Made by a program: the position numbers and the translations under genes
The notes under the pieces: model-generated
What the model was told of the DNA's origin: nothing
Database searches by the model: none
The model's input: the letters and a program-made list of their open reading frames with translations, nothing else
Shown here: positions 1 to 64,000 of the stretch, one piece after another
Layout of the letters: each line of letters starts with the position of its first letter
Numbering within the stretch: position 1 is the stretch's first letter
Sequence record: NC_094493.1
Origin: a phage
DNA: 64,000 nt
Direction: 5' to 3' (one strand)

Positions 1-5
1 GGGAT

Positions 6-932
6 ATGACACAAAGAGTGGCATGTGAAGTTGTTAACTTTGAACTTCACACGCTTTCTGCGTGGTTAAAGCATCTAACAGAAGATGTTGTCCCAGGATG
101 GGATAATAGATTCTTAAGGGTTACTAATAATCTAGCAGACGTTCCAGACAAAGCTGCTGCACGTCAAGTTCTCAATGTATACTCGCCTGAAGAAATGGAC
201 GATCTGTATGTTGACAAGTCTGGAGACATAATGACTCAGACTCAAACTTTGGGCCTTCAAAGAATCGAGTTTGCATCTGCGTCAACAGACAATGCGGCAA
301 TATATACCACCATAACCTCAGACAAGACGATGATGGATTTCTGGATTATGGACAACATTGGTGGTGCTGACGGCACAGATCTTGATGATCCTTCTCACCA
401 AATAGACGGGTTCCGTTGGAGATTTCAGCCTTCTGGTTGGCAGCCTGTGTTTTCGGCTATGAAGCTCAATGCTATAACTGCCAACCGTGCAAGACTGGCT
501 ATCCAAGGAAATCTTGAATGCAACGATGCAAAAAGTTCCTCTGCAAATGCCAATGCGGTCACGATACCAAGAGCCACTGTTAACGGACAACAATCCTGCG
601 GAAGCGCTCAAATAGGTGGAAGAGTTGATTGTAACGATGAAACCGTTAGAGGCCAATATGCAACAGTTGGTGGAAGAAACGTGGTCCGCAGGGTAAATGG
701 TAACAGCGCAGACGGTAGTGGTAACCTTACTATCCCTATGCCTAGTAGAGGGGTTGACGATGTAAGGATAGCAAACCGTTTCAAAACCACCTACAGAGAG
801 TCAAGAGTCTACCCTGGACATGTGATGTGCTCTGGTAACTACGCTTATAAACACCCTTATCAAGGTGATTACTGGACAGGTGCTATCCAAAAACTTGTAA
901 ACGGTCAATGGATCACTATATCTTATGCTTAA
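6..932 (+). CDS. hypothetical protein, probably virion/tail-associated
   Basis: 308-aa ORF, ATG at 6 (upstream context outside window, so true start unverifiable); G/N/T/S-rich beta-type composition; first gene of a co-oriented structural block. Confidence 0.5.
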   Translation: MTQRVACEVVNFELHTLSAWLKHLTEDVVPGWDNRFLRVTNNLADVPDKAAARQVLNVYSPEEMDDLYVDKSGDIMTQTQTLGLQRIEFASASTDNAAIYTTITSDKTMMDFWIMDNIGGADGTDLDDPSHQIDGFRWRFQPSGWQPVFSAMKLNAITANRARLAIQGNLECNDAKSSSANANAVTIPRATVNGQQSCGSAQIGGRVDCNDETVRGQYATVGGRNVVRRVNGNSADGSGNLTIPMPSRGVDDVRIANRFKTTYRESRVYPGHVMCSGNYAYKHPYQGDYWTGAIQKLVNGQWITISYA

Positions 933-943
933 AAAGAGGGTAA

Positions 944-1210
944 ATGAAACTAACTCAGTTTTTATGGGGATTGGTTGCGGCATCTGATGACCCTACGAAA
1001 GTGTCCCAATCTAAGCTATGGTCGAACATAGGCATGGCGGTAATGACTGGGGTGTTTATTCATATGGGGTATAATGATACGCTTCCTGAATGGTATGCGT
1101 GGATATACGCGCCTTCGGTAGCTTGCCCCCAGCTTATTAGCAAATTCATCTCGCTCCGGTGGGGTTGCCAGCACCCTGACCACGTTAAAAACGAAGAGCA
1201 AAAAGCTTAA
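944..1210 (+). CDS. hypothetical protein (88 aa)
   Basis: ATG preceded by AGAGGG RBS; lies between two structural-type genes. Confidence 0.5.
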   Translation: MKLTQFLWGLVAASDDPTKVSQSKLWSNIGMAVMTGVFIHMGYNDTLPEWYAWIYAPSVACPQLISKFISLRWGCQHPDHVKNEEQKA

Positions 1211-1219
1211 GGAGAAATC

Positions 1220-2965
1220 ATGGCGCAAGACATGACAAGCTTTGAGCAGGCGGTAGATCAAGTAATTGTTGATTCTGAACGTTTGCACCTGATTGTCAAC
1301 GGTAACGCTGTGGATGAAGTTGTCGTAGAGGATGGGACCACCATCCCTACGGTACGAAAAGCCATGCTTGACACCCTTTATTTTAAAACGCCACCGATCC
1401 CTTGGGCGTATGGTGCATCCACAACAGTTTTTAACCAGCTGTATGAGTTTAAAGGGGATACAGGCCCTCAGTGGTGGTACGCTCCCGCAGCATCAAAATC
1501 TAACCCGGTTAGAATGCCAGCAGATCCTTCACAATCTCCAAACTGGAGATTATACACCGACTCTGCAGTAATGGCAAAATACTACGCAAAACTTAACAGC
1601 CCAAGGTTCGAAGGTGACCCGCGAGTACCTACACCTCCAATGGACGATAAGTCAGAGTCCATAGCAAACACAGAATTTGTTGTTGACTATGTTGATAGCA
1701 TATTTGAAGCCATGGAGGGGATGAAAGTTACTGTAGGGTCTTTGGTGGTAAAAGGTCTTACAGAACTCGCCAACACCATAGTTGGGGGCACCCTTACCTT
1801 ACATGGACCTGTTAATGGAGCAGATTCTACTGCACGCTTCAGGAACCTAATCCTCACGGCAAATACTTCTACACTTACTTTTGCGTGGAGCGATCCTAAG
1901 CATACAGACTGGAGAAGCACAGAGCTGCAACCTCATGAAGTGTCCACCCACAGGGTTATAGCTGACACTATAACTTCTGGGAAACCAGTGGCTAATAATA
2001 ACGATGTACATTTTGATGGTCTGGGTAATAACTTTTTTGACTACGTGTACATTCGTGGTAATGCCATGAAGGCAGCAACCGAACCGACATTGCAGGTCGA
2101 TGGGACCACCAGGGTTAAGAACCTTGAGGTGACAGGTACCGTTACAGGGATAACCTACTCTGTCGATGGCACCATGATCTACCCTAGCTATATTGAAAGC
2201 ACGGGTGATGCATTGATAAATGGCGATTTGGAGGTTGGCGGGTCTGTAGTTATTCGAGGTACAGCCTCTATCCAAAATATAGCTCTGAATACTCTAAGAG
2301 TCAATGAGCGTGCAACTTTTGAAGGAGAAGGGCTTACAGCTAATAAAGGTACAATTACCGAGCTGACAACCACCACTTTAACTGCAACAACTGCAAACTC
2401 TGAAAACTGCAACGTTACCAGAAACTTGCAGGTAAATGGAGATGTTAGTTTAAACGCAGCAGGGACGGGAACCACCTACCTTCACAACCTTGAAATATCC
2501 GGCACAGTGACTGGGTGGCTGCCAGACTTCTCTAATGTCAACTTTGTTTGTAATGGCATCAACTCCAGTGGTAAGATAACCACCTCTCAAGAAATTGAGG
2601 CGGGTAAAACCATTACTGCCCCTACTTTCCACGCAGGAAAGGTAGATTTTGATTTAGAGGAGGTTGACGCGTCCAGTGGGACATGGACACCTAACGGACA
2701 GGCCAGTATGTATGTTGTCCACGCTAAAGGGGATTTTACAATAGGTCAGTGGCCTGGGACATCAGCGGAAGATAAACCTTATCCATTCACTGCAGTTATC
2801 TATGTAATTCAGGATGCTGTAGGTCACAACGTGACTTTGCACGATAAGTATGCTATCCTGTCGGCAACACCTGTTATTAACAACAAGGCTAACAGTGTTA
2901 CCCTGCTGCAATTAACATATTGTGGTGTTGGTGATATCGTAGACGTAGTAATTGCACAACGTTAA
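1220..2965 (+). CDS. tail fibre-like protein
   Basis: 581-aa ORF with AAGGAG RBS; T/G/N/V-rich with reiterated TLT/TGT-type beta-strand motifs typical of fibre proteins; product is inferred. Confidence 0.6.
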   Translation: MAQDMTSFEQAVDQVIVDSERLHLIVNGNAVDEVVVEDGTTIPTVRKAMLDTLYFKTPPIPWAYGASTTVFNQLYEFKGDTGPQWWYAPAASKSNPVRMPADPSQSPNWRLYTDSAVMAKYYAKLNSPRFEGDPRVPTPPMDDKSESIANTEFVVDYVDSIFEAMEGMKVTVGSLVVKGLTELANTIVGGTLTLHGPVNGADSTARFRNLILTANTSTLTFAWSDPKHTDWRSTELQPHEVSTHRVIADTITSGKPVANNNDVHFDGLGNNFFDYVYIRGNAMKAATEPTLQVDGTTRVKNLEVTGTVTGITYSVDGTMIYPSYIESTGDALINGDLEVGGSVVIRGTASIQNIALNTLRVNERATFEGEGLTANKGTITELTTTTLTATTANSENCNVTRNLQVNGDVSLNAAGTGTTYLHNLEISGTVTGWLPDFSNVNFVCNGINSSGKITTSQEIEAGKTITAPTFHAGKVDFDLEEVDASSGTWTPNGQASMYVVHAKGDFTIGQWPGTSAEDKPYPFTAVIYVIQDAVGHNVTLHDKYAILSATPVINNKANSVTLLQLTYCGVGDIVDVVIAQR

Positions 2966-2972
2966 TATATCT

Positions 2973-2999
2973 AACCGCTCCTGACGGGGCGGTTTTCTT
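2973..2999 (+). terminator. putative intrinsic terminator
   Basis: GC hairpin CCGCTCC/GGGGCGG followed by TTTTCTT, immediately after the stop at 2965. Confidence 0.5.
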
Positions 3000-3013
3000 A
3001 TCTGGAGAACACA

Positions 3014-6000
3014 ATGCTTCCAATCCCTTTGCTAAAACTTGGTCGTCATTTCCTCGATAAGAGGGGTGGAATTAAGGAACTTGCTGTTCTGTCATACCCA
3101 ATAGACAACAGTGATGGTACAAGCAACACAGTATCCTATGTAAATAGCTTAGCTATACTTTTTGATGATGGTCAGCTTAATATTACTGGCTATAATAGGT
3201 TCGGAGAGTGTCGGACTGGAGATCTTGATACAATAAACTATCCTAATGAGGCAGCTTGGAACGTAGACCATGTTTGGAGAGCTGACCGTGCATTTGTAAT
3301 CCGCACATTCGATAATAAATTTTTCTATATTGGTTGCACAGCTGGTCTTATCGGATCGGAGGCAGCAGGTGGAAACGATGTTTGTGTCAGAGAGTGGACA
3401 CCTTTGCCGGAACAGATCGTAACAGGGTTGCATTTGGACACCCATCCTGAGAGACTTGTTGAAGTAATGGGTGGCGTAAACAATACAGTGTGGGTAATTG
3501 CTGCACCAGAGGCTGATGGTATGCTTCACCTGTACGGCTCTGGCAACAATACTTACGGCTCTCTTCATGTTGACAAAAATCAGCATGCAACCCCTGTAAA
3601 GATTGGTGAGACATCGGAAAATCCTGAAACAGGTCCTTGGAAAAACCCAAGCATCAACTGCGAGGTGCATGACAACTCTGTTATTTTCGGTGGTCCTAGA
3701 GGTTTCTGGATTGCTGGATACGACTTTCTGAGAAATAACAGTAGAAACGACCTTGTTTGGCCTCCTGTGCAGATTACTCGTAACGATTTGAGGGGCATTC
3801 CTGCAGATGAGGAGTGGAAAGGGTTTATGTGCGGTCCTAACGGGGCAATAATTGCCACACAGAGGATGCATAGACCCGATGACCAGCAGCTTGTTAACGT
3901 ATTTTATGGTCAAAACATTTGGGGAGATGATACATGGCGGGAACTGAATATCACCTACACCCATGAGGTAATAATGGCTCGTGGGTACGGCACAAGTGGC
4001 ATTTTCTTCAATAATGGCACCAAGCAGTATCGTGGATTCTCTCGCAACTTGTGTAATGATATTGGTGCACAATCTGCAAACAATAGTCCTAGGTCCGATT
4101 TTATCCACTATCAAGCTCTTGCTACAGCTAAATATGTTGAGCAACGCCTGCCAGTTAGCTGGACAGAGAGTGTTTATTTCCAAGGCATCCATAGAGAAGG
4201 TTTCTTAGGGACCTTTACTGTTGTTAATGGTAAACTTTGGTGGTCAGGCATCCCAAGGGGAAGTTTTGCAGGCTCTAACAACCTGTTTGGAGGCAGACTT
4301 AATAGCCAGGGGTTCACAGAGATTCCGGAGAATTGGTATAAAAATGTCCCGGTAGATAGCTGGGGTATCGAAGACATCTTTGATGTCAATGGTGTGAGCA
4401 ATGTTAGCAACATTTACATCGGAGATACTGTCAAGATGAAATTGAAACCTCAGCCGGAGGGTGCTACGTTCATTATTGACAAGATTGAGTTGGTAAATGC
4501 TACAGGCACTGTTGTTACAGATGCAAACTATCAGTTCTCCACTAACTGGAACCATGGTGGTGCTAACGAAGTTGTGGTCACCCAGTATAACCGTAACATC
4601 AACAGACGTGGTTTGTATTCTATCAAGATCACCTACCATGACAAGCATGGCACTGGAAGAACCTATACGACAAGGACTTTGAACTGGAACACTATAGTTC
4701 CTGCGTATCCGTCCAACGGCAAGTGGCATACCGTTGGTAGAAACAAGCAGTTCCATGTTAACGATACTGTATACTTTGGGCTGAATGGGACCCAGCCTGC
4801 AGTAGAAGGGGATACATCGTATATGGTCAGACTCCACAGAATGGATGCTGGATCAGTCACTTATGATGTGACCCAAGAGATCTACGATCAAAGACGCGCC
4901 ACGTATGACAATATTGTAAAAACACAAGCCTTGTGGGAGTTCAATCCTAATGGCAAGGGTGGTAAAATGTTGCAGGTTAATGAGCAGAACGGAACGTCGT
5001 TGACTGTCCACGAACACCAAGACCCTTGGCCTGATCCTGGAAAACCTCACCCTGGCGCTCGTACACTGAAAATTGTCAGCCATGATGTAGGATATTTCGG
5101 AATACGCTGGGAAGCTACAGTAAGATATGCCGACGGGACAACAAACAACATAGGGATCACTCTTGGTGGCACTAGTGAGGATAACTCACTGAAAATTGCC
5201 TACACTCCTAGAGGCATCTCTATTGACAATATGGATGTTGTTCGCAACGGTTACGGCGATGTGAATGTCAAAGTTACTCTTGGCGAACATCTTGGTGGGG
5301 AAAGGATCATCATGTATGCCTTTGATCATGATCCGCGCACCAATGGGACTTATGCAAATCAGGCATGGAGTTACCTGATAAATGCACCTGAGCCAAATAC
5401 TAAAGAGTTCTACTATGGTATGAAGCGAGATGTGTGCAAGAAAACAGGAACACATGATTGGATTGCTATCTGCGTTAAAGATGAGCGCACAGCTTGGGAT
5501 GAGCCTGTTAACAGATGGTTCATAGGTATTCCTACCAGAAGTGATAAGTATGTCGCAGAATATATTGTATGCATGGGCGGTACCAACCTAAACATGTGTT
5601 GGAACGAAGATGTAAACAAATACTCTGATTATGACTATATGAGGGATTACTCTTGTAATTTGTGGTTTAACCAAACTACAGGTTACCCTCCGCGTCAGGC
5701 AAGGGTAAATCCTGCAATCTTTACAGATACGCAGGTTTTCTTGACAAAACAGGCCAACGAGGTCCAGACCTTCAAGAACAAATACGACCCTAATAAGTGG
5801 TTCTATAACTGCTATGGGGCATTTTTCTGGGGACCTGGAGAATTACCTGGTGGTGGCTCTTGTTTTGAGGCTGCAACTTACGCCAGTGACAGATTTATGG
5901 GCCAGGTCAAGAAATACAAGATAATTCCAGGGCCTGAAACTTTAGGTAACGCTGTCGACCCCTATATCATCATGAGTGATCTAAGATCGAACATGGATGG

Positions 6001-8641
6001 AACATCCATATCTATGCAAGTTCCGGTAACAAACGGATACAAGCGTGTTGTGATGATCATTAAGTGCGATCTGATAGGTAAGCAAGTTCTTGCAGAGAAC
6101 GGAACTTCCACCCACCTATTTGAGACTGCTCTGCACTATCAGTTTGCTGATTCACCTTTTGCAGGGGATAAGAGAATATCTGACACAGACGCTGTGCGAT
6201 GCAAGAAATTTATGCTAGGTGGCGGGTGGTGGTGGTATGAATTTGACTTAACAGACAAATTCACCGACACATCTAAAGTGGTGACAGGACTTCGTCTAGA
6301 CCTGGGTGAGAACATGCATAAAAGTGTTTGTGATGGCACCTACGGTGATCCTACGGTATACTTGAAGTATGTTTCTTTTGAGCACCCTGAAGATGTTGTT
6401 TATGGTCCAAAACTGAGGCTGTTTGGCAATTGGATTGCTAAAGACAGAGAAGGGATGGGTAGGAAGGTAAGAGGCTTCCTGGTCGATGCTGGCACAGAGG
6501 ATATGCTGGTGAATGCGGTGTGGCCTGAATTACCGGGAACTCAGTGGGACAATTCTGCTAAGTCTATAAACTGGTTCAATATCCACAGAGCTATGTGGGC
6601 AACTAACTGCTATCTGTGGAAAGAGTTGAATGACGGCGCTTTCGGGTTTACTGGTGGCAGAAGAATGGCAATCATTTGCTGGACAACGCTGCAGAGATGT
6701 TATGACCATGACTATGAGATTGGAGGCAGGGCATGGAAAAATATAAGGGATAGAATCATAACTAACTTTGCAGATCCTAACGGTGGCGGGGCGTATGGTT
6801 TCGACTGCAGCAGACTTATCCATTTGAACGGATCTTCGGCCTACAAGAAAGAAGGTTACTCTGGGTCTATGATAGAATGGGGTCTGGTGAAAGATGCTCG
6901 CGTGCTGATGGGTCAACAACTTGCTGCTGCAATAGGTCCTAATGCAGTGCAATCTGTTAAACCTGCGTGGTTTGATATCCCATTGTGGTCATCCGGTACA
7001 CCAGGAACTGCTGCAATCAACCCGACCACGGGGGATCTGGAAATCTCTTGGGAGGACTTGAAGCAGGTCGGTGGTTGGGATAAAACAGGGTATCAGGTTC
7101 AGTGGTGGAGACCTGATGGATCTTTAGCTGCTGATGAGTTTGTTAAGGACAATTTCTACACTATGTCCTCTGCAAAAGCACAGCAATTATTTGGTCAGGC
7201 CACTCCGTCAACGATCACCATGTCTATGTGCTGTAAAGACAACAGGACTGGAGCTTTGGGGCCAAGGGTTGCTAAGGTTTTCTCAGGTATTAAATGGAAT
7301 CTTCCTGTTCAAAGTGTTTCATGGAAGCAAATAGGTGATAACAAGCTGCTGGTTACCCCTGCCTGTCAGTTCAACGCAACTCTTAACGTTGATCCTGCTG
7401 TTGCGGCAAACTCAGCTAAAGCTTCTGACTTCTCTGTGTCTAACACTGCTATGGCAGATGTGAGGAAGATTGACACGCTGAACGCCAGAATTACCTGTAA
7501 AAACACTTATGGCACATTCCAAATCATCAACAACTTCACAGATGCTGATTCTAAGGTAGTGAGGACAGCAAGCCAGACTCTGAGTTTAGGAACTCTGGCC
7601 TATGCGGCCCTGATCACCGAGCAGTCGGCAACACTCCAAGGAGGTGGTGTAGGCAAGTCCATCGCAACACCTGTGTGGAAGCCAAATGAGTGGGTTGTGT
7701 TTGATTTGACTGTTGACTTCTCTAGCGATAATAACTGGACGTGGGTAAGGAATTGCTTACCTCAGTTGATGGGTGGTCCAAGCTCTGTCAGCGATAGCCA
7801 CGATTCTACTGACCCCAGCGTGTTCCAGATTGGTAAAACTCACCCAGAGACTGGAGAAACGTTGCCTGACAGGAAGTATGCGTTGGTTTGCATCTCTTAC
7901 GGGAAGGCAGATGTCACATTCTCAGGGACACACACTTATAACGGAACTTACAACTTCTCAAGGAAGTATAGTCTCAAAGCAGGGAACATTATAGACGAGG
8001 TCGGTGTGCTGTATAATCCGGGCAACGGCATAGGGATTGTGGGCGGTAAACTGCAGATGCAGGAACCTTCTATCACCCCTTCCAACGTATCCGGGATTAG
8101 AAAGACTTGGGAAAGTAGTAATACCAACATTGCAACAGTGGATGCCACCACAGGGCTGGTAACATTTAAAGCTACTGGGAATGTCACCATAAAGTTTGTA
8201 GTTAGAGATGATGCAGGCCGCAAAACGTCTTCAACATCGTTTACTGTCAGACAGATGGCACCTCAGTGGTTTATTTGGGAAGGAAATCCTCTTGACGGGG
8301 CTTACCCTAGACCTGCAGGAACGTCCAATATGAGGGTCTTTACCGGTCCGGTCATGGACAATCCGACCACAACCACCAACCCTACATTTTTCGGTGCTTA
8401 CATACCTGAAATTATTGGCCTACCAAGGAACCAGATACAACTGCTTTTCGGAGCAGGTGTTGATGGCCTAGCAACTTTTGGGTACAGTGACAACATTGAT
8501 GCAGCCAGAAGCTCGGGTTGGATTGGATTTAAGTTTCAGTGGAACCCTGGTGGTAGAACATTAGGTGTTGCAAGCATAGGTGTTATGCTACCTGGTAACC
8601 AGCAATACCATCTCGAAGCTTATACAAACTTCCCTAGTTAA
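3014..8641 (+). CDS. giant virion structural protein (putative adhesin/fibre) with Ig-like Big_2-type domain
   Basis: Uninterrupted 1875-aa ORF with GGAGA RBS; beta-rich W/G/N/T composition; Big_2-like segment IRKTWESSNTNIATVDATTGLVTFKATGNVTIKFVVRDDAG near the C-terminus. Confidence 0.85.
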   Translation: MLPIPLLKLGRHFLDKRGGIKELAVLSYPIDNSDGTSNTVSYVNSLAILFDDGQLNITGYNRFGECRTGDLDTINYPNEAAWNVDHVWRADRAFVIRTFDNKFFYIGCTAGLIGSEAAGGNDVCVREWTPLPEQIVTGLHLDTHPERLVEVMGGVNNTVWVIAAPEADGMLHLYGSGNNTYGSLHVDKNQHATPVKIGETSENPETGPWKNPSINCEVHDNSVIFGGPRGFWIAGYDFLRNNSRNDLVWPPVQITRNDLRGIPADEEWKGFMCGPNGAIIATQRMHRPDDQQLVNVFYGQNIWGDDTWRELNITYTHEVIMARGYGTSGIFFNNGTKQYRGFSRNLCNDIGAQSANNSPRSDFIHYQALATAKYVEQRLPVSWTESVYFQGIHREGFLGTFTVVNGKLWWSGIPRGSFAGSNNLFGGRLNSQGFTEIPENWYKNVPVDSWGIEDIFDVNGVSNVSNIYIGDTVKMKLKPQPEGATFIIDKIELVNATGTVVTDANYQFSTNWNHGGANEVVVTQYNRNINRRGLYSIKITYHDKHGTGRTYTTRTLNWNTIVPAYPSNGKWHTVGRNKQFHVNDTVYFGLNGTQPAVEGDTSYMVRLHRMDAGSVTYDVTQEIYDQRRATYDNIVKTQALWEFNPNGKGGKMLQVNEQNGTSLTVHEHQDPWPDPGKPHPGARTLKIVSHDVGYFGIRWEATVRYADGTTNNIGITLGGTSEDNSLKIAYTPRGISIDNMDVVRNGYGDVNVKVTLGEHLGGERIIMYAFDHDPRTNGTYANQAWSYLINAPEPNTKEFYYGMKRDVCKKTGTHDWIAICVKDERTAWDEPVNRWFIGIPTRSDKYVAEYIVCMGGTNLNMCWNEDVNKYSDYDYMRDYSCNLWFNQTTGYPPRQARVNPAIFTDTQVFLTKQANEVQTFKNKYDPNKWFYNCYGAFFWGPGELPGGGSCFEAATYASDRFMGQVKKYKIIPGPETLGNAVDPYIIMSDLRSNMDGTSISMQVPVTNGYKRVVMIIKCDLIGKQVLAENGTSTHLFETALHYQFADSPFAGDKRISDTDAVRCKKFMLGGGWWWYEFDLTDKFTDTSKVVTGLRLDLGENMHKSVCDGTYGDPTVYLKYVSFEHPEDVVYGPKLRLFGNWIAKDREGMGRKVRGFLVDAGTEDMLVNAVWPELPGTQWDNSAKSINWFNIHRAMWATNCYLWKELNDGAFGFTGGRRMAIICWTTLQRCYDHDYEIGGRAWKNIRDRIITNFADPNGGGAYGFDCSRLIHLNGSSAYKKEGYSGSMIEWGLVKDARVLMGQQLAAAIGPNAVQSVKPAWFDIPLWSSGTPGTAAINPTTGDLEISWEDLKQVGGWDKTGYQVQWWRPDGSLAADEFVKDNFYTMSSAKAQQLFGQATPSTITMSMCCKDNRTGALGPRVAKVFSGIKWNLPVQSVSWKQIGDNKLLVTPACQFNATLNVDPAVAANSAKASDFSVSNTAMADVRKIDTLNARITCKNTYGTFQIINNFTDADSKVVRTASQTLSLGTLAYAALITEQSATLQGGGVGKSIATPVWKPNEWVVFDLTVDFSSDNNWTWVRNCLPQLMGGPSSVSDSHDSTDPSVFQIGKTHPETGETLPDRKYALVCISYGKADVTFSGTHTYNGTYNFSRKYSLKAGNIIDEVGVLYNPGNGIGIVGGKLQMQEPSITPSNVSGIRKTWESSNTNIATVDATTGLVTFKATGNVTIKFVVRDDAGRKTSSTSFTVRQMAPQWFIWEGNPLDGAYPRPAGTSNMRVFTGPVMDNPTTTTNPTFFGAYIPEIIGLPRNQIQLLFGAGVDGLATFGYSDNIDAARSSGWIGFKFQWNPGGRTLGVASIGVMLPGNQQYHLEAYTNFPS

Positions 8642-8654
8642 CAGGAGGCAAATA

Positions 8655-8683
8655 AAAAGGGGCCAGACGGCCCCTTTCTTTTT
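8655..8683. terminator. bidirectional intrinsic terminator between convergent genes
   Basis: AAAAAGGGGCCagacGGCCCCTTTCTTTTT: GC stem flanked by an A-run and a T-run, between the plus-strand stop at 8641 and the minus-strand gene ending at 8688. Confidence 0.65.
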
Positions 8684-8687
8684 ATAA

Positions 8688-8888
8688 TTAGTAATATTCC
8701 CAACACGACCCATCTTCAGACGGCTGGACACGCTTACCTTCATGATCGACATAGGTGTAACCACAGCCTTCACAAATAACAGGTGCTGCATAGCCTTCCT
8801 TCCACTGACCCTCAGTGATCAATCCTTTCAGATCTCCGCAGTCACGACCAAACAACTCTTCAGAACAGTCTTTACAAAAATCAGCCAT
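8688..8888 (-). CDS. small zinc-ribbon-like protein
   Basis: 66-aa ORF with CxxC...CxxC cysteine pairs (CKDC...CEGC); last gene of the minus-strand block. Confidence 0.55.
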   Translation of the reverse strand: MADFCKDCSEELFGRDCGDLKGLITEGQWKEGYAAPVICEGCGYTYVDHEGKRVQPSEDGSCWEYY

Positions 8889-8957
8889 CTCTATCAGTCT
8901 CCATATTTAACCAATCTATATTACATATTGCCGAAGAAACAGTATTTCATTTCATCA

Positions 8958-9176
8958 TCACAGATCTCCAACAACTTCCCAAATACCCCAGTGAGCATCT
9001 ATATCCTTGATAAAGTATCTTTCTCCACGGTTTGTCCACACACCTATCCCAACTTTACCATCTATCCCATTGTATACATCTGCCTCATACTCTTTGCCCG
9101 GTGTAAAGTGTACACCCATCATAAGGGCTGTTATTCCATTAGGATTTTTAAATTTAACAAATTTTACTTTGCTCAT
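8958..9176 (-). CDS. hypothetical protein (72 aa)
   Basis: Co-oriented ORF abutting the next gene (9176/9178). Confidence 0.5.
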   Translation of the reverse strand: MSKVKFVKFKNPNGITALMMGVHFTPGKEYEADVYNGIDGKVGIGVWTNRGERYFIKDIDAHWGIWEVVGDL

Positions 9177-9177
9177 A

Positions 9178-9507
9178 TTACTTAACCCTTGCAGTTACAG
9201 TAGCGCTATACCCCATGTAGTTATGAGACATAAAGAATGTAAGCCCTTTAAGTTCAGGATTCTTTCTAAGAAATCGTTTCAATTTTCGAATGCAATTAAC
9301 ACCATGATCATAGTTTGAGAAATTAAATTTAATACCCTGCTCCATCATAGTGCACACTTCTTCATGGGTATGCCATTGTCTATCGTGGTCACAAAACCAG
9401 TAACCAATACCTTCTTTTTCTTGGATATGCAATCCCCAAAATACTTTATGCATTGGATATTTTGGTTTTCTACCATGATAATGTAGTTTAATATTCACAT
9501 GTGCCAT
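9178..9507 (-). CDS. hypothetical protein (109 aa)
   Basis: Co-oriented ORF in a tightly packed minus-strand block. Confidence 0.5.
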   Translation of the reverse strand: MAHVNIKLHYHGRKPKYPMHKVFWGLHIQEKEGIGYWFCDHDRQWHTHEEVCTMMEQGIKFNFSNYDHGVNCIRKLKRFLRKNPELKGLTFFMSHNYMGYSATVTARVK

Positions 9508-9674
9508 TTTTTGTTACTCCGTTCTGTATCTGTGATAATGAGAATAGCAAACTGGGGTGTGTGCTGTCAACAACATTTTTAAGCGTTTTGGGGAAGTTTT
9601 TGAAAGGTGGGTGTAATCACAAGAGAGGGTGGAGTTATTGAAGGCACAGGCCTCTTTTGAGGCCTTAAAATCGA

Positions 9675-10055
9675 TTATGACACTTTGACGTAGCGCTCTG
9701 ACAGAGCTGGAAAGCCAAAAGCAGTACCTATACTACCGTATGCTACCCACCATTGAAGTTCATCGTGACACCATTTTCCGATCAGGAAGGTGCTGGGGTA
9801 GCGGGTCAGTATTTTGGCATAAGCTTTAGGGTCTGCATCTTCTGGGATAATGATACTTGGAACATCTTTGTTATGACCACAGCAGCAGTTTAGAGTTTTC
9901 AATCCTGCCGCCCATAGACTCATGATAGGCTTAGCCATGCACTTATCAAGGCACACACGTTTTTTGCCGTCACGGAGCTTTTTAGGCACATCAACGATAA
10001 CATTTTGATGCTTGGCACCTTTCACTTTCCAATTATAGGATTTACACTTGCACAT
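9675..10055 (-). CDS. hypothetical Cys-rich protein (126 aa)
   Basis: ORF with clustered cysteines (CKCK, CLDKC, NCCCGH), possibly metal-binding. Confidence 0.5.
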   Translation of the reverse strand: MCKCKSYNWKVKGAKHQNVIVDVPKKLRDGKKRVCLDKCMAKPIMSLWAAGLKTLNCCCGHNKDVPSIIIPEDADPKAYAKILTRYPSTFLIGKWCHDELQWWVAYGSIGTAFGFPALSERYVKVS

Positions 10056-10261
10056 TTAATCAGTCTCCATCTAGAAAGCAATACTTTACTTAAAATCTTT
10101 GTCACCTATTACGATTGCACGAATCCACTCATTGTGATGTTCAATGGCGGTAAGGTGTAACATAATGCAGTGATTGTCATTACCAAACACGGTGCGGTAA
10201 GCTTTAGCAGCACCATGATATAACTTCCACATCAGGTGATGATATCTTCGCCTCATGGCTC

Positions 10262-10732
10262 TTACTCCGGTTCAGGATCTGGGTAATCTTCAATAATAAA
10301 TGGCCATCCGTTCCGCTTAGCTTCAGACTTATACTCGATCTCCTTCATTGCAAACTCTAACTGATTTTTAGCCGGAATACATGCCGGAGAATCATCAATC
10401 CAGATATCTGGGTAGATATCAAACTGCGCCAGATAGGCTGCCTTCTGAACACCTCCAGTATAAAACACGCCAACATCAAGCTCCTTGCGCCAATACTCAA
10501 TGTCTACATTGTCTTGAGTAATGAATCGGAAAGTCACAAGGTAGACTGTCCACCCCTCCTTCTTCAGATCCCTGATCAGGCGGGAGAAGATGAAAGGGCT
10601 CGCATTAAACGTTCCATCAAAGTCAATGGCAATGATGTGCGTGCCGTGGCGAGTCTCATATGGATTGCTTGTGGTAAGATTGCTGTAGTTAAAAGGGACC
10701 TCTTCCCCGCAGTAGCTGTAGTCCATATTCAC
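10262..10732 (-). CDS. HAD-superfamily phosphatase-like protein (possible nucleotidase)
   Basis: HAD motif I-like IAIDFDGTF and a late WIDDSP acidic motif; 156 aa. Confidence 0.5.
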   Translation of the reverse strand: MNMDYSYCGEEVPFNYSNLTTSNPYETRHGTHIIAIDFDGTFNASPFIFSRLIRDLKKEGWTVYLVTFRFITQDNVDIEYWRKELDVGVFYTGGVQKAAYLAQFDIYPDIWIDDSPACIPAKNQLEFAMKEIEYKSEAKRNGWPFIIEDYPDPEPE

Positions 10733-11004
10733 ACCTTCTCGTTGATAAATTTACGGGCGGTTTGGTGAGTTGTTTCTGCTGTCTTCAGAATAATATTAAT
10801 TTTATCGTCAAGATCATTCATCTCAGCAGCTAATTCAGGAATCTCTCCGGCATGCATAGTGAAATCATACATAGACATGCCAAGAATCTCATTGATTCGG
10901 CGGTTGCATTCTGCAGCACGCTGGTTCATTTTCCAAGCTAACACCAGAGCCTCTTGCGTAGCCTCCAGTGCAAAGTCTAATACGTCAGCTTCTTCTTTCG
11001 TCAT
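10729..11004 (-). CDS. hypothetical protein (91 aa)
   Basis: 4-nt start/stop overlap with downstream gene; helical, acidic. Confidence 0.5.
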   Translation of the reverse strand: MTKEEADVLDFALEATQEALVLAWKMNQRAAECNRRINEILGMSMYDFTMHAGEIPELAAEMNDLDDKINIILKTAETTHQTARKFINEKV

Positions 11005-11059
11005 CTCAGTCTCTCTTGTTGTATTGTTGGTAGGTGCATGAACACCTTATATCTCACTT

Positions 11060-11626
11060 TTATTCAAACTGCAATAGCAAGTCCACCACCGCACTAGGCC
11101 TGTCAACAAATTCCCCAGGCCCACATGCCCATAGAGGGTATCCATCAACATACCGCCATATCCAACCTGCAGTGTGAAGCTCAAGCAGGGCAGTGCCGTC
11201 CTTACTGTCAACCACCCTTTCCCACAGTGTTGGGCAGCGAAGCTTGAGAATCGGGTCCCCGCCCTTATACCCGTCCATGTAGATACCCATTGCAAAGTTC
11301 AGCATCATCTTTTTGTGCACTGATCTCTTACTGAGAGTGCTCATCACTTCCTCTTTGTGAATGTTTGTAAGCTTCTCCTTGGCTACCCGCAGATTGTTGC
11401 AACCATTGTTCAGCAGATCTTCCAGACACTTGATCCGAAGGTCGTGAATGTCTTTGTCGTGTACCGTTGGCACAGGGTCGTAGCGGTATAGCACTGTTGA
11501 TACAAGGTTGCTCGGGTGTGGGTCTGACAGCAACCCATAACCCCAATACTCTTCTGTATCTGAAAGGACAAGACACCCAATGTCTCTGTCAAGCTTTCCT
11601 GTGTTGTAAGCCACATTGACCGCCAT
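11060..11626 (-). CDS. hypothetical protein (188 aa)
   Basis: Long ORF in the co-oriented block; abuts 11629. Confidence 0.55.
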   Translation of the reverse strand: MAVNVAYNTGKLDRDIGCLVLSDTEEYWGYGLLSDPHPSNLVSTVLYRYDPVPTVHDKDIHDLRIKCLEDLLNNGCNNLRVAKEKLTNIHKEEVMSTLSKRSVHKKMMLNFAMGIYMDGYKGGDPILKLRCPTLWERVVDSKDGTALLELHTAGWIWRYVDGYPLWACGPGEFVDRPSAVVDLLLQFE

Positions 11627-11628
11627 GA

Positions 11629-11874
11629 CTATAGCTCCACTAACAAAGTGCTTTCAAAGTGCCGTTCATGCAGACCGTTGTAAGGGACCACTTCTACAAC
11701 GCCATCACGGACATATGGGGCCATCATGGTGGTATAATCTCCAAACGGGTTGGTATTGTCACTAACCACAACCACCTTCTGCCCTTCCTTGGCAGAGTGC
11801 CAAATAGATCTGCACTTCATCAGGTGTTCGAGAGCTCCAGGTAAAATTTTGTTACGTTCTTTACGGGTCTTCAT
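11629..11874 (-). CDS. hypothetical protein (81 aa)
   Basis: Start/stop overlap with neighbours on both sides. Confidence 0.5.
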   Translation of the reverse strand: MKTRKERNKILPGALEHLMKCRSIWHSAKEGQKVVVVSDNTNPFGDYTTMMAPYVRDGVVEVVPYNGLHERHFESTLLVEL

Positions 11875-12320
11875 AATAGGTATAGCTCCTTATGAAAGTA
11901 GTCTTTTAATTTCTCACTGAGAAACCTCTTGATACCTTCCTCTAAAGTGTTTTCGATGTAGTCCAGCTTAACTGCTTCGATGGACATATCATAGATCGCC
12001 AGCTCTAAGCTGTCAAGTCCCATCATAGCATGAACCATAAGATTTTCATCTTCAGATACATTCAGGGGACTTCCTATAACATCTGTAGGGAGGATAGTTT
12101 CCCAATTATTCTGGGTGGTAGTTCTCCCGCCATCCACTTTACGGCGTAGTTCGAAGGTGTTCTTAGTGTAGAACACTTCATAAGAAACGATACGGCTGTC
12201 GCTCTCATAATAAACGAAGTTCAGGTAGGAGCCTAGCCGCAGTCGGCAAACTTCTACCCCAAACCATTGTTTCTTATAAGAATTCAGGCTAATGCTGTCG
12301 CATTCACGTTTGCTCAACAC
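11871..12320 (-). CDS. hypothetical protein (149 aa)
   Basis: Co-oriented ORF, 4-nt overlap with downstream gene. Confidence 0.55.
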   Translation of the reverse strand: MLSKRECDSISLNSYKKQWFGVEVCRLRLGSYLNFVYYESDSRIVSYEVFYTKNTFELRRKVDGGRTTTQNNWETILPTDVIGSPLNVSEDENLMVHAMMGLDSLELAIYDMSIEAVKLDYIENTLEEGIKRFLSEKLKDYFHKELYLL

Positions 12321-12336
12321 GGCTCTCTCCTTTTTG

Positions 12337-12570
12337 TTAATCTTCGTAAATCAGGATTTCTGCTTTAGGTTTTCGTGCTTTCAGGTCCAGCTCTATCCAG
12401 TGCACCATAGCTGTTTCAAGAAAAACAGCTTGGATGCATCCGTCCTCAGCGTGCCCCACCAACATAACAAGATCTTCACCTTCGTCATCTGCATAACTAA
12501 CATACAGAATCTCTCCAGGTTCAAAGTCTTTCACAACCTGATTGCTGGATAATTTACGAATTTTTGCCAT
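12337..12570 (-). CDS. hypothetical protein (77 aa)
   Basis: Co-oriented ORF, acidic. Confidence 0.5.
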   Translation of the reverse strand: MAKIRKLSSNQVVKDFEPGEILYVSYADDEGEDLVMLVGHAEDGCIQAVFLETAMVHWIELDLKARKPKAEILIYED

Positions 12571-12571
12571 A

Positions 12572-12835
12572 TCAGAAACCCTCTAAAAAGCTCTTGTAGA
12601 AAATAATTTCAGTGTCCACACCTGTCACGATCTTATCGTTTCGGATCTCATCTGTGAGGTAGGTATCGAAACGTAGTACTTGTGTGGTATTGTCACACAT
12701 CCACTCAGCTGTGACCATTGCGAAAATCTTAGCATCTTCATTATCTGGTGTGAATGTTACCACCTCGCCGCACTTAAACTTTTCGATAGGTTGAGTGTTA
12801 GCTTTCGGTTCTGCGATAGTGATTTTCGTGGTCAT
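12572..12835 (-). CDS. hypothetical protein (87 aa)
   Basis: Co-oriented ORF abutting neighbours. Confidence 0.5.
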   Translation of the reverse strand: MTTKITIAEPKANTQPIEKFKCGEVVTFTPDNEDAKIFAMVTAEWMCDNTTQVLRFDTYLTDEIRNDKIVTGVDTEIIFYKSFLEGF

Positions 12836-13101
12836 TACTCTTCCTCCATAGTTTCACCAAATACTTCGATACGAGCATCGAGCTCGGTTGCTTTCAGCTC
12901 CCCAACAAAATATTTTAGTTCTTTCTCGTCCAGATCGTAAGCCCACACACAAGAAGAACATGCAGATTTCACAATCAGCAGCGTAGATACACGACCTGAC
13001 TCTGTGATCATGCTCACAATGGTTCCCACAGGGAACGTGTTGATAGCTTTTTTAACTGGGCGTTCAGCTTTAATTACTACCTCTGTTGCCATAAATAACA
13101 T
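12835..13101 (-). CDS. hypothetical protein (88 aa)
   Basis: Co-oriented ORF, 1-nt overlap with downstream gene. Confidence 0.5.
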   Translation of the reverse strand: MLFMATEVVIKAERPVKKAINTFPVGTIVSMITESGRVSTLLIVKSACSSCVWAYDLDEKELKYFVGELKATELDARIEVFGETMEEE

Positions 13102-13107
13102 CCTCTC

Positions 13108-14589
13108 TTACTTAGCGTACTCGATTAATTCCACAGTTTTACCAAAGCTAGGGATATAATTTTTATTATACCCTTCGGTTAGAACCCATAAAGTATCGTA
13201 CTTTTTCCACTTGTTGTCAACAGCCTTTTGTTCAAAGTTATGCTCAAAGTATAGGTCGGTCAGGACGATGACATCTTTTGCATTTGGTATGTTGGCATCC
13301 AGATACTCGAACACGCAAGCAGCTGTTGTTCCCCATGTTGAGTGGACCTCATAGTTGATCATTTCGTCTATGTTGCCGCGAGTGTATACTTTAACCTCCC
13401 CAACCTCAGTTGACCAACAGAACATTGTAACCTTAAATTCTTTATACAGATTGCACAATCCGGTTATTTCATTGAACATTTTCTTTAAAGTTCTTTGAGA
13501 GATCGAGCCAGAAACGTCTAAAGCTACAACAATATCTATGGTGTTTTCCGGATTACGACCGGGAACAATAACGTGCTGGTTCTTGTTTATAGCCCCAACT
13601 TTTCGCATTGTGCTGGTCAAAGACCCAGATCGGCGACCAGGTTTTCTGTAGGTCAGTTCAGCCTTTCGTTTAGACAACATGCGTTGCTTAATGATGTCTA
13701 TATAGTTGATTACAGGCTTACCCCTGTTCTTGACAAACTCACGCACCGCCTCAGGGCAACGACCTCCGGAAGCTTGCATTGCTGCTTCCAGCATGTCACC
13801 AGAGTCTTGCATGGCCTGATCTTTATCAGATTGGCTGATTACAGGTTGTGGCTGATCATACCCCATAGCCTTTCCAAGATCATCGCTGGTGCCACCGTTG
13901 CCGCTCATGTGATCATCGGTTTGTCGCTTATCTCCTTGAGAATTCTCACCTTTGCCGCTCTTACTTTTACCGTTATTCTGATCTCTTTGCTTATCAAGAA
14001 CTGCATAGACGTTCTCAGCAATCCATCCATGAAACTTCATGTCGCAGTAGCAACTAGCTAAGAAGCCAAAAGGCTTACCTTTTACGAACTCAGTGCTTTT
14101 CCCCTTTGGGAAGAAAACACAAGGAGGCTTGCTAAAGTCAACCACAAGACCTGTGTTGATAACGTGATCACAAGCAATATTGAACAGTTCCGGCTCAAAG
14201 CTTTTACCACGGACCAGATGATCACAGATAATATGCCCCACCTCATGTGACAGAAGAAAGGCCACCTCTTTCACAGATTTTGGGGAATAGAAAACCTCAG
14301 CCATCTCAAACTGCTTGTCAGTCAGAGATGCTTTAAGAATGGTTTTACGCTCATCCGCCAACCCCATAATGAACTCAGGGCTGTAGTAGATGCGTTTATG
14401 GTCGGTTGCCATGGTGGAGCACCATGTGTGGTTTTCTACGAACTGCAACCCTGACAGCAGTGTGCCATAAAACGGCAGCTTTTCAAGGAGATACATACGT
14501 GCAGCCTGCAACATTCTCAGGGCATCATCTTTCTGTGAGGCAATGATTTCTGAACTTCTGCTATCCATTAAAACTCCAGAAGGGGCCAT
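13108..14589 (-). CDS. vWA-domain protein with N-terminal HExxH metallopeptidase-like domain (MoxR-partner type)
   Basis: HEVGHIICDH (HExxH) near the N-terminus and a von Willebrand A MIDAS-like VVALDVSGSIS motif further on; 493 aa; ATG confirmed. Confidence 0.75.
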   Translation of the reverse strand: MAPSGVLMDSRSSEIIASQKDDALRMLQAARMYLLEKLPFYGTLLSGLQFVENHTWCSTMATDHKRIYYSPEFIMGLADERKTILKASLTDKQFEMAEVFYSPKSVKEVAFLLSHEVGHIICDHLVRGKSFEPELFNIACDHVINTGLVVDFSKPPCVFFPKGKSTEFVKGKPFGFLASCYCDMKFHGWIAENVYAVLDKQRDQNNGKSKSGKGENSQGDKRQTDDHMSGNGGTSDDLGKAMGYDQPQPVISQSDKDQAMQDSGDMLEAAMQASGGRCPEAVREFVKNRGKPVINYIDIIKQRMLSKRKAELTYRKPGRRSGSLTSTMRKVGAINKNQHVIVPGRNPENTIDIVVALDVSGSISQRTLKKMFNEITGLCNLYKEFKVTMFCWSTEVGEVKVYTRGNIDEMINYEVHSTWGTTAACVFEYLDANIPNAKDVIVLTDLYFEHNFEQKAVDNKWKKYDTLWVLTEGYNKNYIPSFGKTVELIEYAK

Positions 14590-14601
14590 TGGCCCCTGTC
14601 A

Positions 14602-15642
14602 TTATTTAACGTGTTTGAAAATACCTGCCAACTCGGTCATTGTCATGCGGGTGGTCTTCATAAGATCTGTCATAGCTTTCTCCATAATTGGAGATACTAC
14701 CATAAAGTTTCCTTTAGTGAAACCCTTATTCCAGTCGGTCACCAACAGTGGTTTAAGTCCAGCTCCGAGACGTTCACCAGTTAAAGCACAGCATTTGCGA
14801 ATATACGAACTCTTAAATTGGCTGAACGACAGATCAACTTTCATACCTGCATCGTAGAACGTTTGACAATAGAAAGTGTAAGCCTTAGCAATCTCAACAT
14901 CATCAGGCAGTGCAGGAACCTCTTCTGCAATCCCCTCTTCGACCTCCTGAGGCTCTTTTTCCTCTTCAGAGTTCTGTTCTTCAACTTCTTCTGTCACAGT
15001 CTCGTTCACGATGTCTGAAATGTGTTTGTTGGCTGCACGATCAGCCATGAAATTTTTAAAGTCCTGCATTGGTGACATATCTTCTTCCTCTTCGTCAAAT
15101 AGTGCTAGTTTATCTTCTTCTGTCCCGTATTGCAAGATGAAATCTTCAAAAGTATAATCACCTTTCAATTTCTCCATACGCTCTTCGCTCAGGTGGAGCA
15201 TCATCTGCTGGACAATTTTTCGATCAGTTTTGTCTTTAATCAGGATTGCAGTCTTTTTATCTACCAGACAGTCTTTCAGAGCATTGCACCTCAACCCTAC
15301 CACACAACAATTATCAATTGCGTAAGGACCTTCATCATCTATCCGCTCCAGAGATGGGTAGAAAGGATTTCCCAGTCCGTTTTCATCTGTGTGCATGTCG
15401 AAAGGTATAAGAGTGTAGTCGCATACCCCCTCCCCTAAAAGTTTTTTACCAAATAGGAGGTATTCTTCCCATGACAGGTCGAACTCTATATCTCGTTTCC
15501 GTGCGTTATTCTGTTTGCGTCTATATTTTTTGAGCAAGCGCTCTAACTCTTCTGGTGTATAATATTTTTCAAGATTCATGAGTTGTCTCTCGTGCTCTGT
15601 AAGTGAAGAAATCGTATCAATTGTCTTAACAGATGTCAACAT
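14602..15642 (-). CDS. hypothetical protein with duplicated Cys-containing motif and acidic linker (possible HNH-like nuclease)
   Basis: 347-aa ORF; two related segments (KRDIEFDLSWEEY...GVCDYT and AKAYTFYCQTF...KCCALTGERL) plus ERIDDEGPYAIDNCCVVGLRCNALK; ORF track starts at TTG 15645, ATG at 15642 used here. Confidence 0.55.
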   Translation of the reverse strand: MLTSVKTIDTISSLTEHERQLMNLEKYYTPEELERLLKKYRRKQNNARKRDIEFDLSWEEYLLFGKKLLGEGVCDYTLIPFDMHTDENGLGNPFYPSLERIDDEGPYAIDNCCVVGLRCNALKDCLVDKKTAILIKDKTDRKIVQQMMLHLSEERMEKLKGDYTFEDFILQYGTEEDKLALFDEEEEDMSPMQDFKNFMADRAANKHISDIVNETVTEEVEEQNSEEEKEPQEVEEGIAEEVPALPDDVEIAKAYTFYCQTFYDAGMKVDLSFSQFKSSYIRKCCALTGERLGAGLKPLLVTDWNKGFTKGNFMVVSPIMEKAMTDLMKTTRMTMTELAGIFKHVK

Positions 15643-15652
15643 CAAAAACGTG

Positions 15653-15681
15653 TTGACTTTACTCTAAATCTCCGATATAGT
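15653..15681 (+). promoter_or_regulatory. sigma70-type promoter for the plus-strand middle operon
   Basis: TTGACT, 17-nt spacer, TATAGT, about 40 nt upstream of the ATG at 15722. Confidence 0.6.
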
Positions 15682-15721
15682 GCACCCATTCGAAAGAAAA
15701 CCAACATAGGAGCACTCACTC

Positions 15722-16621
15722 ATGGCAAATCTTAACAGTTTTAGTACGCGGTGGAAACAGGACATAACAACCAATCTTTCAGCTGGGGACATCCTTTCTG
15801 CAATTTACGAGGCTTTAGATGATAAAGCTACTTCAAAAGCGGTTTGTACCAACCCACTAATTCCTGTAGTGATGAAGGTTATTGAGCGTAGATTGGTATC
15901 TGGGTCTGATAAGTGGACATATTTAGATAATGAAGGACACACCTATTCCAATGGGTACGTCGATATAAAAGTAGAATACGCGGTATCATACCGCCGGAGC
16001 GGTTCTGTAACTTTCAACTTCTCTGGAGGTTTTCGATCTCTGGCTACCTCACCTTTTGTTTCCTCAGAGGAGAAGTATGAGCTGCCATTTCTTTGGATGA
16101 TGGCTAACGCGACAGGAAAAACCCCCGTTAGCATCCGAGTAAAATACAACTACAACGGATCTAGTAAGATCTATGCCGAAAGTGTCTCAGCAAGTTTTTA
16201 TTTTGTGATGGGGGATGGAATCCTCAAACATATAAAGATGTGCGACATGCATGATGTTATAAATGAAGTGACTGATAAGAATGTTCTAGTGAAAGACCTT
16301 AACAATTTTTATACACCCGGAGACTATTACGTCAGCCGTCCACTGTGCATCTTTAATGCCGCACACCCTCTAGGTGAGTATTTGATCGCCAATAGCGATA
16401 TTGCCAATAACCGATTCGAGGTAGCAAGAGTTCAGAATGAGGTATTGACATCTTGCAAGAGCGGTGATAAGTTTACCGAAGAAGAGATGGGTGTTTTAGA
16501 AATGATGGGATATAAGTGTAGCCTTTGGGTAGATGAGGTGTTTAATGATTGCATCTATGGACAGGATATTTACCCATTAAAGAAGTATACTGATACAAGT
16601 TTAATTTATGCGAGGGTTTGA
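15722..16621 (+). CDS. hypothetical protein (299 aa)
   Basis: ATG with GGAG RBS; first gene after the divergent promoter region. Confidence 0.6.
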   Translation: MANLNSFSTRWKQDITTNLSAGDILSAIYEALDDKATSKAVCTNPLIPVVMKVIERRLVSGSDKWTYLDNEGHTYSNGYVDIKVEYAVSYRRSGSVTFNFSGGFRSLATSPFVSSEEKYELPFLWMMANATGKTPVSIRVKYNYNGSSKIYAESVSASFYFVMGDGILKHIKMCDMHDVINEVTDKNVLVKDLNNFYTPGDYYVSRPLCIFNAAHPLGEYLIANSDIANNRFEVARVQNEVLTSCKSGDKFTEEEMGVLEMMGYKCSLWVDEVFNDCIYGQDIYPLKKYTDTSLIYARV

Positions 16622-16896
16622 CTATGATGAAGGCATGTGGTAATGTATATTACGTCGGTGAACATGTTCAGGCAGACAGTGTGTGGAAATCTATTAAGTC
16701 CACCACTGACGATGCCTTTCTGAGTGGACTATGTTTCCCCAATCCGGGAGACATCCTCCCTCATCCTGGAGATTTTGTTGTCAACAAGATGGACGGTTAT
16801 ACCGTGTGCCTGATGGTTGAAAAAATCTTTTTAGACACTAGACACAATCACCGTCTTGTGTTAAAATTTCAAGAATGTAAAATGACAATTGCCTAA
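16618..16896 (+). CDS. hypothetical protein (92 aa)
   Basis: 4-nt overlap with upstream stop (translational coupling). Confidence 0.5.
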   Translation: MTMMKACGNVYYVGEHVQADSVWKSIKSTTDDAFLSGLCFPNPGDILPHPGDFVVNKMDGYTVCLMVEKIFLDTRHNHRLVLKFQECKMTIA

Positions 16897-16909
16897 GGAG
16901 ACCTTACCG

Positions 16910-17266
16910 ATGTCTAAAGTTACTTATCGTGCAGCTATTTACTGCAATGAACACCCAATCAATAATGATGGTCACTGCCTTTTTAAAGAAAATCAGTTGG
17001 GATGTATTGTCCTCCCTGATGAAGGGAAAGGTTATCTGATTGCATTGACAGGGTTTGAACCTGAAGCTCTGGAAGCCAATCTGGACTACCTGGTAGAAGA
17101 GGGTGCTGCAGACCTGGTTGCCAATGGCTTCTCCATAAGCCTTGACGAAGTGGAGCGCTTCATGGGCAATTACCGTGTAGTGCGTGAGTTTACTATCGAG
17201 GTGGAAACTCCAGAGTGGGGTAGCCATGAAACTAATGCCGAAGAAAAAGAAGAGGGGGTAGAATAA
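16910..17266 (+). CDS. hypothetical acidic protein
   Basis: ATG 16910 preceded by AAGGAG; ORF-track start 16889 is TTG. Confidence 0.55.
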   Translation: MSKVTYRAAIYCNEHPINNDGHCLFKENQLGCIVLPDEGKGYLIALTGFEPEALEANLDYLVEEGAADLVANGFSISLDEVERFMGNYRVVREFTIEVETPEWGSHETNAEEKEEGVE

Positions 17267-17523
17267 TGAAAGTGCAGATCTTGACTAATGCCGAGAAGAT
17301 GTTTATTGAAGATACACCTTTTGAAGCTGGTGAGCTACAGTTCATTTATTTTGTTGACTTAGATAAGGTGTTCCCTGCACTGAATCTTGGTCTGGATGAA
17401 GTTCCTCATAAGGTTTTGTGCCAAGTTGTTCGTGCATTAGCGGCAGATGGGGAGTTCCACACCCTTGAAGATGTCCAGACCTACGGGTATCTTGAACTAC
17501 AACGAGAAGAAGAGGTGAACTGA
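17266..17523 (+). CDS. hypothetical protein (85 aa)
   Basis: Overlapping stop/start with upstream gene. Confidence 0.5.
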   Translation: MKVQILTNAEKMFIEDTPFEAGELQFIYFVDLDKVFPALNLGLDEVPHKVLCQVVRALAADGEFHTLEDVQTYGYLELQREEEVN

Positions 17524-17525
17524 TA

Positions 17526-17906
17526 ATGGCCCAGTGGAAGACAACAGTTGACCTTCATGATCAGTGGTTAGGACGCATCACTGAAGACGGGAAGCTAGTG
17601 GAGTGGGACAATAAGCATGTTAGCGAGTTGGCAAGCATTGTGGCTGGCAAGTTACGCTCCAAGTTCCCTGAACAACTGGATCCTGATAATTCAAAGTTCG
17701 ATCCTGAGTTGGAGGATGTTGTATACTACTTCGATACCGTGGATGACTACGATGCGTGGCTTGCAGCACGGGAGCTTTACCCACAAGGCTCTGCTATGCG
17801 CCAGATGGAAGAAGATTATCCTCCGTGTGAGCAATTCAATAGCGCAATGACTTGCCTCTATGATTGGGCAGATAAGAACCTTGTCTGGATTCGAACTGCA
17901 TTCTAG
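17526..17906 (+). CDS. hypothetical protein (126 aa)
   Basis: Co-oriented ORF in operon. Confidence 0.5.
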   Translation: MAQWKTTVDLHDQWLGRITEDGKLVEWDNKHVSELASIVAGKLRSKFPEQLDPDNSKFDPELEDVVYYFDTVDDYDAWLAARELYPQGSAMRQMEEDYPPCEQFNSAMTCLYDWADKNLVWIRTAF

Positions 17907-17909
17907 CAG

Positions 17910-18218
17910 GTGGTGGTGGCAGGGATGCCGCTTAGAAGAGTAATAAACATGTTATACCAGAAACACGAACTTTGTGCAGAAAAAGAGTTAAATTTTGACA
18001 AAGTTATCCACAGATATTGTTATGGGAAGACCGGAAGACAACTAAGAAGGTGTACCCCAACATTCTTTCACCCCAGTAGACGGCTAAGTCCTGAAGAAGC
18101 AACAGCAGAAAGGGTTGCATACAACTGGGAAGTTGTGTACGATATTGACAGATCCGATGTGGCATCTGTTTTGGAAAACTTTGAAAACACTTACACACAA
18201 GTAGAGGACTTTTACTAA
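17910..18218 (+). CDS. hypothetical protein (102 aa)
   Basis: Co-oriented ORF; stop overlaps the start of the AAA+ gene. Confidence 0.5.
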   Translation: MVVAGMPLRRVINMLYQKHELCAEKELNFDKVIHRYCYGKTGRQLRRCTPTFFHPSRRLSPEEATAERVAYNWEVVYDIDRSDVASVLENFENTYTQVEDFY

Positions 18219-19402
18219 TGTCAAGAAACGTATTTGAAAGTGGTCAAATCACTGTCCGTGAGTTGCCAGCTATCATTCAGTTTGCCCAACGTCATAACCG
18301 ATCTGTCCTGATTTTAGGACCAATGGGCGTGGGGAAGAGCCAGGTGATGAAGCAGATCGCCGATAATATGTTCGGTGAGCGAGATGACAACCTGGTTGAC
18401 GTGCGACTGTCAGATAAAGATCCTGCCGACTTATCTGGGCTACCTATCCCTGTAGAAGCGGATGGAACTACACGTACAGTGTTTGCAATTCCAGAATTCT
18501 GGCCTGCAGATCCGGGCTGGAGCGGAATTATCTTTCTGGATGAGCTCACTCATGCAGATAACTACCTGCAAAAGGTTGCAATGCAGATTATGCTCGACCA
18601 CAAGTGCGGCACCTATGCATTCCCTAAGGGCTCTGTTTTTGTAGCTGCAGGTAACCGTTCTACAGATGGTGCTGTTCTTTCGGCGCTCGAAGCCCCTCTG
18701 GCTAACCGCTTTATCATTGTAGAAGTTACAAGCAACGCAGAGGTGTTTATTGAGGACTACGCATTCCTTAATGGGGTGCACTCCTCTGTAATTGGATATC
18801 TGAAAAGAGTTCCATCAGCTATTGATAATTATGAGGCCATGGCTGAGATTAATTGTCCATCTTTTGCCACACCGCGATCTTGGGTTGCTGCATCTGATAT
18901 CTTGCACGATTTTGACAGCGGTATTATTTCTGACGCTATGGCCCGTGTTCTTCTACAAGGTGCTATTGGTCACACTGCAGCGGTAGAGATCTGGACTTAC
19001 CACACCAAGAAACGCAACTTACCGGAAATCGGTCGGATTATGGCAGGAGGTTGCAAAGAATACGTAGGCCCTAAACAGCCAGACATCTTGTGGATTCTTG
19101 GATCTGAAGGTTGTATCGCTATTCGTAATATGATGGAAAATGCAAGTATCTCCGACGAAGATCTTGTTAGCTGTGTGGCAAACTTCCTCGATTTCCTTTG
19201 GGAAAACTTCAAGGACGAGAACCGAGATTTTGTATTCTCAGTCTTTATGGCGATGATGAAACCTAATGCCTTAGGAAATGCCTTGCTTATCGGTAAAGGT
19301 CGTGACAAGATTGTTGCTCAGCTGATCAAAGCATACCCAAACCTGATGAAGATTGTAAAAGAGTTTGGTGAAGAGTTTAGCGCCATTTTGGCTAAAGCTT
19401 AA
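18218..19402 (+). CDS. MoxR-like AAA+ ATPase
   Basis: Walker A LILGPMGVGKS and Walker B IIFLDELTHAD; single AAA core of about 390 aa as in MoxR/AAA_5 proteins. Confidence 0.75.
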   Translation: MSRNVFESGQITVRELPAIIQFAQRHNRSVLILGPMGVGKSQVMKQIADNMFGERDDNLVDVRLSDKDPADLSGLPIPVEADGTTRTVFAIPEFWPADPGWSGIIFLDELTHADNYLQKVAMQIMLDHKCGTYAFPKGSVFVAAGNRSTDGAVLSALEAPLANRFIIVEVTSNAEVFIEDYAFLNGVHSSVIGYLKRVPSAIDNYEAMAEINCPSFATPRSWVAASDILHDFDSGIISDAMARVLLQGAIGHTAAVEIWTYHTKKRNLPEIGRIMAGGCKEYVGPKQPDILWILGSEGCIAIRNMMENASISDEDLVSCVANFLDFLWENFKDENRDFVFSVFMAMMKPNALGNALLIGKGRDKIVAQLIKAYPNLMKIVKEFGEEFSAILAKA

Positions 19403-19411
19403 GGAGGTTGT

Positions 19412-19792
19412 ATGGCTAAAGTAGGTAAGCGGGGAAACTACCTGGTGGTATTGACCGAGGAGCCGGAGAAGGAGTACGAATGCAGCTCCACTTGCGTGAT
19501 CGATATCCGAGAAAAAGATGTAGATGAAATCTGGTTTAAAATATTGGACGCTTGCGATAGCAGTGATTATTTCTTCATCTATGTCAACGATAAGGCTGGG
19601 TTCTTCCATGACGACGGAGAGTTGCCGTATGAAATCTATGAACTTGTAGAGGCTTGCCATCGTGGAGATGCGGAGTTGTTTGGCTTACGGCTGAAAAGCG
19701 GTAAATTCTTCTATCAAGATGAGTGCATGAATCTTCATAACTTTGTAGAGGGAACTTGCAACGATGGAGAGATTTTGGCACACTACGATTAA
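19412..19792 (+). CDS. hypothetical protein (126 aa)
   Basis: ATG with GGAGG RBS immediately after the AAA+ gene. Confidence 0.5.
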   Translation: MAKVGKRGNYLVVLTEEPEKEYECSSTCVIDIREKDVDEIWFKILDACDSSDYFFIYVNDKAGFFHDDGELPYEIYELVEACHRGDAELFGLRLKSGKFFYQDECMNLHNFVEGTCNDGEILAHYD

Positions 19793-19804
19793 TTTCTAAT
19801 ACCA

Positions 19805-19830
19805 CCCCGCTTCGGCGGGGATTTTCTATT
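19805..19830 (+). terminator. putative intrinsic terminator
   Basis: CCCCGCttcgGCGGGG hairpin followed by ATTTTCTATTT. Confidence 0.6.
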
Positions 19831-19840
19831 TGGAGTTATT

Positions 19841-20341
19841 GTGAAAATTAAGATCTTTGCTATTATTTTGAGCGCATTTTTATCGCTGCCTGTTGTTGCA
19901 GCACCAAAACAAAAAGTATATCATACTTGCAAGCCCTCAGATACTAAGGAAAACATTTTGGCATGTAATATCTACAGGGAAGCTAGAGGGGATGGCACGA
20001 TGGGTATGCTGGCATCTGGGTTTGCCACATTAAACAGGAAATCTCACCCTAAATACCCAGACACTATAAGAAAGATTGTCTACCAACCTAACCAGTTTTC
20101 GTGGACAAACCACGGCAAAACTTTTAAGGTGACAGAAAAAGATTCATGGGATCACGCTAAAAGTCTTGCAAAGATGCTTCTAAAGGTCTATAATAACAAC
20201 CATGTTGCATACATGGCTATGGATATAACAGGTGGAGCAACACACTACCATACAACCAAAGTACGACCGAAATGGGCAAAAAAGATGCAGAGGACAGCTC
20301 AATTCGGGAGCCATATCTACTACAAGGAGCGCAATAAATGA
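19841..20341 (+). CDS. secreted cell-wall hydrolase (SleB/Hydrolase_2-like), candidate lysis enzyme
   Basis: GTG start with GGAG RBS; N-terminal signal peptide MKIKIFAIILSAFLSLPVVA; NIYREARGDG and GATHYHT motifs reminiscent of SleB-family hydrolases. Confidence 0.55.
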   Translation: MKIKIFAIILSAFLSLPVVAAPKQKVYHTCKPSDTKENILACNIYREARGDGTMGMLASGFATLNRKSHPKYPDTIRKIVYQPNQFSWTNHGKTFKVTEKDSWDHAKSLAKMLLKVYNNNHVAYMAMDITGGATHYHTTKVRPKWAKKMQRTAQFGSHIYYKERNK

Positions 20342-22320
20342 TTGTAAACAGTAATGAAACTAAAGCAGTGCTAACCGGAAATATGGAGGTCACCAGGGGC
20401 TCAATTTCTCTGAACAAAGAGACTTTTGGGCTAATCATTAAAGGGATTTACGAAGATAAGGTGCTGGCAAGCTGCCGTGAACCAATCTTCAACGCTGTAG
20501 ACTCCCATGTTGAGTCTGGACGGGGTGATGTACCGATCATCATTCACTCTCCTACAGACCTTGAACCATACTTCTTTGTGCAGGACGTTGGATTGGGCAT
20601 GTCAGAAGAGATGGTCCGCAACACGTTCATGAACCTTGGAGAGTCAACCAAGCGCAACAGTAACGCTCTGGTAGGTAATAAAGGTGTTGGTTCAAAGGCT
20701 CCGTTCAGCATGGTGGACACTTTCGATGTTATCAGTGTGCACAATGGTGTTGAAAGCACATATCTATTGTTCTTGGATCAGGGTATCCCAAACGTTACCA
20801 AGATCCGCGAGCGGAAGACTGAAGAGCACAACGGGGTAAAAGTTCAGTTCCATGTTAAGAAAGAGCATGTCCTGAAATATCGCACTGCTATTGCATCGTG
20901 CTTACGCTATGCGAAGTTTCCGTTCATCGTCACCGATCCCATGACCAGTAAGATGTTAGAAGGTGACAAGGTTGAGGCACAGTATCATTACGAGAAGGAT
21001 GGCTGGAAAATGACCATCCTGAAAGGTTATACCAGTTCTGATGAGAGCCGTGTTGTGATGGGTCACCAACCTTACCGCTCCAAGTTCCTGGAGACATTGA
21101 CCGATTACCCTGCAATCTGCGTGGAAATTCCTATTGGGGATTGCAATATTAACCCTGGGCGTGAATGGACCATAGAGGGCCATGACGACGGTGGATTCCA
21201 GGATCGCCTGGAGGCATTTGTCAAAGAAGGTATACGTCTTCGCGGGGCAGAAGTTGTTGCAGAACTGGAGACGGCAAAAACCTCCGCAGAAGCACGTGAA
21301 ATGATGAAGAATAGTGGAGTGTTCGGACACATCTTCGGCAAGAACTTTATGTGGAACCGTTGGGAAGAAACAGGGCTTGGCGACTTAGGCGATTGTGAAA
21401 TTTTCGCTGGCGGCTTAAATAAAGGCCGCATAGGCTATGCTCGTTACGGAAAGTCGGAGTTCTTACGAGGTGTATACCTTGTATTTAACGACGGAGACGG
21501 CAAATATAACCGGAATAAGTGTAACTACTTAAGCGAGATCACCGGACGCAACGTTTTCTATTGCCGGAACACGGATCTGGTGAAAGAGTTTAAAGAGGCG
21601 GCACACCATCCGTTCTTTGCAGATACGGTCAAATTGTTATCGGAGCTTCCACGCCGACCTGCGAAGAAAGGTGAAACCAAAACTCGTTACGAGCCAGGCT
21701 ACTGGGTTAAGAAGCTTAGAGAGGATGGCTACTTCCATCGTGAGCGCCTCACGAAGGCAGAGTTCAAGAAGATTAAGCATTGCATCCCTTATGAGGGGGA
21801 TATCCAACGGGGAAGCTGCTGGCTGGGCCAGATGAGTAACATCTACCAGCAAAATTATGACCGTGTGCGTGCTGCACTCCAGATTCCTGAAGGTGAAGAT
21901 CTGTACCTGGTATCAGAATCTCGTCTGCTTTGGACTGATCCTGATTGCCAGTATGTTACAGAGAAGAATGTGGAACATTTGTTGAAAGAGGATGCTTGGA
22001 AATTCTTACTGACTCGCGCAGCAAATGAAACTTCATATGACAGCCTGTATAGACAATTAGGGAAAATTATCCCCATGCAGGATTTTGGAAATTATCGGCC
22101 ACATTTCCACAAGTGGGAAGGTAACACCGCGTGGAAGCACAGTGAGCTAAATCATCGTGCCAAAATCTTAATCGCCAACCGGGTTAAGTGCGGGAAGGCC
22201 TATATTGCAAGATTGGAAAAGAAATATCCACTTTTGAAGCATGTAGGCTTGAAATATTGGGACACTCCTGCTATGATTGAATACCGTGAACTGATCGATA
22301 CAAAGAATAACATCAAATAA
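20338..22320 (+). CDS. rIIA: rIIA-like GHKL-family ATPase
   Basis: Bergerat-fold motifs in order: N-box EPIFNAVDSH, G1 FVQDVGLGMS, G2 GNKGVGSKAPFSMVDTFDVISVHNG (close to the T4 rIIA segment as I recall it); 660 aa; AAGGAG RBS. Confidence 0.7.
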   Translation: MIVNSNETKAVLTGNMEVTRGSISLNKETFGLIIKGIYEDKVLASCREPIFNAVDSHVESGRGDVPIIIHSPTDLEPYFFVQDVGLGMSEEMVRNTFMNLGESTKRNSNALVGNKGVGSKAPFSMVDTFDVISVHNGVESTYLLFLDQGIPNVTKIRERKTEEHNGVKVQFHVKKEHVLKYRTAIASCLRYAKFPFIVTDPMTSKMLEGDKVEAQYHYEKDGWKMTILKGYTSSDESRVVMGHQPYRSKFLETLTDYPAICVEIPIGDCNINPGREWTIEGHDDGGFQDRLEAFVKEGIRLRGAEVVAELETAKTSAEAREMMKNSGVFGHIFGKNFMWNRWEETGLGDLGDCEIFAGGLNKGRIGYARYGKSEFLRGVYLVFNDGDGKYNRNKCNYLSEITGRNVFYCRNTDLVKEFKEAAHHPFFADTVKLLSELPRRPAKKGETKTRYEPGYWVKKLREDGYFHRERLTKAEFKKIKHCIPYEGDIQRGSCWLGQMSNIYQQNYDRVRAALQIPEGEDLYLVSESRLLWTDPDCQYVTEKNVEHLLKEDAWKFLLTRAANETSYDSLYRQLGKIIPMQDFGNYRPHFHKWEGNTAWKHSELNHRAKILIANRVKCGKAYIARLEKKYPLLKHVGLKYWDTPAMIEYRELIDTKNNIK

Positions 22321-22330
22321 GGAGACCAAG

Positions 22331-23536
22331 ATGATTTTCATCTACGAACATTTCAAAACTCGTAAAGAAGCACGCGACCGCCGTGCAGAACTTGAGAAGA
22401 AGGGTTTCACATGTGCCATTGAGAAAGGTGACACAACCTGGACACTGGCAGTGGGTGCCCCAGAATTGTTCGATCCTGACCGTGACAGCGTCTGCTACAC
22501 CCGTGAGGATTTTGAAACCCGTGAAGAGGCCCGTCTATTTCGATATGGGCTGGAAGATAACGGTAAGTACGCCATGATCTTAGACTTAGGCGAAGGTTCC
22601 GTTAAACGTTGGAGCGTGATATACCCACTGTGTGTTGTTCACGGTGTGGGGTTCACCGGGGTGGCAATCAAGTCAGAAGAACCTTTAGTAGAAGTCAAAG
22701 ACCCGGTGCTGGAGGTGGTGAGCAGTGTGTCTCAGCAACAGACTCGAAGCATCGAGCCTTTAGTAGTTATTTGTGGGGAACTCCTCCAGATCACCTGCAA
22801 CGAAGGCATTTTTGAAATTCGCCGCAGCGAAAGTGAGGAAGTTTACCAGAAAGTCTTCGACCATATCTCTGTTCAGGAATATGATGAGGCAATTGGTGAA
22901 ATCCTTGTCTGGCTGGAACGCAAGAATGAGTTCACCACACTTGCAGACAACCTGATCATGAAAGATGGTAAGCTCTACTACTACGGTGTAGAGATGCGAT
23001 CCACCATTGCAAAGAAAATTGAGAAAGACTATGCAGACGGAACACTGGATGACCGCTATGTGAAATTCCTCGTTCGCCTGCTACGCAATCCTTCTGCAAA
23101 ATCTGTAAACATGCTCTACGATTTTATGCAGGCCAACGATATCCAGATTGCAGAAGATGGTCGAATCATTTGCTACAAAGGGGTTCAGTTTAACGGCAGC
23201 AAGTGGGTGGATTGGCACAGTGGTAAAGTTCCACAATACCAGGGTGCTTTTGTATCCATGCCTCGTAACTTTGTAGAGGATGATCCTGAAGCTGCGTGCT
23301 CCTATGGCTTACACTGCGCCAGCAAGGAGTATGCAAAGAGCTACGGCACTGTAATGACTGTCATGGTTGACCCTGCAGATGTGGTTAGTGTGCCATACCA
23401 ACACAATAGCGCTAAGTGCCGTGCCTGCCGCTATGAGATTGTGGTAGCTCCGGAAGCACGCAAGGACGGAGACCCGATTGAATACGTGGTTGACCGAGAC
23501 GGTAACACTATCGACATTCTTTACGAGGAGGCGTAA
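22331..23536 (+). CDS. hypothetical protein, possible rIIB-like partner
   Basis: 401-aa ORF with AAGGAGA RBS directly downstream of the rIIA-like gene; assignment by synteny only. Confidence 0.45.
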   Translation: MIFIYEHFKTRKEARDRRAELEKKGFTCAIEKGDTTWTLAVGAPELFDPDRDSVCYTREDFETREEARLFRYGLEDNGKYAMILDLGEGSVKRWSVIYPLCVVHGVGFTGVAIKSEEPLVEVKDPVLEVVSSVSQQQTRSIEPLVVICGELLQITCNEGIFEIRRSESEEVYQKVFDHISVQEYDEAIGEILVWLERKNEFTTLADNLIMKDGKLYYYGVEMRSTIAKKIEKDYADGTLDDRYVKFLVRLLRNPSAKSVNMLYDFMQANDIQIAEDGRIICYKGVQFNGSKWVDWHSGKVPQYQGAFVSMPRNFVEDDPEAACSYGLHCASKEYAKSYGTVMTVMVDPADVVSVPYQHNSAKCRACRYEIVVAPEARKDGDPIEYVVDRDGNTIDILYEEA

Positions 23537-24906
23537 TGGAAAAAGGGCAGTATGATGTAGGCACAGATGCTGCCCTCGTTGCAATCATGAGCGGTGAGAA
23601 TGTCTTCGTTTCAGGACCCGCAGGTTGTGGGAAGACGTACCTCATCAACATGATCCAGTCAATGTATGGAGACTCTTGCATAACGGTTGCCCCGACAGGG
23701 GTAGCCGCTTTAAACGTTAATGGAGCAACAGCACACCGAACCTTCGATCTTGCAGCAGGTGTGAGCATGGAGTCAGACTGGACCGCAATAAGGGCAAAAA
23801 CAGCAAAGCCTTTGAAAAGCAAGGCATTTACCATCCTAATTATCGATGAAATCTCTATGATCCGTGCTGATAAGTTTATAGAGATGGATAGGAAACTCCG
23901 CTTCCTTCGAAAAAATGACAAACCTTTCGGAGGCATACAGGTCATATTGTTTGGCGATTTTTACCAGGCACCTCCTGTTGTCTCTTCTATGGAGAAGGAA
24001 GCCTACTTCAACTTCTACCATACGGACCTGTGTTGCTACACCGAATCTTGGAAAGAGCTTGACCTCCACAACATAGCCCTAATAGATCAGTTCCGACAGG
24101 AGTCTATTCGATTTGCCACAATGCTCAACTGTGTTCGCGAGGGTCGTCGCATAAAAGAGGTTGTAGCAGAACTTAATGCTCGCTGTTACAAAGGTGGTGT
24201 ACCAACAGATGCTCTCACAATTTGCGCCACCAACAAACAAGCAGAGGAAGTAAACAGAAGGTTCTATGATGCCATCAACGCCCCAGAGAAGGTATACACT
24301 GGTGAAATGAAGGGTAAGTTTCCCTCCACCCTGCCAGTTGAGCAGGAGATGAAGTTGAAAATTGGCATGAAAGTTATGATAACCGCCAACGATGTTGACC
24401 CGACGCACAAAGTACCTTATTATGTTAACGGAACACGTGCCACAATTGTTAAATTTAAGAACAAGGCGGTGGTGGTAGAGCTTGAAGATGGAACACAGGT
24501 TGACATAGAGCAGAGGTTGTGGGAGAATAACGAGTATAAGCCCTCTCAGAGATACAACATTGCAGAAAGGAAGATGGAGAAGTTTATAGAGAGGGTAGTG
24601 ATTGGGTCATACAAGCAACTTCCTCTGAAATCTGGGTACGCCGTAACATCTCATAAAAGTCAAGGACTTACGCTAGATTGTTACAACCTAGACCTTGGAA
24701 AGAACGGAGCTTTCTCTCCTGGGATGACGTATGTCGCTTTGAGTAGAGTTAAGACAATACAAGGAATAAACTTGTTGCGTCCACTAAGAGAAGTTGACAT
24801 TATTGTTGACCCGCGAGTCGTAGAGTTTTACAATACAACATTCCCTGACTTAGACAAAATTGTCAGGAAAGATTTTGAAACCAGAGCAGAAGAGGGGGAC
24901 GTATGA
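23536..24906 (+). CDS. SF1 Pif1/RecD/Dda-like DNA helicase
   Basis: Walker A GPAGCGKTY, Walker B ILIIDEISM, GDFYQAPPV, TSHKSQGLT and YVALSRVKT motifs; ATG overlaps upstream stop (TAATG). Confidence 0.8.
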   Translation: MEKGQYDVGTDAALVAIMSGENVFVSGPAGCGKTYLINMIQSMYGDSCITVAPTGVAALNVNGATAHRTFDLAAGVSMESDWTAIRAKTAKPLKSKAFTILIIDEISMIRADKFIEMDRKLRFLRKNDKPFGGIQVILFGDFYQAPPVVSSMEKEAYFNFYHTDLCCYTESWKELDLHNIALIDQFRQESIRFATMLNCVREGRRIKEVVAELNARCYKGGVPTDALTICATNKQAEEVNRRFYDAINAPEKVYTGEMKGKFPSTLPVEQEMKLKIGMKVMITANDVDPTHKVPYYVNGTRATIVKFKNKAVVVELEDGTQVDIEQRLWENNEYKPSQRYNIAERKMEKFIERVVIGSYKQLPLKSGYAVTSHKSQGLTLDCYNLDLGKNGAFSPGMTYVALSRVKTIQGINLLRPLREVDIIVDPRVVEFYNTTFPDLDKIVRKDFETRAEEGDV

Positions 24907-25244
24907 GTTTGTGGAGAAATATCGTTAACTACGTGTGTGGCAATCCAACTCCTGAAGAGAAGGATGTTGTGATTCACGATTTTACTAAAAGATCTCGTGA
25001 AAAAGATCTACTGCTAACAAAGGTGACTGATAAAGATCCTGCAGTAGGGGACTGGGCAGGTTTTGCGTTTACATCGGACAAATACACCTTTAACAAAGGT
25101 GACTATCTTGTTGTGGATTTTAACGAAGACATCGAGGGTGCTGAACCTTACTATCAGACCCTTATCGTTGCAGGGTGTGTTGATCTCTCTGCAGGTATGC
25201 ACAGTTTGATTCTTTTTGAGCTTGACTCTGAAGACCTCCAGTAG
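24903..25244 (+). CDS. hypothetical protein (113 aa)
   Basis: Start overlaps upstream stop (ATGA). Confidence 0.5.
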   Translation: MSLWRNIVNYVCGNPTPEEKDVVIHDFTKRSREKDLLLTKVTDKDPAVGDWAGFAFTSDKYTFNKGDYLVVDFNEDIEGAEPYYQTLIVAGCVDLSAGMHSLILFELDSEDLQ

Positions 25245-25305
25245 TAAGATGTAAGTATAAAGGGGAGGCACTCCTCCCCACAAAAACTAAGGAGAGCACC
25301 AAACG

Positions 25306-26631
25306 ATGAGTAAAACCAAATTAGAACTTACCTGGATAGGTAAAAACGAGCGCAAAAAGTTAGAGCCGCACATTTTGTTAGAAGATTCTAGCAAGTCTTA
25401 CCACAGCCAGAAAGTGACCGAAAACGATATTTTTGATAATAAACTGATTTTTGGAGATAACTTATTAGCATTGAAGGCGCTAGAGCAAGAGTACGCAGGC
25501 AAAGTGAAGTGTGTTTACATAGACCCACCATTCAATACCGGGAGGGCTTTTGAGCACTACGATGATAGCCTGGAGCATTCCATTTGGCTGGGCTTAATGA
25601 GGGATAGGTTAGAAATAATTCGTAATCTTCTAAGTGATGATGGGGTAATATTCGTTCACTTAGATGATTGCGAAATGGCGTATTTAAAAGTTTTGATGGA
25701 CGAGATTTTTGGTCGTGCAAATCAGTTAAATACCATATCGATGACCACAAATTCCCCTTCGGGATTTAAGGCAACAGGAGCCACAGTTTTCTCCACAGCA
25801 AACTTTTTGCTTGTATATGCAAAAGATCGCACCCAGAAACCGCTTAACAAAATCTATATACCTAAAGGGTATGATACAGGATATAACAAATACCTATTAA
25901 ACCCGGATGACCATTATAAAAATTGGACGTGGTGCGGTATTGCCGATGCGTTTGCAAAGGCCAATGGCTATAAAGATGCAAAAGAAGCCAAGAAAAAACT
26001 GCCTGACACATTCGATGATGAATTAGCACAATTCGCAATTGATAATGCAGAACGTGTATTTCAATCTGTTGCAATTGGCGGTGGTGCTAAAATAAAGAGA
26101 AAAGAAACTATCGAGAAGTCAAAGAAAGATAGGGATAAGGTTTATGTACATCCAAATGAAGATGTTGAAGGATTTTATATCGCAAATGGTAGGCAAATGG
26201 TCTTTTACTCCAACAGGCTTTTGGAAATTGACGGTGATATGCAACCTGCGGAACTAATAACTGATGTTTGGACAGACATTAGTTGGAATGGAATAGCAAA
26301 TGAAGGCGGCGTTAGTTTCAAAAATGGGAAAAAACCAGAAGCGCTTTTGAAGCGAATTTTCGAAATGTGTACGCGAGAAGGCGATTTGGTATTGGATTCA
26401 TTCGGTGGTTCGGGAACTACTGCTGCTGTAGCTCACAAGATGAAAAGACGTTGGATCTCCATCGAGATCGGTGATCATTGCCATACCCATATTATTCCGC
26501 GCTTGGAAAAAGTGATCGATGGGGAAGATCAAGGTGGTATTTCTAAGTCTGTAAACTGGCAAGGTGGTGGTGGCTTCCGTTATTACAAACTTGCCCCGAC
26601 CTTAATTGCGAAAGATAAGTCTGATCAATAA
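25306..26631 (+). CDS. DNA N6-adenine/N4-cytosine methyltransferase (beta-class)
   Basis: Motif IV DPPFNTG precedes motif I-like FGGSGTT; 441 aa; AAGGAGA RBS. Confidence 0.75.
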   Translation: MSKTKLELTWIGKNERKKLEPHILLEDSSKSYHSQKVTENDIFDNKLIFGDNLLALKALEQEYAGKVKCVYIDPPFNTGRAFEHYDDSLEHSIWLGLMRDRLEIIRNLLSDDGVIFVHLDDCEMAYLKVLMDEIFGRANQLNTISMTTNSPSGFKATGATVFSTANFLLVYAKDRTQKPLNKIYIPKGYDTGYNKYLLNPDDHYKNWTWCGIADAFAKANGYKDAKEAKKKLPDTFDDELAQFAIDNAERVFQSVAIGGGAKIKRKETIEKSKKDRDKVYVHPNEDVEGFYIANGRQMVFYSNRLLEIDGDMQPAELITDVWTDISWNGIANEGGVSFKNGKKPEALLKRIFEMCTREGDLVLDSFGGSGTTAAVAHKMKRRWISIEIGDHCHTHIIPRLEKVIDGEDQGGISKSVNWQGGGGFRYYKLAPTLIAKDKSDQ

Positions 26632-26644
26632 AGAGTACAATCAA

Positions 26645-26950
26645 ATGATGAAATGTTATAAACCATACACTTTTGAAATCGATTTCGAACTTGACGATAT
26701 GTTCACTGTGGAAGCTCAGGCAGTTGTCCAGTTGCCAGACCCAGAGTGCCGTGATTCTGATGTTGACTATTACGGATTTAGACAAATTACCGATGTGCAT
26801 GTTTACCACAACGGTGAAGAGGTGGACTTCCACCAATTGCCAAACGATATGCGCCACTCAATTTACAAACGTGCAGCCCGTGAACTAGAGTCCTATCTGG
26901 ATGCAGCGACGACAGCAGCTGCATTTGCTGAAGAAGTGGGAGGTTTCTGA
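26645..26950 (+). CDS. hypothetical protein
   Basis: ORF-track ORF 26606..26950 trimmed to the first ATG clear of the upstream gene. Confidence 0.45.
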   Translation: MMKCYKPYTFEIDFELDDMFTVEAQAVVQLPDPECRDSDVDYYGFRQITDVHVYHNGEEVDFHQLPNDMRHSIYKRAARELESYLDAATTAAAFAEEVGGF

Positions 26951-27345
26951 TGATTACAGGTGTGAAGATTATCCAATACCACTTAACCAAATTGGAAGAT
27001 GCTGAAAAAGAGCTTGCAGAAGTTCTAAATAGTGGATATACTTTGCTATCATGCGCCTGCTCAGACACCTACGCTGTGTGGACACTTATCCGGAAGGAGG
27101 AGCCTGCAGGGATCTTGGTGCCAAACCCTAAGATTATCAGTGAAGTGGAGGACTGCTCTCAGGACGGCCTGTCAGAAGACTGGGAAGCATGGGAAGGTGG
27201 TGAAAACCCTGCACCAGGTAAGTGGGTAAAATACAAACTACGTAGCGGTGCACAGCACGCTGGATACTCTGATAACCTGGACTGGAGTCATTCTTCACCG
27301 GAATCATTGGTAAGTGCATATGATATCGTTGCTTTTCAGGAATAA
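26950..27345 (+). CDS. hypothetical protein (131 aa)
   Basis: Start overlaps upstream stop. Confidence 0.5.
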   Translation: MITGVKIIQYHLTKLEDAEKELAEVLNSGYTLLSCACSDTYAVWTLIRKEEPAGILVPNPKIISEVEDCSQDGLSEDWEAWEGGENPAPGKWVKYKLRSGAQHAGYSDNLDWSHSSPESLVSAYDIVAFQE

Positions 27346-27357
27346 GGAGAGAGTGTT

Positions 27358-27840
27358 ATGTCAGATTTTATGTGGAAAGTAGGTTATGCCTCTCCTGAAA
27401 TGTGCGAGGCTTGCTTTGTAAAAATAGGCCGCGAGGATATTGACAAAGTGATCTTTAAGTTTCGTGATGTATCTGTGATCGGCAACCGAGTGCTTAAGCA
27501 CTTAAAGAATCTGAAGCTCACCAAAAAGAAGTTCTTCGGACTTTTCGAAGAGAAAGTTGATGCTTGGACCCATTGCATTCAGGAAGCTAAATCTCACTAC
27601 AGTGCTATCGTTACCCCAGAACGGGTAGCCAAGATGGAAGGATTCATCAACAGCACAGAGTTTGAGTGCCTAAAGGCTGCCCTTAATAGTTATCCAAAGT
27701 GCCTCAAACACCTTGACAAGTATGTAGAAAAGGATGGGGAAATGTATCTCACCCTGGATGCATACTATGAGATGCAAGAAATTTTAAATTTAGATTTGAC
27801 ATTGGTATCCACCGAGTATACAATAGGTATCCGGGTTTAA
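27358..27840 (+). CDS. hypothetical protein (160 aa)
   Basis: ATG with GGAGAGAG RBS. Confidence 0.55.
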   Translation: MSDFMWKVGYASPEMCEACFVKIGREDIDKVIFKFRDVSVIGNRVLKHLKNLKLTKKKFFGLFEEKVDAWTHCIQEAKSHYSAIVTPERVAKMEGFINSTEFECLKAALNSYPKCLKHLDKYVEKDGEMYLTLDAYYEMQEILNLDLTLVSTEYTIGIRV

Positions 27841-27846
27841 CACTAG

Positions 27847-27873
27847 GCCCTGCCCGAAAGGGTGGGGCTTTTT
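27847..27873 (+). terminator. intrinsic terminator (copy 1 of a shared hairpin)
   Basis: GCCCTGCCCGAAAGGGTGGGGC hairpin followed by TTTTT; identical hairpin recurs at 38254. Confidence 0.65.
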
Positions 27874-27891
27874 GCATTAGGAGACAGCAAA

Positions 27892-28656
27892 TTGAAATTT
27901 ATCTATAAAGAACACTACCACAAAGGTGTTGTGTGGAGTCTATTTGACGGATCTGGCGGTGCAGTCATTGACTGGGCAAAAGCTGGATATCTGTGCCTGT
28001 GCTTTAACGCAGAAGGTGCTGACCACGGCAGTTATGCAGAGGTGATCACCGATCATCCAAATATTCACTATGTAGATTATTGGATTGATCCATGGTTCCC
28101 TCAGGAAACTTTCTGCATGTACCCAGCTCCGGACTTTGTTCTTGCATTTCCTCCGTGCACGCATTTAGCGGTATCAGGTGCTGCACATTTTAAGAAAAAG
28201 CTGGCTAAGGATCCTTTGATCCAAATTAATGCTGTAAAGGATGCTCGGGTTGCGGAAGAGCTGGGAGAGATTTACGATTGCCCGTGGCATGTAGAGAATC
28301 CTGTTGGTGTTATGTCCACACTGTGGCGCAAACCTGATTACCGTTTTCATCCTTCTGACTATGGCGGGTATTTACCGGAGGATGATGTAAACCCCTGGTT
28401 TCCTGAATTTATAGCTCCACGTGATGCCTATCCAAAAATAACTTGCGGCTGGATAGGTAATGGATTTATAATCCCGGCCACAAAACCTGTCCAGCAAATA
28501 GTTGACGCGGTTAGCGGGTATTCCATGCAACACGCCAAGCTGGGTGGAAAGAGTGCAAGAACGAAGATGATCCGAAGCCTCACACCACGTGGCTGGGCAA
28601 AAGCCGTATTCTTAGCAAACGAGCCTGTAGTAAGGAGCAGAATTAATGGGAAGTAA
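27892..28656 (+). CDS. DNA (cytosine-5) methyltransferase-like protein with atypical PCT motif
   Basis: Motif I-like LFDGSGG, motif IV-like FPPCTHLAVSGA and motif VI-like VENPVGV in canonical order; start set to TTG 27892 after AGGAGA RBS (ORF-track GTG 27862 lies inside the terminator hairpin); start uncertain. Confidence 0.5.
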   Translation: MKFIYKEHYHKGVVWSLFDGSGGAVIDWAKAGYLCLCFNAEGADHGSYAEVITDHPNIHYVDYWIDPWFPQETFCMYPAPDFVLAFPPCTHLAVSGAAHFKKKLAKDPLIQINAVKDARVAEELGEIYDCPWHVENPVGVMSTLWRKPDYRFHPSDYGGYLPEDDVNPWFPEFIAPRDAYPKITCGWIGNGFIIPATKPVQQIVDAVSGYSMQHAKLGGKSARTKMIRSLTPRGWAKAVFLANEPVVRSRINGK

Positions 28657-30724
28657 ATTTATGGCATCTGCATACAACCGTTTCGGTGAGCCAAACCCGA
28701 AAGCAACTAAGTATAAAAGTGGGGGAAGTGTGAAACGAGACTATCGTGATGAAAAAGAAGTTGAAACTGTAGAGACTGTTTTAGAAAATACTAAAATTGT
28801 CCCTGTCCCACAACAAAATATCGGTCTGATGGCTGCACAATATTTTGGTGTGCGATCAGCATTGTCCCAAGAAGACGGTGTGACAGTCACTGCAACATAT
28901 TTCCCATATTACGACCGCTACGGAAATCTGTCTGGTTTCAAAAAGCGTGACTGGACTATTCCTAAAGAGCAAAGGGGCCATTTCTCCGTTGTTGGCATCG
29001 TAAAGGCCAACTCCCAGATGTTTGGTCAAAAGCTGTGTGCATCTTCCAACAACCGTAAGCAGATTAACGTTTGTGAGGGAGAAGGTGATGTTATTGCAGC
29101 ATGGCAGGCTGCATATCAGATACAAGTAAAAGGGATTCTCACCAACGCTAAAGCCCCGGCAAAGGTGAAGCAGTGGGCTAAAGAGGTCCAGGACGGGATC
29201 GACGCAGTTATCAACGGTGGTGATCTGGCAGGAAAACCCTGCCTGCCTTTTGTTGGAATTAACTGTGGATGTGCAAACGCAGTAGATACTTTTGCAAACA
29301 ATGAGAAGTTTATCCGTAGCTATGGAACAGTTGTGCTGGCAATGGATAACGATGCAGCTAACGAGGTAGAGAAGCAAAAACACGTCATTAAAGGTGTTGA
29401 GGCCACGCACAATATCGCAGCATTTTTGATGGCTGATAACGTTTACCACGTAGAATACCCTGGTGAAGTAAATGACCCTGACGGTGTAAAAGATATCCGA
29501 GACATGCTGAAGGCTAAAAAGCTGGAAGATATTGTCAACATGTTCCGGCACCCTGTTAAATATGTGCCTGATGCTGTGTCGGATTTAGAAGACTTCTCTA
29601 TCGAGTCTTTGCGGAAAAAGACTTCCAACGGGGTAGATATCAGCGCAGAGTTCCCAAAACTGCAAAAAATGCTAAAAGGCTTGCACAAAGGGACACTCGT
29701 AATGCTTACAGGTCCGTCAGGTGGCGGTAAAACAACCATAGCTAAAAAACTGGAACACTGTATTGCAAGATACCTAATGGACCCGACATGTCCGAAGGCC
29801 GATGACTACGAAGAGGATGATCGTCTATGCATGATCCATCTTGAGGAGGATCCAGAGGAAGCAATTAACTCCTTGTATGCAAACCAGTTAGGGTTTGATG
29901 TTAAAGAGTTTGTTGAAGATCCTAGCCAGTTTTTAACTGATCAAGAACACGCAGAGATTCACCAATCATGGGCAAAAGCTGGAAAAATCAAAGTGTTCAA
30001 ACATTTCGGATCTATTCCGGTGGACGAGTTGATTACTAAGCTTAAGCAAATGGTTTGCCTGTACCATTGTCGTTATATTGTGCTTGATCACCTGTCCATG
30101 GTAATTTCAGGGCTTAATGTTAAGGATGAGCGAAAAGAACTGGACATGGCTATGACCCAACTGGCTGCGTTTTGTAAGCAGTTTAACGTGTTTATCTTGG
30201 TGATCGCTCACCTCAAACGTATAGAGATTGTGCCTCCTAAGGACAAGGATGGTAACCCGTTACCTTTCTGGTATCCTGTGCGAAAAGAGAATTTGCGAGG
30301 ATCGGCTGGGCTTGAACAGTTGAGTTGGGTAGTCATAGGTGTCGAGGCCGAAGAAATGGTGGATCGTTCTCGTGGACGTGTCCGTCTGGTAAGTCTTAAA
30401 AACCGTCCAGCAAAAACTTTAGGTATTGCTGACACTTTAGTTATGGACCCTCACACAGGCAAGTTCCATGATGCCAGCAATTGGTACTGGGATAAAGAAA
30501 TGCAGATGTTTACAGACGGAGAAGGTGGGGAGGTTGTTTGGAGACCTCAGGCTATGTTTGAGGATCAGGAGCATACAGTTGTAGAAACACCTATGGGTAA
30601 GGTTGTGGCTGATAAGGTTGTAACTCCTACTGTTAAACCTGTTGACACGCAGGAAGACCTCCAGTACGATGATCCATCCTCTGACCAGGTCCCCGGTTTT
30701 GAGGATGATGAAACGCCTTTTTAA
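28646..30724 (+). CDS. primase-helicase (TOPRIM domain + DnaB-like helicase)
   Basis: TOPRIM-like CEGEGD and AMDNDAAN; helicase Walker A LTGPSGGGKTT and Walker B YIVLDHLS; acidic tail ending DDETPF; AAGGAG RBS; 692 aa. Confidence 0.7.
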   Translation: MGSKFMASAYNRFGEPNPKATKYKSGGSVKRDYRDEKEVETVETVLENTKIVPVPQQNIGLMAAQYFGVRSALSQEDGVTVTATYFPYYDRYGNLSGFKKRDWTIPKEQRGHFSVVGIVKANSQMFGQKLCASSNNRKQINVCEGEGDVIAAWQAAYQIQVKGILTNAKAPAKVKQWAKEVQDGIDAVINGGDLAGKPCLPFVGINCGCANAVDTFANNEKFIRSYGTVVLAMDNDAANEVEKQKHVIKGVEATHNIAAFLMADNVYHVEYPGEVNDPDGVKDIRDMLKAKKLEDIVNMFRHPVKYVPDAVSDLEDFSIESLRKKTSNGVDISAEFPKLQKMLKGLHKGTLVMLTGPSGGGKTTIAKKLEHCIARYLMDPTCPKADDYEEDDRLCMIHLEEDPEEAINSLYANQLGFDVKEFVEDPSQFLTDQEHAEIHQSWAKAGKIKVFKHFGSIPVDELITKLKQMVCLYHCRYIVLDHLSMVISGLNVKDERKELDMAMTQLAAFCKQFNVFILVIAHLKRIEIVPPKDKDGNPLPFWYPVRKENLRGSAGLEQLSWVVIGVEAEEMVDRSRGRVRLVSLKNRPAKTLGIADTLVMDPHTGKFHDASNWYWDKEMQMFTDGEGGEVVWRPQAMFEDQEHTVVETPMGKVVADKVVTPTVKPVDTQEDLQYDDPSSDQVPGFEDDETPF

Positions 30725-30782
30725 TGTTTAACAAAGAGCGGGAGGGGTAGTACAACCGCCTCCCCTTTAAGGAGAACTGTAT

Positions 30783-33206
30783 ATGAGTATGTGGTCTTTC
30801 GATCTGGAGGCCTCCGGGCTTTTGGAAGATCTAGATCTTTATTATCACTGCGGTCTGTTTAAAGAGCTGAATAAGAACCGTTTTATGCTGTTCCTTCCTC
30901 TAAATGACCGCACACACTACTCCGAGGAGGATATAGAGAAGGCTAAGAACTTTATTCTGGCAAAGAAAACTCTTTATAAAGATTTTGAAGTTCGCATAGC
31001 AGATTTTTCGGAGTTGGAAGGTTGGCTTACAGGCAATTCCGACTGGTCACCAACAGCTTTGAACTGCCATAACTGCTACAGTTATGACTTTATGCTGATG
31101 GAAAGATTATCCGGTATTCATTTTGACATGTTCCGTGATCCTAAATGCATGGGTACTATCAACGACCACCAGGTTAACCTGTTTGATACGTTGGCGATGA
31201 GTCGAATCTTGTGGCCTGATCGCCCTTTACCAAAAGGTTGTCCGGACTCTGTATTCAACCCGGTCACTAAGAAAATGCAGCCTGTTGGTCCTCACGGCCT
31301 TATGGCATGGGGCTATGCTCTTGGTAACCAGAAAGTTCAAATTGATGACTGGCGCGATCTTCCGTTGTGGAAGTATGTGGATCGTGTATTTGAGGACGTT
31401 ATCATCCAGGAGCTGCTCTGGAAAGAACTGGTAGCGGAATCAAAAGGTGTATTCTACGGCAAGTCTGACATGCAGAACTTTATGTACGATCCTGCCAAAG
31501 AGAAGCCGAAAGGGTTCAAGAAGATCACCTGGAAGAACGCATTACGCCGAGGCATGCTGCAGCACTTCCTGATGGAGCTGCAGGCCCGTCAGGGTGTGTA
31601 TTTCGACATAGATGGAGCTATTGCTTTACGTGACCGTTGCGATGCGTGGATGAAAGAAATCGCTGATCGTGTTGAACCACAACTGCCTTTAAAAGAGCTG
31701 TCAATGTCTCAGCGGCCCAAGTTCCCTGAAAAGCCGTTTAACCAAGACGGGACAATCTCTAATAATGGTTGGAAATGGTTAAAAGATAAGCTTGGCTATC
31801 CTGTAGACATGAGCGCTCTAGAGTTCAAAGCCCCGCCTAAGAGAGCATTTACCTCCACAGGAGATGTCAGTAAGATGGGGATAAAATGGTGTGAAGAGAT
31901 GGGCTGCAAAGACCCCGATAAGATGGCTGATTTCTTGAGAGGCTATATTAAGGGCACCTCAACACCACAACCTTTACCTAAAGAGCTAATGGATCAGGCA
32001 ATAAGCGATCTGCAGCAGAAGCGAATGCCTGACTGCAAGATACCTATGAAAATCAGCAATCAGGACGACATTAAGCGATACCTGATCAGTGCTGGTTGGC
32101 TTCCGACAATGTGGAGAACTAAGGATGTAACTAAAGACAGCAAGAAGAAAGCTCTACCTGATGCAGATGTTGATGCACGAGTATATGCATACATGGACGA
32201 GCTTTTAGAGTCAGAGTATTGTGACCTAATTATCAACTTCTGGAACAAAACTGATGCTAAGTTTCAGACAACAGTGCACAAGTTCCGAAGCTTTCCTAAC
32301 TCCGAAAGGATTAAAAAGGAAGTATTCGGGAAAATACGTAGAAAAGCTAGGGCACTTATTACTTCTCCGCAACTGAAAGATACGTTTGGACACCTATGTC
32401 CGAATCTTGAAAAATTGAACGGAGAGATGGCTAAGGATATCGTCTTGTGGTTATCCTTGCGAAACCGCAGATCGGTCCTTGATCCAATCAAGGAGGATAA
32501 GGTTGATACTGGTCTTCTTAATCACCCACGCTTGAAGATTGACCATAAGCTTCCTGCTAAAAGCTCCGGATTAACAAACACTTCCAGACAGAAACACAGC
32601 ATTTGTGCAAACATGCCTAAACCCTCTCCTAAAGTGGTTATGGGTAAGGAGATGCGTAGCTTGTGGGGTGTTCCTCCTGGATACTTTGAGATCGGTATTG
32701 ACGGGTCCAACTTAGAGCAGCTTATCGGGGCTTGGGGTGCCTTTGAGTTCGACAACGGCTTGTATTATGATGTTGTAAGTAACGGGGACGCACACCAAAA
32801 CAATGCTGAGGCATATACAAAAGTAGCAGGCAGAGAGGTGTCTCGTAACGACGGTAAACCTATCACGTATGGGGTTATGTACGGGGCACAAAAAGATAAA
32901 GTTGCAGATATGCTGGACATCTCTCCAGAGTTGGGACAAAGGGTAATCGATGCACTCTGGGATGCCAACCCTGGTCTTAAGGGGCGCAAAGAGGATCTGG
33001 AGAAATTCTGGGAAGCAACAGGTAAGAAGTTTATCTACTCTTTTGATGGTCATGCTATCTGGACCCGATCTAAACACTCTTTACTTAATGCATACCAACA
33101 GAATGGTGGTGCATCGCTGTGTGACTTGGTTGGGATACTTATGCACCACCAAATGGTGAAGCGTGGGTGGTACGATGAAGGTGTTCGTCGTATTATTTAT
33201 TACCAT
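30783..33206 (+). CDS. family A (T7-like) DNA polymerase, exon 1
   Basis: 3'-5' exonuclease Exo I FDLEASG; motif A IDGSNLEQL; motif B RNDGKPITYGVMYGAQ; reading frame stops 1 codon after ...IIYYH, exactly where motif C (HDE) should continue. Confidence 0.85.
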
Positions 33207-33482
33207 AAATAACATTGTGGCTTCATAGAGTAATCTATGTCGAATAACCTCTTTAACTGCGGGAAGCCTAAACCTTATGGCAAGGTAATCCGCAACGAAG
33301 CGCTCAAAAGAGCGAACGCTCAGAGGCCATTCCGAAAGGAAGTAGACCAGCAAGTGCGGTCGAAATGGGAGGATTCCTGTGGTTGCTTATCATAGGAATA
33401 TGAGATGGTCCGATCCTACGTGAAAACGTATGGCTATGCACGTAATGGTGCGGGGTAGCTTAACGACCTACCTGAACTATTG
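33207..33482 (+). ncRNA. putative group I self-splicing intron (no ORF) interrupting the DNA polymerase
   Basis: 276 nt between ...YYH and DEYQLQV...; 5' exon ends in U and intervening sequence ends in G; P-like AACTGCGGGAAG (33255), Q-like AATCCGCAACG (33287), R-like GTAGACCAG (33342) and S-like GAGATGGTCC (33402) elements; candidate guide GTGG at 33217. Confidence 0.7.
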
Positions 33483-33836
33483 GATGAGTACCAACTTCAA
33501 GTGCCTGACACACCGAAGTATAAGACTGTGTACACCTTCGACACAATTGAAGAACTGGAAGCATTTAAGGCAGAGCAGGAAGCCAAACTTCATGTGTTCG
33601 ACGGTCATAAGTACAAAAAGGCACGCAAGGATGAGGACGGAAACGAAGTGGTTGACAGAGACGGAAACACGGTGTACGATCCTATCCTGAACGATAACGG
33701 AAAGCTTGAACTTATCTGGAGCCCTGTGGGTGAAATGGTGGTGCATTGCTTCTGGCAAGCTTCTAAAATGATGGGAGTCCCGTTCCAGATCACAGGTGAA
33801 TACTTGTGTGGTAGTAACTGGGGTGATTGTCACTAA
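33483..33836 (+). CDS. family A DNA polymerase, exon 2 (motif C to C-terminus)
   Basis: Begins DEYQLQV (completing H|DE motif C) and ends ...GSNWGDCH with a C-terminal His as in T7 gp5 (from memory); no RBS or ATG of its own. Confidence 0.75.
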   Translation, partial: DEYQLQVPDTPKYKTVYTFDTIEELEAFKAEQEAKLHVFDGHKYKKARKDEDGNEVVDRDGNTVYDPILNDNGKLELIWSPVGEMVVHCFWQASKMMGVPFQITGEYLCGSNWGDCH

Positions 33837-33885
33837 TGTAAACTATCAGCACAGGGAGGTGCTGTTGAGCAAAGAGGAGACTTTT

Positions 33886-34170
33886 ATGGTAGTAGAGCCA
33901 ACAAAAACATTTACATCCATGACCATTCCTGTTATTATGCAGGTGGAGTGTGTTCAGGTATCTCAAGTGTGGCCTGGCACCAAAATCCCAACAGGGCCTG
34001 ATTTCTTTCAGGTTGGGAAAGTGTACAATGTCTGGAAGGCACCAGATTGTTACCCTTTCATTAAAGATGAACGTGGGATGCTGTGGTATCTTGGAAATGA
34101 CTTGACACTGCACCTTGGGAATGCTATTATTGCAGTATTCAGATTTAACAAGAAGGAGACCGATCAATGA
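33886..34170 (+). CDS. hypothetical protein, member 1 of a 3-gene tandem paralogue set
   Basis: ATG after AAAGAGGAG RBS; shares GK.Y.V...IKDE.G..WY motif with the next two genes. Confidence 0.55.
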   Translation: MVVEPTKTFTSMTIPVIMQVECVQVSQVWPGTKIPTGPDFFQVGKVYNVWKAPDCYPFIKDERGMLWYLGNDLTLHLGNAIIAVFRFNKKETDQ

Positions 34171-34394
34171 CGACTTTGGTTAAAGCTACCTTTGTAGAAG
34201 AAAAGATGACAGACATGTCATTCTTTAAAGAAGGAAAGACCTACGAGGTTTATTACGATAAAGCTCGTGCAAACAAAATGATTAAAGACGAGGAAGGGGT
34301 TGACTGGTATATCTCTCACCTGGCAAACGGTGAGTATCATATCTACGGAACCACTTTGCTTGCCAAGTTTGTAGTTGTTGAAGAGGACCTATGA
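34167..34394 (+). CDS. hypothetical protein, paralogue 2
   Basis: 4-nt overlap with upstream gene; FKEGKTYEVYYD...IKDEEGVDWYISHLANG. Confidence 0.55.
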   Translation: MTTLVKATFVEEKMTDMSFFKEGKTYEVYYDKARANKMIKDEEGVDWYISHLANGEYHIYGTTLLAKFVVVEEDL

Positions 34395-34585
34395 AAGTAA
34401 AGTATCTTGCTGAAGGTATGAATAGGTATTTTACCCTTGGTGAAGAATATTGGCCCTTTACAAACAACGGCGATGTCTACGTGAAAGATAATTTCGGCAC
34501 GCCGTGGTTTCTGCACTCTAATGGGCTGGGATACTCCATTTACTGCGGTGCAGTGAACAACACAACTCTTGCAGAGTTCGTTTAG
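34391..34585 (+). CDS. hypothetical protein, paralogue 3
   Basis: 4-nt overlap with upstream gene; FTLGEEYWPF...VKDNFGTPWFLHSNGLG. Confidence 0.55.
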   Translation: MKVKYLAEGMNRYFTLGEEYWPFTNNGDVYVKDNFGTPWFLHSNGLGYSIYCGAVNNTTLAEFV

Positions 34586-34595
34586 AGGAGGTAGG

Positions 34596-34967
34596 ATGTT
34601 AGTAAAAGGTACCCACACAGTCAAACAACGTATTGAAGTTGAGATTGATGATTGTGAGCTGAAGCATATTTTACGGTCATGCTCCAACGTTTTGCTCCTT
34701 AGTATTCTTCAGGAGCGAGCGGAGAATGAGTTCTTAAATGCATTGGCAGGCCGTCCCGGTGACTTCTGTGTGCGTAAGCGTGGTGACAACAAGTCATGGT
34801 TGTGGGAAATCGATGCCGACTGGGATTACCACAAAAATGAGGGTATAGATGAGCCTATTCGTGAACTGACTGAAAACGAAGTTCAGATGTACGAAGATGT
34901 TTGCCAGTGGGCAAAAAGTCAACAAACCTACCTTGATCCTTGGTGGATGATTGAAAATAGTCGTTGA
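34596..34967 (+). CDS. hypothetical protein
   Basis: ATG after GAGGAGG RBS (ORF-track start 34569 trimmed). Confidence 0.55.
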   Translation: MLVKGTHTVKQRIEVEIDDCELKHILRSCSNVLLLSILQERAENEFLNALAGRPGDFCVRKRGDNKSWLWEIDADWDYHKNEGIDEPIRELTENEVQMYEDVCQWAKSQQTYLDPWWMIENSR

Positions 34968-34992
34968 CAAGAAGTAAGGTTAGATGTAAGAT
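34964..34992 (+). promoter_or_regulatory. sigma70-type promoter
   Basis: TTGACA, 17-nt spacer, TAAGAT, upstream of the ATG at 35044. Confidence 0.5.
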
Positions 34993-35043
34993 ACTCCTCA
35001 CAAACAGAGTATTGATTGTTAAATAATTAAGGAGACCTCTAAG

Positions 35044-35298
35044 ATGAAAATCATGTTGAAACCAGAATGCGTTGCAAACGACCGAGCTTTTAAAGATTGC
35101 ACACTTGGCGCTACTTATGAAGCAGAGTTTTGTGAGAACCCTTTGGTAAAAGCCCTTTTGGAAGAAGGGGCCCCTCTATCACAAGAAGAGCTTGATGAGC
35201 TGGAAAACTCAGCACAGTGCCTTACCTTTAAAGATGATGAAGGAGACTCTGTCTGGTGCACTGTTAACGAAGTAGTTTTTGTAAAAACTGAACATTAA
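35044..35298 (+). CDS. hypothetical acidic protein, member of a 2-gene paralogue pair
   Basis: AAGGAGA RBS; KPECVANDRAFKDCTLG...DDEGDSVWCT motif shared with the next gene. Confidence 0.6.
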   Translation: MKIMLKPECVANDRAFKDCTLGATYEAEFCENPLVKALLEEGAPLSQEELDELENSAQCLTFKDDEGDSVWCTVNEVVFVKTEH

Positions 35299-35301
35299 TA
35301 C

Positions 35302-35330
35302 TTGACAACAGCGATAGGACCTAATACAAT
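35302..35330 (+). promoter_or_regulatory. sigma70-type promoter with downstream hairpin
   Basis: TTGACA, 17-nt spacer, TACAAT; -10 sits inside an AGGACC...GGTCCT hairpin; upstream of the ATG at 35362. Confidence 0.55.
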
Positions 35331-35361
35331 GGTCCTATCAAAACGAAAGGGGACCACAGCA

Positions 35362-35619
35362 ATGACCAAACAATATCAACGAATTAAAGCCAAGGTTAAG
35401 CCAGACTACCTAGAGAAGGACTCTGCTTTTCGGGACTGCACAGCTGACAAAGTTTACACAGGGGCCGTCCTGTTGAACGATAAACTTGAAGTAGATGTGC
35501 TGGGTAAAGAGGCCGTTATCGAGGATGACAACGGTGACTGTGTTTTCTGCACCACACGGGAGCTAGAAGTCTTAGAATACTTCGGTGAAATCTTCAACTC
35601 CTTAGACGAGGAAGCGTAA
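35362..35619 (+). CDS. hypothetical acidic protein, paralogue of the 35044 gene
   Basis: ATG after AAAGGGGA RBS; KPDYLEKDSAFRDCTAD...DDNGDCVFCT; ORF-track start 35302 is the TTG of the -35 hexamer. Confidence 0.55.
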   Translation: MTKQYQRIKAKVKPDYLEKDSAFRDCTADKVYTGAVLLNDKLEVDVLGKEAVIEDDNGDCVFCTTRELEVLEYFGEIFNSLDEEA

Positions 35620-36008
35620 TGAAAAATATTTGGGATATCGATATCTTTGAAGCCTCTAAGCTTGACGGTGCTGATGGAGTGATTATGGTGTCTGATGGTA
35701 AGGCAACACTAACTTCCGGAGATATCATCTATGCCTTGGACGAGCTGGCGCTTCTGAAATCTACCGGTAACACTTTGGAGGAGCGTCTTCAAGGATTCGC
35801 TTTCAAAGAAGGTACAAATACAGCCATGATGTGCACCACGCGGACAGTTCAGGTTGGTAACGGTGTCTATATGATTATTGCTGTGTGTCCTAAATTCAGC
35901 AACGTCAACAAAGATGATGCTGACGCGGTCAACGATGTGGTTGTTCTCTTCGTGGGTGACGCTATGGCAGATCTGATGAATGCAGGAGAAGCAGCAAATG
36001 AAGACTGA
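35619..36008 (+). CDS. hypothetical protein (129 aa)
   Basis: Start overlaps upstream stop. Confidence 0.5.
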   Translation: MKNIWDIDIFEASKLDGADGVIMVSDGKATLTSGDIIYALDELALLKSTGNTLEERLQGFAFKEGTNTAMMCTTRTVQVGNGVYMIIAVCPKFSNVNKDDADAVNDVVVLFVGDAMADLMNAGEAANED

Positions 36009-36300
36009 AAACATCACCCCAGCAGGGTTCTTAAAAGTATACCGTGAACTGCTATATACTACAGAGGACAGTGTTCTAGAGTATCCAGAATATCTTTTGC
36101 TGTATAAGTATCTGCAGGAGGCTGGTGAAAATCTGCCAGTTAGTGCAGAAGGTGGTCCAAACTGGATATACAGCGCATGGAGAAAGGTTGACATTCTCCC
36201 AGACCCAGGTAAAGATATGGTAGTTTGGCAGCTTATCAACAACATCGGGATTCCAATCTTTGATGAAGCTGTTAAAATCTATTTTGAACTTGACGATTAA
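35998..36300 (+). CDS. hypothetical protein
   Basis: ATG after CAGGAGAAG RBS (ORF-track start 35980 trimmed). Confidence 0.5.
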   Translation: MKTENITPAGFLKVYRELLYTTEDSVLEYPEYLLLYKYLQEAGENLPVSAEGGPNWIYSAWRKVDILPDPGKDMVVWQLINNIGIPIFDEAVKIYFELDD

Positions 36301-36317
36301 TATCAGGAGACCTTAAG

Positions 36318-36563
36318 ATGGCTGAAGTAGTTGCTCGCGCAGGACAGAAAGTACGTTGTGTGGAAGTAGGTTTTGGTGGCAAAGGGTGTCAAAACTTGAC
36401 TCAAGGTAAGGAATACGCTGTTATTTCTGGTGGTGGCGACGAGAGTATTGTGTTCGAGGGCCACATCCTGGATGCTGAAAACTTTGAAATCTTTGACGAC
36501 GATGGAGATCCGATCACCTGCCTGCTGGACGGGAATTGGGGAACTTTCGAAGTGATTGGCTAA
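36318..36563 (+). CDS. hypothetical acidic protein (81 aa)
   Basis: ATG after CAGGAGA RBS. Confidence 0.55.
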   Translation: MAEVVARAGQKVRCVEVGFGGKGCQNLTQGKEYAVISGGGDESIVFEGHILDAENFEIFDDDGDPITCLLDGNWGTFEVIG

Positions 36564-36646
36564 CAAATACCTATTGTAATTTACAGAAGGGGATGCTAAA
36601 ATAGTGTCTCCTTCTATGTTGTTCAAATAAAATCGGAGATTCCATA

Positions 36647-37012
36647 ATGGAACAAATGAACGATCAAGCGTCGGTTGCGATGAACGAGCAAGAACAACCT
36701 CAAGAATTTTTCTTAGGGTTAAGTAAAGATCAAGTGTCTCTTCTGCTAGTGCTTTCTTCTTTCATGGGAAGACTTCAGGAGCTCACACAACAGCCAGAGG
36801 CTGAACAATTATTCCAAGCTTTGCGTGAAGAAGAAAAATATCGTCGTTTGGACTATGCCTTAGGTTGGGTAGCTCAACAACGGGATATGCTGATGGCCCT
36901 CTCTGGGACCACAAGTTTTGCAATGGGCCTGTTGGCTCAAGTTCAGGACAAATTAATTCAAGCAGGGTTCGCACACACGGCAAGCACTAACGAAGAACAA
37001 GGAGACAAATAA
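36647..37012 (+). CDS. hypothetical protein (121 aa)
   Basis: ATG after GGAGA RBS; Q/E-rich helical. Confidence 0.5.
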   Translation: MEQMNDQASVAMNEQEQPQEFFLGLSKDQVSLLLVLSSFMGRLQELTQQPEAEQLFQALREEEKYRRLDYALGWVAQQRDMLMALSGTTSFAMGLLAQVQDKLIQAGFAHTASTNEEQGDK

Positions 37013-38238
37013 TGAGCGTTATTCAACAATTCGCTAACCCAATGAATCCGCGTGAAACTGTTTTACTAGCTCACGGCATGATTAAACGTGTTAGCATCAA
37101 GCCTATTAAAGGTGCTGATCCTACAACAGGTATTAAAACCACTGTGTGGCAAGGTAAGAAAATTGAATCCAGCCACACCATCTCTTTACTGATTTCTGAA
37201 CTGGATTCCTCTGATAACCTGCTTCAAGGTGGTGAAGAAGTCTGGATCAGCATGGGTGATAAGCTGCTTAAACCAGGTCATCAAGACTCTGTCTCTGTTA
37301 AGATTGATGACAAGTGGGAAACCGTAACGCCAGGATGGATCGTAAATATCCCTTTGAAGGCAAACGAGCATAACGGTAAGACCTATTACAAGGGCTCACT
37401 GGCTAAGATGGTTAAGCTGGGTGCAGGAGAGGCTCCAGCAGCGACTCAGCAGCAAAAACAGCAACAAGGTGCACAATCACAAGGCCAGAAGCAGAAACCT
37501 CAGCAGAATGCCAATCAGGACGTTTTACGCATCTATGGTGATGTGACTCAGATTGTTGGCAACGTGGTTACTGTTAATGACCACAAGATTGGCGAAGGTG
37601 CTATGGTTGTAACTGATGAGCAGCTTAAAGACCTGGTGGTAGGTGGTCGTGTTGCAGCCATTGTTGACAAAGACACCGGAAACATTATCAGTGGTTTCAA
37701 GGCCTATCCCCCTAAGGCAGAGAACGGCACTCAAGGATCTGGTGGCAAGCGTAAATCCTCTTACGACCCTATCGGTGTGGAAACGGGGCATAGCATCAAT
37801 GCGTTGCAGATCATCCTGGATCGCGGGTTTAAGGTAGACGACCCACTGGGCGTGGCTAAAACACTGCACGTAGTCACCATTGAGCTTAAGAAAGAGTATG
37901 CTCAAGCCACCAACCGAACTGAAGATGAAGTAGGTGCCAGTGTCGGTAATGCGGTGTTGAACGCTTGTCGCCGTATTGACAAGAAAACGAAAGTTGATGA
38001 TTTTGCAGCGGCAATTACTGCAGAAGCAAAAGATGTCTTGACTAATCTGGCTGAACCGTTGTACGATTGGATCAAGAACGGTGCTGGGTCAACCGACCAT
38101 CAAGAACCTCAGGCTGCCAAACAGGAAGCAGCTCCACAGCAAAACACTGTAGACGCTCCTCCTGTAAATGATGCGGAAGATGACCCAATGGATCAGAATC
38201 CAGCACAGTACGCCTTTGATGATGACATCCCTTTTTAA
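37012..38238 (+). CDS. single-stranded DNA-binding protein-like
   Basis: 408 aa; Q-rich linker then acidic tail ending ...AFDDDIPF, identical to the E. coli SSB C-terminal hexapeptide as I recall it; AAGGAGA RBS; sits with replication genes. Confidence 0.6.
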   Translation: MSVIQQFANPMNPRETVLLAHGMIKRVSIKPIKGADPTTGIKTTVWQGKKIESSHTISLLISELDSSDNLLQGGEEVWISMGDKLLKPGHQDSVSVKIDDKWETVTPGWIVNIPLKANEHNGKTYYKGSLAKMVKLGAGEAPAATQQQKQQQGAQSQGQKQKPQQNANQDVLRIYGDVTQIVGNVVTVNDHKIGEGAMVVTDEQLKDLVVGGRVAAIVDKDTGNIISGFKAYPPKAENGTQGSGGKRKSSYDPIGVETGHSINALQIILDRGFKVDDPLGVAKTLHVVTIELKKEYAQATNRTEDEVGASVGNAVLNACRRIDKKTKVDDFAAAITAEAKDVLTNLAEPLYDWIKNGAGSTDHQEPQAAKQEAAPQQNTVDAPPVNDAEDDPMDQNPAQYAFDDDIPF

Positions 38239-38253
38239 CAATTAGTTAACATA

Positions 38254-38282
38254 GCCCTGCCCGAAAGGGTGGGGCATTTTTG
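38254..38282 (+). terminator. intrinsic terminator (copy 2 of the shared hairpin)
   Basis: GCCCTGCCCGAAAGGGTGGGGC followed by ATTTTTG then an AAGGAGA RBS. Confidence 0.65.
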
Positions 38283-38300
38283 TATAAGGAGATCTGAAAA

Positions 38301-38717
38301 ATGACATTAGAAGATATCATTGTTAAACCTGAGAACTATGACCAATACAACCTGTCAACTCAATCTGTAGACCTCGGATGCGCCACAGTCAGTGCATGGC
38401 TGGTTAACGGAAAAGAGCTTGACGAGTGCCTAGAAGCACACATGTCGGTGAATAAATTTCTTGATGAAAATACCCACTGGCTAGAGGGTGCAGGAGTATA
38501 TGCTTCATGGTTGGAGAGTATGGGATTCGACTACCAATCTGAAGAGGGGTGGTGGAGCTATTTAGCTATCTGCCCAGAGACGCTGCAATGCTTCATGAAA
38601 TATTCTGAAGATTTGGAGTACCGGGCGGTGGTTGATAGTGCCATTGCCCGTTATAGCCGTAAACCTTTTTCCCACGACATTAAAACTGTGGAAGAATTTG
38701 TTGAAGTTTTCTGTTGA
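38301..38717 (+). CDS. hypothetical protein (138 aa)
   Basis: ATG after AAGGAGA RBS. Confidence 0.55.
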   Translation: MTLEDIIVKPENYDQYNLSTQSVDLGCATVSAWLVNGKELDECLEAHMSVNKFLDENTHWLEGAGVYASWLESMGFDYQSEEGWWSYLAICPETLQCFMKYSEDLEYRAVVDSAIARYSRKPFSHDIKTVEEFVEVFC

Positions 38718-38813
38718 CACAGGTTGAAAGGTGTGCAATTATAACTTCATATAACGGGAGGACGCGATGAACGAAGAAAACTGGGATGTATAACTAACAG
38801 GAGGCCACTGCCC

Positions 38814-39011
38814 ATGATTTATCGAATCCGTGTAAGAGAAGATGCACCAGGCTGTTACTTTGACTGGCGTGGGTGGTGGTTTCTCCACCCAATGGATGGA
38901 CTCACAGATAGAATGCTGGATGCTGCCCTTTACACAGATACCGACATAGAATATAATCTCTATCTGAAGGACGGTATAGATAACGGCCTGTTTGAAGCAA
39001 TTCCTGTGTAA
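38814..39011 (+). CDS. hypothetical protein (65 aa)
   Basis: ATG after CAGGAGG RBS. Confidence 0.5.
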   Translation: MIYRIRVREDAPGCYFDWRGWWFLHPMDGLTDRMLDAALYTDTDIEYNLYLKDGIDNGLFEAIPV

Positions 39012-39079
39012 GAGACTGTGATAACTATGTTTTATGATCTTCCTGTAGCGCCACCACCTGTTGAACCCGGAGAACTAAG

Positions 39080-39505
39080 ATGATTTATGAAATGCCAAAA
39101 CTGATTCGTGACGATGCCCAAAACGCTCACACCATTATTATGGGCAAACGCATGGATATTATTTGTCATAAAGATTTCTGGGAAGGAAGTTACTTCACAG
39201 AGTATTTTGGTAAACTGGACAATGGTCTGCTGATCCAGTTCTACACCGATGCGGAAAACAATATCTGCTGGGAGTTCGAAACTGAAGATATCCATAAACT
39301 TTTCACCTTCCTCGGTATTAAGGTTGAGGCCAAGTTTGAAGAAGGTGAGTGCGACGATTGTGGATTCTACGAGGTAACAGATTTCTACCTCCCGAGCGGT
39401 GAGAACCTTTACTATGAAAGCCACTTCGGTAACTCCAATATGCCACAGTGCTGGACTGAGTTTTTTGAAATTGCGGAAGAGGAGCTGGCATACCGTGATT
39501 ATTGA
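39080..39505 (+). CDS. hypothetical acidic protein (141 aa)
   Basis: ATG after CGGAGA RBS. Confidence 0.5.
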   Translation: MIYEMPKLIRDDAQNAHTIIMGKRMDIICHKDFWEGSYFTEYFGKLDNGLLIQFYTDAENNICWEFETEDIHKLFTFLGIKVEAKFEEGECDDCGFYEVTDFYLPSGENLYYESHFGNSNMPQCWTEFFEIAEEELAYRDY

Positions 39506-39953
39506 TACTGTAGGGGGAGATCTAATCTCTCTTTTCAAGAAAGGGTCGGGCCACATGATCCACGGTTGTAACTGCTTTCACACAATGGGTGCAGGCATAG
39601 CGAAAGACATTGCCCGTGAGTTCCCTCAAGCACTGGCAGCCGACAAAGAGACTGCTTATGGTAATCTAGACAAGCTGGGTATGTTTTCTTGTTGGGAGCA
39701 TTTTGCCAAGAACAGGGTCGTATATGGAATCAACCTGTATACCCAGTTCTACCCAGGGCCCAATGCTGAATACTTCTCAATCATGAAAGGTTTTGAGCGA
39801 GTCAACGAGGTATTCAAAGGTGTGTCATTGCCGTTCTACATTCCTAAAATCGGATGCGGTATTGGCGGTCTAAAGTGGGAACATGTAGAAGATGTAATTA
39901 ATCTTGCAACCACAGATATTGATGTGGTTGTAGTAGAGTACAAAAAGTGTTGA
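39495..39953 (+). CDS. macro-domain protein (putative ADP-ribose binding/hydrolase)
   Basis: HGCNCFHTMGAGIAKDIA (like the macro-domain N..N...G.GVA motif) and IPKIGCGIGGL (like G.GI.G) at the expected spacing; start ambiguous (GTG 39495 overlapping upstream stop, or ATG 39555). Confidence 0.6.
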   Translation: MIIDTVGGDLISLFKKGSGHMIHGCNCFHTMGAGIAKDIAREFPQALAADKETAYGNLDKLGMFSCWEHFAKNRVVYGINLYTQFYPGPNAEYFSIMKGFERVNEVFKGVSLPFYIPKIGCGIGGLKWEHVEDVINLATTDIDVVVVEYKKC

Positions 39954-39978
39954 CGACCATCTTCTGAGGTGATATAGT
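39950..39978 (+). promoter_or_regulatory. sigma70-type promoter
   Basis: TTGACG, 17-nt spacer, TATAGT, followed by a TCTCCACA...TGTGGAGA hairpin. Confidence 0.5.
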
Positions 39979-40204
39979 CTCCACAACAACTAAGAGAGGA
40001 GAGCACTGTGGAGACTAAAATCTTAATTCTTGCTGTGGTAGATACAACCGAAGGAGCTATATTCGAATCTGCAGGAGGGTATTTCTACCTACCATACGGA
40101 AAAAGAACTTCCGAGCCAAGTAAAGATTCAATCCGCAAAGTGTTCCCGTGTGCTTTCTGGCTGGAGATTTTGGTATAAGATTGCAGAGGATTTGGGAGAG
40201 AATT

Positions 40205-40399
40205 ATGAGAAACAAGAAAGAGCTTTACTCTGGTGAGTGGATCAACGATCAACAGGTGGGAGAGGTAACCTGCTTCCGATGTTTTACCAGGTACAATCTT
40301 AAAACTGCACCAAAAAGTGTTCCAAAGACTGATGGTTATTACATAAAAGAACCTTATTGCCCAAAATGTAAATGCCGATTATACTGGAGTAACCTGTAA
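40205..40399 (+). CDS. small zinc-ribbon protein
   Basis: ATG after GGGAGAG RBS; CxxC...CxxC (CFRCF...CPKCKC); ORF-track start 40148 trimmed. Confidence 0.5.
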   Translation: MRNKKELYSGEWINDQQVGEVTCFRCFTRYNLKTAPKSVPKTDGYYIKEPYCPKCKCRLYWSNL

Positions 40400-40403
40400 A
40401 AGA

Positions 40404-40431
40404 TTGACATCTGAAAACTGCAGTGTATAAT
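40404..40431 (+). promoter_or_regulatory. consensus sigma70 promoter
   Basis: TTGACA, 16-nt spacer, TATAAT (both hexamers consensus) upstream of the ATG at 40463. Confidence 0.65.
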
Positions 40432-40462
40432 ATATGCATAAACTAACAGAGAGTGATGTATT

Positions 40463-40654
40463 ATGGTAATTTTTAACCGGGATGGTATCATAGTTAGACA
40501 GCACCCGTTCCTTGAATACTATCAAATTGAGCAATGGTGCTACGGGGATTGCAGTCACTCCTATGGGCAAAGTTGGGGATATCGTACAGTTTTTGAATCC
40601 ACAGACCTTGACAAAGTAAGACAGAAAGTTTTAGAACTTATTAACAACAAGTGA
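40463..40654 (+). CDS. hypothetical protein (63 aa)
   Basis: ATG after GAGAG; downstream of the consensus promoter. Confidence 0.5.
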   Translation: MVIFNRDGIIVRQHPFLEYYQIEQWCYGDCSHSYGQSWGYRTVFESTDLDKVRQKVLELINNK

Positions 40655-40661
40655 GTATGAT

Positions 40662-40994
40662 ATGGTAACATTAGAAAGACGTAAAGCTATCGCCGCCACA
40701 CTGGCAGACATCTTTTGGGAGTGCAATTTAAAAGATACTAGATATTGTGGCGCATCTGTAGATGCATTGTTCCCACGGCCTACTATTGTTGCAATGGGCA
40801 ACCTGCTCGATGTGGTATATGGAGCATGGGACAAGGAAGGTGGATTCTATATCTGGCAACCTGACTACGGGACTTGGAAAGAGGTTAGTGGTTCTTCGGA
40901 CTTCACTCCTGCAGTGGCTAAAATGGATGGCTGGAAAATCTATGTCGGTAACGACATGGAACTGAAAGGCGAAATTGTTTACTGGTTACCTTAA
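40662..40994 (+). CDS. hypothetical protein (110 aa)
   Basis: Co-oriented ORF. Confidence 0.5.
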   Translation: MVTLERRKAIAATLADIFWECNLKDTRYCGASVDALFPRPTIVAMGNLLDVVYGAWDKEGGFYIWQPDYGTWKEVSGSSDFTPAVAKMDGWKIYVGNDMELKGEIVYWLP

Positions 40995-41015
40995 GAAAGT
41001 CCAGGAGATAAAGTT

Positions 41016-41261
41016 ATGAACAAAGGGTGGACATTTGTAGACGGCGTTAAAAACATGCCTCTAGGAAAGTATATTGTAGCCATGGCAGATGAGAATGGCA
41101 ATGTGGATTTCGGAGCTTGCGAGGTTGTTCTTGCAGGATCTGGTAACTATGTGGACAAAACCGGGATAATTAACGGTCAGTTCTACTTTGATCACAACCC
41201 TGTTGTAGCGTATATGGCTATGCCAGAGTTCAAGTTCCCAAAGGAGGGTGCAGATGTTTAA
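41016..41261 (+). CDS. hypothetical protein (81 aa)
   Basis: ATG after CAGGAGA RBS. Confidence 0.55.
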   Translation: MNKGWTFVDGVKNMPLGKYIVAMADENGNVDFGACEVVLAGSGNYVDKTGIINGQFYFDHNPVVAYMAMPEFKFPKEGADV

Positions 41262-41451
41262 GCTTAAATCTGCATGGAACATCGCTGTGGGGGACGAGAT
41301 CCGTATCCCAGGTGGAAAGACCATTATGAAGATATCTCGTATCGAGTACGAAGGTGATCGTGTATTTCATATCTTTGCAGAGGATGGTCGAGAAATTTAT
41401 ATACAGGCAGGCTCTCACATCTATATTCGTAAGAAAGGGGACGACAAATGA
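41248..41451 (+). CDS. hypothetical protein (67 aa)
   Basis: Overlaps upstream gene end; GGAGGG upstream. Confidence 0.45.
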   Translation: MQMFKLKSAWNIAVGDEIRIPGGKTIMKISRIEYEGDRVFHIFAEDGREIYIQAGSHIYIRKKGDDK

Positions 41452-41777
41452 CAGAGATCATCATTTCAACTGCAGGGTATGTGTTCCTGACAATCATTGC
41501 ACTGACCATTCTGGTGGTGGTATATGGAATTGTTATTCTCCCTATTCTTGAGACAATTAGTTTGTGTCGGTGTTGGAGAAAGGCTTACGGTCCACAGCCG
41601 TGGAAGGACTGGCCCCACCTGGTGCACATAGCGTTCTCTTATGCTTATGATCACGCCAGCAGTGCATGCATAACCGGGTATCACGCCCACAACTGGAGCT
41701 GGGAAGGGTTGAGGAAATGGAATGTTACAAAGACCATACCTCTGCGCATGTACAAACCTAAAAACAAAGACAGCTGA
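41448..41777 (+). CDS. hypothetical membrane protein
   Basis: 4-nt overlap with upstream gene; N-terminal hydrophobic helix IISTAGYVFLTIIALTILVVVYGIVILPIL. Confidence 0.5.
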   Translation: MTEIIISTAGYVFLTIIALTILVVVYGIVILPILETISLCRCWRKAYGPQPWKDWPHLVHIAFSYAYDHASSACITGYHAHNWSWEGLRKWNVTKTIPLRMYKPKNKDS

Positions 41778-42088
41778 TACTTGAAAATTCCTGGCATATC
41801 AAGTATAAGGGGGATTTCTAAAATGGATTTCCTCCTTTTGATATTTCACCGGGCCGGATATTTTAAAATTCTTAGAAAATCAGAAAATGGATCGAAAACT
41901 AAAATGGATTTTTCAGAGTAGGCGCGACAAGCTGAATAACTCATCCTATCGTTTGCACCATATTCCAGGCCACCATTATAGATTTCCCACACATGCTAAC
42001 CTCCCTCTACTAGAACTTCCTCCACTTACCCTTGACCTTCTATGGTAACAATCTAACCACTATCTTGAAGTTGCGGTGCAGCTTTCCA

Positions 42089-42270
42089 GGTACTCGATCT
42101 ACTTTTCATTTCAGGGCTTGGATTTTCTGAAAATTTTTCTCGATAAATTTCTCAGTACTCGATCTGTTTTTCGTTTTCTGAATCGGATTTTCTGGAAATC
42201 GTTCCGGCTCTCGACCTGAAATTTTTGGGGACGAAATCGATTTTTCGTTTTCAGAAATGGATTTTTAAAA
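42089..42270. repeat. iteron-like imperfect tandem repeats in a 1-kb non-coding gap
   Basis: GTACTCGATCT at 42089 and 42155; GGATTTTCTG(A/G)AAAT at 42118 and 42185; TTTTCGTTTTC at 42160 and 42243; AAATGGATTT four times between 41821 and 42266; unit about 66 nt. Confidence 0.5.
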
Positions 42271-42412
42271 TTTCTATATGGGAATATTTTAGTGGATACT
42301 ATTTTATAGGAAATTGTTACGGAGGGTAATTAGCGTGCTAATTAAATTTATTAAATGCGAGGAGTTCTCATTTAGAATTTTGAATGATAATCATTCTCGT
42401 TTGCAGAATAAC

Positions 42413-42436
42413 GGGCAGGCCCGGTGATTGTCTCCC
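42413..42436. repeat. 24-nt motif GGGCAGGCCCGGTGATTGTCTCCC (copy A)
   Basis: Direct variant CCGGTGGTTGTCTCCC at 42556; inverted 23/24 copy at 51506..51529. Confidence 0.5.
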
Positions 42437-42796
42437 GGCCCCTACTGCCCCGGCTTGTTATTATAGTAACACACAGGACAAAGAAAGCAAGAAGTTTTTG
42501 CATAAATTTTTAGACGATAATGATAATCGTTCTCATTTCATGCAGCGCCCATCCCCGGTGGTTGTCTCCCCCGTCACCGGTGCCTGCCGTCCTTTCGATA
42601 GGTATATTTTGCCACCTGGCGGGGCCGCTGTCAACACTTTTCAAAAAAAAAAAATTCTAACCTGATGCGCTGACCGCTGCAACCTGGCGGGGCCAGCCTG
42701 GCAGGGCCTAACTGACCAGGTAGGAGAGAATGAAGGCTTGCAAACCTGGTGGGCCTATGCTATAGGATAGGTAACAATTGAAGAGGAGGTACAAAA

Positions 42797-42973
42797 ATGG
42801 AAGGTAATATGATCCCCCTGGAAAATGTAGCTATTAATGACGCTGAGGCTATCGCCCTGGTTGAAAAGGCTATGGCGGGAGCGTTGGAACATAAAGAAGA
42901 GTACGAAAAAATGATGGTTAACCTGGCAGGGGCGGCGGCTGGAGAATTCTACCCAAAAAATAATTTTAACTAA
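42797..42973 (+). CDS. hypothetical small protein (58 aa)
   Basis: ATG after GAGGAGG RBS; absent from the ORF track (under 60 aa). Confidence 0.5.
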   Translation: MEGNMIPLENVAINDAEAIALVEKAMAGALEHKEEYEKMMVNLAGAAAGEFYPKNNFN

Positions 42974-42976
42974 TGG

Positions 42977-43005
42977 TTGACAGCTCGGACAGTTCTTGTT
43001 ATTCT
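42977..43005 (+). promoter_or_regulatory. sigma70-type early promoter
   Basis: TTGACA, 17-nt spacer, TATTCT. Confidence 0.5.
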
Positions 43006-43058
43006 TATCCTCGCAAGGTGAACAACACCACACCAATTAACAGAGAGGATAAAAAATC

Positions 43059-43256
43059 ATGAACGCCTACGGAATTAAAGTACGTCGCAACACTCGCCAG
43101 GTGGTCACCAATCAAGTGATTTGCCGGGTGGATGTAACCATCAACAACGGGCAAGGCCTTTATAAATTTCGTCGCGGTCATAGCTATACCCTGCAACAGC
43201 TTAACCGTTGCGCCCTGACAAAAGGTCAGATCAACCACTGGTTTAATAAAAAATAA
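43059..43256 (+). CDS. hypothetical basic protein (65 aa)
   Basis: ATG after AGAGAGGA RBS; K/R-rich. Confidence 0.55.
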   Translation: MNAYGIKVRRNTRQVVTNQVICRVDVTINNGQGLYKFRRGHSYTLQQLNRCALTKGQINHWFNKK

Positions 43257-43258
43257 TG

Positions 43259-43287
43259 TTGACATATGGTCTGACACAAAATACACT
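43259..43287 (+). promoter_or_regulatory. sigma70-type early promoter
   Basis: TTGACA, 17-nt spacer, TACACT. Confidence 0.55.
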
Positions 43288-43319
43288 GAAATCGCAAAAG
43301 ACACTAAGAGGATAAAATC

Positions 43320-43718
43320 ATGAAAACCACTACCTTTAATTTTGATAATGCGGACTTTTCTTTTTCTGATGTCAAGAACTGCCGCCGTGATCGTGGATTT
43401 TACAAGTCTTATAATCTGGTGGGCCTGGACGATGACAATAATTTGCACGAAGTAGCTGAGATCCGGTATTATGCCGCCGCCAGTGGTAACACTCACTACT
43501 GCGTGTTTTGGATTCACGACAACAAGAACAATAAGTACGGTTATACTGGCGGCAAGGCGAGCGGTCACGGTTACGATAAAGCTAACGCAGCACTTGAGAG
43601 TGCATTAAATGCTATGGAGATCACTGCCGACGGCTGGATCTACGAAGAAGAGTTTTTGTCGGCACTTGCTGACCACCTGGGCTATAAAAAGCACATTGTG
43701 ACATGCGCCCACGAATAA
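43320..43718 (+). CDS. hypothetical protein (132 aa)
   Basis: ATG after AAGAGGA RBS. Confidence 0.6.
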   Translation: MKTTTFNFDNADFSFSDVKNCRRDRGFYKSYNLVGLDDDNNLHEVAEIRYYAAASGNTHYCVFWIHDNKNNKYGYTGGKASGHGYDKANAALESALNAMEITADGWIYEEEFLSALADHLGYKKHIVTCAHE

Positions 43719-43724
43719 AAATCA

Positions 43725-43752
43725 TTGACACGCTGCAAAATTTAAGTAAACT
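43725..43752 (+). promoter_or_regulatory. sigma70-type early promoter with 5'-UTR hairpin
   Basis: TTGACA, 16-nt spacer, TAAACT; then GGCGGGAAtgttTCCCGCC hairpin and AAAGGA RBS. Confidence 0.55.
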
Positions 43753-43800
43753 AGACACAAAAGGCGGGAATGTTTCCCGCCAGCACAAAGGAAAAAGATC

Positions 43801-44205
43801 ATGAATAAGAACGTACGCCGCATCATGAACGAACTGGCAAACGATGAAAAAATTATTGACATGCACTTAGTGAACATTTGCCGCCGTTGTGTAACCTATA
43901 ACAACCGCGCCGCAAAAGCGCGTGAGATGAACGCAAAAGGCACCTTAAAGCCCTTCCAGGTGGTGGTAAAGGCCATTAAAGATGTAGCTAATACGGCAAA
44001 CCAGGTACAGGGGAACACCAACGAGAGTACCAATATTGATCCGGCTTACATCATGAAACGGATCCGGACCTGCAAGAACAAAGAGCAAGTGTATAACGTC
44101 ATAGACTGGTTGGATTCCATGGGCGACGTGGTTTATAATAGGTTTTCTGCAGCCATTGAGATCCAGCTAGACAGGTTGGACGGGAAAGTACTAAAAACTT
44201 ATTGA
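43801..44205 (+). CDS. hypothetical protein (134 aa)
   Basis: ATG after AAAGGAAAAAG. Confidence 0.6.
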   Translation: MNKNVRRIMNELANDEKIIDMHLVNICRRCVTYNNRAAKAREMNAKGTLKPFQVVVKAIKDVANTANQVQGNTNESTNIDPAYIMKRIRTCKNKEQVYNVIDWLDSMGDVVYNRFSAAIEIQLDRLDGKVLKTY

Positions 44206-44206
44206 G

Positions 44207-44253
44207 TTTATTTTTAGATGGCCTTGACTCCAGGGCCATCGATAAAGTAAACT
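44207..44253 (+). promoter_or_regulatory. repeated palindrome-bearing promoter element, copy 1
   Basis: TTATTTTTAGATGGCCTTGACTCCAGGGCCATCGATAAAGTAAACT: GATGGCC/GGCCATC inverted repeat brackets TTGACT; TAAACT 18 nt downstream. Confidence 0.55.
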
Positions 44254-44285
44254 AATCTCAGTTAAGCGAAAAAGGGGGCTTTAAG

Positions 44286-44405
44286 ATGGGCACTACACGC
44301 CAATACACAAAGGTAACTATTATCGTCTGCGTTGTCGGTTACATCCTGGCGCAAATGTTAATGAGTAGCGCTAACAGTTTTGCAAAATTTTTCTTAAATT
44401 TTTAA
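44286..44405 (+). CDS. putative small membrane peptide (39 aa)
   Basis: ATG after AAAGGGGG RBS; hydrophobic core VTIIVCVVGYILAQ; downstream of repeat copy 1. Confidence 0.35.
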   Translation: MGTTRQYTKVTIIVCVVGYILAQMLMSSANSFAKFFLNF

Positions 44406-44433
44406 TTGACAAGCTAACTTAGATCGGTATACT
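44406..44433 (+). promoter_or_regulatory. sigma70-type early promoter with 5'-UTR hairpin
   Basis: TTGACA, 16-nt spacer, TATACT; then GGGAAAACTTCCC hairpin and AAGGAGAAAA RBS. Confidence 0.65.
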
Positions 44434-44484
44434 TAAACCCGTAAACGGGAAAACTTCCCAGAACACACAAAAGGAGAAAACACC

Positions 44485-44826
44485 ATGACCACTATGACCG
44501 CCGCAGAAAAAGCTATTCAGGTTGCCGCACTGAAAAAACAGATCGCAGACCTTGAGAACAAGATCGATACCTTTGAAATCGACGAGGACAAGTACGACGA
44601 AAACTATGATGAATGGTTAGACGAGATCTACGGCGAAATCATGATCGGAAACATTTCTTTTCTTCCGTCGCGTATCCTCAAGGAGCTAGATCCTATCGCT
44701 TACCGCTGCGGATTTAGCGACTACATCGACAGCCTGGATATTGAGGACGATGAAGAATACCAGGAATTACAGACAGAGTTAGAAGAAGCAAAAGAAGAGC
44801 TTGCGGAGCTGGAAGAAAACGAGTAA
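44485..44826 (+). CDS. hypothetical acidic coiled-coil protein (113 aa)
   Basis: ATG after AAAGGAGAAAA; E/D-rich. Confidence 0.6.
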   Translation: MTTMTAAEKAIQVAALKKQIADLENKIDTFEIDEDKYDENYDEWLDEIYGEIMIGNISFLPSRILKELDPIAYRCGFSDYIDSLDIEDDEEYQELQTELEEAKEELAELEENE

Positions 44827-44828
44827 GA

Positions 44829-44875
44829 TTATTTTTAGATGGCCTTGACTCCAGGGCCATCAATAAAGTAAACTT
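44829..44875 (+). promoter_or_regulatory. repeated palindrome-bearing promoter element, copy 2
   Basis: Near-identical to copy 1 (ATTATTTTTAGATGGCCTTGACTCCAGGGCCATCAATAAAGTAAACT). Confidence 0.55.
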
Positions 44876-44915
44876 TATACTGTTAACACTGAACTAATGC
44901 ATAGGAGTTAAAACC

Positions 44916-45161
44916 ATGGCAGCACTAATCACCAAATATTATGCCCCTACCAACACCAAAAGCGCCCGTATCATGGTAAAAGGCTTCGGACGTAAAAAGG
45001 TTTACACCTGGGATTATGCCTTAGACACGGAAGACAACTACACCAACGCGATGACAGATTTTATTAATGAGCTGAACACGCGGATCTTGACAAATTATAA
45101 AATTACCGATATTGCCTATATAGGGGAAGGCGGGATCTGTTTTGTCGGTATCGTCAAATAA
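44916..45161 (+). CDS. hypothetical protein (81 aa)
   Basis: ATG after TAGGAG RBS. Confidence 0.55.
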   Translation: MAALITKYYAPTNTKSARIMVKGFGRKKVYTWDYALDTEDNYTNAMTDFINELNTRILTNYKITDIAYIGEGGICFVGIVK

Positions 45162-45165
45162 ACTG

Positions 45166-45212
45166 TTTTTTCGGTGGTCCTGGTAGCAGGGCCATCTATA
45201 AAGATAGTTTAT
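45166..45212 (+). promoter_or_regulatory. degenerate copy of the palindrome-bearing element
   Basis: GGTGGTCCTGGTAGCAGGGCCATCTATAAAGATAGTTTATC shares the GGGCCATC(G/T)ATAAAG core. Confidence 0.35.
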
Positions 45213-45236
45213 CAATACAATGAAAGGAGAAAGTAC

Positions 45237-45590
45237 ATGATCAGCGGGGCAAGTTTTATTATTGGCGCTATTGCTACGGCTTTAATTGTAAACAAGATCC
45301 AATCTAAAAATGAAAAAGAGAGCAACGCGCTCACAGAATACCCATTTTGGGTATTCAACGACAATGAAGACTACATTATCAAGTACAAGAATGAGAAGGG
45401 CGACCAGGTAACACCGCGACCGATCCCAGCTTACAAGATGCAAGAAACACTATACCGCCTAAAGGCTGGAGGCGCAAAAATCGTAGACTTTTGGGGATAT
45501 GATTGCAAGGATCAGGAGGTTATAAAGCGCCGTATCCGGGCTATTCAGGCCAATATTGAAGTTAGCAAGGGGGGAATATATGAAGATTAA
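45237..45590 (+). CDS. hypothetical protein with N-terminal transmembrane helix
   Basis: ATG after AAAGGAGA RBS; ISGASFIIGAIATALIVN hydrophobic N-terminus. Confidence 0.55.
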   Translation: MISGASFIIGAIATALIVNKIQSKNEKESNALTEYPFWVFNDNEDYIIKYKNEKGDQVTPRPIPAYKMQETLYRLKAGGAKIVDFWGYDCKDQEVIKRRIRAIQANIEVSKGGIYED

Positions 45591-45777
45591 TTTTGAGAAG
45601 ATTGTAAAGCGATCTCATGATTCCAAAGAGCTGCCGGAACGACGCCAGCGCAACAATAAACTGAATAAGCCAAAAAGATTTGGGAAGATCTGGCGGAATC
45701 ATTATGATCGTAAATTGCCGGGCCTACTTTTGGAACGTGAACGACAGGCGGAACGATACCGCCACAAAGGCAAATAA
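45580..45777 (+). CDS. hypothetical basic protein
   Basis: ATG after AAGGGGGG; K/R-rich; overlaps upstream stop. Confidence 0.45.
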   Translation: MKINFEKIVKRSHDSKELPERRQRNNKLNKPKRFGKIWRNHYDRKLPGLLLERERQAERYRHKGK

Positions 45778-45785
45778 CAACCAAC

Positions 45786-45812
45786 GCCCCGCCATTGTGC
45801 GGGGCTTTTTTA
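45786..45812 (+). terminator. intrinsic terminator
   Basis: GCCCCGCcattgtGCGGGGC followed by TTTTTTATTT. Confidence 0.7.
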
Positions 45813-45959
45813 TTTCTATCCTACGAATAGCGCCCCTGGTTGGCCCTGTAAACGCCATAAAAGCCCCTACCTATGCAATCCCCTTTCTTAACCTGAAAAC
45901 AGCGTCTAGGGCCGTTTTATGGCGTTAAAAATGTTATTGACAGTGATTTTATTTAAAGC

Positions 45960-45988
45960 TTGACACCTTGGAATAGTCCGGATATACT
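45960..45988 (+). promoter_or_regulatory. sigma70-type early promoter
   Basis: TTGACA, 17-nt spacer, TATACT; second TTGACA 23 nt upstream. Confidence 0.65.
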
Positions 45989-46023
45989 GACCACATCAAA
46001 GCAAGAAGGAAGGAGTAAACGCC

Positions 46024-46284
46024 ATGCGTAAATTGAAAAATTTTGATAAGGTAGATGTAGTACTGAATAATTTTTACTACTGCAATAATAAAGCCGTTTG
46101 GTGGCGTGATAGTTCCACCGATAAAGTTAAGGCGCGCTTTCTCCAAGGGCACTGGCAAGGCCGTCCAGTGATTAAAATCATGGGGCAATTGGTAGCGTTT
46201 AAAAATTGCCGCCGTGTTGATGACGTTGAAGAGATTTTAAGCATTTTGCGCCACAATAATTTAAAAAATAGTGTTGACAAGTAA
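46024..46284 (+). CDS. hypothetical protein (86 aa)
   Basis: ATG after GAAGGAAGGAG RBS. Confidence 0.6.
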   Translation: MRKLKNFDKVDVVLNNFYYCNNKAVWWRDSSTDKVKARFLQGHWQGRPVIKIMGQLVAFKNCRRVDDVEEILSILRHNNLKNSVDK

Positions 46285-46301
46285 ATCTCGATAAGTATAC
46301 T
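46274..46301 (+). promoter_or_regulatory. sigma70-type early promoter with 5'-UTR hairpin
   Basis: TTGACA, 16-nt spacer, TATACT; then GGCGGGAAAACTTCCCGCC hairpin. Confidence 0.65.
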
Positions 46302-46358
46302 TAAACACACAGGCGGGAAAACTTCCCGCCACTAACAAAGAAAATAGGAGAAAATATC

Positions 46359-46982
46359 ATGACCACCGTTAACATTACCACAGGTTACAATTTATCTTTC
46401 GACGTGCTGACCGATGAACAAAAAGAAAAAGCTATTGAAATGGTCCGCGAAAGAGAAGAACACAGCGGGGATAACTTTTTTGCAGAAAGTGTAATTGAAG
46501 ACTATAAAGAACATATCTTTCCAGAGTATGGCCTTGAAGATACCAAGGTACATTGGTCCGGCTTTTGGTGCCAGGGCGACGGCGCGTCAATCAGTGCGGA
46601 AAACGTGGATTTAGAAAAATTCTTGCGTAAAGTCAAGTCTCTGACTAAATTCCGCTCAATTCGTCACTTGTTCGGCACAATGCACGATGGCGAGCTATCC
46701 GCAAGTGTTGAGCGTGATCCATATAGCCGCTATAGTCACGAAAACACTGTAAGCGGGTACATCGATACTACATGGCTAGACCTGACAGCCAAGCAAGAAA
46801 GTAAGGTTGAAGAGCTGGAAGAGCTGATCACCGAGACGGTACGGGAGCTATCCCGCAAGGTTTATGTAGACCTGGAGGAGGCCTATCTTGAACAGTTTAC
46901 TACCGAAAACCTGATCGGCCTTATTGAAGCCAATGATTGGCGGTTTAATGTGGATGAATATGGGGAGATGAGTTTTTCATAA
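46359..46982 (+). CDS. hypothetical protein (207 aa)
   Basis: ATG after ATAGGAGAAAA RBS; largest early-region ORF. Confidence 0.65.
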   Translation: MTTVNITTGYNLSFDVLTDEQKEKAIEMVREREEHSGDNFFAESVIEDYKEHIFPEYGLEDTKVHWSGFWCQGDGASISAENVDLEKFLRKVKSLTKFRSIRHLFGTMHDGELSASVERDPYSRYSHENTVSGYIDTTWLDLTAKQESKVEELEELITETVRELSRKVYVDLEEAYLEQFTTENLIGLIEANDWRFNVDEYGEMSFS

Positions 46983-46990
46983 ATAAAGTG

Positions 46991-47018
46991 TTGCAATAAT
47001 CTAAAAACCTGCTATATT
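46991..47018 (+). promoter_or_regulatory. sigma70-type early promoter with 5'-UTR hairpin
   Basis: TTGCAA, 16-nt spacer, TATATT; then GGGGCgagatgacttGCCCC hairpin. Confidence 0.55.
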
Positions 47019-47071
47019 AAAACTCAAGGGGCGAGATGACTTGCCCCACACAAAACAAAGAGGAAAACATC

Positions 47072-47452
47072 ATGAAAAACACCACCAAGGCTATTGACAC
47101 CGTTATGTTTAACCTGGTTACATTCCGTGAAGATATGAAAGATCTTCCACGTGAAACTGTGTGCGACCATATCGAAAACTATCGCAAACTAATCAAAGAG
47201 TTGCCTTTAAAACGTGACCAATATGCGGCTAACGCTATGCTTAACGCCATGATCAAAAAGATGATTCAGTGTGATTTAACTCTGGCCTATGATTATGCAG
47301 GTGGTCGTTTTGCAGTATACAATCAGCCCGTGCCTGGTATGAGCACCACCGAAGAATTGCACGCGCTCAATCTAAAACAAGATGTGTGGGATAGTATGCC
47401 CCGCGTGGTGGTATGGGTAGAAAGCGGAAAGATTTACGGCGATAATTTTTAA
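47072..47452 (+). CDS. hypothetical protein
   Basis: ATG after AAAGAGGAAAACATC; ORF-track start 47036 lies inside the 5' hairpin. Confidence 0.6.
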   Translation: MKNTTKAIDTVMFNLVTFREDMKDLPRETVCDHIENYRKLIKELPLKRDQYAANAMLNAMIKKMIQCDLTLAYDYAGGRFAVYNQPVPGMSTTEELHALNLKQDVWDSMPRVVVWVESGKIYGDNF

Positions 47453-47462
47453 TCAGGTAACA

Positions 47463-47490
47463 GGCGGCGGCATATTTGCCGCCTTATTGT
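47463..47490 (+). terminator. intrinsic terminator
   Basis: GGCGGCggcatatttGCCGCC followed by TTATTGTT. Confidence 0.55.
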
Positions 47491-47519
47491 TAATCAGAAC
47501 TGTAAAAGAGGTACATAGA

Positions 47520-47891
47520 ATGGAATTTATTATTTTGGCTATATTAGTTGCCTTGTTTAACGCCTGGATCGCTGGCAAGATGGGCAGATCCGCCTTTTTA
47601 TGGTTTATTATATCTATTTTCCTGGGAGTGGTTGCAACTATTGTATTGGTTATCCTTGCAATTGTTGACAAGGGGAATAATAGAAAGGGTAAAGTATTTT
47701 CAGACCTGTACGACGCTCAAACATTTGTCAACGCCTACTACAGCGATCTTCCAGTCTCCCTACGTTGCAGCCTTGCACAACAGGTTTTCGATGAAGCTAA
47801 AACCAGAGATCACGCCCATGAGATTTGTTTAACTGAGGCGGATCGCCTATTTGAGAGGAATAGAAAATATGTGGACCAGCCGTTTAAATAA
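47520..47891 (+). CDS. hypothetical membrane protein (two predicted TM helices)
   Basis: ATG after AAAGAGG; MEFIILAILVALFNAWIAG and FLWFIISIFLGVVATIVLVILAIV. Confidence 0.55.
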   Translation: MEFIILAILVALFNAWIAGKMGRSAFLWFIISIFLGVVATIVLVILAIVDKGNNRKGKVFSDLYDAQTFVNAYYSDLPVSLRCSLAQQVFDEAKTRDHAHEICLTEADRLFERNRKYVDQPFK

Positions 47892-48090
47892 TGCCACGTT
47901 AATTAATCCCTTTAGTGAAGATTTGAAGCCAGCCGCCTGGCGCGATGGATTCAATAACGAAAGCTTTATTTTCAGGCCTGATCTTAAGGAATTTTATAAC
48001 AATGGATCGAACAACGACAGAGATAATTTTTCTTGTAATGTGCGTGGTGATAATACTCCTGGGGGCCATTGCAAACCACGTCACTGCTAA
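47869..48090 (+). CDS. hypothetical protein
   Basis: ATG after GAGAGGAA; overlaps end of upstream gene; frame choice uncertain. Confidence 0.4.
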   Translation: MWTSRLNNATLINPFSEDLKPAAWRDGFNNESFIFRPDLKEFYNNGSNNDRDNFSCNVRGDNTPGGHCKPRHC

Positions 48091-48110
48091 CAGGAGGGAA
48101 GGGGGAGACG

Positions 48111-48230
48111 ATGACAACCAAGGATAAGCCCCGCACCGATAAGGTGCGCCGTGTTATGGTATGGCTTGAGATCATCGCCCTTGAAATATTGTTAGGCGTA
48201 GGGATGTACTTTATCGCTGTAAGTAACTGA
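48111..48230 (+). CDS. putative small membrane peptide (39 aa)
   Basis: ATG after GGGAAGGGGGAG; hydrophobic WLEIIALEILLGVGMYFIAV. Confidence 0.35.
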   Translation: MTTKDKPRTDKVRRVMVWLEIIALEILLGVGMYFIAVSN

Positions 48231-48234
48231 TAAC

Positions 48235-48265
48235 GGCCCCCAATCCCTGGGGGCTTAACTTTTTC
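48235..48265 (+). terminator. intrinsic terminator
   Basis: GGCCCCCaatccctGGGGGC followed by a T-rich run. Confidence 0.6.
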
Positions 48266-48286
48266 AAAAATTTTTCTTCCCGGGTG

Positions 48287-48315
48287 TTGCAATCCGGTCC
48301 GGAATATGGATAATA
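48287..48315 (+). promoter_or_regulatory. sigma70-type early promoter with 5'-UTR hairpin
   Basis: TTGCAA, 17-nt spacer, ATAATA; then GGGGAgcaaTCCCC hairpin. Confidence 0.5.
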
Positions 48316-48366
48316 ACAATCAACGGGGAGCAATCCCCACCACAAAGACTAGAAAGGAGAAACAAA

Positions 48367-48567
48367 ATGAGCAATAATATCCGCGTTATTAACTTCAAAA
48401 AAGAAGAAAAAATTGCCGTGCTGATTGACGGTCAAGAAATCTTTAAAGGTGATTATGAAGATCATCAAACGGCGATTAGTATCACTCGCGTGATTGGTTA
48501 CCACAATTTTTACCCTCAAGGCGCTGAGGCAGCAGTAAAACGAATTAAAGAGATTGTAGGCCTGTAA
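48367..48567 (+). CDS. hypothetical protein (66 aa)
   Basis: ATG after AAAGGAGAAACAAA. Confidence 0.6.
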   Translation: MSNNIRVINFKKEEKIAVLIDGQEIFKGDYEDHQTAISITRVIGYHNFYPQGAEAAVKRIKEIVGL

Positions 48568-48569
48568 AA

Positions 48570-48616
48570 TTTATTTTTAGATGGCCTTGACTCCAGGGCC
48601 ATCGATAAAGTAAATT
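48570..48616 (+). promoter_or_regulatory. repeated palindrome-bearing promoter element, copy 3
   Basis: TTATTTTTAGATGGCCTTGACTCCAGGGCCATCGATAAAGTAAATT, near-identical to copies at 44207 and 44829. Confidence 0.55.
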
Positions 48617-48658
48617 TAAACCCTGTTAAAATAATCAGTGCAAAAAGGAGTAATGATC

Positions 48659-48958
48659 ATGTTTATCCAGGCTAATAATCTTTATTTCTTTGATGGTCAG
48701 ATCGTAGACGGCGTGGAAGTAGAGATCACTGGGTGCCCCGGTGGTCAGGCTATGATGTTCCGTAATAATGCCTTTGATGATCCCTGTATCCTCCTGGCGA
48801 TGGAAGTTACCAAGCTGGATGATAAGAAAACGCTGATTGACTATTCTATTAAAGATCATCCTGATTATCATATGATTCATGGCGATCTGTGTATCGTTGA
48901 CCGTGACAAGGTGGGCGGCATTGTGATCGCTATTGTGAACGATGTTTTCTCTAAATAA
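48659..48958 (+). CDS. hypothetical protein
   Basis: ATG 8 nt after AGGAG; ORF-track start 48638 is GTG. Confidence 0.6.
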   Translation: MFIQANNLYFFDGQIVDGVEVEITGCPGGQAMMFRNNAFDDPCILLAMEVTKLDDKKTLIDYSIKDHPDYHMIHGDLCIVDRDKVGGIVIAIVNDVFSK

Positions 48959-49016
48959 TTCCGGCAAATGATGCAAAATAAGGCCCCTGGCAGGGCCTGC
49001 AGCGATATAATCACAT

Positions 49017-49050
49017 AAAGGCTATGCGGTTGCATGGCCTTTATTATTTT
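49017..49050 (+). terminator. intrinsic terminator (preceded by a second GC hairpin)
   Basis: AAAGGCtatgcggttgcatgGCCTTT followed by ATTATTTT; AGGCCCctggcaGGGCCT hairpin at 48981. Confidence 0.6.
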
Positions 49051-49098
49051 AGCGTTACAGCTGCCCCCAAGGCGCTTAAAAAATTTTTAAAGAAGTAC

Positions 49099-49127
49099 TT
49101 GCATCAAGTCCTACAATATGGATAATA
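49099..49127 (+). promoter_or_regulatory. sigma70-type early promoter
   Basis: TTGCAT, 17-nt spacer, ATAATA; ATATGGATAATA block shared with the 48287 promoter. Confidence 0.5.
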
Positions 49128-49187
49128 AAGGGTGTCGGGGGGCGGTGAGGCCTCCAATCATTAACCAGATAGATAGGAGTTAAAACC

Positions 49188-49472
49188 ATGGCTATTGTTA
49201 CCGTTGGCGATGTAGTAGAAATGGAAGCCAAATACTTAAAAGCGGGTATGCATATCATACGGAATGATCAAGAATTGTTATTAACCATGGTTGAATATAA
49301 TCCCGGTCAGGATTATCCTAGCGTTGACTACTTTTTCCAGTATGTTGATGAAGAATTAAAAGAGGATGAGGCTTATCAGGGTGAATTTTGTAATTTCTTT
49401 TGCCCTGATGAGGTTGTAAAAGTTATTTATCAACCTGGCGTACCTTTCCCGTTGCACGCCATCAATAAATAA
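49188..49472 (+). CDS. hypothetical protein (94 aa)
   Basis: ATG after TAGGAG RBS. Confidence 0.6.
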   Translation: MAIVTVGDVVEMEAKYLKAGMHIIRNDQELLLTMVEYNPGQDYPSVDYFFQYVDEELKEDEAYQGEFCNFFCPDEVVKVIYQPGVPFPLHAINK

Positions 49473-49534
49473 GCCTGGCGGGGCCGAAAAGGCCCCTCCT
49501 GAAATTATGAAAAAATAAAGAGGGGTAAATCATC

Positions 49535-49762
49535 ATGATTGAACAAGTTAAACGCGCCGAGGCTATTAATGGCAATGTGATCTATTTTGTCAGCAAAAAC
49601 GAAAAAGTACCATATGCGGCGGTAATAGTACAGCCTGACGGCAATTATTGGTTTACTGTATACGGATCTTATTCTTTTGGGCGTCCGGTGCATGATAGAA
49701 TTTTGAAAGTAGCGAACCCTACCGGGAAGAATATCACAGCAGAAAAATTTTTTGAAAAATAG
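49535..49762 (+). CDS. hypothetical protein (75 aa)
   Basis: ATG after AGAGGGG; preceded by CCTGGCGGGGCC motif and GGCC...GGCC hairpin. Confidence 0.55.
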   Translation: MIEQVKRAEAINGNVIYFVSKNEKVPYAAVIVQPDGNYWFTVYGSYSFGRPVHDRILKVANPTGKNITAEKFFEK

Positions 49763-49793
49763 TTGACATGACCGTATAAGACTGTAGTATATA
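49763..49793 (+). promoter_or_regulatory. sigma70-type early promoter with 5'-UTR hairpin
   Basis: TTGACA, 17-19-nt spacer, TATA-rich -10 (GTATATA); then GGGGGCaaGCCCC hairpin. Confidence 0.55.
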
Positions 49794-49838
49794 AATCAAA
49801 GGGGGCAAGCCCCACCAACCACAAAGAGGATAAAAACC

Positions 49839-50018
49839 ATGGCTATTATTGCAAAGACCGAGATTGTAGGGTTAGATTCTATTCTCCTGGCATATGAGGA
49901 AGCTATAGAAATGTATGTGGTTTCCTACGGTGAATATATCCGTGAATATAAATCTGTTGATCTAGCTTTTGAATGTTATATTCGCCAGGTCAATAAAGCA
50001 TATGATGATTATCGTTAA
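49839..50018 (+). CDS. hypothetical small protein (59 aa)
   Basis: ATG after AAAGAGGATAAAAACC; absent from the ORF track (under 60 aa). Confidence 0.5.
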   Translation: MAIIAKTEIVGLDSILLAYEEAIEMYVVSYGEYIREYKSVDLAFECYIRQVNKAYDDYR

Positions 50019-50024
50019 AATAGT

Positions 50025-50052
50025 TTGACAACAATTATAAATCGGGTAGAAT
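50025..50052 (+). promoter_or_regulatory. sigma70-type early promoter with 5'-UTR hairpin
   Basis: TTGACA, 16-nt spacer, TAGAAT; then GCGGCAatgaTGCCGC hairpin. Confidence 0.6.
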
Positions 50053-50103
50053 GTATTTCGTAGGGCGGCAATGATGCCGCTCACAACTAGAAGAGGGGTC
50101 ATC

Positions 50104-50298
50104 ATGGCGCTTAAAAAACTAACAAGCAATACTCGTTGGGATGAAATCGACGGGGAAGTTTACATTTTCGCCCGTAAACCAGGGGATCAAAAATGGTCAA
50201 AGGCTTTTACTTGCCACCCTGCAACAATAGACCTGATAAAAAGGGAAGGTCTACGTGAAGCAGTATCAAGAAGCCTACTGATCCCTTGTAAAAAATAG
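50104..50298 (+). CDS. hypothetical protein
   Basis: ATG after GAAGAGGGG; ORF-track start 50071 lies within the 5' hairpin. Confidence 0.55.
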   Translation: MALKKLTSNTRWDEIDGEVYIFARKPGDQKWSKAFTCHPATIDLIKREGLREAVSRSLLIPCKK

Positions 50299-50327
50299 TT
50301 GGACAATACGCGGTTACCTGGTAAAGT
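50299..50327 (+). promoter_or_regulatory. weak sigma70-type promoter
   Basis: TTGGAC, 17-nt spacer, TAAAGT; then GGGCG...CGCCC hairpin. Confidence 0.4.
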
Positions 50328-50379
50328 GTACGACATAGGGCGGGGCAATAAGGCAACGCCCATTAATGAGGGTGGAATC

Positions 50380-50484
50380 ATGTTAGAGAAAATTTTCACG
50401 GTTGTAGTAGTGGGCCTGGCGTTATCGGTTGGAGTAGTTGCAACTATGGCTAACATGATCCTATCTTCCCACGGTATTGGATAA
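50380..50484 (+). CDS. putative small membrane peptide (34 aa)
   Basis: ATG after GAGGGTGGA; hydrophobic FTVVVVGLALSVGVVATMANMIL. Confidence 0.35.
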   Translation: MLEKIFTVVVVGLALSVGVVATMANMILSSHGIG

Positions 50485-50494
50485 GGTGAATCAA

Positions 50495-50710
50495 ATGATC
50501 ACGAATAAAACAGGTAAAACAGAATTTTTACGCGGCTTGCAGATCGGCAAGCCTGAGATCTGGTATTGCACTAAAACACCACGTGACGAAATGAAAGATT
50601 TTACCGCCACGCTGAAGCGGGTAAAGATATCTATCACGCAGAAAAAAGCCTTGATAGTGGTTGAAGGTGAGATCCCCCAAACCGTTGTTATAGTTGAGCG
50701 TACAGCATAG
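50495..50710 (+). CDS. hypothetical protein
   Basis: ATG after AAGGTG; ORF-track start 50477 is TTG. Confidence 0.5.
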   Translation: MITNKTGKTEFLRGLQIGKPEIWYCTKTPRDEMKDFTATLKRVKISITQKKALIVVEGEIPQTVVIVERTA

Positions 50711-50798
50711 TTTAATTTATAGAGATACCTGAAAATTAACCAATAAAGCATAAACAGGCGGTAACCGCCTTAAACGTAGCAGAAAGAGGATAGACACA

Positions 50799-51083
50799 AT
50801 GAAAAAGATGATCGCAGTGGTTGCCCTGGTTGTTGGACTTAATGCGCCTGTAATGGCTAAAGAGCTGGCAAAAGAGGTTAATCTAACGGATATTCATGCC
50901 GTCAATCAAATCGGGGTTACTTATCGCTTATGCCTTGCCGCTAAAACTTTTAATGACGGCACAACAGAGTACTACGGATTCGAGGGTATCCGGTGCGGTG
51001 AGCTTGCTCGCGACCTTAAGGAAGATCCAGATCTGGAAGATCTACCCATCACCGTAAACGGTAAAGCTTACGTAAACCGTTAA
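50799..51083 (+). CDS. hypothetical secreted protein
   Basis: ATG after AAAGAGGA; signal-peptide-like N-terminus MKKMIAVVALVVGLNAPVMA. Confidence 0.6.
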   Translation: MKKMIAVVALVVGLNAPVMAKELAKEVNLTDIHAVNQIGVTYRLCLAAKTFNDGTTEYYGFEGIRCGELARDLKEDPDLEDLPITVNGKAYVNR

Positions 51084-51085
51084 CC

Positions 51086-51220
51086 ATGAGAAAGATAACC
51101 ATCACCTTGGGGATTGTGGTAGCAATACTGGCGCTCTTTCCCCTTATGGTTAGGTATGTGCTGATCAGTGTTGTCCTGATAGTCAGTGATCTATTGGAAA
51201 CGGTTGGCACCTTGTTTTAA
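51086..51220 (+). CDS. putative small membrane peptide (44 aa)
   Basis: ATG 2 nt after upstream stop; hydrophobic ITLGIVVAILALFPLMVRYVLISVVLIV; not in the ORF track. Confidence 0.3.
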   Translation: MRKITITLGIVVAILALFPLMVRYVLISVVLIVSDLLETVGTLF

Positions 51221-51233
51221 AGAGCGATAAAAA

Positions 51234-51425
51234 ATGAATATCGAACAAGTTAGAAAGGTATTAGCGGTACTGCGTTATCATAATCATAGAAAGGTCATAG
51301 ACGATCCTGATTATGTTGATTCAAGCCTGGAAGAGGATACACTACAAGCCATAAGTAACATGCAAGAATTGCTAAAGCGCATGACAGAGAAAAACCGACC
51401 GGACTACATAGGCGAAAAAATATAA
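51234..51425 (+). CDS. hypothetical protein (63 aa)
   Basis: ATG-initiated ORF followed by a terminator. Confidence 0.5.
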   Translation: MNIEQVRKVLAVLRYHNHRKVIDDPDYVDSSLEEDTLQAISNMQELLKRMTEKNRPDYIGEKI

Positions 51426-51441
51426 TATTTATAAACTACAA

Positions 51442-51469
51442 AACAGGGCTTGCAATGGTCCTGTTTTTT
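51442..51469 (+). terminator. intrinsic terminator
   Basis: ACAGGgcttgcaatggtCCTGT followed by TTTTTTG. Confidence 0.7.
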
Positions 51470-51505
51470 GTTATACTTATTCCACGGCAGGCACCTGGCG
51501 ACGGG

Positions 51506-51529
51506 GGGAGACAATCACCGGGCCTGCCT
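51506..51529. repeat. inverted copy of the 42413 motif (copy B)
   Basis: GGGAGACAATCACCGGGCCTGCCT is the reverse complement (23/24) of 42413..42436; preceded by CACCTGGCGACGGGG, which resembles the CCTGGCGGGGCC motif. Confidence 0.5.
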
Positions 51530-51553
51530 GTCATATAAGAACTATAAAAACCG

Positions 51554-51582
51554 TTGACATCTGCCATGGGGTGGGGTAACAT
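51554..51582 (+). promoter_or_regulatory. sigma70-type early promoter with 5'-UTR hairpin
   Basis: TTGACA, 17-nt spacer, TAACAT; then GGGGCaagacgtttGCCCC hairpin. Confidence 0.55.
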
Positions 51583-51640
51583 TTATCTTGAAGGGGCAAG
51601 ACGTTTGCCCCACACAACAACCAGAAGAGAGGAAAACATC

Positions 51641-51913
51641 ATGTCAAGCTGGATTAATCAAGAGGTCGAATCACGTTTTAATGCTATATGGGATCTCATC
51701 GAAAAAGAGGACGGAACATCAAGCCCTTACCTCAATAATCTTGAATTCCATTTTGTGGAAGCGATGAACGCAGAACATGATCACGAAGGTGGTGCGGACG
51801 AGTTCGCTAAAGGGTATGGCTTCAACAATGCCAACGAAATGATCGAGGCGGTTGTACTCCAGGCTGAGGAAGATTATCAATTAAAAACGCTTGAATTCTG
51901 CCGCCGTAAGTAA
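51641..51913 (+). CDS. hypothetical acidic protein
   Basis: ATG after AGAGAGGAAAACATC; ORF-track start 51554 lies within promoter/hairpin. Confidence 0.6.
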   Translation: MSSWINQEVESRFNAIWDLIEKEDGTSSPYLNNLEFHFVEAMNAEHDHEGGADEFAKGYGFNNANEMIEAVVLQAEEDYQLKTLEFCRRK

Positions 51914-51974
51914 TAAGATAATGACACGGGCCAAAAGGCCCACTAAACCAGGACCACATAAAGAGGAAAACATC

Positions 51975-52238
51975 ATGAAACGTCTTGACCAGCTCAAACT
52001 AGTTCAGTACATGGCTTACAGAATTCTTGAAGTCCAAAAAGGTAGCAAAAAAGAAGTTTGCGAGAAAGCGTACAAGATCTTTACTCGCAAAAAAGACGAT
52101 TGGATGTTACGCCAGACTAAAAAGGCTGACATCTTGGGGTACCTGGAAGAAGAGATCCGGCTTGAAGAACAAGAAGAGATCCGCCGTAGTGAGGCAGATT
52201 ATCAGGCAGCTTGGGAAAACTGGATGAGCAACAAATAA
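51975..52238 (+). CDS. hypothetical protein
   Basis: ATG after AAAGAGGAAAACATC preceded by GGGCCaaaaGGCCC hairpin; ORF-track start 51891 is TTG. Confidence 0.6.
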   Translation: MKRLDQLKLVQYMAYRILEVQKGSKKEVCEKAYKIFTRKKDDWMLRQTKKADILGYLEEEIRLEEQEEIRRSEADYQAAWENWMSNK

Positions 52239-52304
52239 TACAACAAGTTACATGGTCAGGGGCAATAAAGCCCCTTGATTACATAAAAATTATGCTATCC
52301 CTTG

Positions 52305-52333
52305 TTGACAGGGATCGGCAGTTTTGCTATATT
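52305..52333 (+). promoter_or_regulatory. sigma70-type early promoter
   Basis: TTGACA, 17-nt spacer, TATATT. Confidence 0.65.
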
Positions 52334-52382
52334 CTTTTTTGAAGGGAAGTTGTAAGAAAATTAACTAAGAGGTAAAAACACC

Positions 52383-52802
52383 ATGAACATTAAATCTGAT
52401 AATCCGGCATATAGCTTTGATAACGCTTTTTGTCACGGTCCGGCGGCGAAAGGATTCGAAATCGATGGTAAACTAGTTATTGTTAATGTTGACGGGGAAG
52501 AGGTTGCAGTATATCCGGTGGCAGACGTTAAAAGCCGTCTACAATGCCGCATGGATGTTACCGCCTATCAGCTTGATCCGGTCCGGGTAGTTGCCCTGGT
52601 CCTGGAAGAAGAAATTAAAGCAATGCACCACAGCAACAAGTTTATTGGTGACGCTCAAGATAATATGCAGGTATGCCGCTATAAAGTTAATGAAGTGCTT
52701 AAAGAGTACGGCTATAAGGATTTAATGATCAAGCGTGATGAAAAATTCCGCTACCGTAACGACCTGGCAAATCGGATTTTTGAAATATACGAATCATTAT
52801 AA
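52383..52802 (+). CDS. hypothetical protein (139 aa)
   Basis: ATG after AAGAGGTAAAAACACC; last plus-strand early gene. Confidence 0.6.
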   Translation: MNIKSDNPAYSFDNAFCHGPAAKGFEIDGKLVIVNVDGEEVAVYPVADVKSRLQCRMDVTAYQLDPVRVVALVLEEEIKAMHHSNKFIGDAQDNMQVCRYKVNEVLKEYGYKDLMIKRDEKFRYRNDLANRIFEIYESL

Positions 52803-52821
52803 TTTTTTAACTGAATTATCA

Positions 52822-52846
52822 AGGGGCTTAGGCCCCTTTCTTTTTG
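52822..52846 (+). terminator. intrinsic terminator closing the plus-strand early block
   Basis: AGGGGCttagGCCCCT followed by TTCTTTTTG. Confidence 0.7.
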
Positions 52847-53565
52847 TCTGCTCTTCCCCCTACCATAAACGGCCCTACCTGGCAAGTGGAATAATTGACG
52901 AGCCATCAATCCCACACACTGTACAAATATACATGTAAAATAGCTATTGCATAACCTTTCATTGTGTGGTAGCAGGGCTATTTTTACCCGTTTTCCCTTC
53001 CAAAATTGCACGTAATGCCGCTATTGCACAAATTTTAACCTGATGCACATCTCCAATATCTTGTCAACAACTAAAAATCTTTATAAGTCATACACTTACA
53101 CAACATAGAAAGCGTGTCCTACGCGAAAAATCGAGTATAACTATAGCCGCCAGATCTCAGAATTCACGTACGCACGCCATTCTATAGCCTGCAAAGTATT
53201 TATTCCAACCACAGAATAACGGAATAGTCAATACCTGCATAAAATAATTATTCGTGTAAACTGCATAACATAAATCAGCTCAGGTGTCAACATTTTTCGT
53301 AAACAGTCCGAAATTATCACGATGAGTTATCATAAACAGAGAAATCTTTAGTCGTCTAATGTTTACTGTACATTACTATACTGACTGGAATCATTAGATG
53401 ACTAAGAGAAAGATAAGAAATAATTAATAATGTGATTATTTTACCTGTAACAATAAGGCAACTATGCAAACGAATGGCATGGCGCGACGGAGTCGCGACA
53501 TAATATAAAAGCAGTAACCATCACCCCCGTGATAGTTTGTCTGCAATCTATTAATCAGATCATAG

Positions 53566-53616
53566 TTGCCTTGTATTTAGTTAATCATGACATAACAAGC
53601 AAGGCAACTATAGATC
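53566..53616. repeat. long palindrome in the non-coding convergent zone
   Basis: CATAGTTGCCTTG...CAAGGCAACTATAG inverted repeat (13-bp arms, about 26-nt loop); AAGGCAACTATG also at 53455 and TAGTTGCCCTG at 53624. Confidence 0.5.
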
Positions 53617-55290
53617 TTCTAATAGTTGCCCTGCTTTTATATTATGTCATAGAAACACCCGAAGGGGTGACCAAAGGTCACCTGGCATAGCCAGCGAAAG
53701 ATTATTAACTTGCTAATCGTTATCATGCAAACGAATGGCATGGCTTATAATTTTTGAGCAAATAGTCTATACGTGAACAGTGAGGCATGCAATAGTAACA
53801 ATTGTTATTATATCCAGTGTTTAGTTTGCCCAGTGTGTCACTATTATGTCATATTATGTCACAGTATGTCAGACAAGTTTTTCTCCTCTTTGTCAAGTGC
53901 TGCATGAAAAATTTACAAGCTGGTATGGTAGCATTTTTGCGGTCCTGTTTACATTCAGTAATGTATGTATAATCCTTGTTGTGTGGGCGTTTAGACGTCT
54001 AGACGGTTGGAAGTCCACAGGTCAATATCTAATCTATCGGCTGCTAACTATATCCCACACAAATAGTAAGAAATATGATTGTTATATGCGTAAACAGTAA
54101 CTCATGTTATCAATCCCTGTATGTATCGCCAGTGGTGCGCATAATGGGTATTATGTTAAATTGCCCGTAATGATAATGGTTCTCACAATGATATGTATTC
54201 TCATTCCCCCACACAAAATAGATTGCAAATGTTGTGCCACTATGTGAACGGCCTCACCTATTAATTTGCCTCACTGCCTCGATATTTGAGAATTGTTATA
54301 AGAATGAGAATGATTCCCATTTCGTCCGCCTGGCAGCACTCCTGTAGGACAAGCACAAAATCGTGGCATAGCTGGACCTGTTCAGATATTTCTGGCTGGC
54401 TCTTCAGGTCTGTGTGGGAAAAGCCAACCCCCTCCGGCGGCGGGGAGGGTGTCAATTAAAAAATTTATGGGGTATATGAAGCGCTCTTCAGGTAAGGCAT
54501 GTACTATGGGATGAAACCCTCTTCAGGCAATGATATTTGTGGGTGTGATATTTGCTGGAAAGCCAGATATGACGGGACTCCCGGCGGGGCAGGGGTAGTA
54601 CAGACAGGGAAAATATGGGGATGTAGTTGGGTGAATTGATCGGGCAGGTAGAGTACGGAATATGTTACAAGTATGTTAAATATGGAGGGTGAATATCTGC
54701 AGGATTTGTGTGTAAAATCAAAGACTTAAGTAGTGTTGTGGTATTTTCTATAAATAATTCAAGTTTAATAGGTAATATTTGTCTCTATCCACTTTGTGTG
54801 GTAAACAAATTCAAATGAGATTGGTTTACAAGTGTATACATAATATGCAAATTAAAGATACAAGAAACCCCCCTCCCCCTTCGGCTACCATTCACCTTTT
54901 CCTCTGACTGGTACTTAAACACTTATTCAGACTCTTCAGGTTATCACCCATACACCATATGGCAGTGACTGGTGTCCTCCGGCCCCTCTTTCGTCACCCG
55001 TCCGCTTCGCCATGCTAATGCCATAGCCAAATGTTCGGTTGTTCACCCTGTTCACTCAGGTGTATCTCCATACCCCTTCAAACCGAAGAGAACAGAAAAC
55101 CCGAATTACTCGGTAAAAGAAAAGAGAAGAACTTAATTTTATCAGGATAGGCAAGAATGTCAAGGCATGACTGCTCACTAAACAAGCAAACAGTCATGTG
55201 TGGGAGGTAAGTGATTGTGGTGGTAGGAAATTTAGTTGAAAGATGTGTTATAGGTGCTTCCAGCACTTTAGCCTGGCAGCTAATTGTGTG

Positions 55291-55506
55291 TCAGTCCAGC
55301 GGTTCATCCTCTACTTCACTGAAATCAATGTTCATGGTCTCTTCCCAACCATCGATCTCAGCACAAGAGTGGAGTTCTTTAGGGTTTACTCCCAAAGCCT
55401 CAGCAACAGAGTCTATATTTAACACCTCTGGCAGGTATGATTCATCGAATTCAAGGTAAATCAGGCCACGAGTGTTGTCAACTCCACCAAATATTTCTAT
55501 CTTCAT
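55291..55506 (-). CDS. hypothetical acidic protein
   Basis: ATG at 55506 preceded by AGGAGA; begins MKIEIFGG, the MK[IV][KE][IL] N-terminus seen in several genes of this block; ORF-track start 55572 trimmed. Confidence 0.55.
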   Translation of the reverse strand: MKIEIFGGVDNTRGLIYLEFDESYLPEVLNIDSVAEALGVNPKELHSCAEIDGWEETMNIDFSEVEDEPLD

Positions 55507-55626
55507 GAAATCTCCTCTGGAAATGAGAGTGTGAACAGGGTTTATACGTTCCAATGCACTGGAATTATGCACGTTTGCCTCTTCAGACCATGCTTTAGCA
55601 TGAGGAACCTGTGTGGGCTCGGTGCT

Positions 55627-55839
55627 TCATAGTCTACCACCCCTGAACTCTTCGTGCTCAGGCATAATAGAGAACCAGATATCTACGATGTCTTCCCACG
55701 TTAGGTCATCAGCCTCAGGATCTACCTGGAGCGAAGATGGAGAATCTTCAGAATCGAAGTTTTCCTCTTTCACTGGCTCAGCCAAGGGACATATAGTCAC
55801 TCCTTTGGATGTCTCTTCAAATGCATGTGTGTTTATCAT
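55627..55839 (-). CDS. hypothetical acidic protein (start uncertain)
   Basis: ORF-track ORF 55627..56040 begins with TTG; first in-frame ATG at 55839; D/E-rich C-terminus. Confidence 0.4.
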   Translation of the reverse strand: MINTHAFEETSKGVTICPLAEPVKEENFDSEDSPSSLQVDPEADDLTWEDIVDIWFSIMPEHEEFRGGRL

Positions 55840-56145
55840 GTTCCACCCGTGAGTATTCCGGCAACAGCCACTATGGACGTAATGATCATCAGGATCACCA
55901 CCAAAACCTCTGACAATGTTTTCATTGTGTGTCCCATATTCTCCAAACGATGTGTGGATACTATCACTGGAGCGGAAATGTGTCAACAGAAACGTCGCGA
56001 GGGTTTGGTTAAAATCCGAGCGTATGGTGATTTGGGTCAAAACGGACGTGCGTTCTCGCTACGCTCGAAATATAAAGTTGTTTGTAGGAAGCTCTTAAAC
56101 GCTCTGTAATGAGATTAACTACCCAAGGTATTCAATCGTGCACCA

Positions 56146-56174
56146 GACAAAGAAAAGGACGCCACAGAGCGTCC
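56146..56174 (-). terminator. intrinsic terminator (minus strand)
   Basis: GGACGCtctgtgGCGTCC followed by TTTTCTTTG on the minus strand, just downstream of the gene ending at 56200. Confidence 0.6.
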
Positions 56175-56199
56175 TAGGTGTCTTAAATTTGATATTTTG

Positions 56200-56511
56200 C
56201 TATACCCATGAGGGCTTATCAAGATTGGAGTAGCTAAAAGGTGTCAAAAGGTGACTGTCAAAATCTCTCAAACTATCCAGATCTTTTTCCTCGTCCTGGC
56301 ACCATCTGTGCCTACATTTATTGTTGTAGTGCATAGAATGCATAGCGTTCTGCAACTTAACAGGTACAAGTGATTCAGGAGTAGATAGTATTGTTGGGTA
56401 TGCCAGAACCACCTCAAACAGTGGAAACACATCGAAACTAAAGTCTACCTCTGCAGAGGTTGATGGCATATAGGAGTATTTAGCCGCCTTTGTAGACATA
56501 ATCCACCTCAC
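56200..56511 (-). CDS. hypothetical protein (103 aa)
   Basis: 4-nt start/stop overlap with upstream gene. Confidence 0.55.
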   Translation of the reverse strand: MRWIMSTKAAKYSYMPSTSAEVDFSFDVFPLFEVVLAYPTILSTPESLVPVKLQNAMHSMHYNNKCRHRWCQDEEKDLDSLRDFDSHLLTPFSYSNLDKPSWV

Positions 56512-56834
56512 ACAGGTTTGATAATACCTTTACCGAATAACTCTTTGTATCTAATCTTGTCCGGATCCCCCTCCTGGATAATTTCGAAGACAATATCCAA
56601 CCCTGGGATAATCACTTCTCCAGTGTCAAGTTTGGCAAGAACAAAACCAGAAGGTTGAATGGTTTCCCAGTTGCGACGATTGGAATAGAAGACCTCGAAA
56701 ATATCACCGACCTTGATCTGTTGATCAAGATGTTCAAGATTCTCTTTCATATAGACGCAGCGTATTTTTCGTGCAGGCCATAGACCACCTGCATCACGTT
56801 CATTCAATTCTTTTACAGTGATCGGTATACCCAT
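56508..56834 (-). CDS. hypothetical protein (108 aa)
   Basis: Co-oriented ORF downstream of the 56852 terminator. Confidence 0.55.
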   Translation of the reverse strand: MGIPITVKELNERDAGGLWPARKIRCVYMKENLEHLDQQIKVGDIFEVFYSNRRNWETIQPSGFVLAKLDTGEVIIPGLDIVFEIIQEGDPDKIRYKELFGKGIIKPV

Positions 56835-56851
56835 CTCAAATCTCCTTCATA

Positions 56852-56881
56852 GATAGTAAAAAGAGGGGCCCAAGCCCCTCT
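56852..56881 (-). terminator. intrinsic terminator (minus strand)
   Basis: AGAGGGGCttggGCCCCTCT followed by TTTTTACTA on the minus strand. Confidence 0.6.
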
Positions 56882-56887
56882 TTGTCA

Positions 56888-57193
56888 TTATTCTACAGAG
56901 CGTTTGAACAGAATGTCTGCCTCAGACATGTGCTCAACCTCTTCTTCGATTTTAGCTCGACGTTTTTCAGCCTCATAGCGAATATCGAACTCGGTAGCCA
57001 CCAGAGATTTGATGAATTTAGGAGAATACAGGTGATCCTGCTTCTCAACGAGAATGATATCCTTAATGGCATCTTTCAGATCTTTAATCTGAAGCTGGAG
57101 TTCCACCAGTTCTTCGATTGTTTTGCGAAGGCGATCACGTTCTGCAGTGTCAGAAGGAAGAGAGGTGAACAGTTCAACTTTAGATTTAGCCAT
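56888..57193 (-). CDS. hypothetical coiled-coil protein (101 aa)
   Basis: Heptad-like charged helical sequence (ELVELQLQIKDLKDAIKD). Confidence 0.55.
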   Translation of the reverse strand: MAKSKVELFTSLPSDTAERDRLRKTIEELVELQLQIKDLKDAIKDIILVEKQDHLYSPKFIKSLVATEFDIRYEAEKRRAKIEEEVEHMSEADILFKRSVE

Positions 57194-57221
57194 AGTAAGA
57201 GTCTCCTTATGTTGTTTTAAA

Positions 57222-57539
57222 TTAACGTTCTACAAAAATACCGTTCAGTTCAATAACCAAGAATTTCTGGTCTTCACTATCGTCTCGTGCCAGCACCTCA
57301 CAGACGTATCGGTCATCCCCATCATCATCGCAGTCAAATACAAGACTGAGGACTTTATCATGATAAACTTTCGCCACTACCGCCTCGTAAGTATTGCCGA
57401 TTGTGAATCCAAGATAATCTCCAATGCATTTGACAACAACATGATCACCAGCATTCAAGTCAATCTTCGTCATTACTGCGCTCCTTGGGTAATAATACTG
57501 TATGTAAAACTTTAACCAGAGATGTGAATAACGCCCCAA
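57222..57539 (-). CDS. hypothetical protein (105 aa)
   Basis: Co-oriented ORF, acidic. Confidence 0.5.
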   Translation of the reverse strand: MGRYSHLWLKFYIQYYYPRSAVMTKIDLNAGDHVVVKCIGDYLGFTIGNTYEAVVAKVYHDKVLSLVFDCDDDGDDRYVCEVLARDDSEDQKFLVIELNGIFVER

Positions 57540-57628
57540 AACACACCGATAGCGCTAAAACAGACAAGGCCATCATTAAAGCTTCAGTAAAATCAGTCAC
57601 CCCTCACCTCTTGTTAGTCACTATACTG

Positions 57629-57892
57629 TCATTTATCCTTGCCGTCAAGAACTTTTTTAAATCTTTCAGGGATATCGCCTGTTCTTAGATAGCTCATGAC
57701 CTCACAAGGTTCCCACTTAAATTTCTTACAAAGCAGGGCGGCTGAGATTGTTTCATTGCGAAAAGAAAGGATATTAATATCCCATTCTGAGAACCCCAAC
57801 TTCCGAAGGGTAGCTACAGAAATCCTCACCGCAACCCAGCAGCAAAAACATGCAACAAACGCCACTGCTATAACCCACATCAGGATGTTCAT
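57629..57892 (-). CDS. hypothetical membrane protein (87 aa)
   Basis: N-terminal hydrophobic helix MNILMWVIAVAFVACFCCWVAV. Confidence 0.5.
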   Translation of the reverse strand: MNILMWVIAVAFVACFCCWVAVRISVATLRKLGFSEWDINILSFRNETISAALLCKKFKWEPCEVMSYLRTGDIPERFKKVLDGKDK

Positions 57893-57981
57893 ACAAGCAC
57901 CTTACTGAAATACAAGACACAGTGTTAAGGTTACTGACCAGCAAATAATTAATAGTGCCGTTGCAACCTTGGCAAGATTTA

Positions 57982-58269
57982 TCATAGTGCCTCTAAGATT
58001 TCATATCCTTCTGGTCGGAATACAAGCCACTCCGTGGCTCCGTTTGGTCGATACGCTTTATACAGAACAACCTGATCTCGGCACATGCACATGGCTACAT
58101 AGTTTTCATCCACACCTGCAGCCTGCATTGCATCTTCTTCTCCGGCAACCGCCTTGCTTACAACTTCCTTGGTAGGAAGGTGTGCGATCAGCTCGTCACC
58201 ATCATTAATTCCAAAATGGCTTAGTTCTCCATTGGTATCTTTAATCTTAATCTTAACCAGATCTTTCAT
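57982..58269 (-). CDS. hypothetical acidic protein (95 aa)
   Basis: Abuts the next gene (58269). Confidence 0.55.
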   Translation of the reverse strand: MKDLVKIKIKDTNGELSHFGINDGDELIAHLPTKEVVSKAVAGEEDAMQAAGVDENYVAMCMCRDQVVLYKAYRPNGATEWLVFRPEGYEILEAL

Positions 58270-58598
58270 TAGTCTTTCTCCAGGTTCAAAGGCCCTAAGA
58301 TTTCATATGCCAGATTAGAAGTTACCAGAGGATCTTCTGCATCTTTAGTATTGTACCACCCGTGAATAACCAGAGTCCCACTTTGTTTCATGTCCAACTG
58401 GAACTCTTCTGCCGTTTCCTCATCCAGCTCCAAGATTTCCATAAGGTATTTGATGTTAGGAAGGTATGCAGCTGTTACAGTTCCCTCCACCAAACCTTCG
58501 GGCCAACCTACATCTGGATGACAAGTAGGAACCAGGTTGGTCAGCTTAATGGTGTACGCTTTTTCTGCACGAGCCTTCAGTAACGGGTCAATCTTCAT
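58269..58598 (-). CDS. hypothetical acidic protein (109 aa)
   Basis: 1-nt start/stop overlaps on both sides. Confidence 0.55.
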   Translation of the reverse strand: MKIDPLLKARAEKAYTIKLTNLVPTCHPDVGWPEGLVEGTVTAAYLPNIKYLMEILELDEETAEEFQLDMKQSGTLVIHGWYNTKDAEDPLVTSNLAYEILGPLNLEKD

Positions 58599-58948
58599 TA
58601 TTCGTCCTCCTCTTCGGTGCCTGCTTCCAGCAATAAGTTAAGAATATCTTCTGCACAAGGCTCATAGAACTCTTGGCCTTCATTATCGATGATTTTGTAG
58701 TCATCTCCACGAATAATCAGAGGATCACTCTCAAAATTATCAAGACCTTTAACAACGACAACACGATCAATTGCCATCATTGTAAGAACTTTATCGACAT
58801 CTTCCTCTGCTACACCATACTGCAGCAGAATGTCTTTAGTAGGAGGAACAGCATCCACCACAACACCGTTACCAAAACCTTCCGGGAGTTTAGCTAAAAT
58901 ATCTTCCGGAACCACATTCACATCAAAACCGGTAATTTCTACTTTCAT
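58598..58948 (-). CDS. hypothetical acidic protein (116 aa)
   Basis: Begins MKVEITGFD; D/E-rich tail. Confidence 0.55.
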   Translation of the reverse strand: MKVEITGFDVNVVPEDILAKLPEGFGNGVVVDAVPPTKDILLQYGVAEEDVDKVLTMMAIDRVVVVKGLDNFESDPLIIRGDDYKIIDNEGQEFYEPCAEDILNLLLEAGTEEEDE

Positions 58949-59209
58949 TTACAGCACCTCTTCGTCAACTACTTCATAAAAATGGCCTGGGATTGCAATA
59001 GCGTTCTCACCTTCACCTACAAACACAGTTCCGTCAAGAATCAACATCATAAGAATTTCTGGAATATCCTCTTCCGGAACGTTGCCAAAACCTTTAATCA
59101 GCGTGTAGGTTGGAAGATTTACCTCTAAGATGCCACCATCTTTAGAGCGGAAATCAACACCATCCTGAATCTCTGCCATTTCAAGGTTTTTCAGTTTAAT
59201 CTTCATCAA
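58949..59209 (-). CDS. hypothetical acidic protein (86 aa)
   Basis: Begins MMKIKLKNL; directly downstream of a candidate minus-strand promoter. Confidence 0.55.
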   Translation of the reverse strand: MMKIKLKNLEMAEIQDGVDFRSKDGGILEVNLPTYTLIKGFGNVPEEDIPEILMMLILDGTVFVGEGENAIAIPGHFYEVVDEEVL

Positions 59210-59238
59210 TCAGTCTCCCGTCTTGTTAAGATGAAGGT

Positions 59239-59268
59239 ATTATTTCACACAGGGTTGGTGTTGTCAAC
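59239..59268 (-). promoter_or_regulatory. candidate sigma70 promoter (minus strand) with palindromic -35
   Basis: Minus-strand TTGACA, about 18-nt spacer, AATAAT; the -35 sits in the near-perfect palindrome GGTGTTG(T/A)CAACACC. Confidence 0.4.
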
Positions 59269-59285
59269 ACCTGTGTGCAAGAAAA

Positions 59286-59681
59286 TTACTGAAACAGTGC
59301 GGATAAATTACCTTCTGGTGGGAACTTATCTGCCAAAAACGGTGTTAGCACAGTAGCCTTCTGAAGATCTGGGGTCCACTCGTTGTTCAGAACATCCCAG
59401 TAGTACGCAATGTTGCTGTGTGGGTGCCGCATTACGAACTTTTTCCCTTCGTAGTCATCTGAAACCTCTACAGAAGAAATAACAACAGAATCTTCAAGGG
59501 TTTCTTCATAGAAAGATCCGCCTTCAAATTTCCAACGAGATGCAAGAGCCCCTGCCTTGAACGCTGCAGATAACGGACTGTCGGCAAGAACATACATTTC
59601 TTGCACTCTGCCGCTGCGATCTTTACTTCTTACGTTGTACACAGTATCTGAGCTATACTCAACACGGTATAGGCTTACCAT
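59286..59681 (-). CDS. hypothetical protein, paralogue of 61488..61886
   Basis: Shares FV..HP.S...YW......WTP....T.L with the 61488 gene. Confidence 0.6.
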   Translation of the reverse strand: MVSLYRVEYSSDTVYNVRSKDRSGRVQEMYVLADSPLSAAFKAGALASRWKFEGGSFYEETLEDSVVISSVEVSDDYEGKKFVMRHPHSNIAYYWDVLNNEWTPDLQKATVLTPFLADKFPPEGNLSALFQ

Positions 59682-60040
59682 TACCGCACCTCCTCAATAA
59701 CTTCCACATCTGAACCTACCACAAATGCAAAAGGACAGGTTTCATGAAAGACATCCGGATCGCCGCCAAGCTTGCTAACAATTTCTCCACCACTAATAAA
59801 CACAAGCTCACCGATATTCATCAGATTGCTGAAATAGTATCCATAATGATTGAAGAATGCAGCAGGGTCAGGTAGACTAGTAGCCTCAAGTTCTACATCT
59901 GTTGAGATTACTTTCTTATCATAACCTCTCGCCTTCTGAGATGCAAGATCCGCAGAATCTTCAGGCGACCGGAGATGCACAGGAATTGTTTCACCAATAA
60001 AGCGTACTTTCATATTATCACCCAACAACCATAGCTTCAA
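59681..60040 (-). CDS. hypothetical protein (119 aa)
   Basis: 1-nt overlap with downstream gene. Confidence 0.5.
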   Translation of the reverse strand: MKLWLLGDNMKVRFIGETIPVHLRSPEDSADLASQKARGYDKKVISTDVELEATSLPDPAAFFNHYGYYFSNLMNIGELVFISGGEIVSKLGGDPDVFHETCPFAFVVGSDVEVIEEVR

Positions 60041-60281
60041 AAGGGGTCATGAACGAATAAACGGCATCATCATCTGCTTCAGGGAATGCTCCCAAAGACT
60101 TCATGTCTGAGCCCTTGACAAATACAAGGTTTTGATCAAAAGCTTCTTGGGGATCAATCCGATACATATTTCGTAGAATGTCGCTTACCTCCTCATCAAG
60201 AGGTGAGTATGCTGTGCACGTTTTTCCGATCAAGCTTTGAGAATCAGGGTATCCACCTGAAGTTTTAAAATAAACAATCAT
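60018..60281 (-). CDS. hypothetical protein (87 aa)
   Basis: Co-oriented ORF overlapping downstream gene by 23 nt; start approximate. Confidence 0.45.
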   Translation of the reverse strand: MIVYFKTSGGYPDSQSLIGKTCTAYSPLDEEVSDILRNMYRIDPQEAFDQNLVFVKGSDMKSLGAFPEADDDAVYSFMTPFEAMVVG

Positions 60282-60372
60282 ATAGTATCACCTCTGGTAA
60301 GAGATTGGGATTCCTTTCCCACAAATAATTACAAATCTTCCTTATCGAGGAAGTATGCTAATCCAAGCAGGA

Positions 60373-60642
60373 TTATTCCTCTACAATCTCATACACATCA
60401 GGAGTTACAATCAACTCTTCTCCGTTACCCGGTGCAACAAACACCACCAAACCTTCAGGTGTGTGCTTTTTAGCCATCTCGATAACATCTTCGCGCAGAG
60501 CTGGCTCCATCAGATCAAAACCTTCACCCAGGGCATCACTAACCACCTTCATATAGTCCACTGGTTGTGCTTCAACAATCATGCCTTCAACCAGTCCACA
60601 GTTTTTGTCTGCCAGCTCAGTTTTGAATAATTTAATTTTCAT
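60373..60642 (-). CDS. hypothetical acidic protein (89 aa)
   Basis: Begins MKIKLFK; ends ...DVYEIVEE. Confidence 0.55.
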   Translation of the reverse strand: MKIKLFKTELADKNCGLVEGMIVEAQPVDYMKVVSDALGEGFDLMEPALREDVIEMAKKHTPEGLVVFVAPGNGEELIVTPDVYEIVEE

Positions 60643-60779
60643 TTAGAGGTCTCCTCAATTATTTGATATTAATAGCCGTAACCTAACACATTAACTACAA
60701 TTGCGATTGCAAACATAATTTCAAAGCATGCAATCTCTACATTTGGGACTAATTTCTTAATCACACCCATTGTAGCACC

Positions 60780-61097
60780 TCATTCTCCAAAGTCAATCTT
60801 TACTTTGCCTTTCCCCTTACCTTTCTTTCCACCACATTTAGCCAGCTGACGTGCTGCAACATCTACCATACGGTCAGTTGCCTCGTAAGCATCACTGCCT
60901 TTAGCTTTGGCAATAACTTCTTTTCCAGAATTGTCAAAAATGAACGCCATAACTTCCTGGTGATCATTTTCAACTTTTACACTCACACGTGCATAGTTGG
61001 CAGAGGGGTGCAAACGCTCCAGCTTAGACATTTTGTGGGAAATGAAAGACACCATACCTTCAGTGATTTCTACGTTGCCAGTGATTTCAATTTGCAT
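60780..61097 (-). CDS. hpf: ribosome hibernation promoting factor / RaiA-family protein
   Basis: MQIEITGNVEITEGM...KLE...VKVEN...KGSDAYEATDRMVDVAARQLAK lines up with E. coli HPF (MQLNITGNNVEITEAL...KLE...LKVEK...EGQDMYAAIDGLIDKLARQLTK, from memory); ATG confirmed with AGGAA RBS; Lys/Gly-rich tail. Confidence 0.8.
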   Translation of the reverse strand: MQIEITGNVEITEGMVSFISHKMSKLERLHPSANYARVSVKVENDHQEVMAFIFDNSGKEVIAKAKGSDAYEATDRMVDVAARQLAKCGGKKGKGKGKVKIDFGE

Positions 61098-61105
61098 AAC
61101 GTGTT

Positions 61106-61136
61106 CCTTTTAAAGAAGAGGGAACCAAACCCTCTT
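61106..61136 (-). terminator. hairpin (possible terminator/attenuator) upstream of hpf
   Basis: AGAGGGtttggttCCCTCT followed by TCTTTAAAAGG on the minus strand; the T-run overlaps the hpf RBS, so it may be a 5'-UTR structure. Confidence 0.4.
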
Positions 61137-61179
61137 TGAAAACAATGATACTAAATCTGAAGCGTTGTGTCAACAGTTT

Positions 61180-61470
61180 TTACAGATTGTTGTCGATAGT
61201 ATTTAAAATATCTACAGCAAGATCTGCCATTTTTCGAACATACTCTGCAAACTCAACAGGATCCTTGATCAAAGAATTTACAGGGTCGTACCCTAGAGCG
61301 TTCAAAATGGCTGCAGCATCTACAACCTTTTCATCATTTGCAAAGATCTCTCCGTCAAACTTATAGGTCCATTTTGAGTCAATCTTGGCAGGGCATGGCT
61401 GGTCCATGCTTGTTACACCATCGTCTTTAACCTCTCCTGCGTTATCAATATTCAGAACTAAATCCATCAT
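61180..61470 (-). CDS. hypothetical acidic protein (96 aa)
   Basis: Co-oriented ORF. Confidence 0.55.
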   Translation of the reverse strand: MMDLVLNIDNAGEVKDDGVTSMDQPCPAKIDSKWTYKFDGEIFANDEKVVDAAAILNALGYDPVNSLIKDPVEFAEYVRKMADLAVDILNTIDNNL

Positions 61471-61487
61471 AGTGGCACCTCACTGTT

Positions 61488-61886
61488 TCAGTTTAGCTTT
61501 TCTTCAACAACCCCATAGCTTGGGACAGAATCAAGAGCTTTCTGGTTTAAAAGTGGTGTAGCAGAATCTGCAAACGGTGTCCAAGTTTTTGTTCTGGAAT
61601 TCCAGTAATGCTTCACTCTGGAATCTGGATGCACTATAACAAAAACTTTTTCACTTGTCAACACATTAATTTCTTCTACACCCTTGCTGATAATTTCTCC
61701 GTCATAGCCCCCAGTCTGGTATCCTTCGTACCAGGTTCTTGCATAGGCATAGCCAGCCTGCCAGCATGCAGCCTCCTCCGAGGTGGAGACTACGTAGAAG
61801 TCCTTCTCAAATTCCGGAATACGCCCTTGCTTTACGCTCCAAGCTCCGCGAATTTTCATTGTAACTTTGAACAGTTTATTTTTCAC
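61488..61886 (-). CDS. hypothetical protein, paralogue of 59286..59681
   Basis: FVIVHPDSRVKHYWNSRTKTWTPFADSATPLL versus FVMRHPHSNIAYYWDVLNNEWTPDLQKATVLTP. Confidence 0.6.
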   Translation of the reverse strand: MKNKLFKVTMKIRGAWSVKQGRIPEFEKDFYVVSTSEEAACWQAGYAYARTWYEGYQTGGYDGEIISKGVEEINVLTSEKVFVIVHPDSRVKHYWNSRTKTWTPFADSATPLLNQKALDSVPSYGVVEEKLN

Positions 61887-61898
61887 AACGGTTACCCA

Positions 61899-62153
61899 TC
61901 ACAGCTCTACAATATCTGCATCTGACCCTACCCCAAAGGCATAATAGGACTCTTCCCCGAAATAATATTCAGGTGCACCAGCGGTGATCAGGTCTGATCC
62001 TAAGATAAACACCACGTTGTGGCCTACATAACTGTGATGTTGCCGCACAGGATCATCCCACGGCAACCCTTCAAAGTATACCGCAGGGACGACCTTTCCT
62101 TTCAGGAAGGATTGCCCCAAGTAGACGTTAGAATCAAGAATTTTAACCTTCAT
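61899..62153 (-). CDS. hypothetical protein, tandem paralogue (pair with 62143..62370)
   Basis: MKVKILDSNVYLGQ...GSDLITAGA...DADIVE versus MMKVKVLDSRFYIGQ...GADLIAAGA...DVEIVE. Confidence 0.6.
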   Translation of the reverse strand: MKVKILDSNVYLGQSFLKGKVVPAVYFEGLPWDDPVRQHHSYVGHNVVFILGSDLITAGAPEYYFGEESYYAFGVGSDADIVEL

Positions 62154-62370
62154 GATCGTCCTCCACTATCTCTACATCCTCACCTAGGGCAAAGTTGTAG
62201 GTCCACTGACTGTCAAAGCATTCCTGAGATGCACCAGCGGCAATAAGATCTGCCCCTTTTATTTTTAAAAGGTCAGGGTAATCTTCGTTAGGGACAGCAG
62301 TAAACACTTTCCCCACTAAAGGCTCCTGACCAATATAGAATCTTGAATCTAAAACTTTAACTTTCATCAA
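62143..62370 (-). CDS. hypothetical protein, tandem paralogue
   Basis: See 61899..62153; 11-nt overlap between the pair. Confidence 0.6.
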   Translation of the reverse strand: MMKVKVLDSRFYIGQEPLVGKVFTAVPNEDYPDLLKIKGADLIAAGASQECFDSQWTYNFALGEDVEIVEDDHEG

Positions 62371-62654
62371 CGGTCTCCATCAGGTGGTTGTGGGACGTAA
62401 ACACTGTTACGAATATCGTCCGCAGTATAGTAATAAGTGTCTCCAACCCTATCTCTGGCTGCAATGTACTCTGCTATACCAATAAGTGCCATTGATTTGG
62501 TGGCGTATCTTCCCCACTCGTTAGCTCCCCAGTAGAATTTAGACCAATAGGGAATAAGACCGAACAAATATACCTTTTGACGAACTTCCCAGTAAGTGCC
62601 TTTCCCGACAAGTTTAAACTCAACTTCACCACTGTTAATCTTTTTCATTATCAA
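62367..62654 (-). CDS. hypothetical protein (95 aa)
   Basis: 4-nt overlaps on both sides. Confidence 0.55.
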   Translation of the reverse strand: MIMKKINSGEVEFKLVGKGTYWEVRQKVYLFGLIPYWSKFYWGANEWGRYATKSMALIGIAEYIAARDRVGDTYYYTADDIRNSVYVPQPPDGDR

Positions 62655-62947
62655 TCTCCCTCTACCGTGGTCGGATTGTCAGTAAGAAATTGAGCATTAG
62701 CTGGAGGCACACCTGACATTTTCCACACGACCATAAGTTTGTAACCAGGCACTCTATTAAGCGCAGATCGAGTAGAGTTTGTGCACGTATACTTTCGCTT
62801 TCCAAACCCGTTCTCCATCATAATCCAGTACCCAGTATCTTTGTCACCAGGTATTGGTAGACCACCTTCATCAACCCACTGAATGGACCACGGCACGATG
62901 GCTACAGCTTTATATTTAAACTTTTTAAACCACTCAAAAAGTTTCAT
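62651..62947 (-). CDS. hypothetical protein (98 aa)
   Basis: 4-nt overlap with downstream gene. Confidence 0.55.
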   Translation of the reverse strand: MKLFEWFKKFKYKAVAIVPWSIQWVDEGGLPIPGDKDTGYWIMMENGFGKRKYTCTNSTRSALNRVPGYKLMVVWKMSGVPPANAQFLTDNPTTVEGD

Positions 62948-63042
62948 AATTCAGCCTCGCATAGACATAATCACTATAAACAGGCAAACAATGAATCCGA
63001 ATGCCACGCCACCCATAAACGTTAATATTGATGCAATCATAG

Positions 63043-63228
63043 TCAATCAGCCTCGCTTGGCAACTCTTCCACCTTAACATGCCGAAAAGTGTTACCGTAA
63101 TGGTTGATCCATGACATCAGCTCACTTTCTTGCTCTTCCTCTGGGATGAACTCTCGAATACTGACAAGTTTTAAGAAAACCCAATCACAATCTGCACCCA
63201 TTCTACCAGACAGACAATAGTGCTTCAT
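63043..63228 (-). CDS. hypothetical protein (61 aa)
   Basis: Co-oriented ORF. Confidence 0.45.
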   Translation of the reverse strand: MKHYCLSGRMGADCDWVFLKLVSIREFIPEEEQESELMSWINHYGNTFRHVKVEELPSEAD

Positions 63229-63247
63229 AAAAACCCTCCATCCTGGT

Positions 63248-63448
63248 TTAGAATACTGCCTCTTTTAATGATCCAAGGAGCAGCAGGTGTGAAATCTGAT
63301 CCACATCCATGGTAGATTCAATCTCCTCTTTTTTGAAAGGTTCTCGGCAAAACAGTACTACATTTGGGTTTTCGCTACGCACTATATAATACAGATCGTT
63401 CAAATCATTCTCATAGTAGGTATTAAATTTAAGAATTTTGTCACTCAT
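63248..63448 (-). CDS. hypothetical protein (66 aa)
   Basis: 4-nt overlap with upstream gene. Confidence 0.5.
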   Translation of the reverse strand: MSDKILKFNTYYENDLNDLYYIVRSENPNVVLFCREPFKKEEIESTMDVDQISHLLLLGSLKEAVF

Positions 63449-63732
63449 TTTCTAATCCTCTTCTTAGATTTTTGTGCAGAAACGCTTTCTGCAATACGAG
63501 ACAGGCGTTCTTCTGAAGCTTTACCTACCCCAGGTTTCTTGAGCGGGTTATCTTTATGACCGCAATCCAATTGGATGCTAGATACCTCCCCAACCTTGTA
63601 AGTCAATTCTAACAAAAGGTTGTCGTCCTTGTCAAATGTTTTTACGATAAATTTTTTATCGTCCTCCTGAACTTCATACCTAGTACCTGCAGTATACAGC
63701 ATGGTGCCATCAGTGTAGGATATCCAAATCAT
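63445..63732 (-). CDS. hypothetical protein (95 aa)
   Basis: 4-nt overlaps on both sides. Confidence 0.5.
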   Translation of the reverse strand: MIWISYTDGTMLYTAGTRYEVQEDDKKFIVKTFDKDDNLLLELTYKVGEVSSIQLDCGHKDNPLKKPGVGKASEERLSRIAESVSAQKSKKRIRK

Positions 63733-63926
63733 TGCACCTCCTTCTGCTGCAACAGCATTAACTCTTTGTTGGAAATCTTTACTGCTGTCTTTATTGTTCC
63801 ATCTTCACGGAACCACGACCAGAATTCTACAGTGTCACCACTATCAAGCAAGGCATGACCATGGTAAAAATCCTTGTCCTTAGACAGTTTCTCATCTATA
63901 TCTGCATCGACACATTCGTGATCCAT
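63729..63926 (-). CDS. hypothetical protein (65 aa)
   Basis: Co-oriented ORF; upstream region runs to the window edge, so start unverified. Confidence 0.45.
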   Translation of the reverse strand: MDHECVDADIDEKLSKDKDFYHGHALLDSGDTVEFWSWFREDGTIKTAVKISNKELMLLQQKEVQ

Positions 63927-64000
63927 AGCATTTTGCCTGAATGCATCGGTTATGCCAATGCATGCCTTGCTCTCAAGACTGGTATATCCGATATCTTTTA

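Follow-up and report, generated by a model that had tools for sequence, protein, structure and literature searches.

A block of small, mostly acidic accessory genes in an rV5-like phage of E. coli, with three paralogue families and a repeated three-gene module

The window analysed here is the whole 64,000-nucleotide stretch of phage DNA from record NC_094493.1. It belongs to a Vequintavirus and is 97% identical to phage rV5; 121 phage records match it at 90-99% identity by megablast. Positions 55291-64000, minus strand, correspond to rV5 ORF163-ORF134 and hold 28 closely packed genes of 33-132 aa, 27 of them complete. An initial annotation, made from the letters of the DNA, had described about 25 small acidic minus-strand genes ending at 63926. 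The block is confirmed but the count was too low, and 63926 is an internal ATG rather than a boundary; o134 continues past the window's end, as does the block in rV5. The rV5 genome paper has these genes closing transcription unit 82-163 (PMC3606486). The same locus is found at 96-98% nucleotide identity in rV5 (ORF134-163) and other Vequintavirus loci (bas54_0135-0160 of phage MaxBurger/Bas54); gene order, promoters and terminator are common to all. The genes are as follows.

55291-55506, minus: o163, 71 aa, pI 4.05, MKIEI start, very acidic tail; last block gene; phrog_12108
55627-55839, minus: o162, about 70 aa, acidic, start codon uncertain; phrog_16356 over long-ORF residues 68-137
56200-56499, minus: o160, 99 aa; orthologue bas54_0140 has the same position and length, 99% aa identity
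56508-56834, minus: o159, 108 aa; phrog_12418; orthologues in lineages X and Y
56888-57193, minus: o158, 101 aa; phrog_639 at 1e-21
57222-57473, minus: o157, 83 aa, acidic
57460-57600, minus: o156, 46 aa, hydrophobic, probably membrane
57629-57892, minus: o155, 87 aa, basic, N-terminal transmembrane segment
57982-58269, minus: o153, 95 aa, family C
58269-58598, minus: o152, 109 aa, family C
58598-58948, minus: o151, 116 aa, pI 4.05, family C, extra acidic C-terminal extension
58949-59206, minus: o150, 85 aa, family C
59286-59681, minus: o149, 131 aa, family B, third gene of module 2; orthologue bas54_0150
59681-60013, minus: o148, 110 aa, family A, module 2; orthologue bas54_0151
60018-60281, minus: o147, 87 aa, family A, module 2; orthologue bas54_0152
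60373-60642, minus: o146, 89 aa, family C, apart from the other four members
60669-60770, minus: o145, 33 aa, hydrophobic
60780-61097, minus: hpf, short-type ribosome hibernation promoting factor, Lys/Gly-rich tail
61180-61470, minus: o143, 96 aa, pI 4.05
61488-61886, minus: o142, 132 aa, GTG start, family B, third gene of module 1; orthologue bas54_0157
61899-62153, minus: o141, 84 aa, family A, module 1
62143-62367, minus: o140, 74 aa, family A, module 1; tandem paralogue of o141
62367-62648, minus: o139, 93 aa, basic
62651-62947, minus: o138, 98 aa, basic; the Bas54 deletion starts inside, at about 62710
63043-63228, minus: o137, 61 aa; absent from Bas54
63248-63448, minus: o136, 66 aa; absent from Bas54
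63445-63732, minus: o135, 95 aa, basic tail; absent from Bas54
63729-64000, minus: o134, C-terminal 89 of 115 aa; gene continues past the window's end

The encoded proteins are short and for the most part acidic (median length 91 aa, median pI 4.69), with a single domain and no enzymatic signatures. Only hpf has a Pfam domain; every other gene matches a PHROG that is small or of unknown function. The pI is below 5.5 for 21 of the 28 genes versus 43-46% of the other ORFs in the window, and D+E content is 17.1% in the block versus 13.4%. The acidic tails noted originally are present in nine of the 28 products, where the last 12 residues carry a net charge of -3 or lower. The recurrent MK[IV][KE][IL] N-terminus is likewise borne out: the exact form opens five block genes (o163, o151, o150, o146 and o141) versus none of 79 other ORFs, a relaxed form opens seven, and 13 of 28 start with MK. 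In families A and C and in o163, this start would form the first beta-strand, probably amphipathic, of compact domains beginning at residue 2.

Genes overlap at eight of 27 junctions, six by 1-4 nt (ATGA, TGATG, TAATG), while the two longer overlaps measure 11 and 14 nt; spacers of 0-4 nt separate three further pairs, and the remaining gaps are 8-360 nt. The 1-4 nt overlaps that had been ascribed to the block therefore hold at six junctions but not at most of the 27. Translational coupling is plausible at these overlaps, that is, for a minority of junctions. Transcription signals are also present.

56156-56175, minus: intrinsic terminator after o160, 8-bp GC-rich stem, then U-run
56860-56883, no strand assigned: intrinsic terminator, o158/o159, 10-bp stem AAAGAGGGGC/GCCCCTCTTT and U-run; annotated in rV5
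59239-59277, minus: sigma70-type promoter P150, TTGACA-17-AATAAT with TG; annotated in rV5
59246-59277, minus: inverted repeat CACACAGG..CCTGTGTG, spanning the P150 -35 element
60337-60353, minus: weak hairpin in the 91-nt o146/o147 spacer
61116-61136, minus: 7-bp GC stem-loop after P144, at the predicted 5' end of the hpf transcript
61145-61173, minus: sigma70-type promoter P144, TTGACA-17-TATCAT; annotated in rV5

Three internal hairpins had been proposed; at least five are found, two of them canonical intrinsic terminators. The terminator at 56860-56883 is palindromic and possibly bidirectional. The one at 56156-56175 is 93% conserved in lineage X, where o160 has only 35% aa identity. In total, promoter-like sites number 30 vs 23 +/- 4 in shuffles, which is no significant enrichment. 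The top five sigma70-like matches, P150 and P144 among them, are all on the coding strand. Host sigma70-type promoters (P144, P150 and others) and the two intrinsic terminators split the block into short operons.

Paralogy was assessed by two independent tests: Smith-Waterman scores against shuffles, and profile-profile comparison (hhalign) with orthologues from two diverged lineages. Three families are significant in both after multiple-test correction: A (o140, o141, o147, o148, with a fifth member, rV5 ORF127, outside the window), B (o142, o149) and C (o146, o150-o153). The two pairs singled out initially as tandem paralogues are statistically solid, o141/o140 (61899/62143) with z=23, 41% identity and hhalign P=5e-18, and o149/o142 (59286/61488) with z=17.7, 31% identity and P=8e-17; each pair shares one PHROGs family. 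Only o141/o140 is tandem, as seven genes separate o149 from o142. 'At least two' pairs was an underestimate. In family C, hhalign gives P=8e-6 for o152 vs o151 (Bonferroni-corrected 0.004), 2e-7 for o146 vs o150 and 3e-6 for o146 vs o153. Conserved cores are visible in the family-level alignments. Duplication within the block gave rise to 11 of the 28 genes, and an A-A-B module occurs twice, as o140-o141-o142 (module 1) and o147-o148-o149 (module 2). The long form of o142 is supported by an N-terminus conserved with o149 and P0029. Published Vequintavirus annotations call all block genes except hpf 'hypothetical' and describe neither the families nor the repeat; the word 'paralog' does not occur in the rV5 genome paper (PMC3606486).

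The AF2 model of o141 (family A) is an SH3-like small beta-barrel with pLDDT 91; the family B model, with pLDDT 47, is too poor to use. Structural neighbours of the former are SH3/KOW/PsaE-like barrels, which usually serve as binding modules, together with numerous small phage proteins that are uncharacterised. By fold, the closest known systems are the SH3-like small beta-barrels (SH3, KOW/Spt5, PsaE, OapB, retroviral integrase C-terminal domain); the fold recurs in uncharacterised small proteins of the T4-like phages RB49 and Merlin (TM 0.63-0.64).

The presence of hpf inside the block is upheld by a match to Pfam PF02482 at 48.3 bits (cutoff 23.7). The product also exceeds the TIGR00741 threshold, and HPF models score far better than RaiA models. 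It aligns over residues 1-89 with E. coli short HPF (YhbH; PDB 2rql, 4v8h, 6h4n; E=5e-12). Similarity is only moderate (55.8 bits vs an NCBIfam equivalog cutoff of 125), and the phage protein has a Lys/Gly-rich C-terminal tail (KCGGKKGKGKGKVKIDFGE) not present in E. coli HPF. Of the phages in the collection, only Vequintavirus has hpf; it is absent from sister lineage Y.

The block had been called diversifying. Rapid sequence change is not seen: pooled dN/dS ranges from 0.09 to 0.13 in the genus and reaches 0.17 vs a diverged lineage, nucleotide identity is 96-97% over more than 100 isolates, and the genes are under purifying selection. Change proceeds instead via duplication, deletion or loss, replacement and hybrid genes. 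P0011, P0012, P0013 and P0017 are fusion genes, the first two being natural o140-o141 hybrids; o133-o138 are absent from Bas54 by natural deletion, while the window keeps o134-o138. Since such deletions and hybrids occur, individual genes are expendable and recombining. Furthermore, o153 is intact in the window but frameshifted into ORF153/154 in rV5. Lineage X has orthologues of 24 of the 28 genes, in preserved order and at 27-97% aa identity; o163, which has a GGAG ribosome-binding site, is 60% identical there, while o162 (missing in L010) and o145 were not found. Lineage Y has orthologues for many block genes. The most conserved gene is o158, with dN=0 within the genus and 87% (X) and 73% (Y) identity; it has a GapR-like Pfam match below threshold and no PDB match. 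The 'transcriptional regulator' name of o158 is a putative PHROG/RefSeq label.

Phenotypes are available for Bas54 orthologues from a HIDEN-SEQ preprint (10.1101/2025.11.20.689424), in which bas54_0135-0168 are all non-essential or intermediate on E. coli K-12; the term 'accessory' is thus well founded. A knockout of bas54_0140, the o160 orthologue, is sensitive to the predicted system DS-28, which validates it as a counter-defence gene; this is the one validated phenotype of a block gene, and its source is the preprint. On CFE311, a clinical E. coli isolate, the preprint's tables give log2FC of -6.77 for bas54_0150 (o149), -6.17 for bas54_0151 (o148), -7.16 for bas54_0152 (o147) and -2.14 for bas54_0157 (o142), all with adjusted p reported as 0; hpf is not depleted (-0.53). 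The CFE303 and CFE311 sheets carry identical numbers, so one is a duplicate. If only one of the adjacent genes o147-o149 is required, polarity of insertions upstream of it could account for their joint depletion. The anti-host role proposed for the block is supported for at least part of it, namely o160 and the genes depleted on CFE311.

The locus is a sequenced block of small, mostly acidic, laboratory-dispensable genes in an rV5-like E. coli phage, and as an accessory host-interaction and counter-defence block it is of a kind already known. New are the three phage-specific paralogue families, with 11 of 28 genes, and the match between a repeated three-gene module and genes necessary on a clinical isolate in a public transposon screen. 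The favoured reading, with a probability of about 0.65, is that a long leftward non-structural Vequintavirus transcription unit has the block as its accessory distal part, and that the block's products bind or inhibit host proteins, some in anti-defence. From promoter type and genome position, they would act early in infection, as putative stoichiometric binders or inhibitors. Some would neutralise strain-specific defence systems, as the o160 orthologue does for DS-28; the o147-o149 module and o142 probably neutralise CFE311 factors. Other products, e.g. the short-type HPF, may modulate housekeeping machinery such as the ribosome, and the paralogue families may represent a repertoire of related binders with differing specificities.

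Large virulent coliphages have comparable clusters in their early or pre-early accessory regions, among them the T5 pre-early genes and those T4 early genes that lack a known function: small, often acidic and non-essential, with host sigma70 promoters. Some encode anti-defence or host-shutoff factors that are essential only on particular hosts. These regions have no known sequence homology to the block.

A less likely possibility is that the block mainly redirects or shuts off host transcription, translation and metabolism, with counter-defence a minor part. This would suit an embedded HPF homologue that is of the E. coli short type and has its own promoter, and a putative transcriptional regulator as the most conserved gene. 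In related BASEL phages, early products that accumulate are toxic to the host cell, which was shown for T5-like Bas33 and not for the present phage (PMC13250531). However, K-12 can be infected without hpf and nearly all other block genes, and on CFE311 hpf shows no depletion. Defence evasion fits better than general takeover, since the only phenotypes recorded are host-strain-specific.

The acidic profile had also been likened to that of DNA mimics. As Ocr/ArdA/Arn-like proteins, the products would use carboxylate arrays imitating the phosphate backbone to titrate restriction enzymes or other host proteins that bind DNA. The median pI of 4.7, the acidic C-terminal tails and the setting of small proteins in an accessory region agree with this improbable reading. 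However, moderate acidity is ordinary for small phage proteins (pI below 5.5 in 45% of other small ORFs within the window), and searches of Pfam, NCBIfam, PADLOC and PDB gave the block genes no match to any mimic or anti-restriction family on record. Structure prediction does not suggest mimicry either: the sole confident model, the 84-aa family A barrel, has a net charge of only -6, and no DNA mimic was found among its structural neighbours. Potent anti-restriction activity is further disfavoured because Vequintavirinae are exceptionally susceptible to restriction-modification in BASEL phenotyping (PMC8594841).

Finally, it is very improbable that many of these ORFs are annotation artefacts of a poorly coding region: rV5 ORF161 has a CTG start and an in-frame stop in the window, the rV5 GTG start of o162 is not conserved, and 56.0-56.2 kb and 55.5-55.6 kb are poorly coding, but against this stand the low pooled dN/dS (0.09-0.17), the ordered orthologues in lineage X and many in Y, good Shine-Dalgarno sequences, the conserved family cores and the confident o141 fold.

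The minus-strand block of small genes at 55291-64000 is best read as an accessory host-interaction block. Its genes would be organised in short sigma70-driven operons encoding small binding-type proteins. They are under purifying selection; they would be expendable on laboratory hosts and needed on certain wild ones. Duplication has enlarged the repertoire. The locus itself is already known: it is present more than 100 times in GenBank, and its accessory and counter-defence character has been touched on both experimentally and in the literature. A megablast search with 55291-63926 matched 121 phage records at 90-99% identity, the top matches being rV5-like Escherichia phages of the genus Vequintavirus. 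In the GenBank and RefSeq annotations of rV5 the stretch runs from ORF163 to ORF134, all on the minus strand and all 'hypothetical' except for one 'sigma-54 modulation/RaiA' gene. The rV5 genome paper puts these ORFs at the end of a long transcription unit that runs leftward (genes 82-163) and remarks on an adjacent 'non-coding' box; paralogues are unmentioned there (PMC3606486). Eighteen GenBank records within MG065635-MG065690, named 'Campylobacter phage' with Campylobacter jejuni as host, are 97-98% identical to the block; these are probably mislabelled or contaminant genomes.

The gene model was rebuilt from open reading frames, Shine-Dalgarno sequences and the annotations of rV5, Bas50 and Bas54 (a Vequintavirus with published transposon data); gene names (oNNN) follow the rV5 ORF numbers. 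The block comprises 28 genes of 33-132 aa each. The right-hand boundary placed at 63926 by the initial annotation does not hold, as o134, the most upstream gene, extends past the end of the window; in rV5, similar genes go on for at least 10 ORFs beyond o134. The products are small and mostly acidic, as had been observed (median pI 4.69; pI below 5.5 in 21 of 28, compared with about 45% of other window ORFs), and nine of the 28 have clearly acidic tails. The recurrent MK[IV][KE][IL] start is also genuine: the exact motif opens five of the 28 products and none of the 79 other ORFs, and 13 block products begin with MK. Overlaps of 1-4 nt, described for the block as a whole, are found at six junctions, but overlap of any size occurs at only eight of the 27. 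Gene calls between o160 and o163 disagree among rV5, Bas50 and Bas54. ORF161 of rV5, which starts with CTG, is interrupted in the window by an in-frame stop and probably does not represent a gene. Within the long o162 ORF region, a small ORF in another frame (55836-55925, minus strand) encodes a hydrophobic 29-aa peptide (MKTLSEVLVVILMIITSIVAVAGILTGGT) and has a GGAG ribosome-binding site.

The rV5 annotation of this stretch contains two sigma70 promoters (P150 and P144) and one terminator. Internal hairpins are present as proposed, but number at least five rather than three:

56860-56883, textbook intrinsic terminator
56156-56175, textbook intrinsic terminator
after promoter P144, hairpin
after o146, weak hairpin
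59246-59277, inverted repeat CACACAGG-N16-CCTGTGTG, centred on the -35 hexamer of P150

The inverted repeat at P150 may serve as the operator of a phage regulator, for instance o158, or may just be an RNA hairpin closing the o147-o149 unit.

All-versus-all comparison of the block proteins gives statistical support for paralogy. The o141 and o140 products are 41% identical (53.5 bits; Smith-Waterman z=23 against composition-preserving shuffles) and those of o149 and o142 are 31% identical (42.7 bits; z=17.7); PHROGs independently places each pair in one family. Both had been regarded as tandem pairs, which is correct for o141/o140 but not for o149/o142. A Smith-Waterman permutation test (378 pairs, 300 shuffles) returned seven links at corrected p<0.05; it also ties o147 and o148 to o140/o141, and o150, o151 and o153 to one another. 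An exhaustive profile search with the o142/o149 family (family B) recovered two diverged members, P0028 and P0029, which led to syntenic blocks in two sister lineages, both of them uncultured. Amino-acid identity with the window genes is 27-97% in lineage X (L010-L012) and 27-73% in lineage Y (L013 and L014). Comparison of orthologue profiles with hhalign (496 comparisons) defines three families, with a Bonferroni-corrected P of at most 0.025 for each member: A (o140, o141, o147 and o148), B (o142 and o149) and C (o146, o150, o151, o152 and o153). rV5 ORF127, just outside the window, is a fifth member of family A.

Families A and C have in common an N-terminal strand, the MK[IV]K[IL] start and an ending of the [YF]E[IV]VE[ED] type. 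A single superfamily of A and C was considered and is unproven: three rounds of profile comparison align the N-terminal strand only. With hhalign, A and C match at P=0.003-0.006 and a probability of at most 10%, over the first 17-28 columns only, so a common origin does not follow. Word-indexed searches of 5.8 billion proteins returned 13 clusters for o141, four for o142 and 10 for o151, all close relatives, while the exhaustive profile search with family B gave six matches among 1.84 billion representatives. P0031, an NHL-repeat protein, was rejected as a family B relative; it matches through a 'WTP' motif alone and is spurious. A tblastn search of 50,697 phage records found no match to o141, o142 or hpf outside the genus Vequintavirus. 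Since the families are nearly absent from the 5.8 billion database proteins, any function found for them would be that of a new protein family.

In transcription order, o140(A)-o141(A)-o142(B) and o147(A)-o148(A)-o149(B) form a repeated A-A-B module. The second module is tightly packed, with a 4-nt spacer followed by a 1-nt overlap between its genes; spacers of 91 nt and 79 nt set it off on either side. P0028 clusters with o149 and P0029 with o142; consequently, the duplication of B is older than the split of the three lineages. Differential loss came after the B duplication: lineage X has a different 96-aa gene at the o142 position, and lineage Y is without o147-o149 and without hpf. The best pair of A genes across modules is o141-o148, and o140 aligns slightly better with o148 than with o147 (hhalign). 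Positional orthology between the modules is therefore only partly consistent, and does not discriminate between a three-gene and a two-gene duplicated unit.

Phenotypes for the block can be taken from a saturated transposon library of Bas54 described in the HIDEN-SEQ preprint (bioRxiv 10.1101/2025.11.20.689424). Bas54 (phage MaxBurger, MZ501093) was mapped onto the window gene by gene. On K-12, bas54_0135-0168 are all 'Non-essential' or 'Intermediate' (Extended Data Table 8, bioRxiv 10.1101/2025.11.20.689424). According to the available text of the preprint, the clinical E. coli isolate CFE311 carries a predicted two-gene defence system, DS-28; overcoming it needs bas54_0140, 'a gene of unknown function', and the knockout is sensitive to cloned DS-28 (bioRxiv 10.1101/2025.11.20.689424). 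bas54_0140, itself non-essential on K-12, is the o160 orthologue (99% identical). The suggestion that the block is accessory and partly anti-host is thus upheld: its orthologues are dispensable on K-12, and the o160 orthologue counters DS-28, as seen with the knockout.

In the comparison of K-12 with CFE311, log2FC is -6.8 for bas54_0150 (o149), -6.2 for bas54_0151 (o148), -7.2 for bas54_0152 (o147) and -2.1 for bas54_0157 (o142), with adjusted p reported as 0 for all four; hpf is unaffected (bioRxiv 10.1101/2025.11.20.689424). At the level of screen depletion, these four genes are exactly the second A-A-B module together with family B's representative in the first. Insertions in the genes upstream of o149 may be polar on o149. 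Follow-up in the available preprint text is reported for bas54_0063 and bas54_0140 only (bioRxiv 10.1101/2025.11.20.689424). In the stored copy of the supplement, sheets S6 (K-12 vs CFE303) and S7 (K-12 vs CFE311) of Extended Data Table 8 are identical, and one of them is probably a pasted duplicate. The depletion data are assigned to CFE311 because they contain both hits that the available preprint text ascribes to this isolate.

The need for the second module and the B member of the first on CFE311 would be explained if A-A-B (two small SH3-like proteins and a partner of 131 aa) were a previously unrecognised multi-component counter-defence device, with three products acting jointly and two copies diverged against different variants of host immunity. 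We consider such a device rather unlikely.

Few broad-host-range coliphages are isolated as often as vequintaviruses, which are also candidates for use in therapy and biocontrol; roughly two thirds of vequintavirus genes lack an assigned function. In this block, one third of the genes reduce to three families, and the repeated three-gene module coincides, at screen level, with genes that the phage needs on a clinical isolate. Families and module together resolve some 30 anonymous ORFs into a small number of testable units and indicate which deletions should have priority. What appears to be new is family C with its five members, the enlargement of family A, the A-A-B repeat, the match between this repeat and the screen hits, and the predicted SH3-like fold of family A.

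Some members of the block, namely hpf and o158, plausibly act in general host takeover. The ribosome hibernation factor gene hpf (60780-61097) is embedded in the block, as originally annotated. Its product matches PF02482 (Ribosomal_S30AE) over residues 3-88 at 48.3 bits (gathering cutoff 23.7) and passes the TIGR00741 (HPF/YfiA family) cutoff of 40.9 with 45.9. By type it is a short HPF like that of E. coli, scoring 55.8 bits with NF007780 (HPF) and 17.6 bits with NF007654 (RaiA), and its best PDB matches are the E. coli HPF chains 2rql, 4v8h and 6h4n. The NF007780 score is below the 125 bits set for equivalog-level identity with E. coli HPF. Unlike E. coli HPF, the phage protein has a Lys/Gly-rich tail. 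In a Pfam scan of the 28 products, there was no match at E<=0.1 beyond hpf and chance-level ones.

The most conserved gene of the block is o158, which would be a transcriptional regulator going by its PHROG label (phrog_639), the only support for that name. A GapR-like regulator was considered and rejected: PF10073 (GapR_DNA-bd) scores 14 bits against a cutoff of 22.6, with no PDB support. The best hits of an o158 profile search of the PDB are unrelated chains (best E 0.15).

An AlphaFold2 model of o141, built from the family A alignment (pLDDT 91, pTM 0.82), has five strands and short helices; strand 1 (residues 2-5) is the MKVKI motif. On this model, family A would be an SH3-like small barrel. 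Foldseek found no PDB match for the model. In BFVD the fold turns up in another Vequintavirus protein, in an 87-aa protein matching o147 in size, and in small uncharacterised proteins from several phages, T4-like ones included. For family B the model had a pLDDT of 47, too low for use in the fold search.

That the acidic block proteins are DNA mimics, as their composition had suggested, finds no positive support. No known mimic, anti-restriction or defence-related family was matched (Pfam, 28 products; NCBIfam; PADLOC); the NCBIfam and PADLOC scans, each covering ten selected proteins of the block, returned nothing except hpf. The modelled family A barrel has a net charge of -6 and zero mimics among its structural neighbours. 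In addition, Vequintavirinae are reportedly highly sensitive to restriction-modification systems (PMC8594841), which is at odds with DNA mimicry.

The block had also been called diversifying, and at sequence level it is not. Nucleotide identity within the genus is 96-97%, pooled dN/dS is 0.09-0.13 within the genus and 0.17 against lineage X, and no single gene goes above about 0.8, even where the value comes from just a few substitutions. The block is under purifying selection; its changes are structural. The dN/dS values, together with synteny in diverged lineages, rule out that the block ORFs are not genes.

Structural change takes several forms. Bas54 is without o133-o138, and o153 is frameshifted in rV5. 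Chimeric genes are found in public assemblies: P0011 and P0012 join the N-half of o140 to the C-half of o141, P0013 fuses the o141 N-terminus to the o143 C-half, and P0017 fuses o142 to the o143 C-half. Such chimeras show that neighbouring genes recombine, or undergo deletion, where they share short stretches of similarity. The lineage Y block holds an IS605-family TnpB/OrfB of 370 aa with PF01385 and PF07282 (9532-10644 in L013 and L014), with the homologue of o158 on one side and those of o160/o159 on the other.

Left of the block, 53850-55290 is a convergent junction. It has no credible ORFs, but its conservation within the genus resembles that of coding DNA. This gap is the counterpart of an intergenic region of about 2 kb in Bas54 with zero transposon insertions in HIDEN-SEQ. 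The gap is enriched about 16-fold in the motif TTGTGTGGG (counted in both orientations with at most one mismatch): it holds seven of the 29 window matches and three of the five exact ones. Within the gap, 55033-55211 contains a hairpin with a 14-bp stem, along with a sigma70 promoter on the minus strand that is close to consensus (TTGACA-16-TAAAAT with TG, 55136-55163); this segment is 88% conserved in lineage X, compared with 65% nucleotide identity for the adjoining o163. The structure of a putative small RNA of about 100 nt downstream of this promoter is not significant (z=-1.7), and an Rfam scan of block and gap gave a single chance-level match and no family. The stretch 53450-53720 is 97% conserved. 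Across the gap, at about 50-53.8 kb, lie small plus-strand genes orthologous to bas54_0123-0134. In the Bas54 table, bas54_0132, bas54_0133 and bas54_0134 are also depleted on CFE311, with weaker depletion for bas54_0123-0129; this facing block may also hold host-specific factors.

What the first reader, a model, noticed from the sequence alone, without database searches (positions are those of the whole stretch)
60780..61097. Phage-encoded ribosome hibernation promoting factor (HPF/RaiA) homologue
The 105-aa product aligns along its whole length with bacterial HPF (MQ[LI].ITGN.VEITE, KLE, VKVE, ARQL[AT]K). HPF and RaiA bind the 30S subunit and silence ribosomes. A phage copy inside a block of small host-takeover-type genes suggests the phage manipulates host ribosome hibernation, either stabilising ribosomes in starved hosts or restricting translation to its own mRNAs. 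The Lys/Gly-rich C-terminal tail (KGKGKGKVK) is not typical of the short E. coli HPF.
Basis: partly seen in the sequence, partly recalled or inferred. Interest (0 to 1): 0.8.

Follow-up and report, generated by a model that had tools for sequence, protein, structure and literature searches.

The report
Known phage copy of ribosome hibernation factor
This is the already published ribosome-hibernation-factor (HPF) gene of rV5-like coliphages: the homology is real and the gene is under strong selection, but what it does to the host ribosome has still not been shown.

Summary
Window 60780..61097 (minus strand) encodes a 105-aa protein. It passes the curated cut-offs of Pfam Ribosomal_S30AE (48.3 vs 23.7 bits) and TIGR00741 (45.9 vs 40.9). 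Its predicted fold is beta-alpha-beta-beta-beta-alpha and superposes on V. cholerae and E. coli HPF at 1.0-1.1 A.

The finding is not new. The window is an rV5-like Vequintavirus, and the protein is 100% identical to rV5 ORF144 (ABI79209), which is labelled 'sigma 54 modulation factor' in the rV5 GenBank record DQ832317. Mizuno et al. 2019 (PMC6375957) described it as a phage HPF and expressed it in E. coli. They found no peptides in ribosomes washed with 500 mM NH4Cl and no change in 100S dimers.

What I add:
- The gene is closer to short HPF (43% identity) than to RaiA (25%).
- It has a conserved near-consensus sigma-70 promoter.
- It is under strong purifying selection (dN/dS 0.03-0.17).
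- The phage lineage is isolated, with a partly remodelled ribosome-contact surface (K80 to V/T, R17 to V).
- It has a disordered basic tail of RaiA-like length whose sequence is labile.

The most likely reading is a salt-labile binder of the 30S decoding channel that modulates host hibernation. The direction of that effect is unknown.

The parts
60780..61097 (-). hpf-like gene, 105 aa. Residues 1-89 form the HPF core (beta-alpha-beta-beta-beta-alpha); residues 90-105 form a disordered Lys/Gly-rich tail.
   Evidence: ORF list; Pfam, NCBIfam and PDB hits; AF2 model with pLDDT 82.8 and tail pLDDT <50; Foldseek match to 4hei and 6h4n_x; 100% identical to rV5 ABI79209.
60780..60830 (-). Coding region for the C-terminal tail GGKKGKGKGKVKIDFGE plus the stop codon. 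It is a low-complexity A/G-rich repeat that varies between phages.
   Evidence: Tail variants are DFWD (FV3), DFRE (nom), truncated KGKGKAK* (Murica) and KYSKSKGIDKRTAKWDY (P0004). Tail dN is 0.72 against 0.26 for the core, versus the 64% orthologue.
61145..61173 (-). Sigma-70-type promoter TTGACA-17-TATCAT (11 of 12 consensus positions). It corresponds to the promoter annotated as P144 in rV5.
   Evidence: Promoter scan; rV5 annotation; conserved in all 8 Vequintavirus copies examined; the extended pattern is unique in the window, with 0 expected.
61098..61140 (-). Putative 5' UTR, assuming transcription from P144, with a 7-bp hairpin (AAGAGGG/CCCTCTT) and the RBS AAAGGAA. The hairpin is not statistically supported.
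   Evidence: Sequence; fold -9.9 kcal/mol, z = -0.43 against shuffles.
60669..60770 (-). Downstream 33-aa hydrophobic ORF (phrog_15151), probably co-transcribed. Function unknown.
   Evidence: ORF list; PHROG hit; annotated in rV5 as ORF145.

Best explanation
The gene encodes a genuine member of the HPF/RaiA (Ribosomal_S30AE) family. It derives from a gammaproteobacterial short HPF and is fixed in rV5-like Vequintavirus phages. It is probably transcribed by host RNA polymerase from its own near-consensus sigma-70 promoter, most likely early in infection. The most likely mechanism is that the folded core (residues 1-89) docks in the tRNA/mRNA channel between the head and body of the 30S subunit of vacant host ribosomes, as HPF and RaiA do, using the retained contacts K23, K26, R83 and K87 (E. 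coli numbering). The disordered basic tail probably adds non-specific rRNA contacts and, being RaiA-like in length, may reach towards the RMF site. The net effect would be to hold host ribosomes as protected 70S monomers that are readily re-activated, rather than as RMF/HPF 100S dimers. This would benefit a phage infecting slow-growing or stationary cells. Shown here: homology, fold, purifying selection, promoter conservation. Inferred: ribosome binding, tail function, direction of the effect.
For: Family membership:
- Pfam PF02482 scores 48.3 bits against a gathering score of 23.7, and TIGR00741 is above its cut-off.
- The AF2 topology is E2-7, H13-29, E33-42, E47-55, E60-67, H70-92.
- 36 Foldseek PDB hits with E<1e-3 are all HPF, RaiA or pY. 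The best are 4hei (TM 0.93, rmsd 1.0 A) and E. coli HPF on the 100S ribosome, 6h4n_x.

HPF rather than RaiA lineage:
- Identity is 43% to E. coli HPF against 25% to YfiA.
- PRK10470 scores 55.8 bits against 17.6 for PRK10324.

Functional maintenance:
- dN/dS is 0.03-0.17 across 7 Vequintavirus copies.
- The gene is present in 117 phage-labelled records.
- A 64%-identical orthologue lies in a similar block of small same-strand genes on uncultured 125-137 kb phage contigs.

Expression:
- The TTGACA-17-TATCAT promoter is conserved in all copies and annotated in rV5.

Contacts and tail:
- The retained residues K26, R83 and K87 match contacts described in bioRxiv 10.1101/2025.10.07.680626.
- The RaiA tail is reported to head towards, and block, the RMF site.
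- The phage tail carries net charge +4 and is disordered.
Against: - Mizuno et al. 2019 expressed this exact protein in E. coli. They found its peptides in the lysate but not in 70S or 100S fractions, and saw no change in 100S.
- That preparation used a 500 mM NH4Cl cushion and cells at the end of exponential phase. The authors themselves list salt dissociation and growth phase as possible causes, so the negative result is weak but real.
- Several contact residues are changed. K80 is K in 118 of 118 enterobacterial HPF/RaiA and in 16 of 19 diverse family members, but is V/T in the phage lineage. R17 becomes V, K89 becomes G/S, and T53 and H55 become F.
- The tail sequence is labile and is truncated in Murica and APECc02, so a sequence-specific tail function is unlikely.
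- Early timing is inferred only from the promoter type. I found no transcriptome data.
Confidence: 0.55

Rival explanations
1. Classical HPF activity. The phage protein acts like host short HPF, cooperating with RMF to convert 90S into 100S dimers. It would thereby shut down translation on vacant ribosomes, or protect ribosomes from nucleases, during infection.
For: It is closest in sequence and structure to short HPF, including E. coli HPF in the 100S ribosome. Its core charge is like that of the E. coli HPF core.
Against: Expression did not increase 100S. The protein carries about 10 extra residues after alpha2, the feature that in RaiA is linked to exclusion of RMF. H55 and T53, invariant or nearly so in enterobacterial HPF, are replaced. 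A lytic phage gains little from silencing the ribosomes it needs.
Confidence: 0.15
2. Dominant-negative anti-hibernation factor. A weakened binder competes with host HPF and RaiA for the same site but dissociates easily. This would prevent or reverse hibernation so that phage mRNAs are translated in starved cells. Mizuno et al. proposed this idea.
For: The loss of K80, R17 and K89 predicts lower affinity. The protein was absent from salt-washed ribosomes. Strong purifying selection shows it still does something. The proposal appears in PMC6375957.
Against: New basic residues (R28, K59, K64, K66, R76) and a +4 tail may compensate for the lost contacts, so lower affinity is not demonstrated. No data exist on infection of stationary-phase hosts. 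This rival overlaps with the best explanation, because both need 30S binding.
Confidence: 0.2
3. Neofunctionalised fold. The protein no longer binds ribosomes and uses the dsRBD-like beta-alpha-beta-beta-beta-alpha fold to bind another RNA or protein, either a phage or host transcript or a defence component.
For: No ribosome association was detected. The contact surface is remodelled. The phage lineage forms one isolated 50%-identity cluster, with the best bacterial hit at only 45% identity. Weak structural similarity to dsRBDs and to T7 Gp1.2 appears below the HPF hits.
Against: The most conserved contacts, R83 and K87, along with K23 and K26, are retained in both divergent phage orthologues. 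K80 is also non-basic in 3 of 19 diverse family members, taken from an unannotated library, whose function is untested. The negative experiment used salt conditions that the authors themselves say may have dissociated the protein.
Confidence: 0.1

Closest known systems
rV5 ORF144 / ABI79209, the 'phage HPF' of Mizuno et al. 2019 (Nat Commun 10:752, PMC6375957)
   Same: 100% identical protein with the same genomic position, promoter and neighbours. It is the same entity.
   Different: Nothing differs at the protein level. The window comes from a close relative of rV5: 99.0% nucleotide identity to phage I29 and 98.3% to rV5.
E. coli short HPF (YhbH; PDB 2rql, 6h4n chain x)
   Same: 43% identity over residues 1-89, the same fold (rmsd 1.1-1.4 A), and retained K23, K26, R83, Q84 and K87.
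   Different: Differences are 105 vs 95 aa; a Lys/Gly tail in place of KDKLKQH; K80V, R17V, H55F, T53F, H62I, M70A and K89G; and a one-residue deletion in the beta1-alpha1 loop, which is not present in all genus members. It scores 55.8 bits against the 125-bit equivalog cut-off of PRK10470.
E. coli RaiA / YfiA / protein Y (PDB 1n3g, 4v8i)
   Same: The same fold. An extension beyond alpha2 that begins basic and ends with acidic/aromatic residues (phage VKIDFGE vs RaiA VKDANFVEE). Total length is intermediate, at 105 vs 113 aa.
   Different: Only 25% identity, and PRK10324 scores 17.6 bits against a cut-off of 158. The phage tail lacks the long acidic end. The tail resemblance is a short motif that may be chance.
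HPF homologues of jumbo phages (Cronobacter phage GAP32 K4F6Q6, Escherichia phage PBECO4 L7TII8, Xanthomonas phage XaC1)
   Same: Phage-encoded S30AE-fold proteins of about 110 aa.
   Different: Only 18-23% identity to the rV5-type protein. Mizuno et al. place GAP32 elsewhere in the tree, which points to independent acquisitions.

Membership tests
HPF/RaiA family (Pfam PF02482 Ribosomal_S30AE; TIGR00741) | Profile score above the curated cut-off | tested here: met
   PF02482 scores 48.3 bits against 23.7, covering profile positions 1-83 of 88. TIGR00741 scores 45.9 against 40.9.
HPF/RaiA family (Pfam PF02482 Ribosomal_S30AE; TIGR00741) | beta-alpha-beta-beta-beta-alpha fold with two helices packed on one face of a four-stranded sheet | tested here: met
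   The AF2 model (pLDDT 82.8) has elements E2-7, H13-29, E33-42, E47-55, E60-67, H70-92. TM is 0.93 and rmsd 1.0 A to V. cholerae HPF 4hei.
HPF/RaiA family (Pfam PF02482 Ribosomal_S30AE; TIGR00741) | Conserved basic residues of helix alpha2 that contact 16S rRNA (K80, R83, K87, K91 in E. coli numbering) | tested here: inconclusive
   R83 and K87 are retained, and K91 in the window's protein (S in P0004). K80 is replaced by V, or by T in the 64% orthologue. K80 is also non-basic in 3 of 19 diverse family members.
HPF/RaiA family (Pfam PF02482 Ribosomal_S30AE; TIGR00741) | Binding to the 30S decoding channel and inhibition of translation | not testable with these tools
   The only experiment is from PMC6375957: the protein was not detected in ribosomes washed with 500 mM NH4Cl.
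Short HPF (YhbH) equivalog, NCBIfam PRK10470 | Equivalog score of at least 125 bits; about 95 aa ending in KHKDKLKQH | tested here: not met
   It scores 55.8 bits, is 105 aa long and has a different C-terminus. It is HPF-derived but not an equivalog.
Short HPF (YhbH) equivalog, NCBIfam PRK10470 | Promotes maturation of RMF-dependent 90S into 100S dimers | not testable with these tools
   Published expression in E. coli showed no discernible effect on 100S. An hpf-deletion complementation has not been done.
RaiA (YfiA) equivalog, NCBIfam PRK10324 | Equivalog score of at least 158 bits | tested here: not met
   It scores 17.6 bits and has 22-28% identity to enterobacterial RaiA.
RaiA (YfiA) equivalog, NCBIfam PRK10324 | C-terminal tail beyond alpha2 that occludes the RMF site | tested here: inconclusive
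   A 13-16 residue disordered basic tail is present. Whether it reaches the RMF site cannot be modelled here.
Long HPF (Gram-positive type) | C-terminal dimerisation domain (about 180-190 aa in total) | tested here: not met
   The protein is 105 aa with no second domain.

The most novel reading that the evidence does not exclude
The rV5-type protein is not simply a copied HPF. It would be a re-engineered hibernation antagonist. Its remodelled contact surface (K80V, R17V, new lysines on beta4) and RaiA-like basic tail would let it occupy the HPF/RaiA site reversibly and exclude RMF. The phage could then keep or return ribosomes of starved E. coli to a translatable 70S state. That would be a dedicated viral counter to dormancy-based phage tolerance.
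Probability: 0.2. Interest if true: 0.6.

Novelty: already known. Interest (0 to 1): 0.22.

Why it matters
Ribosome hibernation is one way starved bacteria become poor hosts for phages. A virus-encoded hibernation factor could show how a lytic phage copes with dormant cells, which is relevant to phage therapy against stationary-phase or persister populations. The gene's existence and identity are already in the literature and in GenBank annotation. The only open question is mechanistic: does the protein bind the ribosome, and does it promote, mimic or oppose hibernation? The analysis here sharpens that question but does not answer it. It shows an HPF-derived core, a changed K80, a RaiA-length tail, strong purifying selection and an inconclusive earlier assay.

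Tried and rejected
- Word-indexed homology search with the single protein found only near-identical phage copies and one 64% orthologue. A mixed alignment was needed to recover bacterial HPF and RaiA.
One of them, P0122, is a repeat-driven artefact.
- The IMG/VR scan with degenerate patterns found only two near-identical loci and no new divergent phage HPFs.
- I considered the 5' UTR hairpin as a regulatory element. I rejected it because its folding energy is no better than shuffles (z = -0.43) and it is not supported by covariation among copies.
- I considered whether the downstream 89-aa ORF, labelled 'sigma 54 modulation factor' in some phages, is a second HPF. I rejected this because it has no Pfam hit.
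- Literature searches for newer functional or transcriptomic work on Vequintavirus HPF found nothing beyond the 2019 and 2020 papers.
- Polikanov 2012 could not be read.
- R17V, T53F and H55F at first looked like striking losses. Family-wide these positions are variable, so only K80 and the DAY-for-DMY change remain notable.

Full report
**Observation**

Window 60780..61097 on the minus strand is an ATG-initiated ORF of 105 aa. An AAAGGAA ribosome-binding site lies about 7 nt upstream. The C-terminal KKGKGKGKVKIDFGE is real.

**Family assignment**

- Pfam PF02482 (Ribosomal_S30AE) matches residues 3-88 with E=1.8e-12 and 48.3 bits, above the gathering score of 23.7.
- NCBIfam TIGR00741 (HPF/YfiA family) scores 45.9 bits, above its cut-off of 40.9.
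- The two enterobacterial equivalog models are both missed. PRK10470 (short HPF) scores 55.8 against 125, and PRK10324 (RaiA) scores 17.6 against 158.
- PHROGs places the protein in its own family of unknown function (phrog_12469, E=7.5e-71), with a weaker hit to the S30EA phrog_8990.
- Against PDB sequences the best hit is E. coli HPF 2rql, at E=5.4e-12.
- An AlphaFold2 model built on a 30-sequence alignment has mean pLDDT 82.8. Residues 90-105 have pLDDT <50.
- Foldseek against the PDB gives 36 hits with E<1e-3, all of them HPF, RaiA or protein Y. The top hits are V. cholerae HPF 4hei (TM 0.93, rmsd 1.0 A) and E. coli HPF in the 100S ribosome, 6h4n_x.

Family membership is therefore secure.

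**What genome this is, and prior knowledge**

A 4-kb stretch around the gene is 99.0% identical to Escherichia phage I29 and 98.3% identical to phage rV5. In total 120 records match, essentially all rV5-like Vequintavirus. The protein is 100% identical to rV5 ORF144, ABI79209. That ORF is annotated 'sigma 54 modulation factor' in DQ832317, with a predicted sigma-70 promoter, P144, upstream. Other records call it ribosome hibernation promoting factor, RaiA, or ribosome hibernation factor.

Mizuno et al. 2019 (PMC6375957) list ABI79209 among virus-encoded ribosomal proteins and place the coliphage HPFs among gammaproteobacterial sequences. They speculate that viral HPF may compete with cellular homologues to prevent ribosome dimerisation. 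They also tested the protein:

- It was expressed from pBAD24 in E. coli NM522, and cells were harvested at OD600 of 1.
- Its peptides were found in the crude extract but not in 70S or 100S fractions.
- The 100S peak did not change.
- Their ribosomes were pelleted through a 500 mM NH4Cl sucrose cushion.
- The authors themselves name salt dissociation, growth phase or genuine loss of binding as possible explanations.

Mathieu et al. 2020 (PMC6969025) again note hpf in rV5-like gut coliphages. My searches for later functional work found none. The finding is therefore already known, and its function remains open.

**Which kind of HPF**

The protein is 43% identical to E. coli HPF and 25% identical to YfiA. 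Against 120 enterobacterial homologues it is 39-45% identical to the 95-aa HPFs and 22-28% identical to RaiA. In an exhaustive phmmer scan of 1.84 billion representatives, the phage lineage forms a single isolated 50%-identity cluster, represented by P0004. The best bacterial hit is a gammaproteobacterial-type short HPF at 45% identity, with E=2.5e-7. The gene is thus an old, diverged acquisition from the short-HPF lineage. It is not a recent capture from the host.

**Distribution and selection**

- tblastn finds the gene in 118 records of the phage collection. One of these is a Salmonella genome carrying the bacterial hpf. The other 117, all rV5-like, are at 94% identity or more.
- Searching with E. 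coli HPF adds only Xanthomonas jumbo phage XaC1 and a few small contigs.
- A structural search of viral proteins adds the jumbo phages GAP32 and PBECO4, at 18-23% identity.
- A 64%-identical orthologue, P0004 (103 aa), lies in a similar block of small same-strand genes, with flanking ORFs of matching length (96 aa upstream, 89 aa downstream). It sits on uncultured phage contigs of 125-137 kb.
- Nei-Gojobori comparisons of the window's gene with seven Vequintavirus copies give dN/dS of 0.03-0.17. Against OX460980, for example, there are 25 synonymous and 6 non-synonymous differences.

The protein is under strong purifying selection, so it is functional.

**Expression signals**

A TTGACA-17-TATCAT promoter, matching 11 of 12 consensus positions, lies at 61173..61145 on the minus strand. 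It coincides with rV5 P144 and is conserved in all eight genus copies examined. The divergent orthologue also keeps the AAACTGTTGACAC box.

The extended upstream element AAAnTGTTGACA occurs five times in the window, against 0.5 expected. This fits transcription by host RNA polymerase, probably early, but I found no transcriptome data. A 7-bp hairpin in the putative 5' UTR is no more stable than shuffled sequence (z = -0.43).

The neighbours are small proteins of unknown function. They include paralogue families phrog_7379 (two copies) and phrog_5009 (three copies).

**Contact surface**

A 2025 preprint on hibernating Gram-negative ribosomes (10.1101/2025.10.07.680626) names K80, R83, K87 and K91 as the basic residues conserved between HPF and YfiA that touch 16S rRNA. 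It adds K89, K26/Q29, T53/H62 (contacting m2G966) and H55/E60 (contacting the uS9 C-terminus) for HPF.

In my alignment of 58 enterobacterial HPFs and 60 RaiAs, the phage lineage compares as follows:

| Status | Residues (E. coli numbering unless marked) |
|---|---|
| Retained | K23, K26, R83, K87; Q84 and K91 in the window's protein only (H and S in P0004) |
| Changed | K80 to V (T in P0004); R17 to V; K89 to G/S; T53 to F/R; H55 to F; M70 to A |
| Gained basic residues (phage numbering) | R28, K59, K64, K66; R76 (not in P0004) |

K80 is K in 118 of 118 of the enterobacterial sequences, and R17 is R in 116 of 118.

Among 19 diverse family representatives, K80 is K in 16 and T, Q or V in 3, while R17, T53 and H55 are variable. 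So only the K80 loss and the DAY-for-DMY change stand out family-wide. The core has net charge -2 (pI 5.9), like the E. coli HPF core, and the tail carries +4. The interface is remodelled rather than destroyed. This is compatible with weaker or more salt-sensitive binding but does not demonstrate it.

**The tail**

Relative to E. coli HPF the protein has about 10 extra residues. They are predicted to be disordered.

Within the genus the tail ends vary:

- ...VKIDFGE in the window.
- ...DFWD in FV3.
- ...DFRE in nom.
- Truncated to KGKGKAK* in Murica, and not matched beyond residue 88 in APECc02.
- KYSKSKGIDKRTAKWDY in P0004.

Tail dN against the orthologue is 0.72, compared with 0.26 for the core. 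Basic character is therefore conserved but the sequence is not.

Basic extensions after alpha2, often followed by acidic residues, are common in the family, including in RaiA. In RaiA the tail is reported to run towards the RMF site and to prevent RMF binding and 100S formation. MAFFT aligns the phage KIDFGE with RaiA DANFVE, but this is too short to count as evidence.

**Mechanism**

The best-supported reading has four steps:

1. The core occupies the A/P-site channel of vacant 30S or 70S ribosomes, as all characterised family members do.
2. The tail adds electrostatic contacts and may overlap the RMF site.
3. The outcome is RaiA-like, giving 70S monomers rather than 100S dimers.
4. Binding is reversible and salt-labile.

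Step 1 follows from homology and from the retention of R83, K87 and K26. Steps 2 to 4 are inference.

The rivals are classical 100S-promoting HPF activity, a dominant-negative anti-hibernation role (Mizuno's proposal, which overlaps with my reading), and loss of ribosome binding with a new partner. The published negative result argues mildly for the last two. However, it was obtained under salt conditions that the authors themselves say may have dissociated the protein. From my own recollection, unchecked here, high-salt washing also strips the cellular hibernation factors from ribosomes.

**Verdict**

The functional suggestion is plausible but untested, and the only experiment so far did not support it. 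The finding is already known: it is annotated in the rV5 GenBank record DQ832317 and was published in 2019.

Modest new points from this work are the HPF-not-RaiA lineage, the isolated and remodelled phage clade, the strong purifying selection, the conserved promoter, and the labile basic tail of RaiA-like length.

Noticed in passing
window 59000-63000 (matches in GenBank MG0656xx records): Eighteen records named 'Campylobacter phage' (host C. jejuni) carry this locus at 97-100% identity to rV5-like coliphages. They are probably mislabelled or contaminating Vequintavirus genomes.
   Followed up: no
window 60373-60642 (-) and 60780-61097 (-): There are annotation errors in public records. The hpf ORF is called 'ATP-dependent protease La type I' in OR062525, OR062530, MT884009 and MT884011. 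The unrelated downstream 89-aa ORF is called 'sigma 54 modulation factor' in phages nom and nomo, whose notes cite an APECc02 protein, although it has no Pfam hit.
   Followed up: yes
window 59286-59681, 61488-61886; 60018-60281, 61899-62153, 62143-62370 (all -): The small-gene block around hpf contains paralogue families of unknown function. There are two copies of phrog_7379 (131-132 aa) and three of phrog_5009 (75-87 aa, one of them weak).
   Followed up: partly
window 30636(+), 42629(-), 51548(+), 53285(-), 61168(-): The extended -35 element AAAnTGTTGACA occurs five times, against 0.5 expected. This suggests a shared class of phage promoters read by host RNA polymerase.
   Followed up: partly
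L006, L007, L011 (phages nomo, V18, Murica), residue 8 of HPF: Some genus members keep the bacterial-type ITGNNVEIT (106 aa). The window's version has a one-codon deletion (ITGNVEIT). This is an in-frame indel polymorphism in the beta1-alpha1 loop, which contacts rRNA in bacterial HPF.
   Followed up: partly
window 60669-60770 (-): A 33-aa hydrophobic ORF (phrog_15151) lies 9 nt downstream of hpf and is conserved in every Vequintavirus copy examined. It may be a co-transcribed small membrane protein.
   Followed up: no
P0122 (library protein, not in the window): A 1160-aa tandem-repeat protein scored E=2.9e-9 against the phage HPF through eight repeated 47-residue stretches. It looks like a repeat-driven artefact rather than homology.
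   Followed up: partly
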